Notes: generated by a model not told the origin, from the letters alone. A stretch of 64,000 nt of DNA from Dehalococcoidia bacterium (GCA_965247925.1 CBDFIB010000004.1:1051430-1115429), one strand, 5' to 3'; positions 1-64,000 are shown, numbered from the stretch's first letter. Program-made: numbers and translations.

Positions 1-727
1 TGAACGTGAGCGCGGTGATCGGCCCCACGCCCGTGACCTGGCGCAGCGCTGCGGTCTCGGGGTGAGCCTCGCACAGCGCCTCGACCTCTCGGCCGGCCGC
101 CGCGATGCGCACGGTCAGCTCGCCTACCGCCTCCACCAGCGGCAGCAGCGCCGGGCGCAGCCCATCGGGGATGTGGTCCGCCGCCTTGCGGTGGAAGGCC
201 CCGGCCGTGCACGACGGCAGCGCGGCGCCGCAGGCCTTGACGGACCCGCGCACGTGGTTGATGAGCAGCGTCCTGGAGCGCACCAGTGCGTCGCGGGCGC
301 GCACCACGGCGAGGTCGTGCTGACTCTGCTCGCTCCTGTGGCGGATCGGTGCGAGCAGCTCCGGGTCGAAGCGCCCCAGCCGCGCCAGCCAGGCGGCGTC
401 GAGCCGGTCGGTCTTGCGCTGGTTGCGGGCGATCAGCGCGACCTGGCGCGGGTTGGCGACCACCACCTCGTGGCCGAGCTCCGTCACGACACGGCTCAGC
501 CACGGCGAGCGCGACCCCGCCTCGAGCACGACCCGCGACCGCGGGAGGCCGGTCAGCGCTGCGCCCAGCGCCGCCGCTGTGGTGCGGACGCGCCGCTCGC
601 GCAGCACCTCCCCGCCGGCACCGAGGGCGTGGACGTGGGTGTAGCGGTCGCCCACGTCGAGGCCGACGGTGATGGCGGGCCCATCCTTGCCCTCAATGCT
701 CCGCGTCGTTGCGCTATCCTGCTGCAT
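1..727 (-). CDS. IS110 family DEDD transposase, N-terminal 242 codons (3' part off window)
   Basis: Same sequence as the N-terminal part of the 362-aa ORF 39054..40142 (MQQDSATTRS...GLDVGDRYTHV...); start codon CAT at 725..727. Confidence 0.85.
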   Translation of the reverse strand, partial: MQQDSATTRSIEGKDGPAITVGLDVGDRYTHVHALGAGGEVLRERRVRTTAAALGAALTGLPRSRVVLEAGSRSPWLSRVVTELGHEVVVANPRQVALIARNQRKTDRLDAAWLARLGRFDPELLAPIRHRSEQSQHDLAVVRARDALVRSRTLLINHVRGSVKACGAALPSCTAGAFHRKAADHIPDGLRPALLPLVEAVGELTVRIAAAGREVEALCEAHPETAALRQVTGVGPITALTF

Positions 728-845
728 GGCCGGTCTCCTACCTCTCTCAGGCTCCTTGCCGAGCCGCTACCTGGCCCATCGAGGCCGTGCTCCCGGCGGA
801 GACGAGTATCCGCTGTGAGGAGGAGACCGGCCCTCATGCCTATCT
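1..845 (-). mobile_element. IS110-family (IS1111-like layout) insertion sequence, copy A, partial (continues past left edge)
   Basis: 1..845 matches 39416..40260 (copy B, identical translated ORFs); ends ...GCCTATCT at 845 just as copy B ends at 40260. Confidence 0.9.
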
Positions 846-2121
846 GAAGAAGCGCCTTTCGGGGTCTCGGAATGGCGAGAGGCGGCTTGAGGCCGCCTCC
901 GGCTTCGTGATCGCGGCCTCCTGACCTGCCTCCGGGTGCCTCTGGGGGCTCCTTGGCGGGGCGGAGGGCGCACTGCGCCTACGCCGCGGCAGTCTCGAGC
1001 CCGGCCATGCGCACCAGGTTGTAGGCGGCGGCGGTGAGTTCCAGCCAGCCGCGGTTGCGCTCGCGGCCCACGAAGCGCAGCTTGCGCCCGCCGCCCACGG
1101 TCTTCATCCAGCCGAAGACCTGCTCCACGATCTTGCGTCGCTTCTGACTCTGCCTGTAGCCGCGATGCCGCGTGGTACGCCCGTCCACGGCGCTGCTGCG
1201 GCGGCGGTCGTTTTGCGCCACGTGCGGCGTCACGCCGCGCGCGCGCAGCGCCGCCACGAAGTCGCGCGTGTCGTAGCCGCGGTCGGCGCCCAGCGTCCCG
1301 CAGCCGCTCACGCTGCGCTCCAGCATCGTGACCGCCGCTCGGCGTACCCGTTCGCCTCGGTCAGCTCCACATCCAGCACCAGGCCGTGCCGGTTCTCGGT
1401 CAGCAGATGGCCCAGGTAGCTCAGTTTCGCTGTCTGCCCCGACCCCTTTGTGTACAGCCGCGCCTCCGGGTCCGTGCCGGAACTATGCGTATCACGGCTG
1501 CGCCGCCGCCCCCGGAAGTCGACATCCGGGTTGCGCCCGCCCTGGGGTGGCTCCTGCTCGTCGCGCGGGCGGTAGCTCTTGAGCGAGGCCCAGGCCTCGA
1601 GCAGCGTCCCGTCCACCGTGAAGTGCTCGGCGGAGAGCAGCCGGCGCCGCTTCGCCTCGGCCACCACCTCGGCGAAGAAGGCGCGCGCGGCGTCCGCGGC
1701 GAGCAGGCGCTCGCGGTTCTTGGAGAAGGTCGAGGCGTCGAACGGTGCGTCTGAGATGTTGAGGTCGAGGAACCACTTGAAGAGCAGGTCGTAGCGCAGC
1801 CGCTCGCAGAACTGGCGCTCGCTGCGCACCGAGTAGAGGGCGATCAGCAGGCTCGCCTTGAGCAGGTGCTCGGGCGGGATCGAGGGCCGCTCGTTGAGTA
1901 CATCGTGTCGAACAGCCCCGAGAGCTGCTGCAGCGCGGAATCGACGATCGGTTTGATGCGGCGGATCGGGTGGTCGTCCGGGATGAAGGAGTCCGGCGTG
2001 ACCGCGAGCATGATGTTGGCCTGACGCTCGGCGTCACCGCGCATGGGGCAGCCTCCAGGCTACGCCCCCGCCGCCAGTCCTATCCTGCCAGACGACCGCC
2101 CCTTTTTCAGCAGCCTGCTAG
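846..2121 (-). mobile_element. IS5/IS1182-like insertion sequence, copy A (outer 11 nt of one terminal repeat displaced by IS110 copy A)
   Basis: 846..1872 matches 62974..64000 apart from a few SNPs; right terminus CAGCAGCCTGCTAG at 2108..2121 is the inverted copy of CTAGCAGGCTGCTG at 62961. Confidence 0.8.
979..2044 (-). pseudogene. IS5/IS1182-like DDE transposase split over three frames (two -1 shifts)
   Basis: ORFs 1844..2044, 1308..1829 and 979..1326 join into one transposase (FIPDDHPIRRI, ERLRYDLLFKWFLDL, GADRGYD, KIVEQVFGWMK) only after -1 shifts near 1890 and 1320. Confidence 0.8.
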
Positions 2122-2209
2122 GCGGCCCACCCAATCCCGAGACGGGCGAGCCCCCTCACCCCCGCCTCCTCCCCAAGGACAGGGAGCCGGACGCCCGTGA
2201 GCGCCCCGC

Positions 2210-3454
2210 CTACCCCCGAGGCAGGCCGAGGCCGCGGGTGGCGATGATGTTGCGCTGCACCTCGGAGGTGCCGCCGCGGATCGTCGCCGGGACGGCGCGC
2301 AGGTAGTTGTACGGCGGCGCGCCGCGCTGCGCGGCGTACGGGCTCTCCGGCCCATCCTCCGTGCCCTGCCCCCAGAGCTGCCCGTAGAGGCCGAAGGTCT
2401 TGATGCTCGTCGCGGAGAGCCGCTGCAGCAGCTCCGAGTTGTAGAGCTTCGCCGTCGACGCCTCGTAGTTCGGGACCATCCCCGCCGCCTGGATCGAGAT
2501 GATCCGCGCCGAGAACTGGAACATCACCTCCGTCTCGATCCGGCGGTCGGCGACCTCCGCACGCAGCGTGCCGCCGCTGCCCCCGAGGCGCGACTTCGCC
2601 GCGCCCTCCTCGCTCGCGCAGTAGGAGAGCAGCTTCTCGATGCCGAGCCGCATCGAGACCGCGCCCTCGATGTTGGAGCGCTCGAAGTCGAGCAGGTTCA
2701 TCGCGACGTACCAGCCGCGGTTCTCCTCGCCGACGATGTTGGCGACGGGCGTGCGCACCTCCTCGTAGAAGGTCTCGTTGAAGTAGTGGACGTCGCTCAT
2801 GTCGACCAGCGGCTGGACGCCGATGCCCGGCGTCCTGGCGTCGACGAGCAGGAACGAGATGCCTCGATGCTTCGGGGCGGTGGGGTCCGTGCGGGTGAGC
2901 AGGAAGAACCAGTCCGCGGTGTGCGCGGCGGAGGTCCAGATCTTCTGCCCGTTGATCACGTAGTCGTCGCCGTCGCGGCGCGCGCTGGTGGTGAGCGAGG
3001 CGAGGTCCGAGCCGGCCCCCGGCTCGGAGAAGCCCTGCGCCCACGTCACCTCGCCGGAGAGGATGCGCGGCAGGTGCTCGCGGCACTGCTCCTCGCTGCC
3101 GTTGAGGATCAGCGTCGGGCCCAGCATGTTGGTGCCGGAGCCGCCGACCGCCGGGGCGCCGGAGCGCGCCAGCTCCTGCTTGAGGATGAACTGCTCCATC
3201 GAGCTCAGCCCGCCGCCGCCGTACTCCTGCGGCCAGTGCGGCGCGACCCAGTGGTGCTCGGCGAGCGCGTCCGACCAGGCGACGGCGGCCTCGCGGCGCT
3301 CGGGATCCTCGGACTTGCGATCGAACTCCCACGTGCGCTCGAGGCGATGCGCGCCGACGCCGCCGCTGCGGTAGCGCGCCGGGAGGCGCTCGGCGATCAG
3401 GCTGCGGACCTTCTCGCGGAAGTCCTGCTGCTCCTCGGTGTCGCTCCAGTCCAT
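2210..3454 (-). CDS. acyl-CoA dehydrogenase family protein
   Basis: 414-aa ORF with ACAD-like layout and C-terminal GGTSEVQRNIIA motif; high GC3. Confidence 0.9.
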   Translation of the reverse strand: MDWSDTEEQQDFREKVRSLIAERLPARYRSGGVGAHRLERTWEFDRKSEDPERREAAVAWSDALAEHHWVAPHWPQEYGGGGLSSMEQFILKQELARSGAPAVGGSGTNMLGPTLILNGSEEQCREHLPRILSGEVTWAQGFSEPGAGSDLASLTTSARRDGDDYVINGQKIWTSAAHTADWFFLLTRTDPTAPKHRGISFLLVDARTPGIGVQPLVDMSDVHYFNETFYEEVRTPVANIVGEENRGWYVAMNLLDFERSNIEGAVSMRLGIEKLLSYCASEEGAAKSRLGGSGGTLRAEVADRRIETEVMFQFSARIISIQAAGMVPNYEASTAKLYNSELLQRLSATSIKTFGLYGQLWGQGTEDGPESPYAAQRGAPPYNYLRAVPATIRGGTSEVQRNIIATRGLGLPRG

Positions 3455-3518
3455 CGTTCGCTCCCGCCTTGCGGCCGTCCCGGCCGCGCTGTGCAGTCCC
3501 GACCTCTGCGATTCCGTC

Positions 3519-4772
3519 CTATGCGATGACGCCGGCCTCGCGCAGCGAGGCCAATTCCTCCGTGCTGAATCCGTGTTCCTGCAGCACCTCGTCCGTGTCG
3601 GCGGCGTAGGCCGGGGCCGGGCCCTGCACGGCCGTCGGCGTCTCCGACATCTGCACCACCGGCCCCGGCACTCGCTGTGGCCCGGTGATCGGGTGCTCCA
3701 GCTCCCACATCAACCCGAGCGCCCGCACCTGCTCGTCCTCCGGCAGGTCCTCGGGGAAGCGCACCGGCGAGGCGGCGACACCGCCCTCCTCGAAGCGCTC
3801 CATCCACTCCGCGACCGTGTGCTCGCGCATCATGCGCTCGATCTGCGACTTCCACTGCTCGAAGCGCCGCTCGTTCTCCGGGTCCGTCGAGTCGTAATCG
3901 GGGCTGTCGCCGTCGTCGTTGACGCCGAGCACGGCGCGCGCGGCGGCGCGCAGCGGTGGCGTGAGGCAGCCGAGGGCGATCGCGCCGTCCTTCGCCTGGT
4001 AGGAGCCGTAGTAGAGGCGCGGCGGGCCGGCCTCGGTGATGCGATGGCGGTCGCGGATCGCCATCTGATCGCGATAGGGCCGGCCGTTGGCGCGCGCCTC
4101 CGCGATCTCGGCGAGCATCGGATCGCGCGTCACGGAGTCGCTGACGGGCTCCTCCATCACGTGGTAGTCAAGCAGCGAGAGCGCGGTGCGCAGCATCGAG
4201 GCCTGGATCAGCTGCCCCTTGCCCGTGCGCTCGCGGTGGTAGAGCGCGCTCGCGATCGCCATCGCCGAGGTCAGCCCGGTCGCGTAGTCGACGATCGGCG
4301 GGCGCGTGTACTGCGGGGTGCCCTCGTGGTCGGTGCGGCCGATCACGGACATCAGGCCGGTGTAGGCGGTCATCGCGCCGTCCGTCGCCGGCTCGAACGC
4401 TCGCGGGCCCTCGCTGCCGTAGGCGCTGATCTCGCAGTAGATCAGGCCGGGGTGGAGGCCGGAGAGCACCTCGTAGCCCACGCCGAGGCGTTCCGGCACG
4501 CCGGGGCGCATGTTGTGCATCAGCACGTCGAAGCGCGGGACGAGGCGCTGGATCAGCGCCTGGCCGCGCTCGTCCTTGAGGTCGACGGCGATCGCGCGCT
4601 TGCCGCGGTTGAGCGACTGGAAGCGCTTGCCCTCGCGGGGTACGACGGCGCCGACGTTGCGGTAGTGCTCGCCCTCGCGCGGCTCGACCTTGATCACGTC
4701 GGCGCCGAGGTCGGAGAGGTTGACGCCGCAGTAGGGCCCTGCGGCGATCTGCGAGAACTCGAGCACGCGCAC
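3519..4772 (-). CDS. family III CoA-transferase (CaiB/BaiF type), possibly lacking its first few codons
   Basis: RVLEFSQIAAGPYCG...LGADVIKVEP motif; GTG start. In-frame upstream codons still read ALDG but have no start codon and run into IS481-derived DNA. Confidence 0.85.
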   Translation of the reverse strand: MRVLEFSQIAAGPYCGVNLSDLGADVIKVEPREGEHYRNVGAVVPREGKRFQSLNRGKRAIAVDLKDERGQALIQRLVPRFDVLMHNMRPGVPERLGVGYEVLSGLHPGLIYCEISAYGSEGPRAFEPATDGAMTAYTGLMSVIGRTDHEGTPQYTRPPIVDYATGLTSAMAIASALYHRERTGKGQLIQASMLRTALSLLDYHVMEEPVSDSVTRDPMLAEIAEARANGRPYRDQMAIRDRHRITEAGPPRLYYGSYQAKDGAIALGCLTPPLRAAARAVLGVNDDGDSPDYDSTDPENERRFEQWKSQIERMMREHTVAEWMERFEEGGVAASPVRFPEDLPEDEQVRALGLMWELEHPITGPQRVPGPVVQMSETPTAVQGPAPAYAADTDEVLQEHGFSTEELASLREAGVIA

Positions 4773-4780
4773 GCCGTCGA

Positions 4781-5467
4781 GTGCACGGCTGGAGCGCGCG
4801 ATCGAGCGCCTGCGCCGTCCACCGCGTGCTGTGCCGCCGCGGCCTCAACCGCCTCGCCTGGCTCGACCGCCCGAGCGGGCAGCTGATCCGCCGCCCCCGG
4901 CGCTACGAGCATGCCCGCCCGGGCGACCTGCTGCACATCGACGTCAAGAAGCTGGGGCGCATGCCCCCGGGCGGCGGCTGGCGCGCCCACGGACGGGGCC
5001 AGGCGCCGCGCAGCCGCGCCGGCTACGCCTTCATCCACTCCGCCGTGGACGACCACACGCGCCTCGCCTACAGCGAGATCCTCGCGGACGAGCGCGCCGT
5101 CAGCGCGGCCGCCTTCCTGCAGCGGGCGTGGGCCTGGTTCGCCGAGCTCGGCATCGAGGTGCGGGCCGTGCTCACCGATAATGGCGGCGCCTACAAGAGC
5201 CGCCTGTTCAGCTCCGCCTGCCGCCTCAGCGGCGTGCGGGCGAAGCGGACCCGGCCCTACCGCCCGCAAACCAACGGCAAGGTCGAGCGCTTCCACCGCA
5301 CGCTGCTCGAGGAGTGGGCCTACGTCCGCGTCTACCGCAGCGAGGCCGAACGCGCAGCCGCCCTCGGACCCTGGCTGCACCGCTACAATCATCACCGTTG
5401 CCACACCGCGATCGGAGGCGAACCCCCGATCAGCCGTGTCAACAACGTCCCGGGACTCTACACCTAG
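4781..5467 (+). pseudogene. IS481 family transposase, 5'-truncated (HTH region missing)
   Basis: HRVLCRRGLNRL...HIDVKKLGR...DNGGAYKS...RPYRPQTNGKVERFHRTL integrase-core motifs; about 60-90 N-terminal residues absent. Confidence 0.8.
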
Positions 5468-5721
5468 GCACCAGCGCAGTGCATCATGGGAATGACAACC
5501 CGATCTGGCCCCACCGTGATGATCGGTTCTGGGAGCGCCAAGCTAACTGGTGTTTGGGGAGGAGGTGGAAGTCCTCTGCGGCAAAGGAACAAGCCATTCC
5601 ATGCCGCTCCGCGAGCCGTGCGCGGGTCACCGCGAGGTGGCCCGTGAAGCGTCGGTAGCGGGGTATGCGGGCAGAGCTATTGAGCATCGAAAGGACAATC
5701 CGGAGTGCCGAGACCCTCTAG

Positions 5722-6897
5722 GGATGGTCTGAACAACTCGCCTGAGCGAGTGAGCGGATGCGATCATGGGCGGACCCGGAGAGGGGCGCCCCATGCAGCA
5801 GCGTTCGTTCGGCAGCGTCGAGTACGAGCACAAGAAGGTCAAGACACGGCGCCAGAGGTTTCTGGAGCGCATGGACGGGCTCGTCCCCTGGGCTGAGCTG
5901 GAGCAGCGCATCGCGCCCGTCTACCCGAAGCCGGGCCGCGGACGCCGCCCCTACCCGCTGCGCGTGATGCTGCGCATCCACTGCCTCCAGCTCTGGTTCA
6001 ACCTCAGCGACCCCGGCATGGAGCAGGAACTCTACGACTCCCGCTCGATGCTCGAGTTCGCCGGTCTCAGCCTCTCCGAGCCGATCCCCGATGAGACGAC
6101 GATCCTCAACTTCCGCCACCTGCTGGAGCGCCATCAGCTGGGAACGGAGCTGTTCGCGACGATCAACGCGCATCTGGCACGGCAGGGGCTGCAGCTGTGC
6201 GAGGGCACGATCGTGGACTCCACGATCATCAGCGCGCCGTCCTCGACGAAGAACCGCGAGCGAGCGCGCGACCCCGAGATGCACCAGACCAGAAAGGGCC
6301 GGCAGTGGTACTTCGGGATGAAGCTGCACAGCGGCACGGATGCGCGGACGGGGCTGGTCCACAGCGTGCACACGACGGCGGCGAACGTCTCCGACGTGAC
6401 CGAGGCGCATCGCCTGTTGCACGGAGGTGAGAGCGCGGTGTGGGGCGATGCCGGCTACCAGGGAGTGGAGAAGCGCCCGGAGCACGCGGGTTCGGAGGTG
6501 CGCTGGCAGGTGGCGATGCGCCCGGGTCTCAGGCGGCTGCTGCCGCCGGGCGGCACCGAGGCACAGGCGGAGCGGCGCAAGGCCTCGGTGCGTGCGAAGG
6601 CCGAGCATCCATTTCTCTACGTGAAGCGGCACTTCGGGTACGCGAAGGTCCGCTACCGGGGCCTGGAGAAGAACCACCAGCGTCTCGCGCTGCTGCTCGG
6701 TTTCACGAACCTGCTGCGAGCCGAGCCTCAACTCGCGTGATCGCGGGAGCGCTGCGTCCGGAATCGCTCGTGCGGGCGATCCCGCAGCGGAATGGGGGCG
6801 GGATCGCCCCCTGAACCGCGGTATCGGCCCCCACAGCGCGGCTCGGCACGCCGATCGACCCGCACCGCGCCCGATACGCCACCTGATCAGACCATCC
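5722..6897 (+). mobile_element. IS5-group insertion sequence (IS5 family) inserted in the intron
   Basis: Inverted termini GGATGGTCTGAACA / TGATCAGACCATCC; 4-bp target duplication CTAG at 5718..5721 and 6898..6901; intron copy 2 has one uninterrupted CTAG here. Confidence 0.9.
5766..6740 (+). CDS. IS5 family transposase (InsH-like)
   Basis: 324-aa ORF closely resembling E. coli IS5 InsH as I recall it (RPYPLRVMLRIHCLQLWFNLSDP, DPEMHQTRKGRQWYFGMK, AEHPFLYVKRHFGYAKVRYRGL). Confidence 0.9.
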   Translation: MGGPGEGRPMQQRSFGSVEYEHKKVKTRRQRFLERMDGLVPWAELEQRIAPVYPKPGRGRRPYPLRVMLRIHCLQLWFNLSDPGMEQELYDSRSMLEFAGLSLSEPIPDETTILNFRHLLERHQLGTELFATINAHLARQGLQLCEGTIVDSTIISAPSSTKNRERARDPEMHQTRKGRQWYFGMKLHSGTDARTGLVHSVHTTAANVSDVTEAHRLLHGGESAVWGDAGYQGVEKRPEHAGSEVRWQVAMRPGLRRLLPPGGTEAQAERRKASVRAKAEHPFLYVKRHFGYAKVRYRGLEKNHQRLALLLGFTNLLRAEPQLA

Positions 6898-7073
6898 CTA
6901 GTTGGTTGAAGGCAGCACCGGCCACGGCGTGATGGGCGAGACGTGGCCGGGCTCCGCGGTGTCGAAGAACTCATGCACGCATGCACGTCCAACACCGGGA
7001 CTTGGGAGGGCTGCGCGCCGTCCCGGCGGGTCGTACGCCGGGACCGCATCGGGAAGGGAAGCAACCGGAGCCG

Positions 7074-8573
7074 ATGATGCACGACGCGCAGCAGTCTGAC
7101 GCGGGCGTAGTAGCGATGAAGGCGGCGAACAAGGGGGAGCAATTCCCGGCGGAGCCGCTGGAGCGAAGGGCCGCGGCCGAGAGGAATCCGCGAAGCACCG
7201 GCACGGTCCGGACGCAGAGTCGGGGTGCGGTGTCACCTGGAGCGGAGCGGATACGGCAGTTTGCAAAGGAGAATCCGGGGGAGAGGCTCACCGCGCTTCT
7301 GCACCACATCACGCCGGAGGCGCTCCGGGATGCGTATCTCGCGCTCAAGCGGGACGCAGCCCCGGGCGTGGACGGGATGACATGGCGCGAGTACGGGGAC
7401 GGGCTGGACGAGCGATTGCTCGACCTGCACGGCCGCGTACACCGTGGAGCGTACCGGGCGACTCCCGTGCGGCGGGTGGAGATCCCGAAGCCGGACGGGG
7501 GCGTGCGACCGCTGGGTATTGCGTCGCTGGAGGACAAGATCGTCCAGCGGGCGGTGGTGGAGCAGATCCTGAACCCGATCTACGAATCGGAGTTCTACGG
7601 ATTCAACTACGGGTTCAGGCCGGGGCGCTCGGCGCACGATGCGCTGGACGCGCTGGCCTACGCGGTGGATCGGCGCAAGGTCAACTGGATAGGGGAGGTG
7701 GACATCCGCCAGTACTTCGACAGCATCGACCGGGAGCAGCTGATGCAGCTCCTGGAGATGCGCATCGGGGACCAGCGGGTACTGCGTCTCATCCGGAAGT
7801 GGCTGAACGCCGGCGTCATCGACGCGGGGCTGGAGGTCGACGTGGTGCGGGGGACGCCGCAGGGGGCGGTGATATCGCCGCTGCTGGCGAACGTGTACCT
7901 GCACCACGTGCTGGACCGTTGGTTCGCGCGGGAATGGCGGCCGCGGGAGGTCCGGGGCGAGGCGTATCTCGTGAGGTACGCCGATGATTTCGTCCTGGGG
8001 TTTGAGCGCCGCAGCGATGCGGAGCGATTCATGGAGGCGGTCGGGGAGCGGTTCGCTACGTACGGACTGGAAGTGCACCCGGAGAAGACGCGCCTGTTGG
8101 AGTTCGGCAGGTTCGCGAGAGCGGACCGTGCGAAGCGCGGGGAAGGACGACCGGAGACGTTCGACTTTCTCGGGTTCACGCATTACTGCCGGACTCAGCG
8201 GAACGGGCGTTTCGGGCTGGGGCGCAAGCCGGTGGCGAAGCGAATGCGCCGCACACTGCAGGCCATCAAGGCCGAGTTGCGGAAACGCATGCACGCGAAC
8301 CCGAAGGTGACGGGTCGGTGGCTCGGGCGGGTGCTGCGCGGGTGGCTTGGCTACTACGCGGTGCCGACGAGCGCTCCGTCGCTGTCGCGGTTCGTCTGGT
8401 TTCTGAGGCGGCTGTGGCTGCGCGTCCTCCACCGGAGGTCGCAGCGGGGCTACTTCACCTGGGAGCGCCTGAACGCACTGTGCCGGGAACTCTGGCCCCG
8501 CGTCACTATCCTCCATCCGTGGCCGTCGGAGCGATTTGCCGTCAGGACTCAAGGCGGGAGCCGTATGCGTTAA
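7074..8573 (+). CDS. group II intron reverse transcriptase/maturase (copy 1)
   Basis: RT motifs incl. YADD (RYADDFVLGF), TPQGAVISPLLANVYL and maturase X region; no HNH tail. ATG at 7074 follows GGAG (track ORF starts 6981). One aa difference from copy 2 (G vs V in NWI-G/V-EVDI). Confidence 0.85.
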   Translation: MMHDAQQSDAGVVAMKAANKGEQFPAEPLERRAAAERNPRSTGTVRTQSRGAVSPGAERIRQFAKENPGERLTALLHHITPEALRDAYLALKRDAAPGVDGMTWREYGDGLDERLLDLHGRVHRGAYRATPVRRVEIPKPDGGVRPLGIASLEDKIVQRAVVEQILNPIYESEFYGFNYGFRPGRSAHDALDALAYAVDRRKVNWIGEVDIRQYFDSIDREQLMQLLEMRIGDQRVLRLIRKWLNAGVIDAGLEVDVVRGTPQGAVISPLLANVYLHHVLDRWFAREWRPREVRGEAYLVRYADDFVLGFERRSDAERFMEAVGERFATYGLEVHPEKTRLLEFGRFARADRAKRGEGRPETFDFLGFTHYCRTQRNGRFGLGRKPVAKRMRRTLQAIKAELRKRMHANPKVTGRWLGRVLRGWLGYYAVPTSAPSLSRFVWFLRRLWLRVLHRRSQRGYFTWERLNALCRELWPRVTILHPWPSERFAVRTQGGSRMR

Positions 8574-8589
8574 CGCGCTCGTACGGATC
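8558..8589 (+). ncRNA. group II intron domain V-like hairpin (copy 1; equivalent segment near 17185..17216 in copy 2)
   Basis: GAGCCGTATGCG-TTAA-CGCGCTCGTACGGATC resembles the bacterial domain V consensus GAGCCGUAUGCG...GUACGGUUC with the AGC triad; followed by a GC-rich GCAA-loop hairpin (domain VI-like). Confidence 0.6.
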
Positions 8590-8648
8590 CGTGCGGGGGG
8601 CGCCGGGCAACCGGCGCTCCTACCGCGAGCCCCAGCCTGTGGTCGTGA

Positions 8649-9431
8649 TCAGCTCGTGTGCGCACCTCCGTTCGCGGACCTGGTGACGCGGAGGCGGAAG
8701 GACTGGGCGCCGGTCTCGATGATGTGGGCGCGGAACGTGAGGCGGTCGACGACGGCGGCGGCGAGCCGGGGGTCGGCGAAGGTCTGGCCCCACTCGGAGA
8801 ACGGTGCGTTGGAGGCGACGGCGACCGAGGCGCGCTCCTCACGCCCGGTCAGGATCTGGAAGAGCAGCTCGGCGCCGCGCGGGTCGAGATGCACGTAGTT
8901 CAGCTCGTCGAGGCAGAGCAGGTCGAACCGGCCGTAGCGGGCGACGAGGCGCGAGAGCACGCGCTCGTCGGCGGCCTCGGCCAGCTCGTTCACGAGCGCC
9001 GCCGGCGTGACGTAGCGCACGCGCAGCCCGCGCTGGCAGGCGGCGATGCCGAGGCCGATCAGCAGGTGGGACTTCCCGGTGCCGCTCTCGCCGAGCAGCA
9101 CGACGGGCTCGCCGGCGTCGATCCAGGCACCGCGCTCGAGTGCGGTGAGCAGCGCCGGGTCGACGGTCGGCGCCGCCTGGAGGTCGAAGCCGGCGAGGTA
9201 CTTGAGGCGGGGGAAGCGGGCCTCGTGGATGCGACGCTCGCGGCGGCGGGCGTCGCGGTCCTCGAGCTCGGCGGTGAGCACCTCGGCCAGGTAGGCGCGA
9301 TGGCTGAGCCGGTCGCGCAGCGCCGCCTCGGCGAGCGGGCCGGCCTGCTGGCGTACGGTCGGGAGGTGCAGCGCGCGAGTGGTCGCCTCGATCTGAAGCG
9401 ACGCCGCCTGCTCGGTCAGGGGGGCGCTCAT
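8649..9431 (-). CDS. istB: IS21 helper ATPase IstB
   Basis: 260-aa ORF with Walker A LLGESGTGKSH and CLDELNYV Walker B; 4-nt overlap with istA. Confidence 0.9.
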   Translation of the reverse strand: MSAPLTEQAASLQIEATTRALHLPTVRQQAGPLAEAALRDRLSHRAYLAEVLTAELEDRDARRRERRIHEARFPRLKYLAGFDLQAAPTVDPALLTALERGAWIDAGEPVVLLGESGTGKSHLLIGLGIAACQRGLRVRYVTPAALVNELAEAADERVLSRLVARYGRFDLLCLDELNYVHLDPRGAELLFQILTGREERASVAVASNAPFSEWGQTFADPRLAAAVVDRLTFRAHIIETGAQSFRLRVTRSANGGAHTS

Positions 9432-10994
9432 CGCACGCTCCCGGCGAGCAGTCCGTCGTAGCGGGCCAGGCTCGGCGCTGGGCAGTCGAAGCGCCGCAGC
9501 GCCGGCCGCTCCACGACGCCGGTCTCGCGGGGGCGGTCGGCGATGCGGCGCGCCTCGATGGCGACGAGCGAGGGGTCGACGGACCCGACCCGCGAGACCG
9601 CGTCGAGCGCGGCATGCACCGCGGTGAAGGGCAGGCGCCGGTGCAGCAGCAGCACCTCGCTCAGCGCACGCGTGCCCGCGGCGTCACCGAGTCTGCGGCG
9701 GGCGCGCTGCCAGAAGCGCTCGTGCGCGGCGGTGAAGCCACCGCCTGAGCGTGCCTGCGCGAGCGCGCTTGAGCCGGGCAGCGCCCCGGGCTTGCGCGCC
9801 AGCACCTCGAGGTAGTGGTCGAGCACGAGCACCTCGGCGCCCTTGCGTGCGCTGCGCTCGTGGCGGGCGACGACCGCACCACCCGAGGTGACGGTCACCG
9901 TCGCACCGCCCAGGCGCACCTCCACCGCCCGGCCCGCGCAGGACGCCGGTACCGAGTAGCGCGAGCCACGCACGGCGATGCGTGCCTTGCCGTCGACCTT
10001 CGCGCGCAGCGGGACCGTGGGGTCGAAGGGCTCGGCGGGGAGCGTCCGCAGCGAGGGTCGCTCGGCCTCCGCCATCTCGCCGACCGTGGCGAGTCTGGAG
10101 GAGATGTGCCGGTCATCGTCTGAGCGGTCGGCCGCCTCCAGCAGTGCGTTCAGCTCGGCCAGGCTGGCGACACGGGGGACCGGCACGAGGTGGCGCCGGC
10201 GGAAGCGGCCGACCTCGCCCTCCACACCGCCCTTCTCGTGGGCGCCCCCGGCGCCGGGCTCGCAGAAGAAGGCGTCGAAGCCGAAGTGCGAGCGCAGCGC
10301 GACGAAGCGGTCGCGCTCGGTGCGCTCACGCCCCACGAGCACCCGCGTCACGGCCGCCTTGAGGTTGTCGTAACGGATGCGCTGAGGCACCCCGCCGAGG
10401 CGCTCGAAGGCGAGCGTGTGTCCTTCGAGCGCCTCCTGGCCCTCGCCCGGGAAACAGATGTGGACCGCCCGCCCCGAGTGCGAGAGCCGCAGCACGAACA
10501 TCGACAGCTCGGTCAGCACTCCGTCCAGCCAGACGCTCACCCCGCCGAAGTCGACCTCCGCCTCCTCCCCGGGCGGGTGCAACTGGGGGATCGTCACGAC
10601 CGCGCGGCCGGACTCCAGCTCACGGCGCACGCGGCCGACGTAGGCGCGCACCGTCGATTCGGCGACGGTGGCGCCGCGCTCGTCCACGAGCCGCTGCCAG
10701 ATCCGCCGCGCCGTGTGGCGCTGCTTGCGCGGCCCGCTCAGGTCCTCCGTCAACCACTGGCGGATCTGAGCGCGGTGCGGACCGAGTTGCGGTGCACTCG
10801 CCGAGGTCGGCTTACTTACGCGGCGGCGGCAGCGCCGACCTGAGCGCCTGCCGCACAGTCCGCCGGTGCACGCGGTGACGGCGCGCCAGCCCGCGTATCG
10901 ACGCGCCCACCTCGCGTCTGTCTCTCCGGATATGCTCAAACAGCTCCACTCTCGACAACTCCTCTGCCTTCGCTACGGGGAAGTCTTGCTCCAC
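9428..10994 (-). pseudogene. istA: IS21 transposase IstA, frameshifted by a 4-bp tandem duplication
   Basis: HTH-containing 60-aa ORF (10812..10994) and the catalytic ORF (9428..10939) are one gene. Top strand CTTACTTA at 10811..10818 (TAAGTAAG in gene sense) creates the stop; removing one TAAG restores ...PPPRKPTSASAPQL... Confidence 0.85.
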
Positions 10995-11319
10995 CGAGCG
11001 TAGTCACTGGATCGGTCGGGGCTGGGGCCACTTTCGATCATCACTCGGCCCCGTACTGGGGCCATTTCAGACTGTCATACCCAGCATCATGAGTGGCTGT
11101 TACCGTACCTCCGATCAAGTGCATCACAACTCGGTTACCCAACCATGCGCTCCGATCACGCTGCGACCGGGCCGACTCGCGCTCGTAGCGCAGGGGGTCG
11201 CCGAGGTGGGCGAGGATTTGGGGACCGGTGACGGGGCGATGTCCTCGCGACGGCGTACGTGCGCGACGAGGTCTGAGGGCCGCTATCATGGTGGCCGGGC
11301 GCCGGAAGGGGAGCACGCC

Positions 11320-11706
11320 GTGACCACCACAGCCGCAGCCACCACCTTCGCCGACGCCCGCCAGATGCACGCGGCAGCCTTGGAGCGCCTCGACGCAGGC
11401 GACATCCGCGACGCCGCCGAGAAGGCCTGGGGCGCAACCCTGCGCGCCACGAACGCATTGATCCTCACCCGCACGGGCGTGGAGCCGGAGAAGTCCCCGG
11501 CTACGAGCGCCGGGCTGAACGCGCTGGCCTCCCAGGATCCAGCCGTGAGGACGCTGGTGGGCCGCTATTACTCGCGGCAGAGCCAGCTGCACGGCGAATG
11601 CTTCTATCTCGGGCTGTGCGATCCCGTGCCGGAGACGGAACGGCGCATCCGTGAAACCGCCGAGTACATCGACGACGCCGAAGTGCTCGCCAACTCCGAC
11701 CGCTGA
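11320..11706 (+). CDS. hypothetical protein, PaREP1/HEPN-like helical family (tentative)
   Basis: GTG at 11320 preceded by GGAAGGGGAG; pattern GDIRDAAEKAWGA...LHGECFY recalls PaREP1-type proteins. The upstream part of track ORF 11089..11706 looks non-coding. Confidence 0.45.
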   Translation: MTTTAAATTFADARQMHAAALERLDAGDIRDAAEKAWGATLRATNALILTRTGVEPEKSPATSAGLNALASQDPAVRTLVGRYYSRQSQLHGECFYLGLCDPVPETERRIRETAEYIDDAEVLANSDR

Positions 11707-12074
11707 CCCCGTACACGCGCGCCCAGGTCTGAGCGCTCTACCCCGCCGTGCGACGCTGGCGGGGTGTTCGAGGAAGCCTACTGCATCGCACGCGCCGCAA
11801 CCGATGCCGATCTTGGCGGCGATCGCTGGCTGTTGGCTGGGGGCGCCGGAGCGCGCAGGCTCCGGCCGCTCGCGGGGCTCCCGAACCCGCAGGCTCGGTT
11901 GCGGGCGAGAGAGTGGCCCGGCCACTGCGGGACCACCGCCCTATGCCGGACAGAGCAAGCGCTGCCGCCATCAACCGCGGGGCGCGGCTAGCCGTGCTCC
12001 CCGCCAGCTTATCCGCCCAAGGGCGGCCGAGCACCGGAAACTGGCATCCACCACCGCGGCGCGCTGATCAAGAT

Positions 12075-12317
12075 CCATCCGCACCAGTCGAAGGTGGCCT
12101 GCGCGGCCGGGTGCTCGAAGCGCAGCGTCAGCAGCCAGCGGCGGTGCCGCAGCGTCCAGTTCCGCCCGTCGTAGGCGATGCCGCGCCGCAGCAGCAGCTT
12201 CGCCAGGCGGTGGCGCGCCCGCGTGCGGTCGGTCACGGCGTCCTCGCGCGCCCGGCAGAGGTCGCGCACCGCCCCCTGATCGATGGTCGGAGGATGCACC
12301 GCCGTGAGCAGGTCCGC
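12075..12317 (-). pseudogene. IS110 family transposase internal fragment
   Basis: AVRDLCRAREDAVTDRTRARHRLAKLLLRRG...RHRRWLLTLRFEHPA matches the conserved middle of IS110 transposases; no N or C terminus. Confidence 0.6.
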
Positions 12318-12329
12318 GCCTGACGAGCA

Positions 12330-12445
12330 GTGTCCCCTCAAGCTTCGCGATCCGGACTTCCCACCTCGACGGTGACCTCGAAGAAGTCGACCTGCGCCTC
12401 CTCGCCCGGTCGGTGCACCGGCGGGACGTAGAGCTCGGCGCCGCA
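12330..12445 (-). pseudogene. IS21 IstA-like fragment
   Basis: Minus-strand translation ELYVPPVHRPGEEAQVDFFEVTV parallels IstA IPQLHPPGEEAEVDFGGVSV at 9428..10939. Confidence 0.45.
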
Positions 12446-12604
12446 CTAGCAGGGTGCTGAAAAAGTCGTCTGGAACGGTCTCGGCCCGGAATCGACTGCG
12501 TGCGACTACCGAGAAACCCTTTGTTTTCAAGGGTTTGTCCGAGCGTCGTAGTGCCGCGAAACGCTCCGTTTCCCGACTTCAGGGGTTTTTCATCACCCTG
12601 CTAG
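12446..12604. mobile_element. MITE A (159 bp) with IS5/IS1182-like terminal inverted repeats
   Basis: CTAGCAGGGTGCTGAAAAAG ... GGTTTTTCATCACCCTGCTAG; about 90 percent identical to MITE B; flanked by CTAG on both sides. Confidence 0.75.
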
Positions 12605-12683
12605 AAGCAGGCAGCATCCGTGACGCTCGCGCGGCGCCGGCCGGGGCCGTGCGTCAGGTACGCAGCCGCGAGGAGAAGGAGCG

Positions 12684-12890
12684 ATGCAGGCAGGCGAGCT
12701 GGTCACAGTCTACGAGGATCCCATCACGAGGAAGCGGCCCAATGGACGCGCGCGACTGGTAACGCGGCGGCCCAGGCAGGAAGTAATCGCCGGGTACACG
12801 CTGGAACGCTGGGACGTGAGGTTCGCGGGCGAACGGGACATCTATCAGCGCTGGATCTGGACCGCGCCGGGGACCGAGGGAGGGGACTGA
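12684..12890 (+). CDS. hypothetical 68-aa protein encoded in the repeat module (intact only in this copy)
   Basis: ATG preceded by GAGGAGAAGGAG; in copies 2 and 3 a +1 and a -8 indel truncate it to about 42 codons. Confidence 0.35.
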   Translation: MQAGELVTVYEDPITRKRPNGRARLVTRRPRQEVIAGYTLERWDVRFAGERDIYQRWIWTAPGTEGGD

Positions 12891-12893
12891 AGG

Positions 12894-13031
12894 TCAGTAG
12901 CGTCTCGTTCGCGCGAAGGCGACCCAATACAGCACGAACGCGCACGTGACGAGGAGGAGTGCCGCCCAGAGTGCGCCCACGACCAGCAGCAGCATGGCAG
13001 CGCCCACCCGAGGTGGTGCGACGATCGGCAT
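12894..13031 (-). CDS. 45-aa hydrophobic peptide (single predicted TM helix), module copy 1
   Basis: MPIVAPPRVGAAMLLLVVGALWAALLLVTCAFVLYWVAFARTRRY is identical in all three module copies (one synonymous difference seen); weak RBS. Confidence 0.4.
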   Translation of the reverse strand: MPIVAPPRVGAAMLLLVVGALWAALLLVTCAFVLYWVAFARTRRY

Positions 13032-13233
13032 CCCGTGGCAACCGTGCCGGTCATGGGCCGGAGGACCTACTGCCTCTGTATGGGCCTCAGTACAGGGACC
13101 GCAAGCCTGGAGGCGGGCAGACTCGTATCGCGCCTCACAGGCTCGCGCGCCAAGGACATAACCGCTATATGGCGATGGAAGCCGTGCACGCGGCGCTGGA
13201 AGCCGAGTGGCGTGAGTAATGTCGCTCGAAGCG

Positions 13234-13923
13234 CTATCCCAATCGCAGGCCGAGCACATCCAGAGCTGCGGAAACGCTGGGATCCTCTGGGTCAAACGGC
13301 TCGCCGTCGACCGGATGTATCGGTGCTGTCGCCCCAGGTGGAGGCTCAAAGATCGCCCAGTTCAGAGTCTCATCGTCAAGGCGGGAGTAGTAGCGGATAC
13401 CGGCGAATGGCGAGTCAGCGAGTGAACGACACTCATAAACGAGCCGAGAGATTGCTTGCGTGAACCCCCGCGGAGCGGCGAGGCGCACGACAGCGGCATC
13501 CACATCCGGTAGTCCGTAATGGATTGCTTGTGCGGCAAGGCGGGAGCGTAGCGTCGCGAGCGATGTGGCAGCGCCGATATCGGCGTACGAACCTGCGAGT
13601 TCGGCGATGCCGATGCGGCGCCCTCGAAACCACTCGCGGGGAACGACGCCGGCGCGCAGAGTATCACCCCCCGTGTCGACAACGGCGGCCACACGCGCAA
13701 CAGCCTCGAGGGCCGGGCGAAGAGGGGCGAGTGTTTCGAGAAGAGCGCCGAACCGCGTTGCGCTGGCGTATAGAACACGATACACGCCGCGAGGGTCGTC
13801 CCAACGATGCCCGAAGGTGCCGTCCGGATGCGCCCTGCTCCACTCGGGCCACGCCCAAGCAGGCGCCCGAGCTACCCGGTAGACGTATCCGGGGGGAGCG
13901 GCAGTCGCGAGATCGCAACTCAC
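13234..13923 (-). CDS. RES domain toxin (MbcT/ParT-like)
   Basis: GHRWDDP, YRVLYAS, LLE, IRYYSR motifs in RES order; 4-nt overlap with the upstream antitoxin gene. Confidence 0.8.
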   Translation of the reverse strand: MSCDLATAAPPGYVYRVARAPAWAWPEWSRAHPDGTFGHRWDDPRGVYRVLYASATRFGALLETLAPLRPALEAVARVAAVVDTGGDTLRAGVVPREWFRGRRIGIAELAGSYADIGAATSLATLRSRLAAQAIHYGLPDVDAAVVRLAAPRGFTQAISRLVYECRSLADSPFAGIRYYSRLDDETLNWAIFEPPPGATAPIHPVDGEPFDPEDPSVSAALDVLGLRLG

Positions 13924-14312
13924 CCAGCGTCCACGAATGCCCGCGCGGCACCGATCACCGCTGGTCCTACCTCGTCGAGATCGCCGTCGCGCAACAGAAG
14001 CAGGGGTGAACGATCGTCGAGTTGGGGGTTCATACCCTGAAACCAGGCCTGAGCGACGGCGGCCGAGTCGGCCGCCGCGATCGCCGCGGCCGCCTGCAGG
14101 GCGACACGCAGGCGCTGCTGGACGGCGGTGCTAGGAGTGCGCGAGCCAGCCGCCCATTGCGCAATCGCCCGGGTCTCCCGCACCGATCCGAGCGCGGCGC
14201 ACACCCTGGCCCCGAGCAGCTCGCGCAGTTCCGTCACGATGACAGGGAACTCGGAACGCACCGCTCGCGCGTGCGCTGCGTACTCCGGTCGAGTCGTAGG
14301 AGTTGTTGTCAT
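13920..14312 (-). CDS. Xre-like antitoxin with DUF2384/MbcA-type toxin-binding domain
   Basis: C-terminal WFQGMNPQLDDRSPLLLLRDGD motif typical of RES partners; operon position. Confidence 0.75.
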   Translation of the reverse strand: MTTTPTTRPEYAAHARAVRSEFPVIVTELRELLGARVCAALGSVRETRAIAQWAAGSRTPSTAVQQRLRVALQAAAAIAAADSAAVAQAWFQGMNPQLDDRSPLLLLRDGDLDEVGPAVIGAARAFVDAG

Positions 14313-14518
14313 GGGCGGACCTCCAATGCATCAAGGATACCACCTGCAATCCCGGCTGGTATCACGGCACCCATGGCACAGCACCGCTCGCCGAGGGCGG
14401 CCCCACCGACTCCTCGTGCCTCCAGCCCAGCTCGCGTGCCAAGACCCGTATCGCACATCGCCTCGTGAAGCTGGATTACCCCGCAATCGGGACAGCGCTC
14501 TTGGCAGTATCGAGCCAC
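14309..14518 (-). CDS. hypothetical 69-aa Cys-containing protein, translationally coupled to the Xre antitoxin
   Basis: ATGA stop/start overlap at 14309..14312; N-terminal CQERCPDCG. No family recognised. Confidence 0.3.
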   Translation of the reverse strand: MARYCQERCPDCGVIQLHEAMCDTGLGTRAGLEARGVGGAALGERCCAMGAVIPAGIAGGILDALEVRP

Positions 14519-15143
14519 GGAGGCGCTGCGCGCTCAAGATAGACCTTCTGCGCAGACATAACTATAATTAGGGCGAAGCGGCGAGAGCGGGGACCATTTG
14601 CGCCCTCGCGGCTAGGACGCAGCGGCGTCTCCCCCGTTCGCGCGGCTGCAGTCGCGTAGACGCCGCGCAGCTCCCGGGCTCGTGCAGCGCGAACCTCGGG
14701 GGCCGTTCGGGCCGGTTCGGTGGCGGATCGCTGCGGGCGGGAGCAGTTGATCACAGGTCGAAGTGCTGGGCGCGCGCGCACCGCGGCGAGGCGGAGTCAT
14801 GGCGCCGCGCTGGGAGGCGACTCAGCGGAGCCGCAGGGCGAGCCCCCGGCTCGCCCTGCCCTACCCTACCCGGCTGCAGTGCAGTGTTATGTGCATTAGG
14901 CGCGGCGCACCCCGCGAAGCTGACTACGGCGCAGCTGGCGCTGCGGCGGGCCAGCACCTCGACGCCCCCTCCTTTACGAAACCACCGTAGGCGCGCCGAG
15001 CGCGCCTACTCTTATCGTAATCTCGCCGAAACCGCCTAACGTAGAAGCGCCACTCCTGGCTCTCGCCCGGCTCATCAGACACTGATGGCGTCCTTCTCCA
15101 CGTAGCCGCGAATCTCCTCCCGGATCTCATCGATCATCGCGAA

Positions 15144-15321
15144 GTTCACGAGACCTGCGCCTACCCGCTGACCGCGAGCGCCTGCGTGGACCTGGTGGTG
15201 ACGGACCTGGCGGTGATCGATGTCGTCGCGGGCGACTTGCTGCTGAGCGAGGTCGCGCCCGGGGTCACACCGGAGCAGGTGCAGGCGGCCACGGACGCCC
15301 CCCCTCACGTACTCCCCGGAC
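15144..15321 (+). pseudogene. 3-oxoacid CoA-transferase subunit B C-terminal fragment
   Basis: ETCAYPLTASACVDLVVTDLAVIDVVAGDLLLSEVAPGVTPEQVQAAT resembles the ScoB C terminus; no N-terminal part; cut by the IS21 stub/intron. Confidence 0.55.
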
Positions 15322-15343
15322 TGGGAATGACAACCCGATCTGG
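15322..15343. repeat. 22-nt stub identical to the outer end of IS21 copy 1
   Basis: TGGGAATGACAACCCGATCTGG equals 5487..5508. Confidence 0.7.
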
Positions 15344-17256
15344 GAGCGCCAAGCTAACTGGTGTTTGGGGAGGAGGTGGAAGTCCTCTGCGGCAAAGGAA
15401 CAAGCCATTCCATGCCGCTCCGCGAGCCGTGCGCGGGTCACCGCGAGGTGGCCCGTGAAGCGTCGGTAGCGGGGTATGCGGGCAGAGCTATTGAGCATCG
15501 GACAATCCGGAGTGCCGAGACCCTCTAGTTGGTTGAAGGCAGCACCGGCCACGGCGTGATGGGCGAGACGTGGCCGGGCTCCGCGGTGTCGAAGAACTCA
15601 TGCACGCATGCACGTCCAACACCGGGACTTGGGAGGGCTGCGCGCCGTCCCGGCGGGTCGTACGCCGGGACCGCATCGGGAAGGGAAGCAACCGGAGCCG
15701 ATGATGCACGACGCGCAGCAGTCTGACGCGGGCGTAGTAGCGATGAAGGCGGCGAACAAGGGGGAGCAATTCCCGGCGGAGCCGCTGGAGCGAAGGGCCG
15801 CGGCCGAGAGGAATCCGCGAAGCACCGGCACGGTCCGGACGCAGAGTCGGGGTGCGGTGTCACCTGGAGCGGAGCGGATACGGCAGTTTGCAAAGGAGAA
15901 TCCGGGGGAGAGGCTCACCGCGCTTCTGCACCACATCACGCCGGAGGCGCTCCGGGATGCGTATCTCGCGCTCAAGCGGGACGCAGCCCCGGGCGTGGAC
16001 GGGATGACATGGCGCGAGTACGGGGACGGGCTGGACGAGCGATTGCTCGACCTGCACGGCCGCGTACACCGTGGAGCGTACCGGGCGACTCCCGTGCGGC
16101 GGGTGGAGATCCCGAAGCCGGACGGGGGCGTGCGACCGCTGGGTATTGCGTCGCTGGAGGACAAGATCGTCCAGCGGGCGGTGGTGGAGCAGATCCTGAA
16201 CCCGATCTACGAATCGGAGTTCTACGGATTCAACTACGGGTTCAGGCCGGGGCGCTCGGCGCACGATGCGCTGGACGCGCTGGCCTACGCGGTGGATCGG
16301 CGCAAGGTCAACTGGATAGTGGAGGTGGACATCCGCCAGTACTTCGACAGCATCGACCGGGAGCAGCTGATGCAGCTCCTGGAGATGCGCATCGGGGACC
16401 AGCGGGTACTGCGTCTCATCCGGAAGTGGCTGAACGCCGGCGTCATCGACGCGGGGCTGGAGGTCGACGTGGTGCGGGGGACGCCGCAGGGGGCGGTGAT
16501 ATCGCCGCTGCTGGCGAACGTGTACCTGCACCACGTGCTGGACCGTTGGTTCGCGCGGGAATGGCGGCCGCGGGAGGTCCGGGGCGAGGCGTATCTCGTG
16601 AGGTACGCCGATGATTTCGTCCTGGGGTTTGAGCGCCGCAGCGATGCGGAGCGATTCATGGAGGCGGTCGGGGAGCGGTTCGCTACGTACGGACTGGAAG
16701 TGCACCCGGAGAAGACGCGCCTGTTGGAGTTCGGCAGGTTCGCGAGAGCGGACCGTGCGAAGCGCGGGGAAGGACGACCGGAGACGTTCGACTTTCTCGG
16801 GTTCACGCATTACTGCCGGACTCAGCGGAACGGGCGTTTCGGGCTGGGGCGCAAGCCGGTGGCGAAGCGAATGCGCCGCACACTGCAGGCCATCAAGGCC
16901 GAGTTGCGGAAACGCATGCACGCGAACCCGAAGGTGACGGGTCGGTGGCTCGGGCGGGTGCTGCGCGGGTGGCTTGGCTACTACGCGGTGCCGACGAGCG
17001 CTCCGTCGCTGTCGCGGTTCGTCTGGTTCCTGAGGCGGCTGTGGCTGCGCGTCCTCCACCGGAGGTCGCAGCGGGGCTACTTCACCTGGGAGCGCCTGAA
17101 CGCACTGTGCCGGGAACTCTGGCCCCGCGTCACTATCCTCCATCCGTGGCCGTCGGAGCGATTTGCCGTCAGGACTCAAGGCGGGAGCCGTATGCGTTAA
17201 CGCGCTCGTACGGATCCGTGCGGGGGGCGCCGGGCAACCGGCGCTCCTACCGCGAG
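15344..17256 (+). mobile_element. Group II intron copy 2 (uninterrupted, about 1.9 kb)
   Basis: Collinear with copy 1; RT ORF; domain V/VI-like 3' end. 3' flank CCCCACCCCG again matches IS21 end sequence (40536..40545 reverse complement). Confidence 0.85.
15701..17200 (+). CDS. group II intron reverse transcriptase/maturase (copy 2)
   Basis: Same ORF as 7074..8573 with one aa difference. Confidence 0.85.
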   Translation: MMHDAQQSDAGVVAMKAANKGEQFPAEPLERRAAAERNPRSTGTVRTQSRGAVSPGAERIRQFAKENPGERLTALLHHITPEALRDAYLALKRDAAPGVDGMTWREYGDGLDERLLDLHGRVHRGAYRATPVRRVEIPKPDGGVRPLGIASLEDKIVQRAVVEQILNPIYESEFYGFNYGFRPGRSAHDALDALAYAVDRRKVNWIVEVDIRQYFDSIDREQLMQLLEMRIGDQRVLRLIRKWLNAGVIDAGLEVDVVRGTPQGAVISPLLANVYLHHVLDRWFAREWRPREVRGEAYLVRYADDFVLGFERRSDAERFMEAVGERFATYGLEVHPEKTRLLEFGRFARADRAKRGEGRPETFDFLGFTHYCRTQRNGRFGLGRKPVAKRMRRTLQAIKAELRKRMHANPKVTGRWLGRVLRGWLGYYAVPTSAPSLSRFVWFLRRLWLRVLHRRSQRGYFTWERLNALCRELWPRVTILHPWPSERFAVRTQGGSRMR

Positions 17257-17269
17257 CCCCACCCCGGGC

Positions 17270-17399
17270 CTACGCGATCCACTGTCGCTACGAGACGCTC
17301 CATCCGTTCACGGACGGCAACGGGCGCTCGGGGCGGGCGCTCTGGCTGTGGATGATGGGCGGCCTCGACGGTGCGCCACTCGGGTTCCTGCACCACTGA
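17270..17399 (+). pseudogene. Fic domain protein C-terminal fragment
   Basis: ETLHPFTDGNGRSGRALWLWMM contains the Fic motif HPFxDGNGRxxR; begins right at the intron 3' junction. Confidence 0.65.
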
Positions 17400-17455
17400 T
17401 ACTACCAGTCGCTCGATGCTGCGCACCGCACGCCTCCGGACGGGAGGCGCACCCC

Positions 17456-17725
17456 ATGACCGAGCAGGGCCACGACGGCGCCTTCCTGCGCCTCACCACC
17501 CCGCAGTGGCCGCGCGCCATCCCCGTGCCACTCCCGAGCGGCGGCGAGCCGCCCCCGCTCGACGCCGCCTCGCTCGACGACCTCGCGCAGTGGGTCACCG
17601 TGGTCTTCGACTCCGCCACCTTCGGCGAGATCCTCGAGCGCGCCGAACGCCAGAGCATCGCGCGCTGGAACGAGCAGATGCGGCGGCTCGTCGACGAGTA
17701 CCGCGACCGGCCGCCGCCGGTGTGA
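17456..17725 (+). CDS. hypothetical protein (89 aa)
   Basis: ATG preceded by GGGAGG; GC3-rich; no family recognised. Confidence 0.4.
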   Translation: MTEQGHDGAFLRLTTPQWPRAIPVPLPSGGEPPPLDAASLDDLAQWVTVVFDSATFGEILERAERQSIARWNEQMRRLVDEYRDRPPPV

Positions 17726-17736
17726 GGGCGACCGGC

Positions 17737-18339
17737 TCAGCGCGTCGATGCCTCGGAGTGGGCGGCCTCTGCGGCTTCATCGCCGGAGTCGCGCTCCCAC
17801 AGGAGATAGATGGTCCCAGCAAGGACTACGGCGCCGACGGCGAGCACGATCAGGCGCACAATGTTGAGCACGTCCCCCGCGTCACGCGCGACTCCGGGTA
17901 GCTGGGCGAAGAACAGAATATTGAGTTGCTCGACGGACCCGACCGGCCCGGAGACCAGCACCAGCAGGAGACCACCCAGCAGGATCCCGGGGGCGAGGGC
18001 TCTCCAGGTTCGCGAGAGCGCAGCGCCAACCACCAAGAAGATGATCCCAACCCCGACATGAATGGTCCCCGCCACTGCAGCGCGCCTGGTGAAATCAGTG
18101 GTCGCCTCTGCGATCTCCTGCTGCGACGCATCGAACGAATAGTTCGCGTTCCCAAGCAACCCGTTGGACGTCGTCGTGGCTTCTATCACCAGCGCCAGCA
18201 GCACAACACCGAGAGCGATCTGCGCAGATCTCAACGCCAGGATCGCGGTGCCGCCAAGCCGGTCGGCGAACAGCACCGCGGCGATGACGACGCCGATCAC
18301 GATCCCGGACCCCAAGGCGCTCGCGTCGACGATGCCCAT
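17737..18339 (-). CDS. hypothetical integral membrane protein (about 5 TM segments)
   Basis: 200-aa ORF with repeated hydrophobic stretches and somewhat lower GC than its surroundings. Confidence 0.6.
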   Translation of the reverse strand: MGIVDASALGSGIVIGVVIAAVLFADRLGGTAILALRSAQIALGVVLLALVIEATTTSNGLLGNANYSFDASQQEIAEATTDFTRRAAVAGTIHVGVGIIFLVVGAALSRTWRALAPGILLGGLLLVLVSGPVGSVEQLNILFFAQLPGVARDAGDVLNIVRLIVLAVGAVVLAGTIYLLWERDSGDEAAEAAHSEASTR

Positions 18340-18535
18340 TACTCAACTCTCCTCGGCGTGGACAGCAGTATATAGCGCGGGCAACCCGGAGGTGCTGCTA
18401 GGACGGCCTCACCCGCGTAGACAGCTGAGCAGATGTGCTACGCTGGTCGCGGGCTCCCCAGCCTCCCTGGACAGGCGCGACGAAGCCTATGTCCAGTCAC
18501 GTCCTCAAGCCCTCCGCCCGGCCAGGCTGCCTGCC

Positions 18536-18934
18536 GTGAGCGCACGCGCGCCGGTGCGCCCCCGTCTCGTGCCGGGCTGCGGCACGCGCATCCGTCACGG
18601 CTCGCGGTGCGCCCAGCACGCCGTCCGCCGCGACAGGAGCTACGCCGCGCGCCGGCGCCGCGACGCCGCGATCGCGCGCTCGCGCTGCGCACACTGCGGC
18701 GCGCCGGCCGAGGAGCTGGACCACGTCGTGCCCCTCAGCCGCGGCGGCAGCGAGCACCCGGACAACCTGCAGGCGCTCTGCACGCCTTGCCACCGGGCGA
18801 AGACGAGGAGCGAGCGCCGGAAGGCAGGGGCGGGGTCAAAACATCCGCACGCAGCGGCCACCGAGACCGCTGCTCGCGGAGTGGGGCAGACGGCACTACG
18901 TGAACGCAGATCTGCAACGAGCAGGTCAGGATGA
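18536..18934 (+). CDS. HNH endonuclease
   Basis: CAHCGAPAEELDHVVPLSRGGSEHPDNLQALCTPCHRAKT; start (GTG 18536) uncertain, and the upstream part of the track ORF looks non-coding. Confidence 0.6.
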   Translation: MSARAPVRPRLVPGCGTRIRHGSRCAQHAVRRDRSYAARRRRDAAIARSRCAHCGAPAEELDHVVPLSRGGSEHPDNLQALCTPCHRAKTRSERRKAGAGSKHPHAAATETAARGVGQTALRERRSATSRSG

Positions 18935-19199
18935 AGCGGGCGGGTCTCCCCGCCTGCGCGGGTACGCCCCGGGAGCGACTCGTAGGAGTGAAGACTGAGA
19001 CGCCCGCACGTTGCGGCAGGTCCGTCTCAAGCTGTACGCCCTGCATGGCAGAGCCGCCTTTGATGCATACATCGATCGCAAAGACGTCCAGCGTTGCGTG
19101 GCCTCGATCACCAGCGGGTGGGACACGAACGGTGGATGCGCAGATCACCGAGGTTCGGCATGAGGTACTTCGTGCAAAAGGCAGGCGTAGTCACGCGCG

Positions 19200-19532
19200 T
19201 TACTCGGCTGCGGCCGGGGCCGCCAGGGGGAGCGGCACGCGAACGCGGTTGCCGGAGGCGTCGCGGACCCGCACCTCGACCTCGGCATCGACGGCGCTGA
19301 GCAGCCGGCTCACGGTCTCCCAGCTGGGGTGCACCCTGGCGGCCTCGATGCGGGAGATCTCGGACTGCGTCATGCCGATCCGGCGCGCCAGCTCGCGCTG
19401 CGAAAGCCCGGTGGCCGCGCGCAGTGCGATCAGCATGCTCGCCAGGTCGTAGCGCGGCGAAGCGGCGTCGTACGCCGCCCGCGTCGCCGGGTCTTCCAGC
19501 AGCTTGGCGCGCAGCTCCTTCCAGTCGCTCAT
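19200..19532 (-). CDS. XRE-family HTH antitoxin (HigA-like)
   Basis: GLSQRELARRIGMTQSEISRIE HTH; ATG preceded by GGAGGAGGG. Confidence 0.7.
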   Translation of the reverse strand: MSDWKELRAKLLEDPATRAAYDAASPRYDLASMLIALRAATGLSQRELARRIGMTQSEISRIEAARVHPSWETVSRLLSAVDAEVEVRVRDASGNRVRVPLPLAAPAAAE

Positions 19533-19606
19533 GGTTGTTCCCTCCTCCGCCCGAGCCACGTCGCCCGACGCGCTGTGGCGACCTCGATCTCGCGGCGTGG
19601 CGTCCG

Positions 19607-19872
19607 CTAGGTCCGCTTCGTGAAGCCGGGGAGCAGCCCGAACGTCCGCCGGAACCAGTGGAAGTAGATCACGCGGTAGCTGCGGGCGCGTCTCGCGCCC
19701 GCAGCTCCCAGAGACCGTCACCGAGCGAGCGGGCATGCGGCATAGCCAGCGTGGGATCGTGCGCCTCCAACAGGTCGATGACGTGCGCGACCTCTGCCCG
19801 CGCGTCGGCGCTCAGACCGAGAACCCACTCATCGACCGGCCGCTGGCCGGTGTCTGAGATGAAGGTCCTGAC
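19607..19872 (-). pseudogene. Gp49/HigB-like (RelE superfamily) toxin, frameshifted and lacking a start codon
   Basis: Minus strand reads ...FISDTGQRPVDEWVLGLSADARAEV...LGDGLWELRAR, then needs a frame change to continue YRVIYFHWFRRTFGLLPGFTKRT*. Confidence 0.55.
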
Positions 19873-20423
19873 ATTCCAAGCCCTGTGAGAGAGATAGCAT
19901 ATATGCGTTCACCCGGCAACAGCACTTCTGCTATCGGGACAGTTCGCCCCGAACAGCGCCCCGTGGCTCGCTGCCGGCGTCGGTGCCGTGCGGCCGTGGT
20001 GGGAGCTCGCGCCAGGCTTCTTTGATGACGAGTCGGCTCGGGCTCGGGGCCGAGCATAGCGCAGCGTGGTCCGCTCCGTACACCCGTGCTAGCATCATCC
20101 ACCGCAGCGAGCATCGTGCCCGTGTACACGATCGAGCGCCCCGGCACGACCTGCTGGAAGGCGACCCGGTTGCGATCGCCGCTCGCGCGCAACGCCACTG
20201 CGCGCCGGCGCCGGCGTTCCGGTCACGGGCTGGCTGGCTCGGCCGTGGTGCGGTTCAGCCCGTCCGCCGGCGACGACGTGGCCGGGGGAGGATCCGCAGT
20301 TCGGCGCCGTCGATCGCAAGCGGCAACCACGGGGGAACGCGAACGGCCCCGTTGCAGTAGCGGCGCGATGTTGGTCGCTACCCTCATTGTAGCCCGATCG
20401 TACAGGTGTGCTAATGTCGGTTC

Positions 20424-20747
20424 ATGATCGCGCGCCTTCGGGCCGCTGAAGAGGATGGGATCGGACTTCGCACGAGCGCCATCGTCGTCGCTCAGGTGTG
20501 GCGCGATCCGGCTGGACGCCAGGCGCGATTGGCGCACCTGCTTCGCGCTGTGGACATCCGCGATGTGGATGATCGGCTTGCGCGCGATGCCGGCGTCCTG
20601 CTTGGACGGGCAGGCGCCGCCGACCCGATCGACGCGACCGTGGTCCTCGTCGCGGAGAGCGGCGATCACATTCTCACCAGCGACCCCGGCGACCTGCGCC
20701 GCCTCGCCGACACCGCCGGCGTGCGTGTTGCCGTGGTCGCCTGCTGA
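20424..20747 (+). CDS. PIN domain protein (VapC-like), apparently N-terminally truncated
   Basis: C-terminal ...DATVVLVAESGDHILTSDPGDLRRL typical of PIN toxins; the first acidic motif is missing and an in-frame stop lies just upstream. Confidence 0.45.
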   Translation: MIARLRAAEEDGIGLRTSAIVVAQVWRDPAGRQARLAHLLRAVDIRDVDDRLARDAGVLLGRAGAADPIDATVVLVAESGDHILTSDPGDLRRLADTAGVRVAVVAC

Positions 20748-21620
20748 CCGATCGCGGGGGCTCCTCCACGCGCGGAAAGGGTTGGCGATTGTCTGCCTGA
20801 CGCAGGAGGTGATGGCCTGCGGCCGCCTGCGTCCGGCTCCAGCGCGTCTCCGGCGGCTACCTCGCGCAGCAGGCTGAGTTCACGGGGCTGCGCCGCGAAT
20901 TCCCGGAGTGGAACGCCCGGCCTCATCCCGACGGACTACTACTGGCGGATGGTCTCGGCGTCTGGAGCGATCGTGCATCGCGACGATCTTCCGATGCTGC
21001 GCCTGATTGACCCGGCCGGCCAGGAATCGCGCCCTATCCCCGCCGACCTGGACCTCGAGGCCCTGTTCGCGGCCGCGGCGGCCGACATCTGCGAGGCGCA
21101 CAATCAGCCGCCTTCGCGCCCCAACCCGCCGGCGAGCCAGCGCTGGGCGCTCAACGACATCCTGAGCGCACCGGACGCGCCCGCAGGAGACCCCTACAAT
21201 TCGCCGCCGACGTGCTGTCCGTCCCCCAGGGCGCACTCGTGCGGCGGGCCCTGTCTGAGCTGCGGCGCGAGTACGGCTAAGGCGGGATGAGCTTGCGTGA
21301 GGCGGCAAGCGAGCCGCCTGCGGCGCGCGCGAGCGCGAACGGAACGAGTGCTGGCGGGGTCCGGAGCGATTCGCGGCCTGCCGTCCGCCAGCACGACGGC
21401 GCAGCGCCGGAGGCGATCGGCTCCGCGCAACCGGCGGGCAGGGCGGGAACGCACACACCGCTGTCCCCTTCAGCACGCTGGCTCGCGCGCGCACGGCAGC
21501 GCTGGGGCGAGCCCGGCGGCGGAGAGCTGCGCGAAACGACGATGCTGGAGGCGCTCGGCGTGAGCGACTGGGAGGAGGCCGTGGAGCGCTGGGGCGACTT
21601 CGAGTCGATTGGGATGCAGT

Positions 21621-21665
21621 TGCTCGCTCGCTGGGCCGGCCGCGACAGCACGTGATGAGGGCAAC
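21621..21665 (+). repeat. Imperfect direct repeat, left copy
   Basis: TGCTCGCTCGCTGGGCCGGCCGCGACAGCACGTGATGAGGGCAAC versus 23432..23477 (about 45 of 52 aligned positions). Confidence 0.7.
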
Positions 21666-21804
21666 CGGCGTTGGCATGCGCAGACGAGGGGACGGCAGCA
21701 GGCGCGCGCTCTGGTCCAGACCGGGAGCCACTGCTGACGCTTGTGCAGTACAGCTACAAGGCGCGCGCTCGCGCTCAGTGCGTGTGCGGAGGCGGCGGGT
21801 CGGC

Positions 21805-22035
21805 GACGCCGCCATGGCGGAGCTCGGGCGTCAGCTGCGCTACAAGTGCGAGTGGTACGGCTCGCAGCTGCTGGAGGCGGACGGCTGGTTCCCGTCGTCG
21901 AAGCGCTGCTGCGGGTGCGGCGAGCGCAACGGCGAGCTTGGCTGGGAGAGTAGCTGGCGCTGCCCGGGATGCGGCGCCCGCCACGACCGCGACGAGAACG
22001 CGGCAGTCAATCTCGCCCGCTACGAGCGGGCGGGC
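21805..22035 (+). pseudogene. tnpB: TnpB (IS605 OrfB family) C-terminal fragment
   Basis: LRYKCEWYGSQLLEADGWFPSSKRCCGCG...WRCPGCGARHDRDENAAVNL = RuvC-III plus zinc finger; nothing TnpB-like upstream. Confidence 0.7.
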
Positions 22036-22087
22036 CTGAGCCCAGTTGGGTCCGATCAACACCTGTCTCGGCATGGCTCGCCGGATC

Positions 22088-23353
22088 CTAGCGGCGCGGG
22101 ACGCGCCTGCTCGCCTCCGAGACGAGCGTGTCCCCTTCGGGGCTGGCGAGCTGCCGCTCCAGCGCCGTGAACGCCTCGATGAGCGCGGGCGCCTCGAACG
22201 CACGGTTTCGCCGCCCGACCGTCAGCTGCTTGAGGATGTCGGCCTCCACGAGCCGGTCGACCGCCTGGCTCGTCGCCTGGAACGAGCGTCCAATCAAGTC
22301 TGATGCCGTGGTGGCCGTCAGCAGTGGCGCGGCCGGCAATGCGCGAAGGAGCAGATCAGCCGCAGAGCCGCGGCGCACCGTGCCGAGCCGCTCGCGCCAT
22401 GAGTCCTGCAGCGCACGCACCTGCTCCTCGAAGCGCCCGGCGTCCTCGGTGGCGCGCCGGCATGCGCTCGCGAAGAGCGCGACCCAGCGGTTGATGCCGG
22501 TGAGGGCCTCTTCGGAATCGGGCGCGCCCTCGTGGCGCGTCGCCGAGAGTGCGCCGACGTAGGCGCGCGGCCACGTGGCCAGGATCAGCGAGATTGGTGG
22601 AAGGATGCGCGGCGCGAGTCCGCGTCGTCTCAGTATCAGGTGGAGCAGCGCGCGTCCGGTGCGCCCGTTCCCGTCGACGAAGGGATGGATCGTCTCGAAC
22701 TGTGCGTGGGCAATGGCAGCCTGCGCGACGGCAGGCAGGGAGTCGTCGTTGGAGAACGCGCAGAGATCGGACAATAACTCGGGGACCAGCTCGTGCGGCG
22801 GTGGCACGAAGGCCGCTGCGCAGGGATTGTAGTCACTGCCGCCAATCCAGTTCTGGACCGTACGGGTGTGGCCCCCGTGCTCCGCGAGGCGCGTCCCGGC
22901 GAGCAGGCGGCGATGCGCCTCGAGCACGATCTGCTCGGTGATCGCTCCGGCGGGCGGTACCGCCTCCACGGCCCAGAGCATCGCCTCGATGTTCCCGAGC
23001 ACCTCCACGGCGGTGATGTCGCGCGGGTCCTCTCCGAGCTGACGGGCGGCCTGGGCGCGGAGGAGCCGTCGGCCACCCACCTCCAGCCCCTCGATCCGCG
23101 AGGAGGCCACCGCTTCAGCGCGCAGCAACAGCCGGGCAAGCGCCTCGGTGTCGGCGAGCGCGCCGGCGGTAGCGTCGAGCCGGACGAGCGCCGCCTCGGC
23201 GTCCGCGACATCGGCCGCGACATCGCCGTCGAGCATAAACCGCCGACCGACGAGAGGGTCGGGAATGTAGACTGCGTAGTCACAGGGGCGGCGCTCGCGG
23301 CGTGTCTGGCCGCTCGCGTCCCCGCCCCAGCGGCGCGCTTCCAACCGGGCCAT
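22088..23353 (-). CDS. Fic family protein (Fic_N, Fic core, C-terminal winged-helix-like tail)
   Basis: HPFVDGNGRTGRALLHLIL motif; ATG at 23353 sits 7 nt after AAGGAGG (track start 23371 is a TTG inside the RBS). Confidence 0.85.
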   Translation of the reverse strand: MARLEARRWGGDASGQTRRERRPCDYAVYIPDPLVGRRFMLDGDVAADVADAEAALVRLDATAGALADTEALARLLLRAEAVASSRIEGLEVGGRRLLRAQAARQLGEDPRDITAVEVLGNIEAMLWAVEAVPPAGAITEQIVLEAHRRLLAGTRLAEHGGHTRTVQNWIGGSDYNPCAAAFVPPPHELVPELLSDLCAFSNDDSLPAVAQAAIAHAQFETIHPFVDGNGRTGRALLHLILRRRGLAPRILPPISLILATWPRAYVGALSATRHEGAPDSEEALTGINRWVALFASACRRATEDAGRFEEQVRALQDSWRERLGTVRRGSAADLLLRALPAAPLLTATTASDLIGRSFQATSQAVDRLVEADILKQLTVGRRNRAFEAPALIEAFTALERQLASPEGDTLVSEASRRVPRR

Positions 23354-23431
23354 GCCAACCTCCTTATTCAAGGCTATAGCATAACCTTGAATAGCGGTCG
23401 TTGCAGTTCAAGGTTGGGTCCGCGTGGCCGC

Positions 23432-23477
23432 TGCTCGCTCGCCTGGGCCGCCGGCGACGGCACGTGATGAGGGCAAC
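23432..23477 (+). repeat. Imperfect direct repeat, right copy
   Basis: See 21621..21665. Confidence 0.7.
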
Positions 23478-23590
23478 GGGTACTGAGTCCCTCGGAAGCG
23501 TTGCCGACCGAGTCGGCGTGTGGCCGCATTTTCATTACGTGACACGGAATGTGGGCGTGGAGCGGTCGTCGGCGGTCGCCGCCGTAGCCC

Positions 23591-25180
23591 CTATCTGGCC
23601 CCCTCGTAGCCCCCCGCGAAGCCCCCTAAGCCCGAATCCACCGATCGAAGCTTGACAGGGCGGGATGCCGGGCTGGCGGAGAGTTCGGCGGGTGTGGCGG
23701 CGTTCGCCAGGCGGCGGCGCGGGCGGAGCGGAGCGAGGAGCCCTCGCTCAGCGCCGCTCGGGGGCGCTGAGGGCGCGGGCGCGAGGGTGCGCGAGGCGTG
23801 CGCGGGCATGCTGGCGCGAGCCTCGGACCCGGGGCCAGCACTGTGGGCGGGGCGTGAGGCGGGGAGCGGTAGCGCCCGTAACCGCGCGAGCGCGGCTGTC
23901 CACTGGGCGGCCCAGGGCCAGCGCTTCGGGAGGTGCAGGGTCCAGCGCCGGGCCGAGTGGGTGAGCCGTCCGGCGAGAGCGAAGTAGCGCCGCCTGAGCG
24001 TCTTCGTCGTCACGATTCCCTCGCCGAGCCCCAGCCGCGCCGTCCAGCGGGCGAGGTTGTGCGCGATCACCTGCACCGCGAGCCACGCCGCGTTCGCGGT
24101 GAAGCGGCCCGAGGGGAGATGGTTCAGCCCGACGCCGTACTTGAGATCGCGGATCGCGTTCTCGATCTCGGCGTGACGGCGATGGTCGGCCTCCAGCTCC
24201 ATCATCTCCCCGGCGCGATCGCTGATGAAGGCGTGGTAGCTATAGTTCACGAAGAGCGCGAGCTGTGAGCCGGGCGCCGGCTTGACGCGCCGCACGATGA
24301 GCCGCACCGGGGTGGCATCCTCCTTGTGCTGGAACGGCGTGTAGGTCGTCTCGGCGACATCGGCGCCGCCCGGCAGCCAGTACGGGATCGGCGTCCAGTC
24401 CTCTTCCGCTATCGCCTCGATCAGCCGGCGTACGCTCGGCTGCTGGCGAATGGTGATTGAGAAGCGGACATCCAGCGCGCGGCAGGCGGCGACGACGGCG
24501 TGGGTGTAGAAGCCACTGTCGGCGCGCATCGTGAGCTGCCCGCTCGCCCCGGCGTCGCGCACCCGCGCCACCGTCTCGCGCAGGAAGTGAGCGGCGCCGC
24601 GGCCGCTGCTCGCGCGGCCCTCGCGCAGCCGCGCCATCAGCACATCACCTGTCCCGGCCGCGACGGCGAGCAGCGGGTGATAGCCGCGCGCGCCGCTGTA
24701 GCCGGGGCGCTGCGCGCCCTCCTTGGCGAGGCCGTAGGTCTCGCAGAGCGTCGAATCGAGGTCGATCGTGAGCGGCGCGTCGCCCGGTCCCGCCCCGGCC
24801 GCCCAGCCGCGGGCGAGCAGCTCGCGGCTGAGGCGGTCGAGCTGGCGGGCGTGGCCCCAGCGGAAGCTGCGCAGGAACGTGCCGAGGGTGGACGGCGCCT
24901 TCACGGTGCAGCCGAGCACGCTCGCCGTCCCGCCTGAGCGCAACGCATCGGCGGCGGCGATGCAGTCACCGCCGGCGAGCGCCGAGGCGATGAGCGTCAT
25001 CAGCTTGTCGCCGGCGTTCGCCCGCCCCGGCGCGTCACCGAGGTCGACGCAGCTGTCGGCGAGCTCTTGCAAACCGAGATGTCCGGCGAGCGTGGCCGGG
25101 AGCAGCAGCCCCGCATCGGCCACCAGGCGGTGGTCGTCGAAGGCGATGTCTATCCGGTCGGGGTCGCTCGTTGGTAGCAT
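23591..25180 (-). CDS. IS1380 family transposase
   Basis: 529-aa ORF MLPTSDPDRIDIAFDDHRLVADAGLLLP...DSGFY...HAEIENAIRDLK. The C-terminal tail differs in frame from copy 2 and reads through the IS end. Confidence 0.85.
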   Translation of the reverse strand: MLPTSDPDRIDIAFDDHRLVADAGLLLPATLAGHLGLQELADSCVDLGDAPGRANAGDKLMTLIASALAGGDCIAAADALRSGGTASVLGCTVKAPSTLGTFLRSFRWGHARQLDRLSRELLARGWAAGAGPGDAPLTIDLDSTLCETYGLAKEGAQRPGYSGARGYHPLLAVAAGTGDVLMARLREGRASSGRGAAHFLRETVARVRDAGASGQLTMRADSGFYTHAVVAACRALDVRFSITIRQQPSVRRLIEAIAEEDWTPIPYWLPGGADVAETTYTPFQHKEDATPVRLIVRRVKPAPGSQLALFVNYSYHAFISDRAGEMMELEADHRRHAEIENAIRDLKYGVGLNHLPSGRFTANAAWLAVQVIAHNLARWTARLGLGEGIVTTKTLRRRYFALAGRLTHSARRWTLHLPKRWPWAAQWTAALARLRALPLPASRPAHSAGPGSEARASMPAHASRTLAPAPSAPPSGAERGLLAPLRPRRRLANAATPAELSASPASRPVKLRSVDSGLGGFAGGYEGAR

Positions 25181-25297
25181 CTAATGGGTGCTCCCTGTGG
25201 CTGGTACGTGATTCGGTCAAAACCATTGTCCCAGCTACAGCGGAGCACCCAACCTCAGCCGCTCGCGCGCTCTTCTTCGGTGGATTCGGGGTAAGCC
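23626..25297 (-). mobile_element. IS1380 family insertion sequence, copy 1
   Basis: Terminal repeats ...TAAGCCCGAATCCACCGATCGAAG (23626) and GGCTTACCCCGAATCCACCGAAG (reverse complement at 25297); near-identical to copy 2; ends +/-3 nt. Confidence 0.85.
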
Positions 25298-26794
25298 ATG
25301 GTCAGTGTGCTGGTAGCGGTCGCAGCCCTCGCCATCATCGGGTTGCTGTTCGCGGTGGACCCGGGCGGGGTCATCGCCGAAAGCGGCTTTCCCGACTATC
25401 GGGCGATGGACTGGCAGCAGCTGACGGCATGGGGCTTCCGAACGATAGGCGTAGTCGCAGCGCAACTGCTTATTGTCGTGCTGTGGCTGTGGCCCAGGTA
25501 CCGGCCCCCGCAGGCGCTCGAGGCGCATCAGCACCCACGGTACTCGGGGACCCCGCAGCCCGGTTCAATGCCCGCTGCGGCGGTATCTGCGCTGGACGGC
25601 CACGCGATATGGTACCCGGCGATCCTGGCCTCCATCATCGAGATGTGCCAGCGCGGCACGCTGCGAATCGAGGCCGTGGAAACGCGGGTCGGCTTCCTCT
25701 ACCGGCTGTCCCGGCAGGGTCCCACACAGCATGACTGGGAGCGGACGATATGCGACAGCCTGCCGTCGCGTTTCACAACGATTGATGCGGTGCATGAAGC
25801 GCTGAGCAAGCGCAGAGACGCCATCGGTGACCAGCTGGGAGAGTACCTGCAGCAGCGTGGCCTGTTCCATGACAACCCGGTACGAGTAAGGAGGGAGAAT
25901 CCCGGGGACGGGAGCGAATGGGCCATGCTGGCCGCGGCTCTGATGGGCGTTGGCAGCGGGCTCTGGACGGCTCTCTGGCTGGCCCAGTGGTGGGCGAACG
26001 CTCTGATCGGCGCGCTCACGGGCCTCGTTTATCTGGTCATGGCGACAGAGGTACGAACGGGCATGCTGACGCCAACGCCGGCGGGGGCACTTGAGATAAG
26101 CCGGTGGCTTGGTTTGAAAGAGATCCTGACCGGATCTGAACGGACCGGCGCTCAGGACCAATCAGATTCCATGCTGGCCTACGCCGTCGCCCTGGATGTG
26201 GCCCAGCCGTGACTCGGCGTTGCGGTCTCGGCTCCACCGTGGTTCCGATCCGACGGGGCATCCTCCGTACAGGGCGCCGACCGGGACGCGGCCTATTCCG
26301 GCTTCATGCACGCTCTGCAGTGGGGCCTGACCGGACGGTCGGGCGACGCGGCGAACGCGGCTGCGGGGCCAGGTTATGAATTAGAGCTCGAACTGCTCGA
26401 ATTGGAGTCGCCGGATACCGAGGAGGCTGCGCACCGCGGGACCACCGACGAAACTGGAGAGATTGCGCGTGAGTTGGAGGCGCAGAACAGTCCTCCGGCA
26501 GCCCCGGCGGGGGCGCTGTCGACGGAATATCAGACGCCGTGGTGGGAGGGGCCGGCTGAGGAGGCGAAAGGTGGCGGATGCCTCCGCGGGTGCCTCACAT
26601 GGATGGTAAGCACGGTGGGCATCGGGTTGCTGGTCCTGGTCGTCCTGTTCAGCCTCGACGTGGTCTCGCCGCGCGCCAAGCCGTGTCCCCTGGAATCTCC
26701 CGGGATCCCGTCGCCCGCGCAGATCGCGGTGGCCGCTGACCTGTTCCGGGATGAGTGCGTGACCTTCTCCTCGCGGGTCTCGAGGAAGACGTAG
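25298..26794 (+). pseudogene. DUF2207-like membrane protein, 5'-truncated by IS1380 and carrying an in-frame TGA
   Basis: ORFs 25298..26212 and 26306..26794 are in the same frame, separated by TGA at 26210..26212 where the family has W (..AYAVALDVAQP*LGVAVSAPPWF..). The ORF begins at the first base after the IS end. Confidence 0.6.
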
Positions 26795-27561
26795 GAGCCG
26801 AGGATGTCGAGGAAGCGCTCGCGTGCGAGCACCTCGCGCCAGAAGTAGTCGGTGCGGTAGCCGTCGGGGTTGGCCGGGTTGCCGGCGCCGCAGTGCACGG
26901 CGCCGGGGTTGCTGCCGCGGTTGAACGGCAGGAAGCGCGTGCCGGCGCCGGCGACGCGCGTCGTCATGTGGACCTCGTCGGGGTCGGCGGCGAAGTGGAC
27001 GAGGGCGCGCCGCTTGAAGCGGAAGAGCGGCGCGTTGGGGTCGCGGTCCTGCTGGTACTGGCGGACGGCGTTGCGCCAGTCCTGGCCGGTCATCGGGTTC
27101 TTGAGCTCGCACGTCGCCACCGGCACGCCGTTGAGCGCGAAGACGAGGTCGAGCGTGTCGCCCTTGCCCGGGTGGCACGGCGCCTGCCGCGTGACGGTCA
27201 GCTCGTTGCGCTCGAAGCGCGCGAGGGCGTCCGGGTTGAGGCCGTGCGCCGGCGCGAAGTACGCGACGTAGAACGTCCGCCCGTAGAAGCGGAAGCCGTG
27301 GCGCAGCACGTCGAGCGAGCCCTTGAGGTCGAGCTCGCGCGCGAGGTGCTCGACGATGAGCGACTCGAGGTCGCCACCGTGCAGGGCGGCCATCTGCGCC
27401 CACTCATCGGGCTGCGTCTCGCGGATGAAGGCGACGGCGCGCGCGGGGAACAGCGCCCGCTCGACATCCCACTCGCCGAGGTCGCCCGTGCGCCAGCCGG
27501 CATCGAGGAGCATCGACTCGACGGTGGACTCGAAGGCCTGCTCGGTGGTGTGGGAGGTCAT
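26766..27561 (-). pseudogene. hsdR: type I restriction enzyme R subunit, N-terminal nuclease domain only (about 265 of about 1000 aa)
   Basis: LDLVFALNGVPVATCELKN (PD-ExK), ALVHFAADPDEVHMTT, FLPFNRG; helicase domains absent and homology ends near 26766. Confidence 0.75.
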
Positions 27562-27600
27562 GTGGCGTTCGGCTGCGTGCCCGCCTCCGTGCGGCGGACT

Positions 27601-27957
27601 TCAGCGGTCCTGCTGCTCGCGGTCTTGGCGGCGCAGCGCGTCGAGCGTCAGCGGGCGGCCGGCGCGCTTCGCCTCCAGCCAGCGGCGGAGTGACCAGGCG
27701 CCCTCCCCCGAAGGTCTGCCCGCGAGTAGCCCCTCGACGCTGATGTCCTCGTCGAGGTCGGGCCAGTGGATGTGGTGGGCGTCGGCGAAGAGTTCCCAGT
27801 TGTCGCGCTCCTCGGGCGTGGCGTGGAGCAGTCTTGGGTACCAGGCCAGGGGCACGGAGATGGTGCGGCCGTCCGTGAGATCGGCGGTCAGCGTGTCCTC
27901 GGTGACGGTGACGGTCGTCGCTCCCGGCACTTCAAGTTCGACGATTGAAGTAGTCAT
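27601..27957 (-). CDS. DUF2442 domain protein
   Basis: PLAWYPRLLHATPEERDNWEL...IHWPDLDEDISVEGLL; internal ATG at 27957 of track ORF 27601..28098. Confidence 0.65.
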   Translation of the reverse strand: MTTSIVELEVPGATTVTVTEDTLTADLTDGRTISVPLAWYPRLLHATPEERDNWELFADAHHIHWPDLDEDISVEGLLAGRPSGEGAWSLRRWLEAKRAGRPLTLDALRRQDREQQDR

Positions 27958-28174
27958 TCCACTCCTCCAGGAGTCGTGCTTCGTTCCGCTCGACGATCCG
28001 GTGAATCCGGCGAATCTCCGCTCTGCCGAAGTTGCCGCTGATCTGCAGTTCCACGGGGTTGAGCCAGAACTTGGCGAAGCCATCGTCGCGCCGCACATGG
28101 ATATGGTGCGGCTCGGCTCGATCGGCTGACACGAAATAGAACTGGTACGGCCCCTCCCGCAGTATCGTCGGCAT
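27932..28174 (-). CDS. DUF4160 domain protein
   Basis: FYFVSADRAEPHHIHVRRDDGFAKFWL; usual partner of DUF2442. Confidence 0.7.
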   Translation of the reverse strand: MPTILREGPYQFYFVSADRAEPHHIHVRRDDGFAKFWLNPVELQISGNFGRAEIRRIHRIVERNEARLLEEWNDYFNRRT

Positions 28175-28260
28175 CGCTTGATTGTAGCGCTGCCTGGCTT
28201 GCGCCCGGTCCTCCGCAGCCGCTGGCGAGGCTGCCGTCGGCCTCCTCTTGCGTGCGTCAG

Positions 28261-29607
28261 CTATTCTCGCACGTCGATCTTCCCGGTGACCGCCGCCGTG
28301 ACGAGCGCGGTCCGGTACTCCTGCGACCGCTCGATGGCGCGCTCGACTTGACTGGCGAGCCGATCGATTCTCGCCGTCTCTTGGTCGAGGAACGCTGCAA
28401 TCGCCTCCTGTTCGGCCAGCGGTGGGAACACAGTGAGCGTGTCGAAGTACGCGTTGGCGTCGAGGTTCTGAATGCCCGTCGTCTGCTTGATTGCGGGGTA
28501 GTTCAGCTTCCCGGAGTAGAGAGCTGCGTGCATGTACGTCCAGAAGCGCGGGCTCCCGACCGGGGACACGCGAGCGATGAAGTTTGAAGTGACGGCGGGT
28601 TCGGCGTGGTCGAAGAACACTACGCAGCCGACCATCTGCTTCTCCCCGCCGCCCGACTTCTCCAGGAGCAGGTCACCCGGCAGAAGCTCGCGGCCCGAGC
28701 GCTGCGAGCGGGTCACTGCACGCATCGTGGGCTCACCGAACTGAACTCGGAAGCCGCGACGGTCGAAGTCTGCGACCCTGACGCACGGAATGTCGTTCTC
28801 CCCGTCAGGTTCATCTCCCCAGACACCGTTGACAGTGCCCGCGGCGGACCACTTGAGTCGAGACACCTCCCAGTGCTCCGGCACCTCGCCGAGCCACTCG
28901 ACGCCCGAGGGCTTGAGGCGCGGGGAGGGGTCGAGGCCGGCGGCGCGGGCGGCCTCGGGCGGGAGGCCGCGCGTCACCGTGCGCGTGATCAGCGCCGTGC
29001 GGTACTCCTCGAGCCGCTCGATGAGCAGCCGCTTCTTGGCCACCAGCGCGTCGATGCGCTCCGTCTCCCGGTCGAGGTACGCGGCGATGGCGCGCTGTTC
29101 GTCGAGGGGTGGGAGGGGGAGGACGTGCCCGCCGAGATCGGTGGGACTCAACTCCATGAAGGTAGAGCCCTTGCCGAGCGACTGGACTACAGATCGGCTT
29201 GCGAGCAGGGCATAGTAGGCGAAGCAGCTGTTCGCCTCGCTGGAGGGAACCAGCGTGCGACAGCCCTGATTCGTCGCTGCCGGAACCCCGGTGATCGCGA
29301 GGTGCCCAATGGGTGCCCTCGTAGACAGGACAATCGATCCGGCCGGAGTCACTCGCGCGCTGCTGTTGCGCACGCCTTCCTCGGTGATAGTCCTGCGACC
29401 AGCGCTGATCCACGCTCCCTCGTTCTGGCCAAGGTCGTCCGGCGTAAGCCAGATGGTGTCGCCGTCCCAGTAGGTCTCCTCGGAACTCGCGGGCGTCCCG
29501 CCGTTCACGATCGTGAACCAGCGTTGGATTGCGCCGCTCTGCCAGTGCTCGGGCACCTCGCCGAGCCACTCGACGCCGGAGTCACGGTAGCGTGGGTAGG
29601 GGCGCAC
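28261..29607 (-). CDS. hsdS: type I restriction-modification specificity subunit HsdS (two target-recognition domains)
   Basis: Duplicated conserved spacers LPPLDEQRAIAAYLDRETERIDAL and PPLAEQEAIAAFLDQETARIDRL. Confidence 0.85.
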   Translation of the reverse strand: MRPYPRYRDSGVEWLGEVPEHWQSGAIQRWFTIVNGGTPASSEETYWDGDTIWLTPDDLGQNEGAWISAGRRTITEEGVRNSSARVTPAGSIVLSTRAPIGHLAITGVPAATNQGCRTLVPSSEANSCFAYYALLASRSVVQSLGKGSTFMELSPTDLGGHVLPLPPLDEQRAIAAYLDRETERIDALVAKKRLLIERLEEYRTALITRTVTRGLPPEAARAAGLDPSPRLKPSGVEWLGEVPEHWEVSRLKWSAAGTVNGVWGDEPDGENDIPCVRVADFDRRGFRVQFGEPTMRAVTRSQRSGRELLPGDLLLEKSGGGEKQMVGCVVFFDHAEPAVTSNFIARVSPVGSPRFWTYMHAALYSGKLNYPAIKQTTGIQNLDANAYFDTLTVFPPLAEQEAIAAFLDQETARIDRLASQVERAIERSQEYRTALVTAAVTGKIDVRE

Positions 29608-29609
29608 GG

Positions 29610-31061
29610 CTAGCGCCTCACTAGGCTGGCGGAGAGGTCAATTCGGGCTGCCAAGTCCTCGAGACTGATGTCAGACGCCCCTTCGTCCCCGACGTAGCCT
29701 TGCAGGAAGTTATCGACCGCATCGTGGTGCGTGCTGTCGTCCGGGCTAACTCCCTCTAGGCGTGCGGTATCCGCGGCTAGATACCCGCGTCGGTCTGGCT
29801 CCCTGCCAGTCCGAACGCGATTCAGCTGCACCAAAACGCTCTCCCCATCATCCGCCCAGTAGGCGGCAGCCTCGATGGGAGCGACTCGGACTCTTTCGCC
29901 GATCGGCGATCGCGCCGTGTCGTTCGGCACGCGCTCGTTGAGGTAGTCAATCACCTCGGCCGCGCGTGCGTTACCCCCAACGAATCGGCGGTAGAGCTCC
30001 GAGTTATCGATCTTGAGCGTTACAAGTAGCACAAGAAGCGCCTCGTGGACCGGGAAGCCCGTCGGCACCCCCCTCATTGCCAGCGAAATCAGGCGGACGC
30101 AGTGGGCTATGTCTCGGAGCGAGAGCCCCATCTTCTCGACTACCGCGGGGAGGTATTGCTCAACCGTCCCGAGTTCGCGCACGGCATTCCGGCCTCTCTC
30201 CGAGGCGAATCCACCTATGCCGTACCTGGCTACCAGGTGCTTGCAAAATAGGGCGGGGTCCGCATCCGGCAGGACGAGCGGCATGTCAAAGAAGCGCCGA
30301 AGGTAGGTGTCCGCGTCGATCTCCCCGTAGACCCACTGCAGGGATTTCGTGAGATCGCTCTGGTTGATGCCGAAGACGAACACGATGTTCTTGACGTCGA
30401 AGACGTGCTTGACCCGTTCCAGCAGCTCGATGGCGAAGGTCGGGCGGCACCGGTCGAGCTCATCGATGATGAAGACCAAGGGCTGGCCCGTCGCCTCGCG
30501 GACGGCGCGGGCGAGTTCAGCAAGGTGCTTCTTCAGTTCGTCCTTGGCTGCTCGCTTGTCCAGATAGTCCGCGAGGTGATTCGGCGGAGCCTGCTTGGAG
30601 CGTCGGATGTTCGGAACCGGAACACCGGTCGTGGCAATCGAAGCCGTCGAAGCGATGGGCTGCACGAAGGGTGCGACCAGCCGGCCCAGCTTGCGTGCCT
30701 CCGCCCAAAGAGCCCCCTTCTTGAAGTGCTCCGAGAGCTGGCCGGTCATCGAGAGCATCGGGTCGCCTGCGAAGTCGTCCTCCCAGGCGTTGTAGTAGAT
30801 CGCCTGCCACGGCGGGTCCTGGTTCTGCAGGTCCTGAGCCCAGCGCCTGAGCAGGAATGTCTTCCCCGTCCCCCAGCGGCCGTCGAGGCTGATGACGAAC
30901 GGCGCCTCCTGTCCTCGGACGATGGTCGTCAGCCGGTCCGCGATCTCCTTGCGGTCGAGCTTGTCGTCGACCCACGGGTTCCCAGCGTCGACCTCGGGCT
31001 CGACGATCTTGAGGGCCGGTAGGGCAGGCGAGGCGTCTGCGGGGTCAGGCTGCTGGGTCAT
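29610..31061 (-). CDS. KAP family P-loop NTPase
   Basis: Walker A GRWGTGKTF and Walker B LVFIIDELDRCRP, typical of KAP NTPases; stop lies 2 nt from the hsdS start. Confidence 0.8.
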   Translation of the reverse strand: MTQQPDPADASPALPALKIVEPEVDAGNPWVDDKLDRKEIADRLTTIVRGQEAPFVISLDGRWGTGKTFLLRRWAQDLQNQDPPWQAIYYNAWEDDFAGDPMLSMTGQLSEHFKKGALWAEARKLGRLVAPFVQPIASTASIATTGVPVPNIRRSKQAPPNHLADYLDKRAAKDELKKHLAELARAVREATGQPLVFIIDELDRCRPTFAIELLERVKHVFDVKNIVFVFGINQSDLTKSLQWVYGEIDADTYLRRFFDMPLVLPDADPALFCKHLVARYGIGGFASERGRNAVRELGTVEQYLPAVVEKMGLSLRDIAHCVRLISLAMRGVPTGFPVHEALLVLLVTLKIDNSELYRRFVGGNARAAEVIDYLNERVPNDTARSPIGERVRVAPIEAAAYWADDGESVLVQLNRVRTGREPDRRGYLAADTARLEGVSPDDSTHHDAVDNFLQGYVGDEGASDISLEDLAARIDLSASLVRR

Positions 31062-31084
31062 GCGGTCGGCGAAGCGGGCAAGGC

Positions 31085-31426
31085 CTACACGGCCTCGGGC
31101 TGCAGCGCGGGAACCTCGATCTCGACCAGCTCGAACCGGGTCGAGAGCGTGGGGGCGGGCTCGCCGAACTCGAGGTAGGAGCTGAGCACGTCTTCGGGGA
31201 CGGGTTCGCTGTGGTAGGCGATGGCATCGTCGATGGACATCTTCGGCTCGGGCAGCGGTTCGCCGTCCTCCAGCATCGCCTCGAGGTGGAAGACGAGCGC
31301 CTCGCGGATCATCGCCAGCATCTCGTCCCAGGTCTTGCCGGTGCTGATGCAGCCCGGCACGTCCGGCACGTAGGCGCCGTAGTTGTTGGGCGTCTGCTCG
31401 AAGACGACGGCGTACGTCAGCTTCAT
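31085..31426 (-). CDS. hicB: HicB family antitoxin
   Basis: YAVVFEQTPNNYGAYVPDVPGCISTGKTWDE; 4-nt overlap with hicA. Confidence 0.85.
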   Translation of the reverse strand: MKLTYAVVFEQTPNNYGAYVPDVPGCISTGKTWDEMLAMIREALVFHLEAMLEDGEPLPEPKMSIDDAIAYHSEPVPEDVLSSYLEFGEPAPTLSTRFELVEIEVPALQPEAV

Positions 31427-31623
31427 CGACGTTCTCTCCTGAGGCCTGCCTGATTCATGATGCTGGCCCAGAGCTTTGGCCCCACATCTTCGCTCAGCTT
31501 CCCCGGAATCGTGACCTTCCCCGGCTTCCCGGGGTGGAGGAACTGCCGGTGACTCCCCCGCGTCGTCACATGGTACCAGCCGTCGCGCTCCACTATCCGG
31601 ATCGCGTCCCGCACCCTCGGCAT
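31423..31623 (-). CDS. hicA: HicA family mRNA interferase toxin
   Basis: 66 aa, GWYHVTTRGSHRQFLHPGKPGKVTIP. Confidence 0.85.
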   Translation of the reverse strand: MPRVRDAIRIVERDGWYHVTTRGSHRQFLHPGKPGKVTIPGKLSEDVGPKLWASIMNQAGLRRERR

Positions 31624-31672
31624 CGCTCAGGCAGCTCCATTCATGCCAGCTCAGTGCTCCCCGGCCACGCCG

Positions 31673-32400
31673 TCAGCTTCTCACGACGTCCGACAGCAGG
31701 CCCGCGATCTCCTGCTCCAGCGCCTGCAGGTCCGACTCGATCTCCTCGAGCGGGCGCGGCGGCTCGTAGATGTAGAAGTGGCGGTTGAGCGGGATCTCGT
31801 AGCCGATCTTCGTCTTACTCCCGTCGACCCACGCGTCCGGCACATGGGGCAACACCTCGCGCGCGACGTAGGCGTCGATGTCCTCGCTCAGCGGCACCGT
31901 CTCGGTGTCGCGCAGCTCTGTGTCCGGCTCCGGCTTGCCGCGGCGGTCGCGGCACACCTCGGCCTCCGGGTCGCGCTCGCCGAGCGCCGACAGCACCACC
32001 TTGCGCTCCGGCGCCGCCAGCTTGACGCCCGCGGCGGCCTCGACACCGCGCAGCACCTCGACGAACGCCTCACGGTCGCGCACGACTTCGCCGCCGACTT
32101 GGTCGGCGAGCAAGCGCAGCAGGCCGCGGATCGCCTCCTGCCGCGCCTGGCCCTCGGCGACCTCGGCGTCGTGCGCGGGGCCGGCGCGCTTCTTGCTCTT
32201 CGCGACGTTCTGGAACGCGCGCTCCTCCTCGATGCGCGCGATGCGCTCCTCAGTGGCCGCGAAGTTGAGCGGCAGCGGCCGCTCGACGGTCACCTTGCGG
32301 TAGCCGAAGTCCTCGTTTTCGAACACCTTGCTCACCACGCGCGGCCGCGTCCGCTGTTCGTGCGTGACGGGGTCCTCGTCCGTCAGGTCGCGCGTCTCGC
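31673..32400 (-). pseudogene. hsdM: type I RM methyltransferase HsdM, C-terminal fragment only
   Basis: FENEDFGYRKVTVERPL ... KIGYEIPLNRHFYIYEPPRPLEEIESDL matches the C-terminal region of long HsdM proteins as I recall them; no SAM-binding/NPPF region anywhere upstream. Confidence 0.65.
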
Positions 32401-32427
32401 CATCCTCGAAGTGAGGGTGTTCATGGA

Positions 32428-32781
32428 TTATTCCCGGAGTCGCATCCGCGAGTGCTCCACGATCCATAGCCGGCCTTTGGGGGATGACTCTTCCAGTCGC
32501 TCAATCAAGCTAGGGGCCACCTGCAGGAGAGCATCCCGCGCTGCGCTGGATAGCCGGAACACGACGATGCCTGCATATTCCGCCGGCGGGTACGTTCGTA
32601 TGTCTGAGAAATCCAGATCTTGCGTGACGAGCACCCGCTCCTCGGCGATGCAGATCGCCGCTATCTCCGTGTCCGGCGCGCCGCCCAGGCCCTCGTCGAC
32701 GACCGTGGCCGCGTCATGGCCGGACTCCGTGAACAGGCGCTTGAGCTGAATCGGCAGGTTCTCGTCGAGCTTGACCCGCAT
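32428..32781 (-). CDS. DUF5615 (PIN-like) putative toxin
   Basis: MRVKLDENLPIQLKRLF..GHDA...VLVTQDLDFSDI. Confidence 0.7.
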   Translation of the reverse strand: MRVKLDENLPIQLKRLFTESGHDAATVVDEGLGGAPDTEIAAICIAEERVLVTQDLDFSDIRTYPPAEYAGIVVFRLSSAARDALLQVAPSLIERLEESSPKGRLWIVEHSRMRLRE

Positions 32782-32790
32782 GGAGCGTCC

Positions 32791-33156
<366 letters not shown>

Positions 33157-33250
33157 TCGTTCGGGCCGCCGGGCCGCTGTCGGGGCCGTGCGCGGTCTGC
33201 CAGCCGAGGGCGGCGAGCTGCTGGCCCGCGACGTCGCCAGCTGCGCCGTG

Positions 33251-33493
33251 TCAGCATCGTGGAGGGGGCACGCCCATCCGTTGGTCGCCGAGGAAGTACA
33301 CGACTACCCGCCGCGTCGCCACGAGGCTCCGAATGCCCGCGTCCCGGGGAGATGTCGCCGCGGTCGCCGCCTTCTGAAGGACTTCCTCGGCGCGCGCGCT
33401 CCCAGGGTCGCTGATCGCGTTCTGGAGCAGGAGGAACGCGAGCACGGCTGCTGCGACGACAAGCGCCCCGGCAGCTGCCCGGCGGCGGCTCAT
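33251..33493 (-). CDS. hypothetical small exported/anchored protein (80 aa)
   Basis: ATG preceded by GGAGG at 7 nt; N-terminal RRRAAAGALVVAAAVLAFLLL signal-anchor. Confidence 0.45.
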   Translation of the reverse strand: MSRRRAAAGALVVAAAVLAFLLLQNAISDPGSARAEEVLQKAATAATSPRDAGIRSLVATRRVVVYFLGDQRMGVPPPRC

Positions 33494-33813
33494 GATCGCG
33501 CCTCCATTCGTTTGCACGGATCGGCCTCGCGGCGCTGCTGGCATCCGAGTCGCCCGAGCGCTCCAAACTCGTCGCATAGCGCCGAGTGCACGGTTGGATC
33601 ATGGCAGCATGTGCGAAACACTCTCAGTGTAACGCGGGGGGGCGGACTCTCCGCTGCGGGTTGCACAGTCGCTTGTTTCGTGGGCGGCAGCGGCAATCCG
33701 CCGGAGGCCTTGTAGGCGACCCCTGCGCTTGCGGCGATAGCTGCAACCGTCGCCGCAAGCACTGCGATGCTCGCAGAATCTAAGGGCAGCGGAGACGTGA
33801 TGCGCGCGGACAA
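33490..33813 (-). CDS. hypothetical protein (107 aa, one hydrophobic segment)
   Basis: ATGA overlap with the downstream small gene suggests coupling; otherwise weak. Confidence 0.3.
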   Translation of the reverse strand: MSARITSPLPLDSASIAVLAATVAAIAASAGVAYKASGGLPLPPTKQATVQPAAESPPPRVTLRVFRTCCHDPTVHSALCDEFGALGRLGCQQRREADPCKRMEARS

Positions 33814-34164
33814 TCACCTCCGATCGGGGCGCGGCTGGCTCGCCTCAAAGATAACAGGTCACCTCGGAACTCGGAGTGCAACCACTGCTCGGGCCCGTGG
33901 TCCCATCGGATCGAGCGCGGCCGGGCCGCCACCCCGCCTCGTCGCTCCGGCGCTGGGACGATCGAGCCGGTCGGCAGCCGCTGCGATCCTCGAACACGGA
34001 GCCTGCAGCGCCACGCTGAGCTCAAAAGAGTTTGCAGTACAGTCAACTATGGCTGACCACCGTAGTCCTCCTTCACGTGACTGATTCCTGTGTGAAGGAT
34101 GGCGCGGTGGTCTCCTACGTCCACCTCTCTGACACCACTTGCTGGGACGCTACTGCAGGCCGAA

Positions 34165-34689
34165 CTAGGCGACCGCTACCCGCCGGCGCTTGAAGCGCAC
34201 GTCCACGTCGTAGCCGAGCACGTGCGCTACGGCGTGAAGGGTCTCAAGGCGTGGGCTGTGCCCGCCTGACTCAAGACGAGCGATCGCGCTTCTTGGCATC
34301 CCCGCGGCGTCGGCGAGCTGCTGCTGCGTCCAGCCCTTTCGTTCGCGGAGGGTGCGCAGTTGGGCGATGATCGCGCGGCGCAGTCGCAGGGCCTCGTACT
34401 CCTCCTGGATTTCAGAATCGCCGGCGACGATCTGCTCAATATGCGCTCTGGCGTTCCTGGCCATGACGTTCCCTCCAGTCCGCAAGCCGCCGCTGCGCGG
34501 CGGCGAGCGCTCTTCGATCGAGGCGCTGACCGCCGCAAAGGGCAGCCGGGTCCACGCGGGGACGCGGCGCCATACGATCCCCTTCCTGCGCAGCTCGCGA
34601 CGCGTCCACCTGACGTTGCGAGTGGTCCGCACCAACCACTCGTCACCCGTGCTCCCCTGGAATTGGACCGCTTCGCCCACACCCAGCAT
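34165..34689 (-). CDS. XRE-family HTH protein (HTH in the C-terminal 99 aa; alternative start 34464)
   Basis: GWTQQQLADAAGMPRSAIARLESG; its ATG overlaps the stop of the upstream membrane gene (TGATG). Confidence 0.6.
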   Translation of the reverse strand: MLGVGEAVQFQGSTGDEWLVRTTRNVRWTRRELRRKGIVWRRVPAWTRLPFAAVSASIEERSPPRSGGLRTGGNVMARNARAHIEQIVAGDSEIQEEYEALRLRRAIIAQLRTLRERKGWTQQQLADAAGMPRSAIARLESGGHSPRLETLHAVAHVLGYDVDVRFKRRRVAVA

Positions 34690-34991
34690 CAGCTCTTCGC
34701 GTCGCGCGTGATCGGTGTGCCAGAGACTTCACGGTAGGGGCTCACGCGGAGCACGCGGACTGCCCTCAGCGCAAGGACGGCTGCCACAACGGCACCAGCG
34801 AACAGGCCGAAGGCGAGCGCAACGGGGCCCGCTGCACCACTGATCCACAAGAGCACGGACGCCACCGCCCCTGCGGCGAGGCTCCACCGGACCCAATTCG
34901 TGGCAGTCAACGGGCTGAACCAGCGCCAGAGCCTCACACGAGCATCCTGGCTGTCCTCAGTATCTCGTCGTGGCTCGCTCCGCGCCGACAT
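34689..34991 (-). CDS. hypothetical membrane protein (100 aa) whose first 9 codons lie in module copy 2
   Basis: MSARSEPRR shared with 54278..54730, then unrelated sequence with 2 hydrophobic helices. Confidence 0.45.
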   Translation of the reverse strand: MSARSEPRRDTEDSQDARVRLWRWFSPLTATNWVRWSLAAGAVASVLLWISGAAGPVALAFGLFAGAVVAAVLALRAVRVLRVSPYREVSGTPITRDAKS

Positions 34992-35699
34992 GATGGCTCG
35001 GCGCTCAGCTGATTGCCGGGCGCGAGAACCGTGAACGATCTTCACCTCGCCAGTGTAGAACACTGACACGCCTTCGGTGCCGCCCGCTGCCCGTCGCGAC
35101 GCGTGCGGCCGCGACACCAGGCCTCCAGTGAGGCGCGATACGAGTCTGCCGGCCTCCAGGCTTGCGGTCCCTGTACTGAGGCCCATACAGAGGCAGTAGG
35201 TCCTCCGGCCTATGACCGGCACGGTTGCCACGGGATGCCGATCGTCGCACCACCTCGGGTGGGCGCTGCCATGCTGCTGCTGGTCGTGGGCGCACTCTGG
35301 GCGGCACTCCTCCTCGTCACGTGCGCCTTCGTGCTGTATTGGGTCGCCTTCGCGCGAACGAGACGCTACTGACCTTCAGTCCCCTCCCTCGGTCTCCGGC
35401 GCGGTCCAGATCCAGCGCTGATAGGTGTCCCGTTCGCCCGCGAACCTCACGTCCCAGCGTGTACCCGTCGAGCACTTCCTGCCTGGGGCCGCCGCGTTAC
35501 CAGTCGCGCGCGTCCATTGGGCCGCTTCCTCGTGATGGGATCCTCGTAGACTGTGACCAGCTCGCCTGCCTGCATCGCTCCTTCTCCTCGCGGCTGCGTA
35601 CCTGACGCACGGCCCCGGCCGGCGCCGCGCGAGCGTCACGGATGCTGCCTGCTTCTAGAGCAGCTGCCCCAATACGAGCGCCACGACACCCGCAGCAGC
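34964..35699 (-). repeat. Three-copy module, copy 2 (736 bp)
   Basis: Near-identical to 54703..55438 over its full length and to 12601..13138 (inverted) over 538 bp. Confidence 0.9.
35235..35372 (+). CDS. 45-aa hydrophobic peptide, module copy 2
   Basis: Identical peptide to 12894..13031. Confidence 0.4.
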   Translation: MPIVAPPRVGAAMLLLVVGALWAALLLVTCAFVLYWVAFARTRRY

Positions 35700-36466
35700 C
35701 AGCCAAGCCTCACCCTGCCGATCGCCGCGACAACTGACAGGCGGGCGTGCCCGGCGATGTCAACGGCTCCATCGAGGCGCTGGGCCAACGCGCGGATTTC
35801 GCCCTCGAGCGTCCCCTCGTAGAGCTCGGCGTTGAAGCGGGGGAGCAGTCGCGATGCCAGGACGATCGCCACGCCTGTCGTCAATGCGATCAAGGTCAGC
35901 GAATGGATGGATACCGCCGGCACCCTGTCGAGCAGGGGTTGGGCGATTACCCCTCCGAAGATGAAGGGAGCTACGCAAGCCACGAGCAGCGCAGTCGCGG
36001 GTAGCGGCCCCAGCTTGTCGAACGTGCCGACACTCGCGAGCCGCTCGCTCAGGAGTGCGAGGTCATCGCGCCAGGCAGCGAGCGCTTCCGGGTCATCGGC
36101 CGGGCCGGATGCCCCCTCTCCGTCGAGCATCGCCACGACGTGCATGCGGACGCGCTCCGCGAACGATTCGCGAATGAGGGGGCCAAAGTAGGTGAGGCAG
36201 AACCAAACGAGGAATGCCGTGGCCAGGAGCGTGTACAACGCTGAAGTGCCTGTGAGCAGCAGTGCCGCGCCGGCGCCCTCACCGGCGCCGCCTCCCCGCG
36301 CAGCGAGCAACCACGAACCGACTGCGACCGAGGACCCAATCAGGAGCAGGACTGCACTGGCTGGAGGTCGCAACGCGGCACGGCCGAGTTGCCCCGCGGC
36401 GCCTGTGAACTCGGAGAAGAGGTAGGCCTGCAGCGCGTAACCGAGCCGCTGTCGGTGCTCCCGCAC
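35636..36466 (-). CDS. hypothetical integral membrane protein; last about 22 codons are supplied by module copy 2
   Basis: GC3-rich ORF with several hydrophobic segments. The track N terminus (to 36595) is encoded by a repeat element, so GTG 36466 is proposed as start. Confidence 0.4.
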   Translation of the reverse strand: MREHRQRLGYALQAYLFSEFTGAAGQLGRAALRPPASAVLLLIGSSVAVGSWLLAARGGGAGEGAGAALLLTGTSALYTLLATAFLVWFCLTYFGPLIRESFAERVRMHVVAMLDGEGASGPADDPEALAAWRDDLALLSERLASVGTFDKLGPLPATALLVACVAPFIFGGVIAQPLLDRVPAVSIHSLTLIALTTGVAIVLASRLLPRFNAELYEGTLEGEIRALAQRLDGAVDIAGHARLSVVAAIGRVRLGWLLRVSWRSYWGSCSRSRQHP

Positions 36467-36497
36467 GTACTGGCGGTCGAGGGGCGCCGCTCCTAGC

Positions 36498-36528
36498 TGT
36501 AGTTCCCACGTAGGTTGTTGCAGGTGAG
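36498..36528 (+). repeat. 31-nt conserved element TGTAGTTCCCACGTAGGTTGTTGCAGGTGAG abutting CTAG
   Basis: 30 of 31 identical to 59070..59100, same orientation. Confidence 0.8.
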
Positions 36529-36635
36529 GGCTCCGCCTGCTGCTGTGTGTGTAACGAACGCACCAGTAGCAGGAGAGGAGCCGCTCGTGGCACATCCTAA
36601 CGCGCGTCTGACTCCGGCCGCCCGGCTGGAGATGG

Positions 36636-36996
36636 TCACGCCCGCTCCTGCTCCAGCAGGCGCCTGAGCGCGTCGAGGAGTTCCGGTAGATCGGTCTGGA
36701 TGATGTCCCAGATGACGTCGTCGTCGATACCGAGGTAGGCGTGAGCCACCCGGTTCCGGGTCGCCACGATTCGCTGCCACGGAACCCCCGGATACGCCTG
36801 GCGCGCCTGGGCCGGGATGTGCGACGCCGCCTCGCCGATCAGCTCGATGTTGCGCAGCGTGGCGTCGTAGGTGCGCCGGTCGGCGATGAACGCCTCCTGC
36901 TCCATCCCTTGCGCATAGGAGGCCGCCTGTTGCGCGAACTCGAGCATGTCCCTCGACGTAGATCCGCCAGTCGCGCGCGTCGTCCGCCTCAGACAT
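36636..36996 (-). pseudogene. hepT: HepT (DUF86/HEPN) toxin with a +1 frameshift after codon about 16
   Basis: MSEADDARDWRIYVE (frame of 36996) must join MLEFAQ...RNRVAHAY (RX4H). One extra G near 36948..36952. An internal ATG at 36947 could still give a 103-aa product. Confidence 0.65.
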
Positions 36997-37288
36997 CCAC
37001 AGCCTCGCGCTCGACGTAGGGGCGGAACCGGGGCCGCAGCGCCTTGTCCGTCACGAGATCGATCGGCCGGCCGAACAGGTCCTCAAGGTAGAACTGCACG
37101 CCGAAGTACGACTTCGATGTGGCCGGCCCATCGAACCGGACGAGGATGTCGATATCGCTCGAGTCCGTGGCCGTGCCGCGCGCGAACGAGCCGAACAGGG
37201 CGAGGCTCGTCACGCCGAACCGTTCGGCCAGCGTCTCGCGGTGCGCCCGCAGCGTGTCGATGACTTCGTCGCGAGTCATGCGGCCCAT
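36989..37288 (-). CDS. mntA: MntA-type nucleotidyltransferase antitoxin
   Basis: LALFGSFARGTATDSSDIDILV. Confidence 0.8.
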   Translation of the reverse strand: MGRMTRDEVIDTLRAHRETLAERFGVTSLALFGSFARGTATDSSDIDILVRFDGPATSKSYFGVQFYLEDLFGRPIDLVTDKALRPRFRPYVEREAVDV

Positions 37289-37371
37289 GCGGCTATCCTA
37301 CGCTCTCGCGTTTCTCCGCCAGCGCCACGAAATCACCGTGCTGTCGAGGACGACCAGGCCGACGCTGGAGG

Positions 37372-37929
37372 TCATGAACTCCCGCGCCCTATGCGGATGG
37401 CATCGAGGAACGACTCGAACTCCTCATCCGACAGGTCGATCGTGGGGACCGTGTCCGGGTCGAAGAGCTTCGGGTTGGGGTCGTCGAGGAAGGCCTGGAG
37501 GTCGAACGGCTCCCGCCACGAGCGGGTCTCACGCAGTTCCTCGACCCACACCTCGATCCACCTGTCGCGGTCGTCGTCGATGCAGCCCGTGCCGCGGACC
37601 TCGACGTACTGCGTCTCGAGCCGTCGCATCTCGGCGTCGAGAGCGGGGCCGAAGCGCAGCGGGATGTGGTCGGGACGGCCGTACTCGTGCAACTGGGCGG
37701 TGCGCTGCTCCATGTTCACGTCCCCCAGGCGGCCGCCGATAGCGGCCGCCACGGCATCGTCGGCGGGGCCGGCGCCGCCGTGGCGCGATGCCGGCGACGC
37801 GACGTCGCGCCTGCGGATCAGCACGCCGCCGTCGTGCGGCGTGACCTCGACCTCGGCGCCGCGGTGCAGGCCGAGGCGGTCACGCAGTGGCTTGGGGATG
37901 GTGAGGCGGCCTCGCCCCGAGATGCGCAT
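37372..37929 (-). CDS. AbrB/MazE/SpoVT-domain protein with an extended C-terminal region
   Basis: N terminus RISGRGRLTIPKPLRDRLGLHRGAEVEV; C-terminal 120 aa not recognised. Confidence 0.65.
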   Translation of the reverse strand: MRISGRGRLTIPKPLRDRLGLHRGAEVEVTPHDGGVLIRRRDVASPASRHGGAGPADDAVAAAIGGRLGDVNMEQRTAQLHEYGRPDHIPLRFGPALDAEMRRLETQYVEVRGTGCIDDDRDRWIEVWVEELRETRSWREPFDLQAFLDDPNPKLFDPDTVPTIDLSDEEFESFLDAIRIGRGSS

Positions 37930-37975
37930 GGCGCCAGCCCTCCCCCGGACGGTGGGGACGAGCGGATCATACCAC

Positions 37976-37984
37976 CGCCCGCTC
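37976..37984. repeat. 9-bp direct repeat GCCCGCTCC, right copy
   Basis: See 33148..33156. Confidence 0.8.
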
Positions 37985-38091
37985 CGCCGCCAGCACCTCG
38001 CGCGGCACGTACGCGTACCCGAGGCCCTCGACGAGTTCGCGCGCGGGGTTCTCGGCGGAGTTGAGTTCGTTGAGCCTGGCGGGGGTGGTCA
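37985..38091 (-). pseudogene. hsdR: second hsdR remnant, proximal piece (codons 1 to about 35)
   Basis: TTG-start MTTPARLNELNSAENPARELVEGLGYAYVPREVLAAER resembles the HsdR N terminus (..LGY.YV....LAAER..EVVL..RLR.AL.RLNP). Confidence 0.6.
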
Positions 38092-38344
38092 AGGGATCAC
38101 TCGCCGGATTCCGTCCGTCCTGTCGGAGTGTCGAGGATCGTCCTCAGAGCGCGAACATCAATCGACACGCCAACGGAACATATTGCTTGAACGGAAGTTC
38201 CGCCTCGTCCTGTACTCCAAGTGCGCGGATGGCGTCGGCCCTCAGATCGTTCGCGGACGCGCGCACCCTTGTAGCGACCATTCGTAATGCGCCCGGGAGA
38301 TCTTCGGATGGCGGCGCCATGACAAGCTTCATCCAGGGTATCCC

Positions 38345-38728
38345 CACCTCGCCCACCTCGCCGAGCTGCTCTCAGCCGAGCTCGACGACCGCGAGGCGCG
38401 CCGCCGCGAGCGCCGCATCCACGAGGCGCGCTTCCCCAGGGCCAAGCACCTCGCCGACTTCGACCTGGCGGCGGCGCCCACGGTCGCCCCGGCGCTGCTC
38501 GCCGCGCTCGAGCGCGGCGAGTGGATCGCCTCGGGCGAGCCCGTCGTGCTGCTCGGCGACAGCGGCACTGGCAAGTCGCACCTGCTGATCGGGCTCGGCA
38601 TGGCCGCCTGCCAGCGCGGGCTGCGGGTGCGCTACACGACGGCGGCCGCGCTCGTGAACGAGCTGGCCGAGGCTGCCGACGAGCGCCTGCTCTCGCGTGG
38701 TCGCACGCTACGGCCGGCTCGACCTGCT
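38345..38728 (+). pseudogene. istB: istB fragment (codons about 46-172), also frameshifted near 38698
   Basis: LLGDSGTGKSHLLIGLGMAACQRGLRVRY...; 2-nt gap relative to the copy 1 reading SRLVARYG. Confidence 0.8.
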
Positions 38729-38899
38729 TCTATGAGGGACGGTCTTTCCGCAAGGCCGACGTGGCGGCCTCCTCCGCGTGCGGCGCTTTTCCTGGTCCGA
38801 GCCGATCCGCTCGTGATGTCCGGTAGCGGAGCCTGTGCCAAGCTTCTATCCGCACTCTCGGTGGGCCGCGCAGCGGGCCCGGTGCATGAAGGCACATCC

Positions 38900-38975
38900 T
38901 GCTTCCAGGGGGCGCTGCCATCTCTGCCGCGTCCTCGATGGGACAGCAGGTCGCTCGCAGTCGCCCGTGTTCGGC
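38900..38975. ncRNA. candidate bridge RNA target-binding loop (strand undetermined)
   Basis: 38945..38953 AGCAGGTCG is the reverse complement of left flank 38720..38728; 38920..38928 ATCTCTGCC equals right junction 40257..40265; hairpin GTCC-TCGATG-GGAC lies between them. Confidence 0.35.
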
Positions 38976-39053
38976 ATCACGTGCGTGGCCTCGTTCGCGC
39001 TCGGGGTCTTCCTTCCTGATCTCCGCTCTCGCCGCCTGCGGCGCCGCCTCCCG

Positions 39054-40142
39054 TTACGCGGCCTCGCGGGCCGCGGCGTGGCGCAGCGGTTCGTAGAACT
39101 CCCCACTCTTCCACAGCGCGAGCAGCAGCACCGCCAGCCGTCGTGCGACAGCCACGACCGCGCGCTTCTTCGCGTTCCGTGCTCCTGTTCCCGCGTAGCG
39201 CTCACCCCAGCGGCGCAGATCGGTATCCGGCCCGAAGGGACCGAGGATGTAGTGCGCAGCCTGCACCAGCAGCCGGCGTAGGCCTGCGTCGCCGCTCTTG
39301 CCGATGCCGAGTTGCGGCGCGCGCTCTCCTGACTCGCGCTGCCGCGGCACGAGCCCGAGGTAGGCTCCCACCTCCCGGTTCTTCGGGAAGCGGGAGGGGT
39401 CCTCGACCGTCAGCATGAACGTGAGCGCGGTGATCGGCCCCACGCCCGTGACCTGGCGCAGCGCTGCGGTCTCGGGGTGAGCCTCGCACAGCGCCTCGAC
39501 CTCTCGGCCGGCCGCCGCGATGCGCACGGTCAGCTCGCCTACCGCCTCCACCAGCGGCAGCAGCGCCGGGCGCAGCCCATCGGGGATGTGGTCCGCCGCC
39601 TTGCGGTGGAAGGCCCCGGCCGTGCACGACGGCAGCGCGGCGCCGCAGGCCTTGACGGACCCGCGCACGTGGTTGATGAGCAGCGTCCTGGAGCGCACCA
39701 GTGCGTCGCGGGCGCGCACCACGGCGAGGTCGTGCTGACTCTGCTCGCTCCTGTGGCGGATCGGTGCGAGCAGCTCCGGGTCGAAGCGCCCCAGCCGCGC
39801 CAGCCAGGCGGCGTCGAGCCGGTCGGTCTTGCGCTGGTTGCGGGCGATCAGCGCGACCTGGCGCGGGTTGGCGACCACCACCTCGTGGCCGAGCTCCGTC
39901 ACGACACGGCTCAGCCACGGCGAGCGCGACCCCGCCTCGAGCACGACCCGCGACCGCGGGAGGCCGGTCAGCGCTGCGCCCAGCGCCGCCGCTGTGGTGC
40001 GGACGCGCCGCTCGCGCAGCACCTCCCCGCCGGCACCGAGGGCGTGGACGTGGGTGTAGCGGTCGCCCACGTCGAGGCCGACGGTGATGGCGGGCCCATC
40101 CTTGCCCTCAATGCTCCGCGTCGTTGCGCTATCCTGCTGCAT
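39054..40142 (-). CDS. IS110 family DEDD transposase (362 aa)
   Basis: GLDVGDRYTHV N-terminal DEDD motif and C-terminal VTGVGPITALTFMLTVEDPSRFPKNREVGAYLGLVPRQRESG. Confidence 0.9.
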   Translation of the reverse strand: MQQDSATTRSIEGKDGPAITVGLDVGDRYTHVHALGAGGEVLRERRVRTTAAALGAALTGLPRSRVVLEAGSRSPWLSRVVTELGHEVVVANPRQVALIARNQRKTDRLDAAWLARLGRFDPELLAPIRHRSEQSQHDLAVVRARDALVRSRTLLINHVRGSVKACGAALPSCTAGAFHRKAADHIPDGLRPALLPLVEAVGELTVRIAAAGREVEALCEAHPETAALRQVTGVGPITALTFMLTVEDPSRFPKNREVGAYLGLVPRQRESGERAPQLGIGKSGDAGLRRLLVQAAHYILGPFGPDTDLRRWGERYAGTGARNAKKRAVVAVARRLAVLLLALWKSGEFYEPLRHAAAREAA

Positions 40143-40260
40143 GGCCGGTCTCCTACCTCTCTCAGGCTCCTTGCCGAGCCGCTACCTGGCCCATCGAGGC
40201 CGTGCTCCCGGCGGAGACGAGTATCCGCTGTGAGGAGGAGACCGGCCCTCATGCCTATCT

Positions 40261-40528
40261 CTGCCTCGACGAGTTCGGATACGTCCACCTCGACCCGCGC
40301 GGAGCCGAACTGCTCTTCCAGGTGCTCACCGAGCGTGAGGAGCGGGCGTCGGTGGCGGTCGCCTCCAACGCACCGTTCTCCGAGTGGGGCCAGACCTTCG
40401 CCGACCCCCGGCTCGCCGCCGCGGTCGTCGACCGGCTCACCTTCCACGCCCACATCATCGAGACCGGCAGCGACTCCTATCGCCTACGGGTCACCGCCGC
40501 CACGAGGGGAGGTGCGCAGACAAGCTGA
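40261..40528 (+). pseudogene. istB: istB fragment (C-terminal 88 codons)
   Basis: CLDEFGYVHLDPRGAELLFQVLTEREERASVAVASNAPFSEWGQTF... Confidence 0.85.
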
Positions 40529-40593
40529 TCATGACCACGGGGTGGGGCCAGAAGTCATCATCACGGTGGGGCCAAATGGAATTGTCATTCCCA

Positions 40594-40877
40594 AGCTGAA
40601 ACCGATGCTCGTCGGTGGGCCGGTTCTGGGTCAGCTTCCTGTTCGCGAGGAAGGCGTACGCGACGACGCCGATGCGGTCGCCCGTTGGACTTTCGAACGT
40701 GATGCAAAAGGGGGCCCGGTTTGGCGGCGAGTGGCTCAGGATGCGGCAGCCCGCCCCCTTGAGTGAGTCGAGCATGAACGTGACGAGCGGCTGCCGGTCA
40801 GCAGCGCGAACGGAGTACTCGCGATATCCGAGCGGAGATTCGAGCATCGGCGACGCACCTGCGGGGGAGACCTTCAA
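40594..40877 (-). pseudogene. hypothetical gene truncated at its 3' end by the IS21 remnant
   Basis: ORF reads ...AYAFLANRKLTQNRPTDEHRFQL, then runs straight into the IS21 terminal repeat at 40593; family not recognised. Confidence 0.4.
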
Positions 40878-41018
40878 AGTCTATCGGATCTCGAACGTGC
40901 GTTCACACGCAGGTACGTGCGCGCCACGACCACGTCGGCGCCGTTCGCAGCGGCGCCCGCCGCCCCGTCCCCGTCGCCACTCATAAGTAGCTGCGCGTCG
41001 GGTGTTCCACCAAGCGCC

Positions 41019-41816
41019 TCAGCGCCCGACGAAGCGCGGCCGGCGCTTCTCCATGAACGCCCGCCGCCCCTCGATGTAGTCCTCGCTCGCGAAGCAGTGG
41101 GCGACCATCTGCTCGATCTTCGCGAGGTCGCGCGCGGCCGGGTCCTTGAGGGCCTCGTCGATGGACGCTCGCAGCGAGGCGAGGGTCAGCGGGGCGTTGT
41201 CGGCGATCGCCCCCGCCACCGCGCGCACCTCGGGTTCGAGCTGCTCGACGCTGACGACGCGGTTGACGAGGCCCATGCGCAGCGCGGTGTGCGCGTCGAA
41301 GCGCGCGCCCGTCAGCAGGATCTCGCGCGCGTACGCCGGCCCGACCAGCTGCACCAAGCTATCGACGCCCGCGTAGGGGTAGCCGAGCCCGATGCGCGCG
41401 GCGGGGATCCCGAACTGCGCGTCGTCCGCGGCGATGCGTAGGTCCGCGCGCATCGCCATGAGGAGCCCGCCACCCAACGCGAAGCCGCGGATCATGGCGA
41501 TGATCGGCTTCGGGAAGGCGTCGAGGGCCGCCGGGCGCGCGCCGGCGGCGTCGGCCTCATGGATCGGAGTGCGGATCGGCTTGGGCGGCCGCTTCTCGAA
41601 CTCCGAGATGTCGGCCCCGGAGACGAACGCCTTGTCGCCGGCGCCCTTCATCACCACCACGCGCACGTCGTCGTCGTCGGCGAAGGTCTCGAGAATCTCC
41701 GGAATCGCCTCCCGCATCGCGACCGTGAGCGCGTTGTGGCGCTCCGGATGGTTGAACGTCATCCAGCCGATGCCGTCCTCGACCTCGGCGAGCATCTTGT
41801 CGGTATCGAGTTGCAT
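41019..41816 (-). CDS. enoyl-CoA hydratase/isomerase (crotonase) family protein
   Basis: VVVMKGAGDKAFVSGADISEF and GFALGGGLLMAM oxyanion-hole motifs. Confidence 0.9.
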   Translation of the reverse strand: MQLDTDKMLAEVEDGIGWMTFNHPERHNALTVAMREAIPEILETFADDDDVRVVVMKGAGDKAFVSGADISEFEKRPPKPIRTPIHEADAAGARPAALDAFPKPIIAMIRGFALGGGLLMAMRADLRIAADDAQFGIPAARIGLGYPYAGVDSLVQLVGPAYAREILLTGARFDAHTALRMGLVNRVVSVEQLEPEVRAVAGAIADNAPLTLASLRASIDEALKDPAARDLAKIEQMVAHCFASEDYIEGRRAFMEKRRPRFVGR

Positions 41817-41827
41817 CGCTCCTCCGG

Positions 41828-43021
41828 CTAGACCACGCCGTGTTCCCGCAGCCCGGCGATCGCCGCAGCCTCGTAGCCGAGCGACGCCAGCACCTCGTCG
41901 CTATGCTCCCCGAGCGAGGGCGCGGCGCTGCGCATCTCCGGCGGCTGCGGCGTGCGCTCCAGGTGGAAGGCCTGCCCGACGACGCGGATCGGCCCGAGCT
42001 GGGGGTGCGCCACCGGGGTCGCGATCCCGAGGTGCTGCACCTGGGGGTCGGCGATCATCTCGTCAACGGCGTAGATCGGCCCGCAGGGCACCCCGGCCTC
42101 GTTCAGCGCCTCGATCCACTCGGCGCTCGTGCGCGTCTTCGTGAGCGCGGCGATGTCCGCGTTCAGGTCGGCGCGCTGCTCCGAGCGCGAGTCGGCGTCG
42201 GCGTACTCCTCGCGCTCGATCAGTTCGGGAGCGTCGATGCAGTGGCAGAGCCGCTCGAACATCGCCTGCCCGGCGGCGGCGATGTTGATGTGGCCGTCGG
42301 CGGTGGCGAACACGCCCGTCGGGATCGCGAAGGGGTGGTCGTTGCCTGCCTGCTGCGGCAGATCCTCTTCGATCAGCCAGCGCGCCGCCTGGAAGTCCAT
42401 CAACGCGATCTGCGCCTCGAGCAACGAGGTGTGGACCCACTGTCCCTCGCCCGAGCGCTCGCGCTCGAGCAGCGCTAGCAGGATCCCCTGTGCGAGCAGC
42501 AGCCCTGCGCTGAGGTCGGCGACCGGGATGCCGGCCCGCATGGGACCCTGCCCGGGGATGCCGGTGACGGACATGATGCCGCCCATTCCCTGCGCGATCT
42601 GATCGAAGCCAGGCCGGTCGCGGTAGGGCCCGCTCTGGCCGAAGCCCGAGATGCTGCCGTACACGATCCGAGGGTTGACCGCGCGCACCGCCTCGTAGTC
42701 GACCCCTAGTCGTTGCTTCACCAGCGGCCGGTAGTTCTCGACGAGCACGTCGGCGTCGCGCGCGAGGCGGAGGAGGATCTCACGCCCCTCGTCCGTCTGC
42801 AGGTTGAGGGTCAAGCTGCGCTTGTTGCGGTGCAGGTTCTGGAAGTCGTAGCCGTGCCGCTGCCCGACGATCGAGGCGCCCCCGCCTGAGGCCGGCGGCA
42901 ACTCGATCTTCAAGACGTCGGCGCCCCAGTCCGCGAGTTGCCGCACGCAGGTGGGGCCGGAGCGCGCGCGCGTCAGATCGAGCACCACGAGCTCGTCGAG
43001 CGGAAGCGGTCCCGCAGCCAT
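41828..43021 (-). CDS. family III CoA-transferase
   Basis: LVVLDLTRARSGPTCVRQLADWGADVLKIE; ATG 43021 follows GAGAGG (track start 43054). Confidence 0.85.
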   Translation of the reverse strand: MAAGPLPLDELVVLDLTRARSGPTCVRQLADWGADVLKIELPPASGGGASIVGQRHGYDFQNLHRNKRSLTLNLQTDEGREILLRLARDADVLVENYRPLVKQRLGVDYEAVRAVNPRIVYGSISGFGQSGPYRDRPGFDQIAQGMGGIMSVTGIPGQGPMRAGIPVADLSAGLLLAQGILLALLERERSGEGQWVHTSLLEAQIALMDFQAARWLIEEDLPQQAGNDHPFAIPTGVFATADGHINIAAAGQAMFERLCHCIDAPELIEREEYADADSRSEQRADLNADIAALTKTRTSAEWIEALNEAGVPCGPIYAVDEMIADPQVQHLGIATPVAHPQLGPIRVVGQAFHLERTPQPPEMRSAAPSLGEHSDEVLASLGYEAAAIAGLREHGVV

Positions 43022-43413
43022 CGGTGGATCCTCTCTGCCGCGCGAGGGTAGCACGCAGCGCGGGCGCGTCGGGCGCTGCTTCTAGCCACGAGGCCGCTCG
43101 ATCGCGTGACGGGGAGTGTGCTGCTGCCAGCAACTGCCGGCGCAGCTCGGGCTACTCGCGGAGCCCCACAGGACCGGCGTCAACTGCTCGGGCTCCGGCT
43201 ATGCGCAGCGGTAGCGGCGCGCTGAGCGCGCCTCGTAGGTGGGTCACGCCCATGCGGCGCGCGTCCGGCGTACCCATAGTCACTCCCATAGTCGCTGCGT
43301 AGCACGGAGCGTGAGCCCTTGCTGCCAGGTTCCCTCAGCTGGCCGCTCCACCAGCGCATCCGCCCTGACCGCGCGGGCCCGCTCGTGGCGACAGCTCGCG
43401 CCGGCTCGCCTCC

Positions 43414-43827
43414 CTACGCGGGTCGGAACAAGGGGAGCGTCGCTTCGGGATCGACTTCCTCGAAGACGACCTCGACGGGCATGCCGATGCGAATCTCGTC
43501 CGGCTCGACGCCGACGAGGTTGCTGACCAGGCGCGTCCCCTCCTCCAGCTCAACGAGGATCACGTTGTACGGCACGTCGAGGAAGAACGGGTGCGTCGGG
43601 TGCCGCTGGATTACGAAGGAGTAGACGCTGGCCCGGCCACTGGCCTGCTGCCAGTCGACCTCGAGCGACCCACAACTGGGGCAGGCCGGCTGCGGGGGAT
43701 GGCGAAGCTCCGAGCAACCGGCGCAGCGCTGGATCAGCAGCCTGTGCTGCTGCACCCCCTCCCAGAACGGATCGGAGTCACGGTCGGGCGCGGGGATCGG
43801 CCGCGGGATCTGGCCCTGCTGCGTCAT
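43414..43827 (-). CDS. DUF35 OB-fold/zinc-ribbon protein (thiolase partner)
   Basis: CAGCSELRHPPQPACPSCGS zinc ribbon plus OB fold; ATG follows GGAGG. Confidence 0.8.
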   Translation of the reverse strand: MTQQGQIPRPIPAPDRDSDPFWEGVQQHRLLIQRCAGCSELRHPPQPACPSCGSLEVDWQQASGRASVYSFVIQRHPTHPFFLDVPYNVILVELEEGTRLVSNLVGVEPDEIRIGMPVEVVFEEVDPEATLPLFRPA

Positions 43828-43831
43828 GACG

Positions 43832-45001
43832 CTACCTCCTGCTGAGGATGATCGCGCTTGTCGGAACCCCGTTGGCGCTCGCGCACATCGACAGCTCGGC
43901 CCCGTCGACCTGGTTCGGCGACTCGCCACGCGCCTGCCGGACCGCCTCGAGAATGAGGTTGTGCCCGTGGATGTAGCCCTCGGAAAGCTGGCCTCCGGAG
44001 GTGTTCGTCGGCAGCGATCCGCCCTCGGCCCGCAGTGCACCGCTCGCGACGAACGGTCCGCCCTCGCCCTTCTCGGCGAAGCCGAAGTCCTCGAGCGCCA
44101 TGATCACCCACGGGGTGAAGTGGTCGTAGACCTGGATCACGTCGATCTCGGACGGGCCGACACCGGCCATTCCGAATACGTTCCCGGCGGCGTTGAGCGT
44201 CTCGTAGCCGGTCGTCAGAGTCTCGCGGTAGTAGTTCGTCATCGTCATCTGCGGCAACCCGACGCCTTGCGCCGCCCCCGAGATGTACGCCGGCGGCTTC
44301 GCCAGGTCGTTCGCTCGTTCGGAGGAGACCACGACCCAGGCGCAGGCGCCGTCCGTCTCGAGGCAGTAGTCGAAGAGGCACATCGGCTCCGCGATCATGC
44401 GTGCCGACATGTAGTCATCGAGCGTGAGCGGCGTGCGATGGAACGTGGCGTTCGTGTTCTGCTGCGCGTGCTCCCGGAACGCCAGCGCGACCGCAGCGAA
44501 GTGCTCGCGGGTGGTCCCGTACTCCTCCATGTGACGGCGCGCCGACATCGCCACCCAGGCTCCGGGACTGGCGAGACCGAACGGTATCAGCCACTGCTGG
44601 GACTTCTCCGCATAGCGGCCGCCGGCATGTTGCCCGAAGCGCCGGCCGGAACGCTCGTTCATCGAGCGGTAGCCCACAACGACGTCGGCCTGCTTTGAGG
44701 CGACCATCTGGGCCGCGAGCAGGACGAGCCCGCAGGGGCTGCCCCCGCCGTAGTGGCCCTCGGCGTAGACGCGGAGGTTTTTGATCCCGAGGTTGTTGAC
44801 GACCTGGATCTCCTCGGTGTCGTCGCTGTCCAGCCGCACCATCCCGTCGACGTCGGACGGCGACAACCCACAGTCGTCGAGCGCGGCGCGGATCGCCTCG
44901 ACCGCCAGGCGCGGCTCGCTGCGCCCCGAGTTCTTCGAGAACTCGGTGTGGCCGATCCCGGCGATCGCCGTCTTGTCACGTAACCACGTAGAGTCAGGCA
45001 T
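43832..45001 (-). CDS. thiolase-like (SCP-x/lipid-transfer type) protein
   Basis: AIAGIGHTEF..., CLFDYCLETDGA, NTSGGQLSEGYIHG motifs; ATG 45001 follows GGAG. Confidence 0.85.
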   Translation of the reverse strand: MPDSTWLRDKTAIAGIGHTEFSKNSGRSEPRLAVEAIRAALDDCGLSPSDVDGMVRLDSDDTEEIQVVNNLGIKNLRVYAEGHYGGGSPCGLVLLAAQMVASKQADVVVGYRSMNERSGRRFGQHAGGRYAEKSQQWLIPFGLASPGAWVAMSARRHMEEYGTTREHFAAVALAFREHAQQNTNATFHRTPLTLDDYMSARMIAEPMCLFDYCLETDGACAWVVVSSERANDLAKPPAYISGAAQGVGLPQMTMTNYYRETLTTGYETLNAAGNVFGMAGVGPSEIDVIQVYDHFTPWVIMALEDFGFAEKGEGGPFVASGALRAEGGSLPTNTSGGQLSEGYIHGHNLILEAVRQARGESPNQVDGAELSMCASANGVPTSAIILSRR

Positions 45002-45061
45002 TTCCAGCTCCAATCTGGATGAGAGTGCAACTCCGTAATCGTTAGAATCTGGGCGGTTGGG

Positions 45062-45721
45062 CTACGCTGCCGCCGACGGAGTCCCAAGGCCAGAGAAGGG
45101 CTCGCCCCAGCGGTCTCCGTGCACGACCTCGGCAAGTGGACGCCTGCGGACGGGACCGAAGTTTCCCGAAGGGAAGCCGATCGGGAGGATGGCATACGAA
45201 TGAACGCTCGGCGGTAAGCCGAGAATGCCCTCGACATCGGCCTTGTACACACGGTGCCGCGTGGTGAGCGTCGCTCCGAGCCCGAGGGCGCGCGCGGCGA
45301 GCAGCATGTTCTGGACGGCGGGGTAAATCGAAGCTCCGGAGGCCGGTCCTGGCTGCTGTTCGCCATGATCTATGCAAGCAACTATCCAGACGGGAGCCTC
45401 GTGAAAATGTTCGGTCAGGTAGGCGACGGCACGTAGTTGGCGGTCATATTCCTCTTGCGTGACTCCGAGGGGTGGACCGCTGGCACGATACAGCGGAACG
45501 ACAATTTCGTTGAATGCACGCTCGTAGTAGTGTTGTATCTGCTGCTTGATCGAACCATCCTTGACGACGAGAAACTGCCACTGCTGCTGGTTGGCACCGC
45601 TTGCGGCACATACCCCGGCTTCCAAGATTCGATTGATGAGCTCGTCGGGCACCGGATCGGGCTTGAGCCGGCGCATTGCCCGGGTCGTCCGAATGATATG
45701 GAACACTTCGTCCGCTGCCAT
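45062..45721 (-). CDS. nitroreductase family protein
   Basis: IIRTTRAMRRLKPDPVPDELINRILEAGVCAASGANQQQWQFLVV. Confidence 0.8.
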   Translation of the reverse strand: MAADEVFHIIRTTRAMRRLKPDPVPDELINRILEAGVCAASGANQQQWQFLVVKDGSIKQQIQHYYERAFNEIVVPLYRASGPPLGVTQEEYDRQLRAVAYLTEHFHEAPVWIVACIDHGEQQPGPASGASIYPAVQNMLLAARALGLGATLTTRHRVYKADVEGILGLPPSVHSYAILPIGFPSGNFGPVRRRPLAEVVHGDRWGEPFSGLGTPSAAA

Positions 45722-45745
45722 CGTCCCATTCTCCTGTACTCTCGC

Positions 45746-45904
45746 CTAGCAGGGTGCTGAAAAAGTCGTCTGGAACGGTCTAGGCCCGGAATCGACTGCG
45801 TGCGGCTACCGAGAACCCCTTTGTTTTCAAGGGTTTTCCCGAGCGCCGCAGTGCCTCGAAACGCTCCGTTTCCCGACTTCAGGGGTTTTTCATCACCCTG
45901 CTAG
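45746..45904. mobile_element. MITE B (159 bp), same family as MITE A
   Basis: Same termini, about 90 percent identical to 12446..12604; CTAG on both sides; lies 25 nt upstream of the nitroreductase start. Confidence 0.8.
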
Positions 45905-46096
45905 AGAGAAGCAATGCAGTATAGCACCGAACCTTGCCTGCCCGGATGCCGAGGCCGGCTCCCGGTGCGAGAGTCGGGATGGGTGACCGTACCGAGGCCG
46001 GTTGTCAGCGTGGCCGGGGGCGCGACAGGCGCCACACGACTCGAGGCCCCGCCGGGAGTCCGGACAAGAAGCTGGCCGCACTGCGCGGGAACCGGC

Positions 46097-46310
46097 CTTA
46101 GCCCGAATCCACCGATCGAAGCTTGACGGGGCGGGCTGCCGGGCTGGCGGAGAGTTCGGCGGGTGTGGCGGCGCTCGCCGGGCGGTGCCGGGGGCGGGCC
46201 GGAGCGAGGAGCCCTCGCTCAGCGCGGCTCGGGGGCGCTGAGGGTGCGGGCGCGAGGGTGCGCGAGACGTGCGCGGGCATGCTGGCGCGAGCCTCGGACC
46301 CGGGGCCGGC
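46097..46310 (-). mobile_element. IS1380 right-end fragment (about 215 bp)
   Basis: TTAGCCCGAATCCACCGATCGAAGCTTGAC... collinear with 23626..23840, then similarity stops. Confidence 0.75.
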
Positions 46311-46369
46311 GCCTCGGGGCTGCGCTCATCGCTGCAGCGCCACCTCGGCAGCACGCGCACCCAGGGGTG

Positions 46370-46480
46370 GACCGAGAGCCAACTGGCGGTCTCCCTCCTG
46401 CTCCTCAACCTCGCGGGCGGGGAGTCGGTCGACGACGTGCGCATACTCGAGCAGGACGAGGGGCTGGGGCAGGTCGTGCG
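46370..46480 (+). pseudogene. fragment of a different IS1380-like transposase N terminus (tentative)
   Basis: LAVSLLLLNLAGGESVDDVRILEQDEGL parallels LMTLIASALAGGDCIAAADALRSGG of the IS1380 transposase. Confidence 0.35.
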
Positions 46481-46542
46481 CAGCGCCGAGCTCCATGGGG
46501 TCCGTGGCCGTGAGCGGGGGATCTGGGGAAGTTCCGGTCCGA

Positions 46543-46571
46543 TTGTCAACACGTTCACGCGCCCTTATAAT
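46543..46571 (+). promoter_or_regulatory. near-consensus sigma-70-type promoter facing the ABC transporter operon
   Basis: TTGTCA - 17 nt - TATAAT, about 125 nt upstream of the SBP start, in an otherwise GC-rich region. Confidence 0.45.
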
Positions 46572-46696
46572 GATCGTGCTAGCATGCCGCCATCCCCGCA
46601 GCGCCTCAGGCCTGGACGGTCCCGACGCGGATGCGCGGGTTCGAGTTGCTGCGCGTGGCGGTTCCGCTGCCGCGAAGACCGAATAGGAGAGATCAC

Positions 46697-48607
46697 ATGG
46701 CAGACGAGCGTTCGGAGCTAGGGTTCGGAAGGGCTGCCGGGGCGGCACTCGGCGCTACCAGACTCAACCGCCGCGGACTGCTGCGCGCGGGCTTGCTCGG
46801 CATGTCCGGGCTCGCTACCGCCGCGCTCATCGGCTGCGGCGATGATGACGACGACGCTGCGCCGACCGCGGCCGCGACCGCCACTACCGCGCCGGCCGCA
46901 GGCACTGCCACAGCGGCCGCGGGCACGGCCACGCCGGCCGCGGGCACGGCCACACCGGCCGCGGGCACGGCCACGCCGGCCGCACGCACAACCACGCCGA
47001 CGGCGACGCCAGCGGCACGCGCCCGGCCATCCTCCCCCGGCGAGCTCGACTTCGTCATGAACAACAGGGACCCCGGCGTGCCGCCCAAGTATGGAGGTGT
47101 CAGACACACGAGTGAGCGACGGCGCTTCCCATCGGTGGATCCCCGAGCAAACGCGGCGTCGGATGTCGCGCTATTTCACGGGCTGGTGAGTTCGAAGCTC
47201 CTTGAGCACGACGGATCCCCCGCAATCGGAGCCTTCGAGGACCCGATCGTCGGGGACATCGCTGAAAGCTGGGAGTCGTCGCCGGACGCGCTGGCGTTCA
47301 CCTTCCAGCTCAATCCGAAGGCACAATGGCACAACCGAGCCCCGGCGGACGGCCGCCAGGTGGTTGCCGAAGATGTGAAGTTCACCTACGAGCTGTGGAT
47401 GGCTGGGACTTTGACCGCGGGCCGGTTCGCCGCTGTCGATAGCGTGGAGGTGGTCGACGAGGGTACCGTCCGGATCACCCTCAAGGGCCCGACCCCTGAG
47501 CTGCTTGACACGTTCGCCTTCGAGCACCACCCCATCGTCAATCCCGAGTTCGTGGACGCGAGGGGCGGCGAGATCGGCGACGGCGCCGATTGGGTCGGCA
47601 GCGGGCCGTTCATACTGACGGGCTGGGAACCCGGTGTGCTGGTCGAGTTCGAGCGCAACCCCAACTACCACGGTGTGGACGAGTTCGGCAACCAGCTGCC
47701 GTACGTTGACAGTATGCAGCGGATCACGATCCGAGAGCGGGCTGCCCAGATCGCCGCGTTTGTGGCAGGCGAACTCGAACAAGTGGGTATCCCGATCGAA
47801 AACTTCGACGATTGGGCCAGCCGCGACGACGTCAAGCTGGGTCGTAGCAGCGTCGCGGCCGGGCAGCTCCTCCTCACCCCCAACATGCGCGAGGAACCGT
47901 TCGACGATCTGCGGGTCCGCAGGGCTATTTCGATGTCGATCGATCGGCTTGCCGTGTGGCGGGACATCACTTCGGAGCTCGCCGGCCGCTCTGGCCCGAT
48001 TCCGCCGCTTGCGCTCGGCCGGGCGACGCTGCCGAGCTGGGACGACCTCCCGCCCAACTACCAGTTCAACCCCGCGGAGGCGAAGAAGCTTCTGGACGCC
48101 GCGGGGCTTGCGGACGGGCTGGACCTTGGCCCGCTGTCCTACTGGTCGATTACCCCGGAGTACAACAACTCGGTGCTCGTCTTCGCTCAGCAGTTGCAGG
48201 ACGCGGGTTTCAGCGTGACTCCCAATCTGATCGAGCGTACGCCATTCCTCGAGCAACGCACGACGGGGACCTGGGAGGGTCTCCAGTACCAGACTCAGTC
48301 CACCCCCGGCGGCACCATGCAGGCTTGGGCGGAGTGGATGCATAGCGAGGGCGGCAGCAACTTCTGGGGGATCGCCAACCCGGACGTGGATCAGGCGGTC
48401 GAACAGCTCCGGGTCACGCTCGACCCGAACGAGCGTCAAGAGCTATTCCAGCGGCTGGAGGAGCTGGAGTACGAGAATGTCTTCCGCGCGTATACGAACG
48501 GGCTGACAAGCGTCAACGCCAGTAAGTCTAACCTGATGAACGCATACGGAAGCGGGTTCCTCTTCTTCAAGAGTTACACCCACAAGTATGAGTGGTTCGA
48601 CAACTGA
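46697..48607 (+). CDS. ABC transporter substrate-binding lipoprotein, family 5 (peptide/nickel type), with Tat-like signal and Thr/Ala/Pro linker
   Basis: ATG after AGGAGAG; RRGLLRAGLLGMSGLATAALIGC signal/lipobox; long family-5 SBP body. Confidence 0.85.
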   Translation: MADERSELGFGRAAGAALGATRLNRRGLLRAGLLGMSGLATAALIGCGDDDDDAAPTAAATATTAPAAGTATAAAGTATPAAGTATPAAGTATPAARTTTPTATPAARARPSSPGELDFVMNNRDPGVPPKYGGVRHTSERRRFPSVDPRANAASDVALFHGLVSSKLLEHDGSPAIGAFEDPIVGDIAESWESSPDALAFTFQLNPKAQWHNRAPADGRQVVAEDVKFTYELWMAGTLTAGRFAAVDSVEVVDEGTVRITLKGPTPELLDTFAFEHHPIVNPEFVDARGGEIGDGADWVGSGPFILTGWEPGVLVEFERNPNYHGVDEFGNQLPYVDSMQRITIRERAAQIAAFVAGELEQVGIPIENFDDWASRDDVKLGRSSVAAGQLLLTPNMREEPFDDLRVRRAISMSIDRLAVWRDITSELAGRSGPIPPLALGRATLPSWDDLPPNYQFNPAEAKKLLDAAGLADGLDLGPLSYWSITPEYNNSVLVFAQQLQDAGFSVTPNLIERTPFLEQRTTGTWEGLQYQTQSTPGGTMQAWAEWMHSEGGSNFWGIANPDVDQAVEQLRVTLDPNERQELFQRLEELEYENVFRAYTNGLTSVNASKSNLMNAYGSGFLFFKSYTHKYEWFDN

Positions 48608-48727
48608 TCTGACTCGGCGCCGCCGTCCTGGAGCGCCCTCGCCGATTCGGGAATGGAGCCCGGGTTCCGGTGTTGGGCGCGGCGCCGGAATTCGGGGACT
48701 GATCTGGAGGGGAGTTGAAACCGGGGA

Positions 48728-49684
48728 ATGCTCCTCTATCTCGTACGCAGGGCGTTGTTCTCGATTCCCGTCCTCATCGGCGTCTCGATTGCCATTTTCA
48801 TCCTGCTCAGGGTCATTCCCGGTGATCCCGTCCTTGCGGCAACCGGCAGTGAGGACGGTCTAGCGCTTTCAGCTGCGCAGATGGAGTCGCTACGTGCGGA
48901 CCTCGGTCTCGACGAGCCCCTGCACGGACAATATCTTATTTGGATAAGGGACTTCATCCGTGGTGAAGGCGGGGAGTCGCTAATCAGTCACAATCCCACG
49001 ATGGACAATGTGTTCAAGGCGCTCCCCGTGACGATCGAGATCACGCTGACGGTCATGGTCCTGGGGATCATCATAGCAATCCCTATAGGGGTGCTCTCAG
49101 CAGTGAAGGAGAACTCCTGGTTCGACTACAGCGCGCGTAGTGTGTCCGTGCTTGGATTGGCAATCCCTGACTTCTGGATCGGGACGATGCTCCTGATCTA
49201 CCTCGCGGTGTGGTTTCAGTGGACGGTGCCGCTGGGATTCGAACATCTGTGGGAGAACCCGATAAAGAACCTGCAGCAGATCGGCCTCGCTGTCGCGATT
49301 CTCACTCACGGCTTGGCGTCTACCACGGTGCGTTTCACGCGGTCAGGGATGCTAGACGTGCTCAACGAAGACTACGTACGCACCGCACGCGCAAAAGGGC
49401 TCAGGGAGCGCTCGGTCGTGATGCGGCACGCCCTTCGCAATGTGCTGATTCCGGTGCTGAGCGTGCTCGGCATTCGGACCGCATACCTGATGGGCGGGAC
49501 GGTGATCATGGAGACGCTGTTCAACCTGCCTGGACTGGGCCTGCTTACGGTGGACGCCGTACGGAACGCCGACTACACGCAAGTGCAAACGAACGTGATG
49601 ATATTCGCGATCATGACGGTGACCATCAACTTCGTGACCGACGCAGCCTACGCTGTCGTCGATCCCAGGATTCGGCTCGTCTGA
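48728..49684 (+). CDS. ABC transporter permease (DppB/OppB-like)
   Basis: 318 aa, 6 TM layout; EDYVRTARAKGL EAA-loop motif. Confidence 0.9.
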   Translation: MLLYLVRRALFSIPVLIGVSIAIFILLRVIPGDPVLAATGSEDGLALSAAQMESLRADLGLDEPLHGQYLIWIRDFIRGEGGESLISHNPTMDNVFKALPVTIEITLTVMVLGIIIAIPIGVLSAVKENSWFDYSARSVSVLGLAIPDFWIGTMLLIYLAVWFQWTVPLGFEHLWENPIKNLQQIGLAVAILTHGLASTTVRFTRSGMLDVLNEDYVRTARAKGLRERSVVMRHALRNVLIPVLSVLGIRTAYLMGGTVIMETLFNLPGLGLLTVDAVRNADYTQVQTNVMIFAIMTVTINFVTDAAYAVVDPRIRLV

Positions 49685-49685
49685 C

Positions 49686-50600
49686 GTGACAACCAGCACC
49701 GGCTCGCGCGCTGGGAGCAGCTCGGTCATCGGCCGCCAGGACGAGGCCCCCGTGCTCATGGGTCTCCGTCGGTTCGTGCGACGCGAGCCGGTGGGGTTCG
49801 CCTCACTCCTCCTCCTCGCGGCCATGGTTGCGGGCGCCGCGATCGGACCGTACCTGCTGCCTTATGACCCGCTCAGAATCGATCTCTCGCAGAAATTCAT
49901 CTCCCCGGGGTTCGAAACATCCCACCTCCTCGGCACCGACCAACTGGGTCGGGATCTGCTCAGCCGGCTCGTCGTCGCGGGGCGTGTCTCGCTGGCGACG
50001 GCCCTCGGCGCGCTCGGGCTCGGCGTCATCGTCGCGAGCATGCTTGGGATGTTCGGCGGGTTCTTCACTCATTGGGCGAGCCAAGCCCTGCAGCGCGCGA
50101 TGGACGGGATGATGGCGCTGCCGCCGCTGATCCTCGCGCTAGCGATCGCCACGGGGCTCGGGAACGACGCGAAGAACATCGCGATCGCGATCGCGATCGT
50201 GATGCTGCCGCCTGTCTTCCGCGTGGTGCGGGGGGCTACGCTTGCCGTCCGCAACCTCGACTACGTGATAGCGGGCACCGCTCTGGGCGGAAGCAACCTT
50301 CACATCATCACGCGGCACATCGTGCCCAACATCTTTGGGACGATCGTCACGATCGCTTCGATCTGGGTCGGCGCGGTCATTCTGATCGAGGCCTCACTTG
50401 GGTTCTTGGGCATCGGCGTGCAGCCACCGAATCCGACCTGGGGGAACATGCTCTCCGGGGAGGGCCGAACGTACATGACCAGCGCGCCTTGGATCGCACT
50501 CATGCCCGGGATCGCGATCACGATCACGGTCTTCGCCGCGAATATGCTCGGGGACTCGCTGCGCGCGTTCTTCGATCCGAAGTCGAGGCGCGAAAGGTGA
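49686..50600 (+). CDS. ABC transporter permease (DppC/OppC-like)
   Basis: 304 aa; LGTDQLGRDLLSRL N-terminal motif; follows the first permease by 1 nt. Confidence 0.9.
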   Translation: MTTSTGSRAGSSSVIGRQDEAPVLMGLRRFVRREPVGFASLLLLAAMVAGAAIGPYLLPYDPLRIDLSQKFISPGFETSHLLGTDQLGRDLLSRLVVAGRVSLATALGALGLGVIVASMLGMFGGFFTHWASQALQRAMDGMMALPPLILALAIATGLGNDAKNIAIAIAIVMLPPVFRVVRGATLAVRNLDYVIAGTALGGSNLHIITRHIVPNIFGTIVTIASIWVGAVILIEASLGFLGIGVQPPNPTWGNMLSGEGRTYMTSAPWIALMPGIAITITVFAANMLGDSLRAFFDPKSRRER

Positions 50601-50706
50601 GTAGCATCGGGTGTGCGGCGTAGGCCCCGCAGAGAGCGCCCCGATCTCCGGTGAGCAGATCCAAGAATGATATGCTCCGGAGAGGGTCTGAAGAGGAGGA
50701 TCGGCT

Positions 50707-51909
50707 ATGGCTCGACCGCTGGATGGCGTGCGTATTCTCGACTTCACCTGGGCGCTCGCCGGTCCGTATGGGTCCATGATTCTCTGTGACCTCGGTGCTG
50801 AAGTGTTCAAGATCGAACCGGTCGGGACTGAAGCGCGGACCCGTGGCCCGGGCCCGCACCTCAACGGCGTCGACCTTTACTATTTCAGCATCAACCGAGG
50901 CAAGAAGAGTCTGAGTATCGATCTGAAGTCAGAACCTGGACGTGAGCTTGTCTACAGGCTTGTGAAGCAGGTGGACGTGGTCCTGGAGAATTTTACTCCA
51001 GGCACTATGGAACGCCTCGGCTTCGGTTACCACAAGCTTGCTGAGATCAACCCTTCGATCATATACGGCTCAACCTCTGGCTTCGGGCAGACCGGACCGT
51101 ATTCCCGTCGCGGCGCCGTGGACGTGATCGTGCAGGGCATGAGTGGCGTGATGAGCATAACCGGCCACAAGGACCAACCCCCGGCGAGGCCCGGTTATTC
51201 GATTGGAGATATGGCGGGCGGAATGTTCACGGCGATCGGGATCCTCGGTGCTGCCTTGGAGCGAGAGCGGTCGGGGCGCGGGCAATGGGTCGACGTGAGC
51301 ATGCTCGATAGCCAAATCGCCTTGCTCGAGAACGCGGTCGTCCGCCATTTGGCGACGGGGGAGCTGCCCCAGCCCAACGGGACACGTCATCCGCTCGTGT
51401 CTCCATTCCAGGCGTTTCCGACGAAGGACGGCTTCTTCGTTCTGGCCGGTACGAAGAACTGGGAGCTCTTCTGCGCGAGGATCAACCAGGATGACCTCAT
51501 CTTCGACGAGCGCTTCAAGACGGGTGAGCTACGCGTGAAACATCAGGAGGAGCTCGAAGAACTCCTAAACGAAACGTTTCGTCAGCGGACCACGAGCGAG
51601 TGGCTAAACGAACTCGAGGAAGTGTGCCTCGTTGCGCCTCTCAACACTATTGCCGATGTGGTACAGGATCCACAAGTGCAGGCGCGAGAGATGATCGTTC
51701 CTTTGCCCCATCCACGGGGAGGCGAGATCTCCGTGTCGAATAGTCCGATCAAGTACTCCCGGACGCCCCTTCGCGTCGATCGTAGAGCGCCCGAACCAAG
51801 CGAACATACCGCTGAGATATTACAGGCTGTTCTCGGCCTATCAAACAAGGAAATTGATGGCTTCGCTGCGGAGGGCGTTATTGCGGTAGCGTCGCCGGAG
51901 GAACGCTAG
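50707..51909 (+). CDS. family III CoA-transferase
   Basis: PLDGVRILDFTWALAGPYGSMILCDLGAEVFKIEP. Confidence 0.9.
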   Translation: MARPLDGVRILDFTWALAGPYGSMILCDLGAEVFKIEPVGTEARTRGPGPHLNGVDLYYFSINRGKKSLSIDLKSEPGRELVYRLVKQVDVVLENFTPGTMERLGFGYHKLAEINPSIIYGSTSGFGQTGPYSRRGAVDVIVQGMSGVMSITGHKDQPPARPGYSIGDMAGGMFTAIGILGAALERERSGRGQWVDVSMLDSQIALLENAVVRHLATGELPQPNGTRHPLVSPFQAFPTKDGFFVLAGTKNWELFCARINQDDLIFDERFKTGELRVKHQEELEELLNETFRQRTTSEWLNELEEVCLVAPLNTIADVVQDPQVQAREMIVPLPHPRGGEISVSNSPIKYSRTPLRVDRRAPEPSEHTAEILQAVLGLSNKEIDGFAAEGVIAVASPEER

Positions 51910-52368
51910 CAGTAGTCACATCGGACTCTGGAGTTGCCGCGGATGGGTAGATAGCCTGCTTCTAGGCTGCAACGGTCGCTCTGAGCCTCCTCTCCCACTC
52001 TGCGGGGCTCAGCTAGTCGAAGGCGGCCAGCGTCGACCCCAAGACGCCGCACCCTCGTCCGCGGCGTGCCGGGCGGCATCCCGAATTACGAGGCGATAGA
52101 GGTGATCGCTGCCCACCGTGACGGGCGCCGGCATCGAGCTCGCGCAGCCCCTCCCGCTCCTCGCTCGTCAGGCCGGGCCGGGCGCCTGACCGGGGTCGAG
52201 CGCCCGCGCGCCGGCTGCTCGCTGCGATGAGCCGCCGTCGTGTACGCGCCCGGATCGCCACGCGAGGGGCGAAGGACGTTCTCAATGCGCGGCTATTCAC
52301 GACCCGGCAGCAGTACGCCGTCTCCGCCGGGAGACTATGCGTGGGCGCACCTCCGAGAGGAGGCGGGA

Positions 52369-53631
52369 ATGACGGCAGACACCTGGGCGCAGGAGTCACC
52401 GCGCGCCGCGCTCGCCGGCCTGCAGCTGACCGAACTGGCGAGCGGCGGCGCGGGCGCGTATTGCGGGCGGCTGTTCGCGCTGTTCGGCGCCGAGATCGTC
52501 CGGATCGAGCCAGCGGATGGAGACGGCGTCCGCCTCGCGGAGCCCTTCCCGGGCGACGACGGCGACCCGAACCACGGTGCGCAGCACGCCTTCCTCAACG
52601 CCGGGAAGCGCAGCGTGGCGCTGGATGCGTCCGGCGGGCGCGACACCCGTTGGGCCGAGCGCCGGATCCAGGAGAGCGACGTGCTCCTCTCCAACTGGCG
52701 CGCTCTGTCGTGGCTGCCGCTGGCGGAGCCGGAGCGGATCGCGGAGCGGTTCCCCGGCACGTTGTACGTGGCCGTCAGCCCCTTCGGCATGACGGGCCCG
52801 TACGCGCACTACCGCGCGGACGGTCACGTCCTCGAGGCGCTCGCAGGGATGTCCTACATCAGCGGGGATCCCGACCGTGAACCGCTCAGCCTCAGGGTGG
52901 ACCTCGCCGACTACACGGCGGGCGTCTCGGCGTTCACGGCGGCGCTTGCGGCGCTTGCCGACCAGCGCGAGGGCGCAGCCCACGGCCACATCGACGTCTC
53001 GGCGTTCGAGTCGCTGGCGATCGACGATGACTACAGCCTGGCGATGTACATCGCGGCGGGCACCGTACGCCGGCGCCACTACTCGAGCGTCATCCTCTCC
53101 TACCCGTCGGACATCATGGAGTGCGCCGATGGATACGTGACGTTCGTCCCGCGCTTCACCGCGGACCCGGCGACCGCGCTGGCGGCGCTCATCGAGCGGC
53201 CGGAACTTGCTGCCGATCCCCTGTTCGCGGATCAGCGGGAGCGGGTGGCGCGCTGGCGGGAGTTCGAGGCGTTGCTCGGACCCTGGCTCAAGGCGCGTAG
53301 CGTCGGCGAGGTGCTGCGGCGCTCCCGGGCGCTGGGGATCGAGATCCTGCCCGCCCCCTCGATCGCGGACCTGCTTGCGGACGAGCATCTCCGCGGGCGC
53401 AACTTCTTTGGCGCGTCAGCGGACGGGCAGCTCGCGGCCGGTCCGCCCGTGCGCATGTCGGCCACGCCACTGCGCGTGGCGTCGGCATCAGCGCCGGGCG
53501 CGGACGACGATCTCGACTCCGCTCCCGGAGGCCGCCGGGCGGCCGGCGGAGAGCCGGAAGGCGGCGCTCCGAGCCCGGCGGCCTCCGGCGGATGCCGTTC
53601 TTCCAGCGCCTCCGGGTCGTCGATCTCCTGA
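52369..53631 (+). CDS. family III CoA-transferase (divergent; odd Gly/Ser/Ala-rich C-terminal tail)
   Basis: ATG after GAGAGGAGG; LAGLQLTELASGGAGAYCGRLFALFGAEIVRIEP. A stub RLRVVDLLT of a further paralogue follows in another frame near 53600. Confidence 0.75.
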   Translation: MTADTWAQESPRAALAGLQLTELASGGAGAYCGRLFALFGAEIVRIEPADGDGVRLAEPFPGDDGDPNHGAQHAFLNAGKRSVALDASGGRDTRWAERRIQESDVLLSNWRALSWLPLAEPERIAERFPGTLYVAVSPFGMTGPYAHYRADGHVLEALAGMSYISGDPDREPLSLRVDLADYTAGVSAFTAALAALADQREGAAHGHIDVSAFESLAIDDDYSLAMYIAAGTVRRRHYSSVILSYPSDIMECADGYVTFVPRFTADPATALAALIERPELAADPLFADQRERVARWREFEALLGPWLKARSVGEVLRRSRALGIEILPAPSIADLLADEHLRGRNFFGASADGQLAAGPPVRMSATPLRVASASAPGADDDLDSAPGGRRAAGGEPEGGAPSPAASGGCRSSSASGSSIS

Positions 53632-54277
53632 CACGTGAAGGTGTCCTCTGAGCAAGTCCCGGCGCGCCCCACCGCACCCTCGCTCAGCAGGGTGCCCGAG
53701 CGGCCGTCGCTGCTCGAGCGCGACATAACCGCGAGGGGCGGGTGGGCAGCGATCCCGGGCAGCGCCGCAGAGGCGCCGCCCAGCGTCCTGAGCTGGCGTC
53801 GCAGCGGGAAGCGGCCGAGCGCCCCTCCATCGCACTCGAGTCCGCTAGCGTGGTGCGCCGCTGCGCCGCGCCGCGCTGCGACGCCAGCTCGCCTCGCGCG
53901 GCGCAGGCTGGGCGTGGCGGCCGACCCGGCTGGGCCGCGCCGGCGTGCGTCTCTTCGGCGCGCTTCGCCCTATCTTGTTATGTCTGTGGCGCGAGCCTGG
54001 CCAATATCGTGAGCCTCGTCGGGCGGAGGGAACCGACCGCCGCCACCGCGTGACGCTCGGTCCGCCTTCAGGCGGACCCGGTCTCCAGGCTATGCTGGCG
54101 CTGTCTGTTCTGGGAAAAGTGGGTCGGCTAAAGGCGGCCAACCGCGCTGACGGGGCGCCGGCGTGCGCCTGCCCGTCGCGCTTCGCCCCTCCGCCTCACG
54201 GAATCGCGCGATGCTGAATGTTGTGTGCGTGGGCGGGGCGCTCGCCGAGTGTGCACGAATTCGAGACTTCACTGTTC

Positions 54278-54730
54278 TTACCAGGCCCACCGCAGCAGAA
54301 CGCCCGTCGTTACCCCTACGAACACCACACACCAGAGGCGCCAGGCGACAACCAGCGCAAGCCTGCTGAACCGCCGCTCCCCGCTCAACAACGCCTCACC
54401 TCCACCCAGGATGGTCACCGCGCCGGCCGGTAGCGCCGGCACCGCGAGTATCGCCAACCCGGCATGCCACCAGTCCGGCAGCGCACGCAGCACCAGGGCC
54501 CACACGCCGCTGCCGATCACCACCAGTGCGGTTGCCGTGATCACCTCAACCAGCGTGAACGTTTCCAGTCCACGCCGATCTGTACGCCCCGACCGGCCCC
54601 GGCACGGTTGTTCCATTACACGCCCTCCGCCGTAGCCGGGCCCAGGCGCCCCGCAGCGCCTCGCTGTCCGGGAGGCCGGGGCGACCCGCGACCAGCGTAG
54701 CACTCGTCGTGGCTCGCTCCGCGCCGACAT
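54278..54730 (-). CDS. hypothetical membrane protein (150 aa) whose first 9 codons lie in module copy 3
   Basis: MSARSEPRR shared with 34689..34991, then unrelated sequence with about 4 hydrophobic helices. Confidence 0.4.
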   Translation of the reverse strand: MSARSEPRRVLRWSRVAPASRTARRCGAPGPGYGGGRVMEQPCRGRSGRTDRRGLETFTLVEVITATALVVIGSGVWALVLRALPDWWHAGLAILAVPALPAGAVTILGGGEALLSGERRFSRLALVVAWRLWCVVFVGVTTGVLLRWAW

Positions 54731-55438
54731 GATGGCTCGGCGCTCAGCTGATTGCCGGGCGCGAGAACCGTGAACGATCTTCACCTCGCCAGTGTAGAAC
54801 ACTGACACGCCTTCGGTGCCGCCCGCTGCCCGTCGCGACGCGTGCGGCCGCGACACCAGGCCTCCGGTGAGGCGCGATACGAGTCTGCCGGCCTCCAGGC
54901 TTGCGGTCCCTGTACTGAGGCCCATACAGAGGCAGTAGGTCCTCCGGCCTATGACCGGCACGGTTGCCACGGGATGCCGATCGTCGCACCACCTCGGGTG
55001 GGCGCTGCCATGCTGCTGCTGGTCGTGGGCGCACTCTGGGCGGCACTCCTCCTCGTCACGTGCGCCTTCGTGCTGTATTGGGTCGCCTTCGCGCGAACGA
55101 GACGCTACTGACCTTCAGTCCCCTCCCGCGGTCTCCGGCGCGGTCCAGATCCAGCGCTGATAGGTGTCCCGTTCGCCCGCGAACCTCACGTCCCAGCGTG
55201 TACCCGTCGAGCACTTCCTGCCTGGGGCCGCCGCGTTACCAGTCGCGCGCGTCCCTCGGGCCGCTTCCTCGTGACGGGATCCTCGTAGACTGTGACCAGC
55301 TCGCCTGCCTGCATCGCTCCTTCTCCTCGCGGCTGCGTACCTGACGCACGGCCCCGGCCGGCGCCGCGCGAGCGTCACGGGTGCTGCCTGCTTCTAGAGC
55401 AGCTGCCCCAATACGAGCGCCACGACACCCGCAGCAGC
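54703..55438 (-). repeat. Three-copy module, copy 3 (736 bp)
   Basis: Near-identical to 34964..35699. Confidence 0.9.
54974..55111 (+). CDS. 45-aa hydrophobic peptide, module copy 3
   Basis: Identical peptide to the other two copies. Confidence 0.4.
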   Translation: MPIVAPPRVGAAMLLLVVGALWAALLLVTCAFVLYWVAFARTRRY

Positions 55439-55594
55439 GTGCGGGGCTCGGCTCCCGGCGATCGCGACTGAGGAGACTCAGCCGAATCGGTGCGGCGTCG
55501 ATCAGATCTCGCATCGCCACCCCTCCTCCCGGCTGCCGGGAACCCCACCGCCGCTCGATCGGGCAGTGCGCTGGTAACATAGACCAGCTGTTCT

Positions 55595-56815
55595 GTGCGC
55601 GCCCGGCCTTCTCGCCGAGGCAAGCTCGGCCTGCGTCAGTCGCAACCGGCGGCGGCGCTTACGGCGTTGCGCTCCGTGACGCCGCGGCACGCCGATTCGA
55701 GCAAAGAGTCTCCGCCGCAGTCTTTTCCGAGAAGTGGCTTCGACAGGAATGCTTCGGCGATTGTCTCATTGCCGCAGCACGGCCGCCTCGTGCCCGAACG
55801 ACAGGCGAACGCCCGTTCGCTATACTTGGCTGCGGGAGCGGAGCGGGATCCGGTGATTACGCAGAAGACCTACCAGCAGCGAGGCTCCTGCCGCCGCAAC
55901 GGCTACGCGCGGCTGCGCGAGGGCGCGACGCCCGGCTACCCGCGGTTCAAGCCGCGCCGCCGCTACCGCTGCCTCGAGCTGGCAGAGGTGCGGCCCGGCA
56001 TGCTGCGCCCCAGCGCCGACGGGCGCCGCGCGCTCCTGCGCGTCAAGAGGCTCCCGGCGCTCGAGTTGAGGCTCCGGCGCGCGTTGCCGCCCAGGGAGCA
56101 ACTCAAGGGGCTGCGCATCTTCGTGCGCGGCGAGAAGCTCTACGTCGACCTCGTCTTCGCCGTCGAGGTCGAGGCGCTCCAGCCGAGCGGGCGCGCCGTC
56201 GGCATCGACCTCGGCGTGAACCAGCGGCTCGCGCTCAGCGGCGGCACGCTGATCGCGGGGCGGACGGCGGACCGCCGGCGCGAGCGGGGGCTGCGCCGGG
56301 CGCTGGCGCGCTCGCGGCGCGGCAGCCACACGCGGGCCAAGCGCCGCGCGGCGCTCGCGCGCGAGACGCAGCGCAACCGGCTGCGCACGTGCAACGCCAC
56401 GCACGAGCTGACGAGCGCGCTGGTCCGCCGCTATGGACGGATCGCCCACGAGGCGCTGCAGATCGGCAACATGACGCGCTCCGCGAGGGGGACCGTGGAG
56501 CAGCCGGGCAGCGGGGTGGCGGCGAAGCGCGCGCTCAACCGCCGCATCCTCGAGCAGAGCTCGGGTCTCGTCATCCAGCAGCTCACCTGCGAGGCAGCAT
56601 CGGCCGGCAGGGAGCTGGTGACCGTCGATCCGGCCTGCACCTCGCGGAGTTGCTCGGGCTGTGGGGCGCGTACGCCCCACCTGCAGTATCGGGTCCACTC
56701 CTGTCAGGACTGCGGGGCGGTGCTGGACCGCGACGTCAACGCCGCGCGCAACATCCTCGCACGCGCCTTCCCGGACGCGGCCGTGGCGTCCGCACCTTCG
56801 CAGGCGGCGCCGTGA
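55595..56815 (+). CDS. tnpB: TnpB-like RNA-guided nuclease family protein (IS605 OrfB / IS1341 type); N-terminal about 85 aa poorly conserved
   Basis: GYPRFKPRRRY; RuvC-I AVGIDLGVN, RuvC-II IAHEALQIGNM, zinc finger CTSRSCSGCG...CQDCG, RuvC-III DRDVNAARNI. No tnpA nearby. Confidence 0.75.
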   Translation: MRARPSRRGKLGLRQSQPAAALTALRSVTPRHADSSKESPPQSFPRSGFDRNASAIVSLPQHGRLVPERQANARSLYLAAGAERDPVITQKTYQQRGSCRRNGYARLREGATPGYPRFKPRRRYRCLELAEVRPGMLRPSADGRRALLRVKRLPALELRLRRALPPREQLKGLRIFVRGEKLYVDLVFAVEVEALQPSGRAVGIDLGVNQRLALSGGTLIAGRTADRRRERGLRRALARSRRGSHTRAKRRAALARETQRNRLRTCNATHELTSALVRRYGRIAHEALQIGNMTRSARGTVEQPGSGVAAKRALNRRILEQSSGLVIQQLTCEAASAGRELVTVDPACTSRSCSGCGARTPHLQYRVHSCQDCGAVLDRDVNAARNILARAFPDAAVASAPSQAAP

Positions 56816-56931
56816 TGCTGCCGAACACGAGCGGGGCCGGCGAGTTGCCCCGAAGCGCACAATCCCCTACGGGGACGCGCTCAGAATCGTCGCTTGACCC
56901 AGGCAGTCAGGTAGACAAGCGCCAGCTGCAG

Positions 56932-57702
56932 GTGCTCGCGAGCGCCCTGGCAGCCGCCCTGAAGCTGCAGCGGCCGCTGGCCGTGCTCGACCTCGAGACC
57001 ACCGGACTCAACCCCGACATCGCTCGCATCGTGGAGCTCGCCGTACTCCGCATCGAGCCCTCCGGTGCGTCCAGGTTTCACTCGCGCCGCGTCAATCCGC
57101 AGGAGCCGATTCCTCCCGAGGCCACGGCGATCCACGGGATCGCCGCCGACGACGTCGCGGGCGAGCTGGCGTTCGCGGCGATCGCCGGCCGCCTGGCCCG
57201 CTTCCTCGATGGGTGCGACCTCGCCGGGTTCAACATCGCCGAATTCGATATGCCCGTGCTCGCGGCGGAGTTCCGCCGGGCGGGCCGCGAGTTCTCCGGC
57301 GAGCATCGGTACCTCGTCGATGCCTACGGCATCTTCTGCCACTACGAGAGCCGCGACCTGCCCGCGGCGTTACGCTTCTACACTGGGCGCGAGATCGAGG
57401 ATGCGCACAGCGCTGCAGGCGACGTCGTTACCACGATGCGTGTGCTCCGCGGTCAACTCCACCGCTACGGCGATCTCCCTCGTGAAGTCGCTGAGCTCCA
57501 CAAGCTCTCGGTCCGCGAACACATCGTCTGGAAGGGCGACGAGCCGTACCTGACCTTCGGCAAGCACGCCGGGCGGGCGCTCCAGCAGGCCGTGCTCGAC
57601 GATCCGGGGTACTTCGACTGGATCCTCGCCAAGGGTACGTTCCCGCTGACACTCACAGACGCCATCCGGCAATGCCGCGCCGCGGCCCACTCCCAGCAGT
57701 AG
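56932..57702 (+). CDS. DEDDh 3'-5' exonuclease (DnaQ-like) with C-terminal DUF3820-like domain
   Basis: LAVLDLETTGL, FNIAEFDMPVL, HSAAGDV exo motifs; C-terminal TFGKHAGRALQQAVLDDPGYFDWIL. GTG start proposed; lies in the frame of the artefactual 773-aa track ORF. Confidence 0.75.
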   Translation: MLASALAAALKLQRPLAVLDLETTGLNPDIARIVELAVLRIEPSGASRFHSRRVNPQEPIPPEATAIHGIAADDVAGELAFAAIAGRLARFLDGCDLAGFNIAEFDMPVLAAEFRRAGREFSGEHRYLVDAYGIFCHYESRDLPAALRFYTGREIEDAHSAAGDVVTTMRVLRGQLHRYGDLPREVAELHKLSVREHIVWKGDEPYLTFGKHAGRALQQAVLDDPGYFDWILAKGTFPLTLTDAIRQCRAAAHSQQ

Positions 57703-57749
57703 CGTCCCGGCAAGTCCTGTTACAGGGCTGGACGCAGGGCGTGAGCGCC

Positions 57750-57929
57750 TCACCGCTCGCGCGCGTACTGACTTCGAACCACGGCCCACACGAACTGAAG
57801 CCCGGCGATGGCAATGAACAGCGTCAGCACTCCGCCAATCAGCCAAGGCTGGCCCGTCTCGCGCGCAGCCATAGCAGCCCCCGCGACGCAAAGAAGAACT
57901 GTGATCAGAGCGATGACAGCAGCGATCAC
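57750..57929 (-). CDS. hypothetical 59-aa two-helix membrane peptide (below the ORF track cut-off)
   Basis: GTGA start/stop overlap with the upstream DUF2442 gene, GGGAG RBS; VIAAVIALITVLLCVAGAAMAARETGQPWLIGGVLTLFIAIAGLQFVWAVV. Confidence 0.4.
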   Translation of the reverse strand: MIAAVIALITVLLCVAGAAMAARETGQPWLIGGVLTLFIAIAGLQFVWAVVRSQYARER

Positions 57930-58192
57930 AACGATCTCCCGTCAGCCAGGCCCATGTAGAGCGCGTCGGGGCACAGCTCCAGCTCGTCGCCCCAGGCGAT
58001 GGCCCGGTGGGGGGCGATATGCACTCCCTCGAAGCATCCCGGCTCGTTCCAGGCCGTGAAGACGCCCCGGCCGGCCACGTGCGACAGATCGATCTCGCCT
58101 GCCGCGCCGTCCGAGTACCGCAGCCAGATGCGGAAGCGCTTCCGGGCTTCCACCGCGATCGGGCGAATCATCGCGCTTGCCTCCCCGGACAT
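57926..58192 (-). CDS. DUF2442 domain protein
   Basis: FRIWLRYSDGAAGEIDLSHV...IAWGDELELCPDALY; ATG 58192 follows GGAGG. Confidence 0.6.
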   Translation of the reverse strand: MSGEASAMIRPIAVEARKRFRIWLRYSDGAAGEIDLSHVAGRGVFTAWNEPGCFEGVHIAPHRAIAWGDELELCPDALYMGLADGRSL

Positions 58193-59069
58193 TCTAACCT
58201 CCGCGCATTGCGCCGCCGCTTGGTCTCCGGCTGCGCGAGTTCTACTTCCCGTCCACGGGGCACATGACATGGGACCCGTGGACGCGCCCCGACGACCCGG
58301 GGCAGGCCCTCTACCTGCCGGACTTCACCGCCGACCTGCTCGACCTGCTCACGGGACGCGAGCCGTAGCGCACCGTCGGCGCGGAGTACGACGGACGGCG
58401 GCCGGTCGCCGACCGCGAGGCGGCGCCGGGCATGGACGTCGCTGCGCTGCGCGGGCATCTCGAGCCGCGGCAGCGGCGATCGGGGATGCGCGGGGACTGG
58501 TGGCGGGGGAGCTAGCGAGCTAAGCCGCCCTCCCACTCATTGAGTGGGCTACGATGGGGTCTCATCCGCCGAGGCGTTCGCCCCTCGGCAGGATGCTTAC
58601 CATCCGCCTCGCCGAGACCCTCGCTCTCCGCATCGAGCAGCTTTCGGCGCTCCAGCATGCGGGCGAGCTGGAGCTAACGGCTTTAACGGCCACGACGATG
58701 CTCAGCGCGTCGATGGCCTCGGCGTCCGCTGCAGCCCGGGCCGCGGCGGGGGCGCAGCAGATAGGCGCCCACCCGGCTGAGCCTTCGCCCGAACCGGAAC
58801 GCCGACGCCCTCCTGTAGCACGGTCGCCTGCCCGGCCAAGCCTGTCTCCCCGAACTACGCGTCGCCGTCGCCGCTCCCGCGCCTCGGGAGCTCGAATGCG
58901 AGCCCGTCGCGTATCTCCGCGGTGTCCAGTTCGGCAAGCGGGCCAGCCGGCTGAGGCCCTCTGCAGGGCTTGTCTCTGCGTGAGCACCTCCGCGCTGCCG
59001 CGCAACCCTCGTAGCCGCCCGGCGTCACGCGGCGCCACGCGAGCGTCACGGCTGTTGCCTGCTTCCAGA

Positions 59070-59100
59070 TGTAGTTCCCACGCAGGTTGTTGCAGGTGAG
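59070..59100 (+). repeat. 31-nt conserved element, second copy
   Basis: TGTAGTTCCCACGCAGGTTGTTGCAGGTGAG; preceded by a diverged copy of the module terminus (59031..59068). Confidence 0.8.
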
Positions 59101-59169
59101 TGGCTGGGCCTGCGGCGGAGGGCTGAGGTCAGGGCGGCGGTTGGTGATCGCCAGGCTACCGCCCTGGAT

Positions 59170-59472
59170 TCACTCTCTCGTCGCCCTGCCCTCGCCCGCC
59201 GGTTCGGGTGCGGCCGCGTCATGGCCGGCGAGCATCAGGACCTGCGCCGGCGCGACATCGAGCTCCCTGGCGATCGCCTCGCAGCGCGCCACGCTGGGCC
59301 GCGTGCCGAGGCGGCTCCACTTGCTCACCGCCTCGTGCGATGTGCCGATGCGCCGCGCCAGTTCGCGCTGCGACCAGCCGCGCTCAGCGAGCGCTTCGGC
59401 GAGCCACTGCGCGAACGGCGAGGGTGTGCGGGCCGCGGCTTCCCGTTCGATCTCCGCGAGCTCGTCGACCAT
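59170..59472 (-). CDS. XRE-family HTH transcriptional regulator
   Basis: GWSQRELARRIGTSHEAVSKWSR. Confidence 0.7.
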   Translation of the reverse strand: MVDELAEIEREAAARTPSPFAQWLAEALAERGWSQRELARRIGTSHEAVSKWSRLGTRPSVARCEAIARELDVAPAQVLMLAGHDAAAPEPAGEGRATRE

Positions 59473-59607
59473 CTGCGCACCGCGCGGCGGCTCCGTGCGC
59501 TCAGCATCGGCCAGCCGGGCAAGTCCGCGCCGAACACCGCCGACGGGTCGACTCCGTTCGGCAGCTGCGCTCTAGGCCGTGGGTCATTGGTGAGGCCGAG
59601 CAGGTAG

Positions 59608-59760
59608 TCAGCGGAGACCTTCAGGGCCTGCGCGGGCCTTGGTCAGGCCTGCAACGAGCAGAGCCGATCGCCCAGCTTCGATGTGCGAGACCGTCGATGG
59701 GTCATTCCCGAGGGCAGCGGCAAGCTCTGCCTGCGTGAGTCCCCGGCTACGCCGCACTGC
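59608..59760 (-). pseudogene. XRE-family HTH gene, 5'-truncated by IS1380 copy 2
   Basis: RGLTQAELAAALGNDPSTVSHIEAG; the upstream part of the track ORF is encoded by the IS terminal repeat. Confidence 0.5.
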
Positions 59761-61433
59761 GGCTAAGCCCTGATCCACCGAAGAAGAGCGCGCGAGCGGC
59801 TGCGGTTGGGTGCTCCGCTGTAGCTGGGACAATGGGTTTTGACAAATCACGTACCAGCGACAGGGAGCACCCATTCGATGCTACCAACGAGCGACCCCGA
59901 CCGGATAGACATCGCCTTCGACGACCACCGCCTGGTGGCCGATGCGGGGCTGCTCCTCCCGGCCACGCTCGCCCAGCATCTCGGTTTGCAAGAGCTCGCC
60001 GACAGCTACCTCGACCTCGGTGACGCGGCGGGGCGCGCGAACGCCGGCGACAAGCTGCTGACCCTGGCCGCCTCGGCGCTCGCGGGCGGCGACTGCATCG
60101 ACGACGCCGCTGCGTTGCGCTCAGGCGGCGCCGGGCGCGTGCTCGGCTGCACCGTGAAGGCGCCGTCCACCCTCGGGACCTTCCTGCGCAGCTTCAGCTG
60201 GGGCCACGTCCGCCAGCTCGACCGCCTCAGCCGCGAGTTGCTCGCTCGCGGCTGGGCGGCCGGGGCGGGACCCGGCGATGCGCCGTTCACGATCGACCTC
60301 GATTCGACGCTCTGCGAGACCTACGGCCTGGCGAAGGAGGGCGCCCGCCAGCCCGGCTACAGCGGCGCGCGCGGCTATCACCCGCTGCTCGCGGTGGCGG
60401 CCGGGACGGGCGAGGTGCTGATGGCGCGGCTGCGCGAGGGCCGCGCGCACACCGCCCGCGGCGCCGCCCACTTCCTGCGTGAGACGGTGGCGCGGGTGCG
60501 CGAGGCCGGGGCGTCGGGGCAGCTCACGGTGCGCGCCGACAGCGGCTTCTACACCCACGCCGTCGTCGCCGCCTGCCGCGCGCTGGATGTCCGCTTCTCA
60601 ATCACCATTCGCCAGCAGCCGAGCGTACGCCGGCTGATCGAGGCGATAGCGGAAGAGGACTGGACGCCGATCCCGTACTGGCTGCCGGGCGGCGCCGATG
60701 TCGCCGAGACGACCTACACGCCGTTCCAGCACAAGGAGGATGCCACCCCGGTGCGGCTCATCGTGCGGCGCGTCAAGCCGGCGCCCGGCTCACAGCTCGC
60801 GCTCTTCGTGAACTATAGCTACCACGCCTTCATCAGCGATCGCGCCGGAGAGATGATGGAGCTGGAGGCCGACCATCGCCGCCACGCCGAGATCGAGAAC
60901 GCGATCCGCGATCTCAAGTACGGCGTCGGGCTGAACCATCTCCCCTCGGGCCGCTTCGCCGCGAACGCGGCGTGGCTCGCGGTGCAGGTGATCGCGCACA
61001 ACCTCGCCCGCTGGACGGCGCGGCTCGGGCTCGGCGAGGGAATCGTGACGACGAAGACGCTCAGGCGGCGCTACTTCGCTCTCGCCGGACGGCTCACCCA
61101 CTCGGCCCGGCGCTGGACCCTGCACCTCCCGAAGCGCTGGCCCTGGGCCGCCCAGTGGACAGCCGCGCTCGCGCGGTTACGGGCGCTACCGCTCCCCGCC
61201 TCACGCCCCGCCCACAGTGCTGGCCCCGGGTCCGAGGCTCGCACCAGCATGCCCGCGCACGCCTCGCGCACCCTCGCGCCCTCGCTCAGCGCCCCCGAGC
61301 GGCGCTGAGCGAGGGCTCCTCGCTCCGCTCCGCCCGCGCCGCCGCCTGGCGAACGCCGCCACACCCGCCGAACTCTCCGCCAGCCCCGCATCCCGCCCTG
61401 TCAAGCTTCGATCGGTGGATTCGGGCTTACGGC
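59761..61433 (+). mobile_element. IS1380 family insertion sequence, copy 2
   Basis: GGCTAAGCCCTGATCCACCGAAG ... CTTCGATCGGTGGATTCGGGCTTAC; inverted relative to copy 1; ends +/-3 nt. Confidence 0.85.
59878..61308 (+). CDS. IS1380 family transposase
   Basis: Same protein as copy 1 with scattered substitutions; MLPTSDPDR start as in copy 1. Confidence 0.85.
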   Translation: MLPTSDPDRIDIAFDDHRLVADAGLLLPATLAQHLGLQELADSYLDLGDAAGRANAGDKLLTLAASALAGGDCIDDAAALRSGGAGRVLGCTVKAPSTLGTFLRSFSWGHVRQLDRLSRELLARGWAAGAGPGDAPFTIDLDSTLCETYGLAKEGARQPGYSGARGYHPLLAVAAGTGEVLMARLREGRAHTARGAAHFLRETVARVREAGASGQLTVRADSGFYTHAVVAACRALDVRFSITIRQQPSVRRLIEAIAEEDWTPIPYWLPGGADVAETTYTPFQHKEDATPVRLIVRRVKPAPGSQLALFVNYSYHAFISDRAGEMMELEADHRRHAEIENAIRDLKYGVGLNHLPSGRFAANAAWLAVQVIAHNLARWTARLGLGEGIVTTKTLRRRYFALAGRLTHSARRWTLHLPKRWPWAAQWTAALARLRALPLPASRPAHSAGPGSEARTSMPAHASRTLAPSLSAPERR

Positions 61434-62805
61434 AATGCCTGCGCGCTCACGAGCAGAGGCGAGCTCGCCTGCCAGGATTGGGACTGGGATGGGGCCAATC
61501 GGTCATGGATACTTGTAGAGTCGGGGCCGACATCGGATGTGCCGCCCGGCCGCTACACCTCGGTCAGTGCGGGCGGTTCGTACGCATGCGCCATCCGGGA
61601 CTCCGGCGAGGCGATCTGCTGGGGTGTCTTCCGGCGACGTCCACCGCCGCCGGGCCGCTACACGTCAATCAGCACGGAGGCGTCGATCCGTGAACAGCAC
61701 ACCTGCGCCCTGACCGAGGCCGGCGAGGCCGTGTGCTGGGGTGGGTGGCGCTGGAGGCTCATCCCGCCCGATCCGGCGCCCGGCCGTTACACGATGATCG
61801 ATGTCGGGATCGGCGCGAGGTACTTCACGAGCTGGCCACATACCGAGTCCATGCCATATGCCTGCGCGTTGACCGAGGCCGGCGAGGCGGTCTGCTGGGC
61901 CGCACAAACGAGGCTCCTACCCGCCCCTGATCCGACCCCCGCTCGCTATACGGCAGTGGTCAACAGCACCTTCCATACGTGCGCTCTGACCGACGCGGGC
62001 GAGGTTCTCTGCTGGGGATGGAACCATTCGGGACAGGCAGAGCCACCCCCGGGCAACTACAGGTCGCTCGACGCCAGTGGCAGGTGCGCACTCACCAAGT
62101 CGGGCGAAGCGGTCTGCTGGACATTGGAGACGGAGTCACCCCCGGGCCCGTACTCGGCGATCAGCAAAGGCGGCAGTCACGCATGCGCGCTCACCGATAC
62201 TGGCGAGGCGGTCTGCTGGGGATCGAATCAGTACGGACAGTCCGACGCACCTCCGGGTCGCTACACGGCGACCGCTTCCGGCTCCTCGTACACCTGCGCG
62301 CTCACCGAAACCAGCGAGGTGGTCTGCTGGGGCGACAACGAGGATGGACAAACGGACGCACCGCCGGGCCGCTACTCGATGATTGACACAGGGCCCGATC
62401 ATGCCTGCGCCATTACCGACATCGGCGAGGCGGTCTGCTGGGGCGACAACCACTATGGGCAGACCGACGCGCCACCGGGCCGCTACTCGACGATCGTCAC
62501 GAGCGAGTTTCATACCTGCGCCCTCACCGACACCGGCGAGCCGGTCTGCTGGGGGTTGGGCGGGCACGGGCAGACAGACGGCCGGGCCGCTATGTCACGA
62601 TCGAGACGGGCCCCAGGCACGCCTGCGCCCTTACCGGCAGCGGTGAGGCCGTCTGCTGGGGCAGCAACGGGTGGAGGCAGACAGAGACGCCGCCGGGCCG
62701 CTATACCGCGCTCAGCCTGAGCGAGTCGCGGACGTGCGCGCTCAACACCGATGGCATGGTGGTGTGCTGGGGCGACACCGAGTACGAGTGGGAGCCCATC
62801 TACTA
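61434..62805 (+). pseudogene. RCC1-like beta-propeller repeat protein, 5'-truncated by IS1380 and frameshifted near 62580
   Basis: About 9 repeats of PPGRY..(S/T)..G..H.CAL...GE.VCWG.N..GQ.D. The last repeats (..PGRYVTIETGPRHACALTGSGEAVCWG..) are in another frame; stop TAG at 62803..62805. Confidence 0.75.
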
Positions 62806-62960
62806 GCAGGGTGATGAAAAAGTCCGCCGCGGCGCTTTTGGGCTGAAATCGCGCTGGTCGCGACATCAAAACCCCAATGTTTCTGGGCTCTACGCCAGCC
62901 CACCGAATGGCCAGTGAGACCCAGCGGCCCAGGATCAGGGGTTTTTCAGCAGCCTGCTAA
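62803..62960. mobile_element. MITE C (about 158 bp): same terminal repeats as MITEs A/B, unrelated core
   Basis: CTAGCAGGGTGATGAAAAAG ... GGTTTTTCAGCAGCCTGCTAA; its left CTAG contains the RCC1-like stop codon; abuts IS copy B. Confidence 0.7.
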
Positions 62961-64000
62961 CTAGCAGGCTGCTGAAGAAGCGCCTTTCGGGGTCTCGGAA
63001 TGGCGAGAGGCGGCTTGAGGCCGCCTCCGGCTTCGTGATCGCGGCCTCCTGACCTGCCTCCGGGTGCCTCTGGGGGCTCCTTGGCGGGGCGGAGGGCGCA
63101 CTGCGCCTACGCCGCGGCAGTCTCGAGCCCGGCCATGCGCACCAGGTTGTAGGCGGCGGCGGTGAGTTCCAGCCAGCCGCGGTTGCGCTCGCGGCCCACG
63201 AAGCGCAGCTTGCGCCCGCCGCCCACGGTCTTCATCCAGCCGAAGACCTGCTCCACGATCTTGCGTCGCTTCTGACTCTGCCTGTAGCCGCGATGCCGCG
63301 TGGTACGCCCGTCCACGGCGCTGCGGCGGCGGCGGTCGTTTTGCGCCACGTGCGGCGTCACGCCGCGCGCGCGCAGCGCCGCCACGAAGTCGCGCGTGTC
63401 GTAGCCGCGGTCGGCGCCCAGCGTCCCGCAGCCGCTCACGCTGCGCTCCAGCATCGTGACCGCCGCTCGGCGTACCCGTTCGCCTCGGTCAGCTCCACAT
63501 CCAGCACCAGGCCGTGCCGGTTCTCGGTCAGCAGATGGCCCAGGTAGCTCAGTTTCGCTGTCTGCCCCGACCCCTTTGTGTACAGCCGCGCCTCCGGGTC
63601 CGTGCCGGAACTATGCGTATCACGGCTGCGCCGCCGCCCCCGGAAGTCGACATCCGGGTTGCGCCCGCCCGGGGGTGGCTCCTGCTCGTCGCGCGGGCGG
63701 TAGCTCTTGAGCGAGGCCCAGGCCTCGAGCAGCGTCCCGTCCACCGTGAAGTGCTCGGCGGAGAGCAGCCGGCGCCGCTTCGCCTCGGCCACCACCTCGG
63801 CGAAGAAGGCGCGCGCGACATCGGCGGCGAGCAGGCGCTCGCGGTTCTTGGAGAAGGTCGAGGCGTCGAACGGTGCGTCTGAGATGTTGAGGTCGAGGAA
63901 CCACTTGAAGAGCAGGTCGTAGCGCAGCCGCTCGCAGAACTGGCGCTCGCTGCGCACCGAGTAGAGGGCGATCAGCAGGCTCGCCTTGAGCAGGTGCTCG
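62961..64000 (-). mobile_element. IS5/IS1182-like insertion sequence, copy B (runs past right edge), intact terminal repeat
   Basis: CTAGCAGGCTGCTGAAGAAGCG...; 62974..64000 collinear with 846..1872. Confidence 0.85.
63107..63957 (-). pseudogene. IS5/IS1182-like transposase, same -1 frame break as copy A
   Basis: ORFs 63107..63454 and 63436..63957 overlap exactly like 979..1326 and 1308..1829; 3 aa substitutions between copies. Confidence 0.8.

What the first reader, a model, noticed from the sequence alone, without database searches (positions are those of the whole stretch)
38900..38975. IS110/IS1111-like element carries a bipartite, opposite-strand match to its own insertion site: candidate bridge RNA guide loop
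Seen: the element (38729..40260) has 118 nt of non-coding DNA 5' of its DEDD transposase gene and 325 nt 3' of it (38729..39053). That layout is reported for the IS1111 subgroup, whose bridge RNA lies downstream of the recombinase gene. Inside the 3' arm, top-strand 38945..38953 AGCAGGTCG is the exact reverse complement of the 9 nt immediately left of the insertion (38720..38728 CGACCTGCT). Also, 38920..38928 ATCTCTGCC is identical to the right junction 40257..40265. Seven of those nucleotides (CTCTGCC) match the reconstructed uninterrupted target CGACCTGCT-CTGCC, including a CT core. The two matches lie on opposite strands, 16 nt apart, and are separated by a small hairpin GTCC-TCGATG-GGAC (38931..38944). 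A given 9-mer is expected in a 325-nt arm (both strands) with probability of roughly 0.25 percent. Left and right guides that pair with opposite target strands around an internal stem is the geometry described for the IS621 bridge RNA. I could not fold the RNA or decide which strand is transcribed.
Basis: partly seen in the sequence, partly recalled or inferred. Interest (0 to 1): 0.75.

Follow-up and report, generated by a model that had tools for sequence, protein, structure and literature searches.

The report
Bridge/seek RNA of an IS1111-type element
The two short matches are real: they are the target-reading guides of the small RNA that this IS1111-type jumping gene uses to choose its insertion site, a mechanism described in 2024, so this is a well-supported new example and not a new kind of system.

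Summary
Element 38729..40260 encodes an IS110-family DEDD transposase on the minus strand. It has the IS1111 layout: 118 nt of non-coding DNA upstream of the gene, 325 nt downstream, and 14-bp subterminal inverted repeats. It interrupts an IS21 istB relic at CGACCTG-CT-CTGCC. An unoccupied, perfect copy of that 14-mer sits in an intact istB at 8912..8925.

[quoted passage not shown] Four of its five proposed helices show compensatory changes.

In near-identical relatives the scaffold is 95% identical, but the two guide blocks are only 44-55% identical and change together with the flanks. An own-flank match of 7 nt or more occurs in 65% of elements, against 0.4% for mismatched guide/flank pairs. 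The extra 'AT' in the second 9-mer fits a handshake guide. A second loop repeats the right-end terminus plus core, with 41 of 41 A/G covariation.

Transcription, RNA ends and activity are untested. Four relatives sit in sites that do not match their own guides.

The parts
38729..40260 (-). IS1111-type insertion sequence. As delimited here it includes one copy of the 2-bp core (40259..40260).
   Evidence: The boundaries come from alignment with 28 close copies whose flanks differ and from the empty site at 8912..8925.
39054..40142 (-). DEDD transposase/recombinase gene, 362 aa. Candidate catalytic residues are D24, E69, D107 and D110. The GLVPRQRESG motif lies at residues 263-272.
   Evidence: Pfam PF01548 and PF02371. 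NCBIfam NF033542 at 238 bits. The C-terminal domain is similar to the ISCro4 and IS621 transposases in the PDB, E about 1e-7. Motif positions are; the catalytic assignment is by motif only.
38831..38970 (-). Predicted bridge RNA / seekRNA of about 140 nt. The true 5' and 3' ends are unknown.
   Evidence: Covariance model R1 scores 125.7 bits here, though this sequence was in the seed. [quoted passage not shown] 89% of cells are paired, 17 of 28 pairs show compensatory change, and 0 of 500 shuffles reach the observed values.
38957..38966 (-). 5' strand of the closing stem of the target-binding loop (GGGCGACUGC, with A bulged).
   Evidence: Helix 1 is 98% paired and 4 of its pairs show compensatory change.
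38945..38953 (-). Target guide 1, RNA CGACCUGCU. It is identical to the window + strand at 38720..38728, so it would pair with the opposite strand of that flank plus the core. It is equivalent to the IS621 left target guide when the window + strand is taken as 'top'.
   Evidence: Exact match. This block covaries with this flank: an own match of 7 nt or more in 33 of 51 elements against 0.4% of 2342 cross pairs.
38931..38944 (-). Distal hairpin of the target-binding loop (GUCC-CAUCGA-GGAC).
   Evidence: Helix 2 is 98% paired and 3 of its 4 pairs show compensatory change.
38922..38928 (-). Target guide 2, RNA GGCAGAG. It is complementary to the window + strand core plus right flank, CT-CTGCC (40259..40265). 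It is equivalent to the IS621 right target guide.
   Evidence: Exact match. An own contiguous match of 4 nt or more beyond the core occurs in 54% of 35 elements against 0.09% of 1084 cross pairs.
38920..38921 (-). Handshake-type extension, RNA AU. It is complementary to the last two element bases (AT, 40257..40258) that become joined to the core and flank.
   Evidence: AGAU is conserved family-wide. It covaries with the left-end start in L063 (TT/TT), L065 (CT/CT) and L002 (CT/CT); 24 of 30 elements match. The concept is from PMC11208158.
38910..38918 (-). 3' strand of the closing stem of the target-binding loop (GCAGCGCCC).
38898..38909 (-). Linker hairpin CCUG-GAAG-CAGG. It is specific to this clade; other relatives have a different or longer insert here.
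   Evidence: This hairpin also explains the chance direct repeat D3.
38886..38895 (-). 5' side of the donor-binding loop (GUGCC UUCAU). It may pair with the left end (UGCCU against AGGCA at 40251..40255), but this is not established.
   Evidence: Partial complementarity only. The own-versus-cross test shows no signal, 3.67 against 3.49 nt. The outer stem GUGCC/GGCAC is only 58% paired across the family.
38852..38885 (-). Inner helix of the donor-binding loop (GCACC / G-GUGC) enclosing the distal hairpin GGGCC...GGCCC (38863..38880).
   Evidence: Helix 4 is 97% paired, with compensatory changes in L037 and L039. Helix 5 is 89% paired and all 5 pairs show compensatory change.
38842..38849 (-). 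Donor guide on the 3' side, RNA AUAGAAG plus C. It is identical to the right-end terminus ATAGA plus core AG in transposase orientation. The following C sits at a handshake-like position.
   Evidence: A/G covariation with the right-end terminus (CATAGAAG or CATGGAAG) holds in 41 of 41 distinct elements. When the next base is not C, it equals the first flank base in 6 of 6 cases.
38732..38745 (.). Subterminal inverted repeat, right-end arm (ATGAGGGACGGTCT).
   Evidence: Inverted repeat I24, 14 nt, 93% complementary.
40239..40252 (.). Subterminal inverted repeat, left-end arm (AGACCGGCCCTCAT).
38720..38728 (+). Left half of the target plus core (CGACCTG-CT) in the interrupted istB relic.
40261..40265 (+). 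Right half of the target (CTGCC). The second core copy, CT, is at 40259..40260.
8912..8925 (-). Unoccupied perfect 14-nt target CGACCTGCTCTGCC, inside an intact istB (8649..9431) of a complete IS21-like element.

Best explanation
The element is an IS1111-group member of the IS110 family. Its right-end non-coding arm very probably encodes a two-loop guide RNA (a bridge RNA, also called a seekRNA), made from the same strand as the transposase gene.

Target loop (about 38910..38966). A 9-bp stem closes an internal loop. The 5' side of that loop, CGACCUGCU, can pair with one strand of the left target half plus the CT core. The 3' side, GGCAGAG, can pair with the other strand of the core plus the right target half. 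Two further bases, AU, can pair with the element's own end once strands have been exchanged; this is a handshake guide.

Donor loop (about 38835..38895). Its 3' side, AUAGAAG, repeats the element's right-end terminus plus core. How the left end is recognised is unclear. It may involve a short imperfect guide and/or protein contacts with the 14-bp subterminal repeats.

Proposed mechanism. The DEDD/serine recombinase bound to this RNA would bring the circular element junction together with the 14-bp target CGACCTG-CT-CTGCC. It would then recombine them at the CT core, which gives exactly the junctions seen at 38727/38729 and 40260/40261.

What is shown here: the anatomy, the conservation, the structural covariation, the guide-flank covariation and the empty site. 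What is inferred by homology to ISEc11, ISPa11, ISKpn4 and IS621: transcription, RNA ends, protein binding and chemistry.
For: - Exact matches, and an empty-site reconstruction with a 2-bp core.
- IS110-family RNA-guided transposase.
- IS1111 layout and subterminal inverted repeats.
[quoted passage not shown] There is also a 22.5-bit hit (E 1e-5) in a Cereibacter element whose transposase is 35% identical, and a weak hit at the correct position in ISEc11.
- Four helices show compensatory changes, and 0 of 500 shuffles reach the observed values.
- In the close family the guide blocks are 44-55% identical and the scaffold 95%.
- Own-versus-cross guide-flank matching is 65% against 0.4% on one side and 54% against 0.09% on the other. 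Explicit examples appear in unrelated subfamilies L032, L053, L059 and L072.
- The donor guide covaries with the right-end terminus in 41 of 41 elements.
- The order of top-strand and bottom-strand matches is the one published for IS1111 seekRNAs.
- The handshake position agrees with the IS621 structures.
Against: - There is no expression data. No promoter or terminator consensus was found in the element, and the RNA ends are unknown.
- No Rfam family matches, so the fold could not be compared with a curated bridge-RNA model.
- The strand assignment rests on geometry. G-U against A-C counts in the four good helices are 26 against 15, which is suggestive only.
- The 5' side of the donor loop shows no significant covariation with the left end, and its outer stem is poorly supported.
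- Four close relatives (L017, L018, L027, L028) sit in flanks that do not match their own guides.
Confidence: 0.9

Rival explanations
1. The matches arose by chance in GC-rich DNA and have no function.
For: The 9-mer CGACCTGCT is about 15 times commoner in this window than a uniform model predicts.
Against: The same two positions of a conserved scaffold match the flanks in dozens of independent elements with unrelated targets. Cross-pair controls give 0.4% and 0.09%.
Confidence: 0.01
2. The variable blocks act as DNA, not RNA. They would be element-borne single-strand or duplex DNA guides, as in IS200/IS605, or an attachment-site-like copy of the target read by protein.
For: No transcript has been shown here. 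Sequence identity alone cannot separate DNA pairing from RNA pairing. The donor-loop guide is also a DNA copy of the element end.
Against: The blocks are embedded in helices kept by compensatory changes that include G-U pairs. Homologous IS1111 and IS110 elements have been shown experimentally to use RNA derived from this non-coding region, and it works in trans (PMC11187229; PMC11208160). The transposase falls in the NCBIfam RNA-guided transposase family.
Confidence: 0.03
3. The RNA is made from the opposite (window +) strand.
For: Because the guides address both target strands, the antisense RNA would also be complementary to the target. The G-U against A-C excess is modest.
Against: On the + strand the 5' guide would pair with the right half and the 3' guide with the left half, in a polarity that matches neither IS621 nor the sequenced IS1111 seekRNAs. 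The handshake dinucleotide would also fall on the wrong side. Sequenced seekRNAs are sense to the transposase gene.
Confidence: 0.04
4. The guide RNA is real, but copies are often placed by RNAs from sibling elements acting in trans. If so, a copy's own guides do not always record how it arrived. This refines the main explanation and does not replace it.
For: L017 carries L009-type guides but sits in the site type matched by five co-resident L012-type elements in the same genome. The right flank of L028 matches the L001 guide over 9 nt. The donor loop and the element ends are shared across these variants. seekRNA is known to work in trans.
Against: For L018 and L027 no matching sibling guide was found. 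Recombination or gene conversion between copies is not excluded. In the window itself the guides match their own site perfectly.
Confidence: 0.45

Closest known systems
IS1111-family elements with seekRNA: ISEc11, ISPa11, ISKpn4, ISPst6 (Siddiquee et al. 2024, PMC11187229)
   Same: - DEDD transposase with the GL-P----SG motif.
- The long non-coding region lies downstream of the gene.
- Subterminal inverted repeats are present.
- Site-specific insertion with no duplication beyond the core.
- Two short RNA segments are complementary to the two target strands, with the top-strand complement 5' of the bottom-strand one.
- Close relatives are naturally retargeted by changes confined to those segments.
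   Different: - The transposase is only about 25-31% identical to the enterobacterial ones.
- The hosts are Chloroflexota (Dehalococcoidia/Tepidiformaceae) and, for the wider clade, Acidobacteriota, Gemmatimonadota and others.
- The RNA model built here detects ISEc11 only weakly, at 9.6 bits.
- The conserved unit here is about 140 nt with a clear second loop. The predominant seekRNAs reported are 82-96 nt.
- No experiments exist for this clade.
IS621 bridge RNA (Durrant et al. 2024, PMC11208160; Hiraizumi et al. 2024, PMC11208158)
   Same: - Two internal loops.
- The target loop has a 9-nt guide identical to left target plus core, and a 7-nt guide complementary to core plus right target, followed by a 2-nt handshake guide.
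- The target is a 14-bp 7+2+5 site with a CT core.
- The donor loop's 3' guide is complementary to core plus donor end, followed by a handshake position.
   Different: - The RNA lies in the right end, not the left end.
- Relative to the transposase gene, the target frame is inverted: the core reads AG in transposase orientation.
- The subterminal repeats are long.
- The donor loop's 5' guide is short or imperfect and does not covary.
- Protein similarity is detectable only in the C-terminal domain.
ISCro4 bridge recombinase (PDB 9t56)
   Same: It is the best solved-structure sequence match, E 4.9e-8 over residues 227-356. It belongs to the same RNA-guided DEDD/serine recombinase family.
   Different: The relationship is distant. 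Only the C-terminal Tnp domain aligns significantly.

Membership tests
IS110 family (RNA-guided DEDD transposases) | Transposase with an N-terminal DEDD/RuvC-like domain (PF01548) and a C-terminal Tnp domain (PF02371) | tested here: met
   Pfam E 2.8e-19 and 7.8e-20. NCBIfam NF033542 at 238 bits against a cutoff of 140.
IS110 family (RNA-guided DEDD transposases) | Catalytic D-E-D-D residues and a conserved serine in the G--P----SG motif | tested here: met
   GLDVG (D24), VLEAG (E69), KTDRLDA (D107, D110) and GLVPRQRESG at 263-272. These are assigned by motif; no structural superposition was done.
IS110 family (RNA-guided DEDD transposases) | Site-specific insertion that duplicates only a short core, with no terminal inverted repeats | tested here: met
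   Comparing the empty site with the occupied site shows only CT duplicated. The element ends are TCTATGAGG... and ...CATGCCTAT.
IS1111 group | The long non-coding region lies downstream of the transposase gene (right end longer than left end) | tested here: met
   325 nt against 118 nt.
IS1111 group | Subterminal inverted repeats of 7-17 bp | tested here: met
   14 nt, 13 of 14 complementary, starting 4 nt (right-end arm, from 38729) and 7 nt (left-end arm, from 40258, inside the core copy) in from the element termini. The ATGAG(A/G)(A/G)GG motif is conserved in relatives.
IS1111 group | The transposase clusters phylogenetically with IS1111-type transposases | not tested
   No tree with ISfinder references was built. 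The only indirect evidence is the GL-P----SG motif and 25-31% identity to annotated ISEc11- and IS5708-like genes.
Bridge RNA / seekRNA | A structured RNA in the long non-coding end, conserved with the transposase | tested here: met
   58 of 59 loci. Covariation is shown.
Bridge RNA / seekRNA | Two loop segments complementary to opposite strands of the target, covarying with the flanks | tested here: met
Bridge RNA / seekRNA | IS1111 order: the top-strand complement lies 5' of the bottom-strand complement | tested here: met
   In transposase orientation guide 1 equals the reverse complement of core plus right flank, and guide 2 equals left flank plus core.
Bridge RNA / seekRNA | A donor-binding loop complementary to both element ends | tested here: inconclusive
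   The 3' guide matches the right-end terminus plus core with 41 of 41 covariation. The 5' side shows only partial, non-covarying complementarity to the left end.
Bridge RNA / seekRNA | The RNA is expressed, binds the recombinase and is needed for transposition | not testable with these tools
   No transcriptome or biochemical data are available. The promoter and terminator scan was empty.
Rfam curated RNA families | A match to any curated covariance model | tested here: not met
   Only chance-level hits with E of 1.9 or more. No bridge-RNA family appeared among the matches.

The most novel reading that the evidence does not exclude
This clade may work as a shared pool of guides. Several near-identical elements in one genome carry different target loops but the same donor loop and ends, so any sibling's RNA could place any sibling's circle. 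That would explain copies such as L017 and L028, which sit in sites specified by another member's guides. Separately, only the right end is read by a covarying RNA guide. The left end may be recognised mainly through the long subterminal repeat, which would make donor recognition a hybrid of RNA and protein contacts, unlike IS621. A further observation fits with elements targeting each other: a different IS110-family element interrupts the donor-guide DNA in two genomes (L001, L008).
Probability: 0.35. Interest if true: 0.5.

Novelty: new member of a known kind. Interest (0 to 1): 0.35.

Why it matters
- It shows that the IS1111-type guide RNA can be recognised from sequence alone and then confirmed by comparative genomics in uncultured Chloroflexota and Acidobacteriota.
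- It provides a natural reprogramming panel. At least ten guide sets sit on a scaffold that is 95% identical, and for about seven of them the cognate target is seen in the element's own flanks. This is useful for learning the guide rules of IS1111-type recombinases, which have been studied far less than IS621 and ISCro4.
- It extends the evidence for handshake guides, on both loops, to the IS1111 branch.
- It gives a concrete testable prediction inside the same window: a perfect, still-empty target at 8912..8925.
- It does not reveal a new mechanism.

Tried and rejected
- Rfam 15 search of the element on both strands gave only chance-level hits.
- Megablast of the element against plasmids found nothing.
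- The sigma-70 promoter and intrinsic terminator scan found nothing, so there is no evidence on how the RNA is expressed.
- The single-sequence minimum-free-energy fold of the arm was uninformative in this GC-rich sequence.
- The direct repeat D3 (CCTGCTTC, 38898..38905), which resembles the left junction, was considered as another guide. It was rejected because it is simply the clade-specific linker hairpin CCUG-GAAG-CAGG.
- The donor-loop outer stem I proposed (GUGCC/GGCAC) is only 58% paired family-wide.
- A test of donor-loop 5' side pairing with the left end showed no signal above cross pairs.
- G-U against A-C counts were tried as a strand test. They are only weakly in favour of the transposase strand once the bad helix is excluded.
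- Complementarity between the left-end leader (40175..40202) and the target-loop hairpin does not covary in relatives, so it is treated as coincidence or a relic.
- MAFFT misaligned five relatives that carry an extra hairpin. This was solved with the covariance-model alignment.

Full report
**1. The observation**

- 38945..38953 AGCAGGTCG is the reverse complement of the 9 nt left of the insertion (38720..38728 CGACCTGCT).
- 38920..38928 ATCTCTGCC equals the right junction 40257..40265.
- A 4-bp hairpin (38931..38944) lies between them.
- ORF 39054..40142 (minus strand, 362 aa) carries Pfam DEDD_Tnp_IS110 and Transposase_20. It scores 238 bits on NCBIfam NF033542, 'IS110 family RNA-guided transposase'.
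- The ORF leaves 118 nt of non-coding DNA upstream and 325 nt downstream.

That 9-mer recurs 7 more times in the window on the two strands, so a hit in the arm is about 3-4% likely. The second 9-mer is unique to the element.

**2. The insertion site**

The flanks are two parts of an IS21-family istB gene. Joining them, and repairing a 2-nt deletion by hand, gives 195 bits on IstB_IS21. This copy is a relic: it is 5' truncated and has no istA upstream.

A complete IS21-like element lies at 8649..10939 on the minus strand. Its istB carries the uninterrupted sequence ...TTCGACCTGCTCTGCCTCGACGAG..., with a perfect CGACCTGCTCTGCC at 8912..8925. Comparing the empty and occupied sites shows that the insertion adds the element plus a second CT. 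The target is therefore CGACCTG-CT-CTGCC with a 2-bp core, the same 7+2+5 format as the IS621 target.

The element has 14-nt subterminal inverted repeats at 38732..38745 and 40239..40252, with 13 of 14 positions complementary.

**3. Relatives**

A scan of species-representative genomes returned 80 loci.
- 29 loci are 85-95% identical at the DNA level. They come from Dehalococcoidia and Tepidiformaceae metagenome-assembled genomes, and several genomes hold many copies.
- The other 51 encode transposases 49-59% identical. They come from Acidobacteriota, Gemmatimonadota, Chloroflexota and other phyla.

Mean pairwise identity is 0.44 and 0.55 in the blocks against 0.95 in the rest of the RNA.

**4. 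An RNA, and its fold**

RNAalifold on 24 diverse members predicts four helices, and 14 of 23 pairs show compensatory changes.
- A 9-bp stem closes an internal loop whose two sides are the variable blocks.
- A hairpin caps that loop.
- A conserved helix, UGCAC/GUGCG, changes in a compensatory way in L037 and L039.
- A second distal hairpin follows.

A covariance model built from this alignment finds the RNA in 58 of 59 loci, always on the transposase strand. In the window it finds one strong hit, 38831..38970 on the minus strand.

On the 52 distinct sequences, 89% of cells pair and 17 of 28 pairs have double changes. None of 500 shuffles, and no slid register, comes close. The fifth helix, which I added by hand as the outer stem of the second loop, is only 58% paired and should be treated as unproven.

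The model also detects a 22.5-bit hit (E 1e-5) downstream of a Cereibacter transposase that is 35% identical. It gives a weak 9.6-bit hit at the right place in the 3' non-coding region of ISEc11. No Rfam family matches.

**5. Do the guides track the flanks?**

Yes. In transposase orientation the junctions read LT-AG|AT...element...ATAGA|AG-RT, where LT and RT are the left and right target flanks. Guide 1 is the 5' side of the loop and equals the reverse complement of AG plus RT. Guide 2 is the 3' side and equals LT plus AG, usually followed by AU.

| Element | Guide 1 match | Guide 2 match |
|---|---|---|
| window | 9 nt | 9 nt |
| L007 | 9 | 7 |
| L012 | 9 | 7 |
| L020 | 8 | 11 |
| L010 | 8 | 9 |
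| L059 | 10 | 9 |
| L053 | 8 | 7 |
| L072 | 9 | 9 |
| L033 | 6 (9 of 10 positions, one mismatch) | 9 |

Over all distinct elements, the longest own match of guide 1 to the right flank is 7 nt or more in 33 of 51. It reaches that length in only 0.4% of 2342 cross pairs. Guide 2 matches 4 or more contiguous bases beyond the core in 54% of 35 elements, against 0.09% of 1084 cross pairs.

The targets are often conserved codons of other insertion sequences:
- the istB Walker-B region in this window;
- the istA N-terminus in L020;
- a DUF772/IS5-like transposase in L012;
- the leader of another IS110 element in L007.

**6. The extra 'AT'**

The other two are the terminal bases of the element.

In IS621 the right target guide is followed by a 2-nt handshake guide. 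After strand exchange, this guide pairs with the two donor bases next to the core (PMC11208158). Here AGAU is conserved across the family. Where the left end starts with TT (L063) or CT (L065, L002), the RNA has UU or CU.

If the window + strand is taken as 'top', the RNA reproduces the IS621 target loop exactly:
- a 9-nt left target guide identical to positions 1-9;
- a 7-nt right target guide complementary to positions 8-14;
- then the handshake guide.

This geometry holds only for an RNA read from the transposase strand. Relative to the transposase gene the target frame is inverted compared with IS621. That corresponds to the reversed order of matches reported for IS1111 seekRNAs against IS110 seekRNAs (PMC11187229).

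**7. The second loop**

Its 3' side contains AU(A/G)GAAG, which is identical to the right-end terminus (C)AT(A/G)GA plus the AG core. The A/G choice agrees with the element's own right end in 41 of 41 distinct elements. The next base is usually C. In the six elements where it is not C, it equals the first base of the right flank, which is a handshake-like signal.

The 5' side (UUCAU, preceded by GUGCC) is only partly complementary to the left end, and it shows no covariation above background (3.67 against 3.49 nt). How the left end is recognised therefore stays open. The long subterminal repeats typical of IS1111 elements may contribute.

**8. Exceptions**

Four close relatives do not match their own flanks.
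- L017 has L009-type guides. It sits in the site type specified by the five L012-type elements of the same genome.
- L028 is a relic, truncated at transposase residue 152 next to a serine-recombinase gene. It has window-type guides, but its right flank matches the L001 guide over 9 nt.
- L018 and L027 remain unexplained.

Guidance in trans by sibling RNAs is experimentally known for seekRNAs and is the simplest explanation. Recombination between copies is not excluded. It does not outweigh the family-wide signal.

**9. What is not shown**

- No transcript, promoter or terminator has been seen.
- The RNA ends are unknown.
- The strand is inferred from geometry. Only a modest G-U over A-C excess supports it (26 against 15 in the four good helices).
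- Catalytic residues are assigned by motif.
- The IS1111 group assignment rests on layout, subterminal repeats and the GL-P----SG motif. No tree was built.

**10. Verdict**

This is an IS1111-type insertion sequence with an intact transposase gene, intact ends, and an intact bridge/seek RNA whose target loop matches its own insertion site perfectly.

The mechanism has been known since 2024 (PMC11208160, PMC11187229, PMC11208158), so this is a new member of a known kind and interest is moderate to low. Value is added by:
- the natural panel of retargeted guides on a constant scaffold;
- the handshake covariation on both loops in the IS1111 branch;
- the apparently one-sided RNA reading of the donor;
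- the mis-sited copies that suggest guidance in trans;
- the empty perfect target 30 kb away in the same window.

Noticed in passing
window 8649..10939 (minus strand); target at 8912..8925: A complete IS21-like element is present, with istA (503 aa) and istB (260 aa). Its istB holds an unoccupied, perfect 14-nt target for this element's guides.
   Followed up: yes
window about 38330..38728 and 40261..40528: The interrupted istB is a decayed relic. It is 5' truncated, has no istA upstream, and carries a 2-nt deletion near 38698 compared with the intact paralogue.
   Followed up: partly
window 6981..8573 (+): A 530-aa ORF with reverse-transcriptase-like sequence (it looks like a group II intron RT/maturase) lies next to the IS21 element.
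   Followed up: no
window about 1746..1826 and 63874..63954 (minus strand): There are two identical copies of a DUF772/IS5-like transposase gene segment (RYDLLFKWFLDL) near both ends of the window. This is the same gene family that L012-type relatives target.
   Followed up: partly
window 37372..37929 (minus strand): A 185-aa ORF whose N-terminus looks like an AbrB/SpoVT-type (antitoxin-like) domain lies just upstream of the istB relic.
   Followed up: no
window 40175..40202 against 38930..38957: The leader upstream of the transposase gene contains GGCCUCGAUGGGCC. It is complementary over 10 contiguous nt (28 nt at 75%) to the target-loop hairpin CCCAUCGAGG. It does not covary in relatives whose hairpin loop differs.
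   Followed up: partly
L001:2797 and L008 at the same position: In two different genomes a second, unrelated IS110-family element (373-aa DEDD transposase, opposite strand) interrupts the bridge RNA gene. The break is exactly inside the donor guide, GGATAG|AAGC, which is the stretch that mimics the element's own end.
   Followed up: partly
L019, L021-L025, L071 and the left-end side of L008: Six or more copies share an identical non-target left flank (...GCCGGGCGCT|CTGGCATG) and the same right flank in istA. The element seems to have been amplified as part of a larger repeat, or after a deletion next to it.
   Followed up: no
L007 about 2900..3000; L010 about 2900..2965: Both loci carry tandem partial duplications of the last roughly 60 nt of the right end. 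In each case the duplicated unit starts right after an internal AG.
   Followed up: no
L040, L045-L052, L059-L062: One Acidobacteriota subfamily carries an extra hairpin of about 35 nt between the two loops of the RNA. The Chloroflexota clade instead has the short CCUG-GAAG-CAGG hairpin at that position.
   Followed up: no
L081 (E. coli plasmid NZ_CP119442.1): The annotated ISEc11 copy fetched for comparison lies about 620 bp downstream of an IS21 istB gene, which is another IS-rich context.
   Followed up: no
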